DNA of 60,000 nucleotides from Schmidtea polychroa (Eukaryota): contig CM097885.1 of NCBI GenBank assembly GCA_044892525.1, forward strand, positions 31,870,001 to 31,930,000, given 5' to 3'. A program made the translations under genes and the position numbers. The notes below the pieces were generated by a model, which worked only from the letters and a program-made list of their open reading frames with translations, did no database searches and was not told the DNA's origin. Positions 1 to 60,000 of this stretch are shown piece after piece. Each line of letters starts with the position of its first letter. The stretch's first letter is position 1.

Positions 1-929
1 TCTATGATAATTTGACTTCAATGATTGCAAATCTGTTATCTATGGTTTTCAACAAATAAGGATTTTGAATTAAATTTATGGGTACAAATCAATAGCATTA
101 AATTAAAGAAACTTTACATATATAAAAATAATTTATAACAACTATGTTTTCTGTTGGTTTGTTTTTTTCAATAGCAGTTTCATTATTCTTAATATTGTAA
201 TCGAATGAATCTTTAAATGTATTAGAAACGGGAAAATGTCGAATAACAGATTACAAAATTCGAGCACTTACTTTTCGATGTTTTTTGTGTTAGAAACTTC
301 TTATACTAGTAGAAATCATCGAAATAATTTTGCAGTCTCCCCCAAATAGCAGGATTTCCAGTTTCTCTACGACCACATTAGGAGTATAATATACAAAATA
401 ACCTTGAAAGCAGAACGAAATCCTCATTTTATTTTAAAGCCAATTATTAGAAGATTTTATTGAAATCAGAATAAAATAAAGTGTTTGTTAGCAAAAAATA
501 AACACAAAAATAAGTGTATAAAGTGTTATAAAATTGTAAACCGCCTTATATAAATCAGCTACAGTTAATGTAAATTTTTAATGTAAACATCGAAATGTTT
601 ATAAACACTATTTCAAGCTGAAGTGTTTAAATATCATGTATAGACTATTTAGACAGGTTTTTGTCGATTACTTTCAACATTGAGTTATCTGAACGTGATG
701 AAACAAGAAAAACATCAAATCAAGAATCAATTATCAAAAATTTTAACTAACAATGAATACATTGTTCAATAAAAATAGTTTGTGCTTACCGGTATTATTA
801 AAATCAACAATATTTAAATATTGAAACCAATAGTTAATTATACCGAAACGTTATAATTAAAATAAATAAATTTAAATAGCTTACGAAAACAGGTAGCCAT
901 AATAGAAAAGATGAAATGAGAATACTTAC

Positions 930-3900
930 GGTGTATATGCTTTCCTAGAGTAAATTATATCAATTCAATGTAATAAACTGTAGTACTTGGGCGAAGTTTT
1001 TACTTGAGGTGGCGGAGAGGACACTTTAGTAGCTGCAGGTATAATGGCTGACTAAATATAATTAAAGGGTTTAATATTTCTAATAAATCGATATTTATGG
1101 TTAAAACAACGTGTAAGAAGCTTTATAGGCAACCAATAAATCGACAGTAGTTCTGTTTGCACTGTATATCAAAAATTCGATTTTGAACTTGAAGATACAA
1201 ATAATTACGAAAATCCTAAGTTTTATCGGTTTATTTTTAAACTAATTGATCTATTGACTTCTCCTAATCCTTTCATTTGCCCTACTTACAAAAATTTGAT
1301 ATATTTCCTAAAACCCCTATTCTCAATTTCTTCGTCCCTAATTTCGAATGCCTTATAAAGTGGTATATCAATTTGATTAATGGTCTTCAAACTAAATCAC
1401 ATCTATTTGACACTCATCCCCATGCGAATTTCTTTTCATGTTCTCGTCGTGTAACAATATAATTAATTACCCTAACATGCACCTTCCTTATGATAATATT
1501 TTCACACATCTTTCCATCAATCATACTGTCCTGATAATGGGTTTACGATTTATCGTTTGTTTGCTTTCCTTGCTGTTTACCTAACTCAAATTTTCCTTAG
1601 TTAATTAATTAACTATTTCCTGTTTTATTCATTCCTTTTGTTTTCTACAAATGTTGACTAAAAAAAACTTGAATAATGATCTCATATTTATATGGATCAA
1701 AATTCAAGTGTTAAAATTTACTTAAAATTAAATATCTTACCTGAAAGCCATTTAAAAATTGGCTAAAATAAATTTCAAGAAATGAAATTTATTAAATTGG
1801 TGAGTCAATTTAATGATTTACTCCAACCACCACTATAGAAAATTTATCTAAATGGTGTTTGGTTTAAGTGATGTATAGTTGTCTTCTATCAGTATCTAGC
1901 AACGGTGGGCAAATGCGGCTCTTCGTTGAGTAAACTGCGGCTCTTTGATAATTGAATTTTTGATAATTGAATTTGAAAATTGAATTCGATTTTTTTATTT
2001 TGAAATTTTTTCAACTGAATTTTTAAAAAAAAATTTTTTGTTGCAATTGTATTTTCATGGTTAGTTCATTTTTACCTGTGTCACAAAATAGGTGTAAACA
2101 GAATTAAAATTTATAGTGTCATTCGATGGCGGTATTTAGAATCAAAATTTAATATTTCCTTATTACATTCTACCTTGTTTGATTCTTTTTATAAGCAATA
2201 TTTAAATAATACATGTCTCACTACACTATATACCAGGGGTGGGCAAGTGAGGCTCTTTGATGGGCCATGTGGCTCTCTAGAACCTCATGCGTGCCCACCC
2301 CTGGTATATAGTATAAGCCATTATTTACACCAAACACCAATGAGATACATTTTCTATAGTGGTGGTTAGGGTGTACATCAATTGGTCTCATTAAATTGAC
2401 TCACCAATTTAGTAAATTTCATGTTTCTAGAAATTTATTTTAGCCATGTTAGAAATGGTAAGATGTTTAATTTTAAGTAAGACTTGAATTTTGATCCATA
2501 ATACAAATGTATTATAAATTATTTTTAATTAATTTTCAAGTTTTTTAGGAATTTTATGAAATTTATTTTATAAATATAATTTTGGAATTATTTCGATATA
2601 ATGTAAGTCAGATCAATTTTTAATTATAATTAAATCAATCGTCCAAAATGTATTTTTCTAAAACATTTCTGATACAAATATCAGAAATTCTTATGAATAT
2701 TTAACTTAATTTTAACTCAAAAATAATTCCTACGAGGATATTTCGTCATTTTCATGACAATTTAACGTAGTTACTTTAAAAATACATTAAAAACATTTTG
2801 AGCTATCTTTTCCCCCTCAAAATTGTCTAAAATAAAGTTATTATAGAAAAGTATCTCAGTGGCGCATTTCTATATATCGAAAGTTTGCATGTGTTTTTAG
2901 TATGTATTGTGTCTGTGTGCAGTATTTAATTTTTCTACAACTTTTTAGATTTTGATAGTGTAAGGTGTATCTCATGTCACTATCAATGAGAACATCAGCG
3001 TGAAATCAAAGTACAGATTAATGTAAGATTATTGATTTTTTTCTTATATTATAGGAAACGTATCCCAGCGGTGTTTGGTGTAATATCATGGATTTAATTG
3101 TATGACGCACACACACATATACATAGACATTTATTATAGGTCAGTTTTATGTATATTAATTAATCAATATCGATTAGGTTATCTATTGAATTACGCACTG
3201 ATGTAACACACACATATTTTGTTATTCTAAATTTTAAAAATAATTCTAACTTTCATTCCACAAACTTTGATTGGATAAAAAAATAAATTTTGAGAAATAA
3301 TAGTATTAAAATTTTAAAGTGGAAATTATAATTATCTTTCATTATAAATAAATTCCAAACACTAGAAATATTATATGCTTACGTAAACCACTGAATTTAA
3401 TCGAAAATCTTACCTCATATTTTGGTTCACTAATTGTCATCGATTCGATTTCACTGGTTAAAGACGTAATCGGTTGCGTCTGTTTGGAATGTGGAAAAGC
3501 CTTGGAAGACTCGTCAGTTTTCGGAGAGAAGCCGCCTTCGGCACCTCGTGGAATTCGAACATCTTCTTTTATTATTTGCGAACTTGTAATCGGTTCTTGA
3601 CGTTTTTGACTTTGAATTTCTCTTTGATCTACAGTCGGCTGACTTGGTTTTTTCCCCCAAACTCCTTTATCCTGAGGTTGAGACTGAAGCGAAGATTCAG
3701 TAGGTTGTTGCTTCCATTGAGAAGGCTGACGTTGGAATTGTTGCGATGATGGCTGTTCTTGTTGAGAAGGTTGTCGTTCAGGTTGTTGTGGTCGCTGTTG
3801 ATATTGTTGAGACGGTTGTCGTTCAGGTTGTTGCGATCGCTGTTGATATTGTTGAGACGGTTGTCGTTCAGGTTGTTGCGATCGCTGTTGATATTGTTGA

Positions 3901-6900
3901 GACTGTTGTCGTTCCTGTTGTTCTGATCGCTGTTGATATTGTTGAGACGGTTGTCGTTCAGGTTGTTGCGACCGCTGTTGATATTGTTGCGATGGTTGCT
4001 GTTCTTGTTGTGATCGCTGTTGATGTTGTTGCGGTGGTTGTCGTTCAGGTTGTTGCGATCGCTGTTGATATTGTTGAGACGGTTGTCGTTCAGGTTGTTG
4101 CGATCGCTGTTGATATTGTTGCGATGGTTGCTGTTCTTGTTGTGATCGCTGTTGATGTTGTTGCGACAGTTGTCGTTCAGGTTGTTGCGATCGCTGTTGA
4201 TATTGTTGAGACGGTTGTCGTTCAGGCTGTTGATATTGTTGCGATGATTGTCGTTCAGGCTGTTGATATTGTTGCGATGGTGGCTGTTCTTGTTGCGATC
4301 GCTGTTGATATTGTTGCGACGGTTGTCGTGTTACTCCTTCAGCACCGCGAACACCTTGCTCTTGTGGTATGCTTGAACTTTGTTGTGAATAACCACTTTG
4401 TGTACGACTGATTGACTCTCCAGCCTGTGGCTCACTTCTAAGATAAATATAAATTTTCTCGCAGTATAATTAGACCCGCAATAAACTTTTTGAAAAGAAA
4501 CGGGACACAAAAACAAATTAATTTAATTATGAAAAAATATATTTATTAACAATAAATTCTTAATTTTGATACTTTTCTTGTGAGTGAATCTTTTCAAGCA
4601 ACTGAAAGTTTGATTTAATTTTCTCACTACAACTAATTTTTGAGTATAGTGATGATCGCATTTACAGTGCTTACATCGAAACTTTCCTTATGATCGGTCC
4701 ATGCTTGATTAATCAACGAAAATAAACGTTCAACTTCCATTGGTGTTCCTGGGATGCATAAAGCAAATTCAACTAATCTCTCCATATTAGTTAGTCGCAT
4801 TGAATTTTCGCAAAAATGAGAGAAACTTTCAGCCCAAATTTTTGCAGCACTTGCTTTTTCGCCGGCCAATGTGGATTTCTTTTCGTTCGTAAAAATTAGC
4901 ATTTGATTATATTCATCGAAAAGTAAATCTTGATTTATTATTGCAGAATTTGCATCGTGTCGTTCGATGATAAAATCAACAGACTTTTCAATTTGCGGCC
5001 ATTCCGGAGTTTTGTACTTACTCATCCATTCAAAATTTTGAGCACCATCCAACGATTCCTGCCACTTGTCGGAATATGCAATCAGCTCATCATATAATCC
5101 TTAACATTTTGCAAAACAGCGCTTTGAGTGTCAACATGAAAGCGAGACAATTCTAGACGGGCTTCTCGAGTGAGATACGCCAATTGAAAACGATGTTTGA
5201 CTTTATCCTTGAATAATCTCAACTCAAAAGAAATTTCAAATGCAACAATTTCCGATCTCTCAAACAAAAGCATGGCTTCGTTTATCATTTGTATTTGGTT
5301 ACTCAGAAAAAGGAGCCAAAATTTATTGCTTTCAAGTGAGAAGTTTTTGATGACCGGTGGACATTTTGTCTTGGGTTCTTTGAAATATTCTTTTAATGGA
5401 TCAAACATTTCAATAAATCGTTGAATTCCCGGTGCGAGAGAAAGGAATCTTGTTGTTGAGTGAGATTTCAGTGGCTTGAAAACTATATCCATTTCTTCGC
5501 AAATCTTCTTAAATGATTCGGTTGGCACTGTGTAGATTTTAAAATGCTTGTGTAAAGAATAAATCAAATTTTCCATGTCAACGTCCAACATTTGACATCC
5601 CGCACTAGTTGTTTTATGAAGGATATGAGCAGAGCATCGGAGGCCAATAATATCACAATTCAATTCTTTTTTAAGCTTACGCCAAACATTATTGCTTCCT
5701 TCTCTATTAACGCCGCCAAAATTCAGATTTGTATTGTCTGCACCAAAACATATCAATTTCTTTTCCAGCTCATGCTCTCGAACTTTTCCAATGATTTCAT
5801 TCGCAATTGTATCTGATTTTTCATTTTCAATTGATTTCAATGAGATTTTCTTGTGAGACACAGCTTTTGTTGGATGAAACATGCGAACGACAAGTGGGAG
5901 TAACTTTGGTTTCCATGGTTAGAAGTATCAGTTATTAAGGAAATATAATTTGAAATTTTCAACTCTTTTATCAGTTCCTCATTGACGAAAGGACTCAGGA
6001 CATGCTTCATAATTACGGCCATCTTGGTTCGAGCCAGACTGAACTTAGGTTCAAAAGGTTGCCTGATAAGATTTGATGTGCAGTTAGTAAAGAGAAATAA
6101 AAAGTTATCTTTGACCGTATGGGACGCAAAAACAGCTTCCTTTCGAGTTCAGTAGATGACATTTCGAGATTTTTGAAGAGATTTTTGTTACTTTTGAGCT
6201 TGAAGATCCTGCATTTACAGACGATTAATGGCGTTTAGTTTTGCAATGGTCCACAATGTCAGCACGACCTCCGTAAGCAATAGAGAATGTAGATGAGCAG
6301 ATGTTACAGAATGCTTTTTAATCATCTTCTTTAGTCTTATCCAGGAATCTAAACTCTTCTTTGTATTTATTAATCCATGTGGTTTTGCGTTTTTTGAATT
6401 CATGCTGATAGAAGAATATACTTATAATTAATTATATTCTTCTATCAGCATGAATTCAAAAAAAGTAACTTACACCTTTAACAGTCTTATTAAGTAATTT
6501 TACGATAAATTTTCTGATTTTTCTTGCAAAATATTGAAAATTATACTCTTTTCACAACTTTGTTTGATAACACTGGAAAAACTGAAGGCAGAGAGTGAAA
6601 ATTTTTTAAAATTAAACGTTAATTTAATTTTAATTTTTTTTATTAATTTTTTCATACGTTAAAACATTTTCAACATTTTGTTATAAAAAATAATCTGCGA
6701 AATAGTGAAAATTTTTTGCATAATTTTCAAAATCCAGGACAAATTGTCTTAAACGCAGGACACGGGACAAGTCTCAAAAATCCGGGACAGTCCGGGCCAA
6801 AAGGCAGCAGATGGTAGGAATTAGTATAATTAAACTAGTATTCTAAATTCAATGGAAGAATTCATGCAAATATCGCCAAACTATTCTCTTAATTTTTTTA

Positions 6901-7329
6901 GAAATAATTTTCATTTTATAATAACATCAATAACTAATTAAAATATTGAAATATTTAATTTAAGCATGGATAGCTTGAAATATAAATGGATTATTAACGC
7001 GCTTTGAATGAGTCTCACCATTTCAAATATTTTTATAGATAAAGTTTGATTTCCATAAGTCATGTATGTTCTTTGCTATTTATGAAATTCTAATATTAGA
7101 AACTATCTAACAAATATTAATCTGGACATATATTACATTTTGAATGACATGTGATCTGTGGGCCAATCTGTTAAATAATTGAGATATATATTTGATATAA
7201 AGTTACTTAATATTTATAAATATAATTATAGTTTAAAATTTAAACTAAGAATTTTTATCAAGTATACCAATAATTCAAAATCACACCATATTTTGATTTA
7301 AAAATAAAACATACCTCTGTGGAGGACCC
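930..7329 (-). CDS. Spliced gene fragment with Gln/Arg/Ser/Pro-rich repeat exon (exons 7315-7329, 3414-4437, 1004-1051, 930-944), product unknown
   Basis: Exon 3414-4437 is open on the minus strand (QQYQQRSQQPERQPS repeats) with tag/gtaag borders. Flanking 15-nt micro-exons match in phase. Start and end were not identified. Confidence 0.7.
1240..1650 (-). mobile_element. Diverged LTR fragment related to the 12573/28873/46806 LTR family
   Basis: Shares ordered blocks ctgtc..ataatgg, tgtttgcttt..tgtttacc..ctc and ttaattaattaac..tttc.tgtttt with that LTR. Confidence 0.45.
1690..2500. mobile_element. Foldback/MITE with ~190-bp inverted arms and an internal short hAT-like MITE (2234-2303)
   Basis: 1690-1880 is the reverse complement of about 2310-2500. 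Inner TIRs are caggggtgggca...tgcccacccctg. Confidence 0.75.
3750..4330 (-). repeat. Coding minisatellite of about 39-45 nt units (QQYQQRSQQPERQPS-like)
   Basis: Repeated gttgttgcgatcgctgttgatattgttgagacggttgtcgttcag on the + strand. Confidence 0.95.
4490..6820 (-). mobile_element. Degenerate hAT-superfamily DNA transposon (transposase pseudogene 4633-6420)
   Basis: Frameshifted ORFs with DTSNHGNQ, FGADNTNLNFG, CSAHILH, TRFLSL and the dimerization motif IPGT..VERLFS. The end near 6740-6820 has cgggac-rich subterminal repeats. Confidence 0.85.
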
Positions 7330-9000
7330 CTAAAAATAAAGAGTATTAAAATAAAATAAAAAATATGAAAAAACTTTTTCTTTCTAGGCATTTAGAAATA
7401 ATTAACCAGTTTTTTAATAATTAATCAATTCAAAATAAAATTACTAGTTAATTAATTCTAAGAAATATAACGACCTCTAAGCGATATAACAAAATAATAA
7501 AACGTATTGAAAAAAATTATTGTAATAAAAAAAAATCCGAAAATAAAAATAACTAAGAAAACTTTTAATTAAAATTAGCTTTAAATTGTAAAAATTTAAA
7601 CATTAAAAACAAATTTAATGAAGTAAAATAGGTTAAAATATTATACTTCTGTTTGAAAAAAATACATTTATGTGGCAAAAATTTGAGACGGGCTACTATT
7701 ATTCTTGATAAAATTTAATCGAGTTTATTATTATGTTATTTCAATACTCTTACAAAAATTAAAATATTAATGAAATAAATTGCATAAAAATTTTATTCAT
7801 GGTTCAGGAAGGTAAAAATATTTTAAGAAACATGAAACTTTTAATATAAATTACCCAGGTGATACCAGTAACTAATTGCCATTGACAATGATACAGTTGG
7901 TTTAGAGCAGCCTTGGATAATACCATAGTTGCAGTATTAAATTTCAAGAAAATTTTAGTGGTAAAAAAATTGGGCTTTAAATACTGTTGGGCGCTTAAGG
8001 GCCTGGTCGATTAAAAGGCGTCCACAAAAATACTAAAACTAACCTCTTGAATACCCATAGTGACCGACCATGTTGAAGGAACAATAATCAAAGAATTGGA
8101 TGTATAATAATAAACATTACTCAGAATTTCTATCGGCAGTTATAAACCTGAAAGCTCAGCTGGTTATTGATTTTCAGCCGCTGTGTATATTGCCAAAATG
8201 GTTGTTGCCACTGGTGTGCTAATGGAAAAAATTAACATAATCATGAAGGCATTTAAGAAAGAGTTGATGACAAATATAACAGCAACCCTAGAATATATAA
8301 ACCACACCCCATATTCATCAACAGTATTGTTAGGATATATATTTCTTTCATTCTTAAAAAGTCTTTTATTAGGAGCATCCTCTTTGTAAGAATACATGAA
8401 TACAAGTGTTTTGCTAGAACTAACAATTGAGTTTGTTTTAATAAAAACCGCACCAAGTTGAATTAACCTCTATGATCATACACCAAATAATACAAAATAA
8501 AGTACACGACACATTGAGAATAAACAGAACACGTATAATGAATTCAAGAAACGCAAGAAGTTGAAATACCAACAAAGTTTGAATTATGAGTAATATTTAC
8601 AGTTTGCATGAATATTATTTGATTTGTATAGTGTGATGTATTTTAAGGCGTTTGTTGCGCATTGATGCCTTGTGCGTTGATGCCGAGTCAGATGTTCGAT
8701 AGTCCTAAGCACTCAGTTGATTTGATTCGCTCGGAGACCTACCGAAGGGTTCGTTACTGTTATTTATTATGGATTTTATTGAGTTAAGAGCTGTGATCAA
8801 GTAAATTAGATCGGTTGTAAATGAAAACATCCAGTAGGGAGGACCAAAATTAAATGAATAATAAATACACTATGAACAATGATGTAAGACCTTCTATCGG
8901 CAGTCCATATCCCGAAAATGAAAATATCCCGAGGAGTAGTTTTAGCAATAGAGCTCACCTGCTCATGGATTTTCGCCAAGGGCACACAGATGGTCTAAAG

Positions 9001-9376
9001 CAGTGCTTCTCAAACTTTCTGATTCGACAGGGACCGACTAGCCAATCTAGCTATCGCAAGAGGGAAATGGGAAAAAAAGCGACGACTAATCATGATGACA
9101 TGAAGTCTTATTCAATTTAAGATCACTAATCATTGTCATGCAAATCTTCCCATTGTGCCAGTAATCGGTAGCTTATTTGTGCCATTTAAAGTGCATACAA
9201 TAACTGTTTCCAATTAAATTACTACCATGCTGTATTCTTGTTAGATAAATAAACAAAAAATATCTGTCACATGACCCACCTGTTTCTCATGGCATGTAAT
9301 TTTACATTTGTTAATTTTCCTTTTAATCTCTTCGCGTACCAGCACCCGTACGCGTACCACACTTTGAGTAGCACTG
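9001..9376. mobile_element. hAT MITE
   Basis: TIRs cagtgcttctcaaa / tttgagtagcactg with an 8-bp TSD gtctaaag on both sides. Confidence 0.92.
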
Positions 9377-9822
9377 GTCTAAAGTACAATAGTCATGAAG
9401 GCGTTTAGGAATGAGTCGACTCGACATCTATAAGCACCCCTAACACCTTTTTAAAAAATTGGCGTACCCTAAGTGCCAACACAAGTTTGAATTCGTATTT
9501 GGCGAAACATCGCAAGAACATGTGTTTTAAATGTTTCTAATAAGTTTGGCCGATAAATTGATTGCATGTGGATTGTTATTTCATTGTTTAGAATAGTTTT
9601 TTTTCTTTTTATTTTATTTCTTTTCTTTCACGAACGTTTTAACTTTTTGTTAATGTTTTGCTTCCAATTATTACGACAATTAAGCTTAAGTCCAGCTCTG
9701 ATTTCTATCCAAATTAATTTTTTCTCAATTAATTAGCTTATGTTTTCTAAATAAGTTTTCCGGGAACGCAATCTTTTTGCATGACTTTATTCGTATTCAT
9801 TTCATCATCTGCCACTCACTTA

Positions 9823-10017
9823 CAGTCATACCCCAGTTAACGTTGTTAAATGGTTCCAGAAAAACGCGATGTTAACCGAAACAACGTTATACGAAGCAAT
9901 TATAATTAAGAAAAAAATTCGCAATTAAATAGATTTAAAAGATCCTTTTTCACCATGGTGGACCGACGTTACAGCGAAACAACTTTATTCGGGGCAACGT
10001 TATCCGGGGTATGACTG
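9823..10017. mobile_element. Tigger/pogo-type MITE
   Basis: TIRs cagtcatacccc / ggggtatgactg with TA TSD. Confidence 0.9.
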
Positions 10018-10329
10018 TATATCGGTTTCTTCAGAAAAATATTAAATAATTTTTTTATTATTAAGTAGTTGTAAAATATTAAAATGTAATTTTGTAGTAA
10101 AATTTAAATAAATATTCCTTAATGAGTTATTAATATGTTCTAACAACATTTAACACTCAATTCAAAATATTGTCCTTTTTACCTGAATTGGTCAATGTTT
10201 ATGTTTAAAATTGCTCAAAGACATTAAATAACCAACATATATATGAAATTAGCATCACAAATACAATTTATAGCAATAATGGAAACTCAATGAAGTAAAG
10301 CTAGAATCTGTCACGAAATATGCTCATAG

Positions 10330-50791
<40,462 letters not shown>

Positions 50792-51300
50792 TGTTTTAGA
50801 AATATTAACATTGAGATTAAGACTTAAAAATGTAATAAAAATCGCATTAATTCCAATACTAAATGAATATTTAATTAATCACAATTTTAAAAAACTAATT
50901 ACACAAGGTTTCATAAATGGGTAATACATGCAAATGTTTAATGTTACATAAAAATTAAGAATCATTATAAAAAATTAATTAAAATAAAAAATACAAATAT
51001 CCTACTTAAAAAGAAAAGGTCTTTATTGATTTTTCAATGTTTGTGCGTATAATTTTTTATTCCTCGTCGTAATAATATTATTAATATAATAATAATAAAA
51101 ATAATAATAATAATTATGATTAAAAATAATTATGATTATAATAATATTAAAATAAAAATAATTAAAATAAATATATAAATATTCAAATCAAGAAAAAAAT
51201 GATCTTCATTGATTTTTAAATTTGTCACAATTTAATTAACTTTTACCACTCTAATGCCCAATTTTTTTATCGTCGCGCAAAAACTAAAATCTAAAATGTG

Positions 51301-51545
51301 ATAATGCACACAAACACATGCAAACTTTCGATATATAGAACTTTATTTTAGAGAATTTTAGGAAAAAAAGATCACTGAAAATGTTTTTAAATGTTTTTTT
51401 AAAGAAACAACGTTAAATTGTATTGAAAATGACGAAATATCCCCGTAAGAATTATTTTTGGGTTAAAATTAAGTTAAATATTCATAAGAATTTCTGATAT
51501 TTGTTTGAGAAATGTTTTAGAAAAATACATTTTGGGCGATTGACA
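51301..51545. repeat. Dispersed repeat, inverted copy of about 2636-2895
   Basis: Reverse-complement alignment by eye (tatcagaaattcttatgaatatttaacttaatttt and flanks). The giant LTR starts about 12 nt after it. Confidence 0.8.
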
Positions 51546-51557
51546 TATTAAAATAAT

Positions 51558-54500
51558 TGTTGGGCTGAGTCGGAAAATCAATTTGGGAAACTAAGAAAGT
51601 AAAATAAGCAAGAGATTAAAAGAAAACAAAATAAAATAAACAAATTTAGGAATACAATAAAATAAGATATAAAAACAATAATTAGAAAATAAGAATTAAA
51701 ACAAAAAATATAAAACTAAGAAAAATTAAAATAGGACAATAGAATGACGAAAAATAACGTAAAATGTAGCAAATAATAAGGAAATCAAAGAAATTAAATA
51801 AAAACATAAAAAAAATAAAGAAAATAGGAAGAAATAACTCAAAAACAAGGAAAATAAATTAAAATAATAAAATTAAGCGGTACTCAATTCTGATTGGTCC
51901 GCGTAAATAGAAAATTAATATATAAGCAGACATTAAAATCATAATAAGTACCGTTAATCCAACAATTGCAATAGGTAAGTATTTTAACTACCGTTAATTA
52001 CCGTTAATCCAACAATTGCAATAGAAACAACAACCCACAGCTAACAGCCACCGACTTACAGTAGCTTACAAGGACTATTTCAGAAAATCAAGAAACTTCA
52101 ACTAAATCTATACTCTACTCAAGCATCAACCGATTCGACCCAGTGTTTTCGACTCAGCCTATATTGAATACTTGGTAAGGAGTTTTCGTTTTATATTTAG
52201 GTCTATTAAGCAATAATTATGTATATATGCATTAATTATAATTTTTATCTTTAAAATTTTGTTCTCTTTTCGTTTGATTTGAATGCGTTACGTAATTAAA
52301 TGATTTAGTGATTTAACAATAAATGATTTATTATGCATCAGTAATCTTATTATTTGTGATTTTATGCTATTCAAATTTTTCGAGAAACGTGGCGTTGAGA
52401 TACTCCATGTCATGGTGTGAGGTGCCTTCGGGAGCTCAGCCGGTGGACATGGGGTTTTTCAATCACGCAGCTGATTCGGGCCGTAATGTGGGGGCTTCCT
52501 CACGGGTCCGTCGCTGAAGGTGCGACTAAATTCGATAGAAAATCATGCGAGAAGAATAGTGTGGAAGAATGAGTACATGAATTGGAAAAATTTTTGTATA
52601 TTCGCATAGTTATTGAGGGTGTCGCACTATCGTCTCATAACATCGTTTTACTCCGTTTAAATTTTCTCTATCGCCAAAAGATTCAAGTCCTTCGTCAAAA
52701 ACTGTTCAAACGTTAGCAATGTTATGTGTGACCAATTATCGGGGTTCCGGATTTTACTCAAAGTTTAGTCTTACGGTTTCCAGCCAACGAACTTTCGTGA
52801 TTACTCATTTCATCATCTATGAGCTTCTCTTAAAGCTGTAGTTATATCGAATTACGAAAATAAATAGTCTCAAACAATTTTTTAATTAAAAGCACAAATA
52901 ACTCCAATCAGGAAAAATGTAATTTTTAGAAAACAATTTATCGCGATGATGCTTACAGATTAAATATGAACTCTCGGTCTACCGATGAATCGCAATCCGG
53001 AGTTGCATTAAGCAATAAATTTTCAAATCGATAGGAATAGATCGCATATGTTGATGATGACCGAGGGCCACGAGTTGAATTGAGAAATAGTAGTTGAGTG
53101 GTTTTGGAAAAACCGTCCACGAAGTAGAAAAATTTCCATAACAGTGATGCATAGAATTTTAATTTTCCAAAATTTCCCTGAGAGTTCGCATGTCAATAGT
53201 GTGAGAAGCAGGATTTGGGGTGTGTTCACAGCCGATCAATTAGCATTACATGCTACGGAGAAACTACATCTGCATGCATACTCAGACATAAAATATAGCA
53301 TGAGAACACTAGTCAGTGATCGCGATTGATAATAAGTAGGTGAGAGTGAAGCTTCAGGCGATCACACATTTTTAGACTCACGGCAGAGGTTCAATGTAGT
53401 ATATAGACTCACATGCATTATAAATCGCCGGGAATCAGACATAATGTGTCAGCTGAATTACCATCAAGCTAATGACAGACGCTAGATTCTCACCGTTTGG
53501 AAGTAGTAGGCAATAGCCAGATAATTAATTAGGGTTCACTTGCGTGAAGTGGTGTATTCATTTAATCTGAACAAGTTTGGGTTGTGCATGAATAAATGAT
53601 TATAATTTAATTAGAAAGATTCTTATTTATCCTGACTAAATTATTGCAAACAACTTGTAAATGTCTTAATTATCATCAATAAATAATTGGAGGGGAATTA
53701 ATAGAGTCCTGCCTATTATAAATAACAAGTTTCTAAGTTATTGACATAGTTCCATAACAGATCTACACATTATTTGCTTAGGGTAAATCTTTAATTTAAT
53801 CTAAACTACCTTTCCAGGCTGTTTGATCTTTTCAAGTAAACTAATTAATTTTTTAATTTCACTAACTTGTAGTTTCCCTTATCAGGGGTTATACCTTATC
53901 TTCCTTCAGTAAAGCTCTGTATGAATGATCATATGAATGATGACCCAAAGTATACAAGATCTGTAGTATAGGGGATTTCTCTAGGCTAATAAACCCGGTT
54001 TATCTGTAAACTACCTATGGTCAGTAAAGTATGATTGTGACCGGATGAGACGTTCCAATTTGACTTAGATGTAATTTTATTTTTCATCTTCTCTTCCTAG
54101 CCTCTCCAGATGTTACCCAATCCCAAAACCATTCTCAAGCCTTGTTTTTCTTGTGCAGACAAGAATTCGATCATCAGAGACCTACAGGCTCAAATTGGAA
54201 AGTACAAAAGGAAGATAGACGAGCTGGAGGGGACATGGTTTAGTCCCTCCCAGATGAAGGAGACCCGGAAGAAGTTGTATCGAAGTGAGCATTGCCGTGA
54301 TGCACTAATTGCCGAGAGCCGGGCACAGAGGAGCCTGATAAAAGAGCAGTCGGAAGCGCTGCATAAATTATATGTCCAGGCAGCAACCACCAGGAAGATA
54401 GCGAAGATCTCAATTAGTGAAGCCAGCAACCTTTTCCCAGCACACCACGACACTTCTGTCAGGTCTTCATCTCCTCTCAGGAAGTCTTGCCGTGAGTGCG

Positions 54501-55402
54501 TGGAGACCGAGCTTTCTCCCAGAAACCCAGACATTGAAGTCACCGGGACTAGTAAGGTCCAGGCGAACTTTGCATCGGCATCGGCCGTGCAAACACCAGC
54601 AACTTCGAAACCGAAACGTCGGCAACTGTCGCGAGCCGAACGCAAACGGAAACAACGGGAGCGGGCATCGGTCAAGCAGTGTGCATCGTCAACCATCGCT
54701 CCAGTCAGCAGTAACAATAATCCAACCATGGTCGACCTAACAGCCGGGATCTCCGGGCGAGTCATCTCCGCCGCCGGGGTGACATGGAAAGAAAACGCCG
54801 CCGAGTTCTTTGATCTAAACGAGTTACTCGCCGACTCGGAGTGGGAGAAATGAGGATCTCCCCTAAAATTGGCCTCATTCTCTAGAGAAACCAGAAAACT
54901 TGCCGAAATCATTTTTTTATTATCTTTATGTTTTTCTTGTTCTTGTAAATATTGATGTATAAGCTCTCGATGTATTTGCATGATAATGCCGAAAATAAAC
55001 CAGTTTCATTTATATATGCGTTTCGTTTTGTCGTAAAATAGTGAATACGAGATAGGTGAATAGCATTGAGAGTCTCACGAAACGAGGAGCATTAGTCAGT
55101 TAGGGGCATCGCGACGGGCGACAGAGTGAGAAGACGTAAGTCCTTCTATCGGCAGTCGGGGTTAGGAAGTCGAGGCCTCAGTAAGGAGTAGTCCGAAGGA
55201 GCTGGCTCACCTGCTTACTGGCGTCTCGCCGGCATCGCACAGTTCCAACGTGACGCAACTCACGGGTGCTATGCTGGAGTGTAGGTTATGTACGGGTCCT
55301 GCTCAGCGATGACAAAATAAAGACGAGCGAAATCGATGTGGGCATTTCATCCTCTAGATTAAACGCGGGGGGGGGGGTCATCTGAGTAGTTAGCCGCCAA
55401 CA
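51558..55402 (+). repeat. Putative 3.85-kb 5' LTR
   Basis: Inverted termini TGTTGG/CCAACA with a PBS 7 nt downstream. ATTGG at 51893 and TATA at 51919. Confidence 0.7.
54110..54853 (+). CDS. LTR-encoded CxxC/coiled-coil protein with basic NLS-like patch and acidic tail
   Basis: Intact 247-aa ORF with TATA at 53717, donor at 53783, acceptors at 54100/54109 and AATAAA at 54994. Confidence 0.7.
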   Translation: MLPNPKTILKPCFSCADKNSIIRDLQAQIGKYKRKIDELEGTWFSPSQMKETRKKLYRSEHCRDALIAESRAQRSLIKEQSEALHKLYVQAATTRKIAKISISEASNLFPAHHDTSVRSSSPLRKSCRECVETELSPRNPDIEVTGTSKVQANFASASAVQTPATSKPKRRQLSRAERKRKQRERASVKQCASSTIAPVSSNNNPTMVDLTAGISGRVISAAGVTWKENAAEFFDLNELLADSEWEK

Positions 55403-55409
55403 TAATTTT

Positions 55410-55429
55410 TGGGGGCTCAGTCGGGATTT
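55410..55429 (+). promoter_or_regulatory. Primer-binding site, tRNA-Pro-like
   Basis: TGGGGGCTCAGTCGGGATTT compared with the canonical tRNA-Pro PBS TGGGGGCTCGTCCGGGATTT. Confidence 0.8.
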
Positions 55430-55740
55430 AGATAAAAATTTCCGTTGACTAGTGTAAGCTTGGCCGGGATATTATTGAATTTTTGTCGAACTGTGTGAAT
55501 TCACCGAGAGGATCGATTCCCATTGATGGGCGAGTGCAAATTGACTAATGCTTATCGAGTCTTATTATGAAACTACGGTTAAAAAATGATAAAATTAAAT
55601 ATATAACTAAAGTAAATTTAATAATGGGGAAGTAAGATAAAAGCAAAATAAATTATAACGATTTAAAAGGGAAAATGTTTGATGAAACAACCATGGAATC
55701 AGCTGTATATTATTAAAATATTTTCTTTTCTCTAATAGAC

Positions 55741-56226
55741 ATGACGGAGTTCGCAGAGCAGATGCAACAATTAATCAATTTCATTGATATAGAAAACGAT
55801 TCCATAAAAACGCTCATACACAAAAGAGAGAGGATTAAGAGCATACAATTACAAACAATGGGACAAGCACCAGTCGTACCTAACCATATGTTATTAGCCA
55901 CAGGTTTAAGTCGTACAGAGGGGAAAGTAAATCATGAAACAGTATACCAGTGGTATCAGGAAAGATTGAGACACCCTGCATTGAACCTGGAATACCATCG
56001 ACTACGAGATCAATTAGATACCATACCCGACATAATTGAACAGAAGATACAAGAGAAACTCACTAAATTACGAACCTGTCTGTCTTGCAAACTTCGTCCT
56101 ATTCGCGTACTGTTCTTGCCTTGTGGACACCTCAGTCACTGCGAAGAATGTGTGAGCGATTTAAAGCGATGCACGATATGTAAGCATGAGATAAAAGAAA
56201 CTCATATGGTTTATTATGGTGAATGA
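55741..56226 (+). CDS. IAP/MDM2-type C-terminal RING finger protein (putative E3 ligase)
   Basis: CLSCKLRPIRVLFLPCGHLSHCEECVSDLKRCTICKHEI near the C-terminus. Acceptor at 55738, AATAAA at 56286. Confidence 0.85.
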   Translation: MTEFAEQMQQLINFIDIENDSIKTLIHKRERIKSIQLQTMGQAPVVPNHMLLATGLSRTEGKVNHETVYQWYQERLRHPALNLEYHRLRDQLDTIPDIIEQKIQEKLTKLRTCLSCKLRPIRVLFLPCGHLSHCEECVSDLKRCTICKHEIKETHMVYYGE

Positions 56227-56708
56227 AATTGTTAAAGATACAATAACATTGATAAACATCGAATCATTACTGACGGTTGAGTGAGAATAAATGTAAATGT
56301 TGTATGGAATATTATCAAAGTATTAATTTTTATTTGTTATGACGAATAAAATTTTGTTATGAACTGAGTAATTTATGGCTTTTAACCCTAATTTTTTGCT
56401 GTGAATCAAACGAAAAGAAAACTAAACTAACGTGGAATTAGTCCCAATATAGGCTGTAAGGGTACAAACCGAGCCACCTTCGGGCGGTACGTTCTATCAT
56501 AAGAAAAACCAATTGGGAGGGGATAACCGATCAACCTAAGTGAGGAGCGTAGGGCGGGGTACCATCGCAAATGATGTGAAGTTTCTGCGGCGTGACTGAT
56601 CACCATGCCAATGTGGAAATGGATCATCGCGATCGTCGTGCGTTTTGAGCAAGGGGGGAAAGGGGAAAACACTTCCAAGCGGTAGAAGCAGGTCGACCAA
56701 TTAATTAA

Positions 56709-56910
56709 CATAGAGCTGACGTAGTGAGGCAGCCATAGAGCTGACGTAGTGAGGCAGCCATAGAGCTGACGTAGTGAGGCAGCCATAGAGCTGACGTAGT
56801 GAGGCAGCCATAGAGCTGACGTAGTGAGGCAGCCATAGCGCTGACATAGTGAGGCAGCCATAGAGCTGACGTAGTGAGACAACCATAGAGCTGACGTAGT
56901 GGGAGAGCCA
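56709..56910 (+). repeat. 25-bp tandem repeat x8 (catagagctgacgtagtgaggcagc)
   Basis: Seen directly. There are no unique spacers. Confidence 0.95.
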
Positions 56911-58289
56911 CCAGAACTAAATAGTGGGATAACAGAATGAAAATAAAAATTGAAATGAGATAAACAGTAAAGCTGAACCACAGCAAAGTAGAATATTAAA
57001 GCCGACTAAGAAAGGAAATTGAGAGAAAATGAGTAAAAATTTGTTCGTAAGATTAGAATAAGAGAGGAATAAACGAGCTCGTAATAGATGATAATAAAAC
57101 GTTAGTGAGAAAGAGAAATAGGAAAGGAAATTAAGAGGATAGTGAGAGAAAATAATTAACTAATTAAAGGGATCCCAGTAGAGTAGAGAAACTCTACAGA
57201 ATTTTTGGGTTTAAACCGGGAAGATGATTTTTTTTGGTTCCAGAGTAGAACCCAGTGAGAGAATAACCGATACGGGAAGATAAGTAAACCAGCGACAATA
57301 GCGCAAAAGGATTAAGAAAATAAGGGGGGTAATAAGCAGTGACCGACAACGACCTATTCATATTATAAGTATTAAAGATAGATAATTATTCCGACTAAAT
57401 AGATAATTGTTACTACCCCATATAGATAATTTAAAATCGACGAAAAATACGGGCTGATGGGAGATTATAACCCGCGAAAGTAATTGTATAAAAATAGGGG
57501 AAGCACAAACAGAAACCTAAAAGGTGTCTGTGTTTGAATGTTGCAGAAAGAATGATGAAGTCGTGTAAGCAGAAGCAACACGAGATCATTTTTTCATTTT
57601 AGATAGCAAACCAATCCAGTCAACCAAGCCGATCCAGAACCTGCACAAAAGGAATTCGAAGAAACCAACAACCAACCAGAGATAATCAATTCAGAACCCG
57701 CTCAATAGGAGTAACACAACCCGAAGATTGTAATAACGGAAGACGATACAAATAACGACATCTCCAACTTCGAACGAATCACCGATCTATTCAGTCTCGT
57801 TGTATTAGCAGCCATCAGCCAAGGACTCCTAAATCTCCTCAGAATATCATTAGCAGAAGCGTATAGAATACTCTTCGAAGGAAACACTATCAGAACCGAA
57901 CTCGCCCAATTCAGTAGCCGCTAACCGTAGAAAAATCCACGAGAAAAGACAGAGAAACGTAAGAAAGAATCACGGATAAACCCAGCCTTAGATCTTCAAG
58001 TAAGCCAGGAGACGTATTATTTTCAGGAGACGAATTAGAACAACTCAAAAGAGGACGATCAATTAGACATCAGAGAGGGATATCACAAGGAGCAAGAAGA
58101 ACCAACAAAATACCGATATACGATCAAGAAAACCCCACAGCCTGATACACACCCAGTCGATCTAGAAGCAGAGATAGTCTATCCGATATAACAAACAACC
58201 TAACCGCGTCAACAGAAGCACTATCTGCCAATAGCCTGAGTACATCGTTGGATAATTTGAAAGAAACGATAGAAATTCAAGAACCAATC

Positions 58290-60000
58290 ATGACGAGTGT
58301 GGTAAAAACCGACGAGTATAAAGAAAAATTTAGAGGTGAACCGTTCAACGGAAATGCAAACAAGTTGGCGACATTCATAACCAACTTTGAAGTCTATATC
58401 GATGTGTGTGGATGGACATCCGAAGCAGTTAGCAAAAGGATGCCGTTATTTTTGTGCGATAGCGCATTAGAAGTATATTTAGAGGCTAAAGAAAGAAATA
58501 CGAAATTGGATAAATGGGATGATATCAAGACATTCCTGAAGAAAACATTTGGAGCTAGCAAACCAATAAATCAAGCACTTGGCGAACTGGCAAATCGGAA
58601 ACAAAGAGCAAATGAATCAATTACATTATACGCCAGCGAATTGCGGAGATTAGCAAAGAAAGCAATGATTGGAAATTTGCCAGAGGAAAATTTGATCGGC
58701 TATTTCATAGAGGGATTACGCCGAGAAGAAGTGAGAGCGTCTGTAGGATGTCAAATGTGCGCAACATTAGAAGAGGCCATAGATTGGGCTACCCGATGCG
58801 AGCTCCATCTTCCAGCACAAATGAATATCATGCAAGAGGATGGGAGGATAGCAACAGCCACGGTAAAAACGGATAATGGAGATAGCAACAACCAAGGACC
58901 AAAAATGAACCAATTTATACCCGGAGCACATCAAATTTTCAAACCACCACAAGGACGATCAAATGGGAATAATAGTGATCGCAATAACCTGAATAATTGA
59001 AACAATTTTAATAATCGACGAAATACGAATGATAACAAACAGTGCCGAACATGTGGTAAATCAGGGCATTGGGACAGAGATTGTTATAGAAATGCAAATT
59101 GTAATCGTTGCGGACGACGGGGGCATACGGAGGGTATATGTCAAGCAAGAGCGTGTTACAACTGCGGACAATCAGGACATATCTCGAGAGAATGCCGAGA
59201 AAGAAACCAACAACAACGACAACCTCAACGAAATAATAATTATACACCAAATCCGCAACGACAAAATAACCTCAGTGAAGGAAAACAAATGAACGTCATG
59301 CAAGAAATTTCTCAAATGAAACAGATGATGCATCAATTAATGCGACCCAGATCAGAACCGGCACCTCAGCAAACACAGAATATACGTATGATGAGAAGCA
59401 CCGAAAACATCAACGACTACGAGAGACAGCAACACGCGCAAGATTGGCAACGATTGCAGGCGGAGGAAGAGAGGATAAAACAAGAACGCAACCAGCAACG
59501 ACAAGAACAACCATTTCGAATAAATATGTTGAAACTGGTAAAGGACATAAAAAATCAATATTGTTACAACTATGGGAAAGACCCAAGAATTGTACCTATG
59601 ACCGAACCAGAAAAAGCGAAAGAAACGACAACAGAAATCAGAGCAGAAAACCTAACAACGATACTGAAAGGAAACCAAAGAATTCAGAAAATATTCTGGA
59701 AAAAGATAAAAGATAAAATCGAAAAAGAACACGATAAAGCGAAAACAGAAATAAAAGATGAAAACAACAAAAACAAGGAACAACCCAGTCCTCTAAACCA
59801 CAAAATGCTGCAAGAATTGGAATCTGAAGAAACAACGATATTCGAAAACAAGAAACTAAAACGAGTACCAAGGATGAGAAATTTGCGAATCAACATGATG
59901 AAAAAGACAAAAGATACAACGTCGTCAGACGAAGATGAAGACTATGTGAGCAGTTTAGGTGGAGAAATACTACAATTAAACGAAGCCAGCGAACCTCAAA
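58290..60000 (+). CDS. gag: Gag polyprotein with three CCHC knuckles, one in-frame TGA at 58998-59000, open to the window end
   Basis: FNGNANKLATFITNFE, LFLCDSALEVY, RKQRANESITLY. Same frame after the TGA gives CRTCGKSGHWDRDC, CNRCGRRGHTEGIC and CYNCGQSGHISREC. Confidence 0.9.

Follow-up and report, generated by a model that had tools for sequence, protein, structure and literature searches.

Organisation of the locus

The window analysed here, a stretch of 60,000 nucleotides from Schmidtea polychroa, carries towards its right-hand end an open, intronless reading frame of 161 amino acids (55741-56226, forward strand) with a RING domain close to its C-terminus. The features that surround this frame, all on the forward strand, are as follows.

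51558..55402, +: candidate 5' LTR of 3,845 bp, TGTTGG ... CCAACA, with 6-bp perfect inverted ends
54110..54853, +: 247-aa ORF from the ORF list, with CxxC and a coiled coil, inside the candidate LTR
54958..54999, +: TATAA (54958) and AATAAA (54994), possible U3/R region of the candidate LTR
55410..55428, +: PBS-like sequence TGGGGGCTCAGTCGGGATT, containing an exact 9-mer found once in the window
55721..55738, +: splice-acceptor-like tract with a TAG end, 2 nt upstream of the RING ATG, from a ranking by pyrimidines
55741..56226, +: accessory ORF of 161 aa, with a helical N-terminal part, the RING at aa 113-147 and a 13-residue tail containing Y158
56286..56350, +: two AATAAA (56286, 56345) 3' of the RING-ORF stop, at chance level
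56709..56901, +: 25-bp tandem repeat, 7.7 copies with 96% matches, between the RING gene and gag
57585..57606, +: acceptor-like sites (57602, 57606) upstream of the gag region, of putative role
58290..59000, +: gag capsid region (Pfam Retrotrans_gag and Ty3_capsid) with an in-frame stop at 58998-59000
59001..60000, +: the same gag frame past the stop, with three CCHC knuckles (Pfam zf-CCHC) and the beginning of a long ORF1 that runs to the window end

The 161-aa frame contains the FLPCGH motif and eight residues that bind zinc, C113, C116, C128, H130, C134, C137, C144 and C147, arranged as C3HC4. The earlier note on this DNA, made from the letters alone, had described an intact ORF ending in such a RING, and this description holds. 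The HMM comparison that it proposed gives zf-C3HC4_3 at 43.1 bits (E 3.7e-11) in the Pfam search, above the cut-off of 27 bits. As the note had also observed, there is no BIR: none was matched in the 161-aa ORF at E values up to 10, and none is listed for the 11 members of the RING family described below. The intactness of the frame does not serve as evidence of selection in this copy: the neighbouring gag has a single stop over some 1.7 kb, and a stretch of 0.5 kb would mostly be open in any case.

The first structure model of the ORF has a mean pLDDT of 55 and is poor beyond the RING, and long helices are predicted ahead of the RING in the models of both this ORF and its relative P0093. Residues 1-108 gave no usable match in the ESM Atlas, the N-terminal 100 residues of P0093 matched no PDB sequence, and a word-indexed search with the 161-aa ORF alone confirmed none of seven candidates. 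An exact look-up of ten window proteins in the protein collection found none of them. Among the 16 rows listed by a search of sequencing runs, eight contain part of 54000-60000, and no RNA source is among the rows listed.

Anatomy and expression of the element

The left border of the candidate LTR is suggested by a TGTTGG that occurs once in 51100-55410 and starts about 15 nt beyond the end of homology to a dispersed host repeat (51385-51543, with an inverted copy at 2635-2793). At the right border, CCAACA ends at 55402, 7 nt ahead of the PBS-like site. No second LTR occurs within the window, and 51558-55402 stays a candidate LTR since its partner lies past the window end. The sequence at 55410-55428 is a candidate PBS by its letters and position, and TGGGGGCTCAGTCGGGATT presumably resembles a proline-tRNA PBS. 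There is no tRNA in the window, and Rfam gave no match across 51500-60000. The start of the candidate LTR (51558-51575) resembles the PBS-like site, GGGCT-AGTCGG being present in both.

Of all acceptors in the element, the one that scores best ends at 54109, directly ahead of the 247-aa ORF inside the candidate LTR. This ORF has no Pfam match above cut-off and is possibly a second accessory gene; lying ahead of TATAA and AATAAA, it may be encoded in U3 and expressed from the 3' LTR. A likeness to the 3' ORF of the other element in the window was considered and rejected, as 62 of 1000 shuffles scored as high.

Beyond the RING gene follow in order the 25-bp tandem array, an A-rich spacer, an acceptor-like site and gag, which Pfam recognises by Retrotrans_gag (E 9e-12) and zf-CCHC (E 3e-13). 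Its capsid is 58% identical to that of P0160 and 56% to that of P0161. Past the stop at 58998-59000, the stretch 59001-60000 remains colinear with residues 464-797 of P0160 (45%), and the gag region as a whole aligns across the stop (49%, 576 aa), which indicates that this copy of the element is broken there. The placement of the RING ORF between PBS and gag, as given in the earlier note, thus stands with a PBS-like site at 55410 and gag from 58290, the LTR itself being a candidate.

Eight ATGs separate the PBS-like site from the RING ATG, so splicing is the likely route to translation of the RING ORF. The acceptor ending at 55738 has 14 pyrimidines out of 18 and is joint third among the 278 YAG sites on the forward strand of 51558-60000, five of which reach at least 14. 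On the T-rich reverse strand 14 pyrimidines are reached by 12 of 153 sites; the motif alone is therefore not rare, and it is the placement of the 55738 site that counts. Five donor candidates of the form GT[AG]AG lie in 54950-55738. The ORF had been credited with its own acceptor and its own poly(A) signal. The acceptor looks sound by its rank and by its position 2 nt from the ATG; the poly(A) signal is not, being no better than chance in 8.6 kb (51400-60000) with 23 AATAAA.

Relatives of the RING gene and their linkage to gag

A search of 1.84 billion representatives with the ORF gave 938 matches, and among the best 150 of these most cover the RING only. One of them, P0002 (160 aa), matches over nearly the whole length. 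A profile search then yielded four matches among 353 candidates, with P0162 and P0163 newly added. The full-length relatives now comprise P0002, P0152 and P0162, each of 160 aa, and P0093, P0153 and P0163, each of 154 aa, and all six align end to end with the 161-aa ORF at 24-27% identity. Together with the ORF they form a family of seven proteins, to be counted as three lineages and not as seven independent events. The family alignments show no variation at R75, E153, Y158 or the zinc ligands.

The connection with the retroelement comes from P0011 (UPI000601FDB3, 517 aa), in which an N-terminal homologue of the RING ORF is followed by a gag 45% identical to that of the window. Placed on the window, P0011 aligns in the same order and on the same strand with 55762-56160 (26%, E 5e-14) and 58302-58961 (45%, E 2e-57). 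The non-RING parts of P0011 and of P0002 align with the 161-aa ORF better than each of 1000 shuffles. We read P0011, from its sequence, as an automatic gene model drawn across two genes of a diverged sister element, and it is the one protein out of eight related ones for which linkage to gag is known. Since it joins a homologue of the ORF to a gag only 45% identical in the same order, the RING ORF is very probably cargo of the element family, in keeping with the earlier note and not with a host gene outside the element.

Five looser relatives share the R75, E153 and Y158 positions in the multiple alignment. These proteins (P0017, P0038, P0068, P0076 and P0151) lack a BIR, are 128-198 aa long and combine a helical part with the invariant Arg and an IAP-type RING that is degenerate, four of them having a GY/GF loop; perhaps they are the cargo of sister elements. 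Pairwise, the N-terminal parts of P0017, P0038 and P0068 showed no similarity to the 161-aa ORF (261-705 of 1000 shuffles as high), and their membership is weaker because they are joined through the multiple alignment only.

Scans with the gag profile confirmed a gag in none of 44 viral and none of 497 metagenome stretches. Scans with the RING profile provided 88 loci, eight of them viral and the other 80 the top-ranked among 509 metagenome matches. None of the 88 has gag or pol nearby, many have a BIR, and none matches the N-terminal profile of the family (best E 0.83). As ordinary RINGs devoid of the family N-terminus they are no test of linkage and serve as controls only. A BIR is likewise absent from five gag relatives of 631-1602 aa and from the part of the polyprotein inside the window, which ends at 60000. 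The gag relatives, up to 1602 aa, contain gag and knuckles only, with a weak ubiquitin-like match in P0160 (E 0.69).

Nature of the RING and of the region ahead of it

By sequence, family profile and fold, the cIAP RINGs are the best matches among solved structures. The family profile scores cIAP2 at 64 bits and MYLIP at 43, with MDM2 chains at 23.5 or less and MDM4 chains at 19.9 or less. This bears out the assignment to the IAP type made in the earlier note and sets aside its MDM2-like alternative, the ligands being in C3HC4 order. The RING of MDM2 and MDMX is of the C2H2C4 type, a ligand pattern different from C3HC4. As in IAP (BIRC) proteins, the 161-aa ORF closes with a C3HC4 RING of IAP type and a short tail. 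IAPs have in addition at least one BIR, which is lacking here, and the protein is not an IAP by definition.

In a RING tree of 51 rows and 62 columns the family clusters, with 2 changes against 9.4 when shuffled. It falls outside the sampled group of BIR-bearing IAPs and is not separated from the Mind bomb RINGs; a single clade is not rejected (p-AU 0.31). Descent of the RING from an IAP gene appears likely from these comparisons.

A remnant of a UBA domain before the RING would favour such a descent. UBA domains have three helices with an MGF loop (available part of PMC3240630). The model of P0093 (mean pLDDT 78) places three helices, themselves at pLDDT 83-91, around an FGY loop. Its helical region superposes on residues 632-684 of USP5, which we take to be a UBA, with a middling Z of 4.7 (rmsd 2.6 over 53 residues). 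Against a profile of IAP UBAs built for this analysis, with members confirmed as PF21290, P0093 scores above 200 of 200 shuffles; comparison of profiles gives E 0.0007 with a probability of only 26%. The 161-aa ORF itself is at chance level on this profile (15 of 200 shuffles as high), and the Pfam UBA was found in none of 11 family members. The N-terminal part of the ORF is possibly a decayed UBA followed by a coiled coil.

The surface that contacts E2~ubiquitin

In cIAP1, E2~ubiquitin is engaged by V573 and M575, which touch the E2, by the linchpin R606, and by R614 and F616 of the partner's tail acting in trans (available part of PMC6349121). The equivalents in the 161-aa ORF are S115, K117, K148, M156 and Y158. 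Of what marks an active cIAP-type RING, the ORF thus has the eight zinc ligands and the tail aromatic, and lacks the hydrophobic E2 contact (S115, K117) and the linchpin Arg (K148).

Two controls place this pattern in context. The first consists of 58 distinct RINGs, many of them near relatives, left from the 88 loci after removal of duplicates and of loci missed by the pattern. The second comprises 33 BIR-bearing matches of the 161-aa ORF and is biased towards resembling it. The linchpin Arg occurs in none of the seven family proteins, which have four Lys and three Asp, against 54 of 58 in the first control and 18 of 33 in the second. Conversely, Lys or Arg occupies the M575 position in all seven, against 1 of 58 and 7 of 33. 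In the first control V or I is found at the V573 position in 57 of 58 RINGs, and M at the M575 position in 48 of 58. A hydrophobic residue at the V573 position is kept in six of the seven family proteins and lost only in the present copy (S115). The tail Tyr is kept in seven of seven, in tails of 12-13 residues, and the tail aromatic is invariant in 11 of 11.

Loss of the linchpin Arg together with retention of the tail aromatic that acts in trans is, as far as residues can tell, an MDMX-like pattern. MdmX binds no E2 and touches ubiquitin by its tail alone, and Mdm2 with a linchpin Lys is defective (both from the available part of PMC6465955). With its catalytic surface worn in this way, the protein looks more like a partner or decoy of the host's own regulator than like a working enzyme.

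Comparison with known systems

The closest precedent is offered by the Burro / GYPSM1 elements, giant planarian retroelements of gypsy-like type. According to the part of the 2019 review available to us (PMC6431247), they encode a giant polyprotein with BIR, ankyrin and MATH domains, BCL2, env and PR-RT-RH-IN, for a total of more than 30 kb; Ubi/SUMO-like domains are reported too, one species has an accessory ORF upstream, and the legend of the figure with the Burro maps indicates tandem repeats. The earlier note had credited these elements with extra host-like domains; BIR, BCL2 and MATH are indeed published for them, as is the upstream accessory ORF. As described there, their gag has retrotrans_gag and two or three CCHC knuckles, which the window element matches with three. 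The long ORF1, the tandem repeats, the upstream accessory ORF and the apoptosis or ubiquitin cargo are further likenesses. The upstream accessory ORF, found in some Burro / GYPSM1 members, is present in both the window element and P0011. Burro elements have long LTRs, and the window element has a single candidate of 3,845 bp. They differ in the accessory domain, the upstream ORF of D. tigrina being MATH_TRAF_C (same part of PMC6431247) and that of the window a RING. The "AIR1 RING Zn-finger" of Burro1 probably corresponds to the gag knuckles.

The RINGs of cIAP1, cIAP2, XIAP and BIRC7 (PDB 6hpr, 3eb5, 4ic2, 4auq) have in common with the 161-aa ORF the pre-RING helix, FxPCGH, the ligand spacing and the tail aromatic. 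Unlike these proteins the ORF has no BIR and no CARD, its UBA is at most decayed, and S, K, K and M stand at the positions of cIAP1 V573, M575, R606 and R614. MDMX (MDM4) also keeps a linchpin Lys and a tail aromatic and acts through a partner (available part of PMC6465955). This is a functional analogy only, and MDMX is not a member of the family, with MDM4 at 19.9 bits or less against 64 for cIAP2 and an unlike N-terminal part. Among viruses, baculovirus IAP-3 and the RING proteins of iridoviruses and giant viruses, whether IAPs or RING-only, are likewise IAP-type RINGs borne by mobile elements, and the top fold matches in the viral library come from this group. These matches rest on the RING, with TM about 0.3 over the query, and the carrier in the window is an LTR retroelement. 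Baculoviral IAPs, moreover, carry BIRs.

Possible functions

The explanation that we tentatively prefer, at a little under even chances, is a Burro-like accessory gene whose weak or inactive RING pairs with a host ligase of IAP type, in the manner of MDMX. The RING ORF would be the accessory gene of a Burro-like Ty3/gypsy element, expressed from a spliced subgenomic mRNA that would start at the LTR promoter and join a donor near the LTR end or the PBS to the acceptor at 55738. Its product would be an IAP-like ligase of which the C-terminal half alone is left, without BIR: a helical and perhaps UBA-derived part, a coiled coil, the RING and the tail. The zinc fold is kept, and so is the tail aromatic, which dimeric RINGs lend to their partner; the residues that hold E2~ubiquitin closed are not. 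Such a protein would have little ligase activity alone. Like MDMX with MDM2, it would pair with a RING of IAP type from the host, and the pairing would change the stability or output of the host ligase in cells where the element is active.

A protein without BIR should not bind caspases. A host IAP can be stabilised by baculoviral IAPs, and cIAP RINGs on their own can bring about the destruction of other IAPs. The outcome for the cell may be survival, as the earlier note suggests, or death, or a weaker immune signal; neither the absence of a BIR nor the degenerate E2~ubiquitin surface points to one direction.

It is rather unlikely that the protein works independently as an active E3 whose E2 surface is altered. 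Its helical N-terminal part would then choose a target, for instance a factor by which the host silences or restricts the element, and the RING homodimer would ubiquitinate it, much as RING proteins that viruses use as accessories do. An enzyme of this kind would agree with the retention of every one of the eight zinc ligands, of H130 and I146 and of the tail aromatic, with the hydrophobic E2 contact of six family proteins in seven, and with an N-terminal part conserved in length and in one invariant Arg; the linchpin Arg is also absent from 15 of the 33 BIR-bearing proteins. It is harder to reconcile with a linchpin that is Asp in three and Lys in four of the seven and with a basic residue at the M575 position in each, given that cIAP1 depends on these positions (available part of PMC6349121) and that a linchpin Lys is defective in Mdm2 (available part of PMC6465955).

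A split IAP acting for cell survival, a sharper form of the idea in the earlier note, in which the RING protein would pair with a BIR from the element's own polyprotein or stabilise a host IAP during transposition, seems distinctly improbable. No BIR occurs in the window, where the polyprotein is cut at 60000, or in five gag relatives. In favour of a split IAP are the Burro polyproteins reported to have BIR, ankyrin and BCL2-like motifs, a domain being found either in the polyprotein or in an upstream accessory ORF (available part of PMC6431247), the weak Bcl-2-like stretch before env in the other element, and weak UBA hints in relatives such as P0093.

That the ORF belongs to the host, or is a fragment captured once, and lies next to gag by chance with no role for the element, is very unlikely. 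P0011 repeats the order in an element with a gag only 45% identical, and the ORF is intronless and lies between a PBS-like site and gag. Such a coincidence could draw on an LTR unproven without its partner, on six relatives that lack DNA context in contigs of 655-3713 bp, and on the 88 RING loci with no gag or pol nearby, which as ordinary RINGs do not test linkage. Finally, a RING outside ubiquitin chemistry might act as an oligomer or scaffold that binds zinc, for example when particles assemble or RNA is handled. This would fit the degenerate E2 surface and the long predicted helices ahead of the RING, and is extremely improbable given a tail aromatic, the donor-ubiquitin contact in trans of cIAP1, that is invariant in 11 of 11, and tails of 12-13 residues in seven proteins.

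Returning to the MDMX-like pairing, a broader version is rather improbable. An animal LTR retroelement family would have kept, across deep divergence, a stand-alone, spliced "half IAP" turned pseudo-ligase, which either captures a host IAP RING or re-forms an IAP in trans with a BIR cut from the polyprotein of the element; the BIR-less P0017, P0068, P0076, P0151 and P0038 would possibly sit on sister elements. If true, the IAP checkpoint of the host would be the target of an accessory protein from a retrotransposon.

Novelty and significance

Burro elements have been proposed to meddle with host apoptosis and ubiquitination, and their complexity makes them hard to study (2019 review, available part of PMC6431247). 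The theme of apoptosis and ubiquitin cargo is already known, which limits the surprise of the present finding. Our literature searches brought up no stand-alone gene for an IAP-type RING in a retroelement, and section 7 of PMC6431247 mentions none; Grohme 2018, the supplements or Repbase may already describe the ORF. A term search of PMC5408684 returned no mention of a RING, and in the available part of PMC11410931 Burro is mentioned once, without cargo detail. What is new, at the level of residues, is the linchpin Arg missing from seven proteins of seven (three lineages) with the tail aromatic that acts in trans kept in all.

A separate gene of 161 aa with a known fold and a residue-level prediction, weak alone and active via a partner, makes the Burro proposal directly testable. 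If the decoy reading holds, a retrotransposon would turn a virus-style accessory protein on the IAP checkpoint, and would do so in an animal with stem cells that depend on closely controlled cell death.

The other element and further features of the window

A first element lies on the reverse strand at 28503-18280, in Burro order but compact, and is broken at several places. It has a gag with three knuckles, a Bcl-2-like stretch at about 25480-25625, a fusion glycoprotein, protease and RT, RNase H and integrase. The fusion glycoprotein is of Monjiviricetes (mononegavirus) type (E 1e-69) and in frame with protease and RT. This Burro order, together with the low GC of the DNA, fits a planarian-like flatworm as host. 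The Bcl-2-like stretch is weak, with a best E of 0.64, and its 28 PDB matches are all Bcl-2 chains. The suggestion that two elements of this window carry apoptosis- or ubiquitin-related cargo is thus upheld for the RING ORF, and for the first element comes down to this weak stretch.

Behind the integrase of the first element, and on the same strand, lie a 304-aa ORF (18711-19625) that Pfam does not match and that has a hydrophobic segment at its C-terminus, and a frame of 84 codons with CxxC and a coiled coil, preceded by an acceptor-like tract (18280-18534). A repeat of about 1 kb is present in three copies (about 12570-13620, 28880-29920 and 46800-47860), 96-99% alike over the compared blocks. 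The copies adjoin (TA)n runs, and one is just upstream of the gag of the first element; the repeat may be either a solo LTR or a non-autonomous element. The window also contains decayed RNase H and integrase fragments of a further LTR element (30000-30560, reverse strand), a Piwi-domain exon of a host Argonaute-family gene (35370-35693, reverse strand) and an ORF with Tc5-type DNA binding (36821-37231, forward strand).
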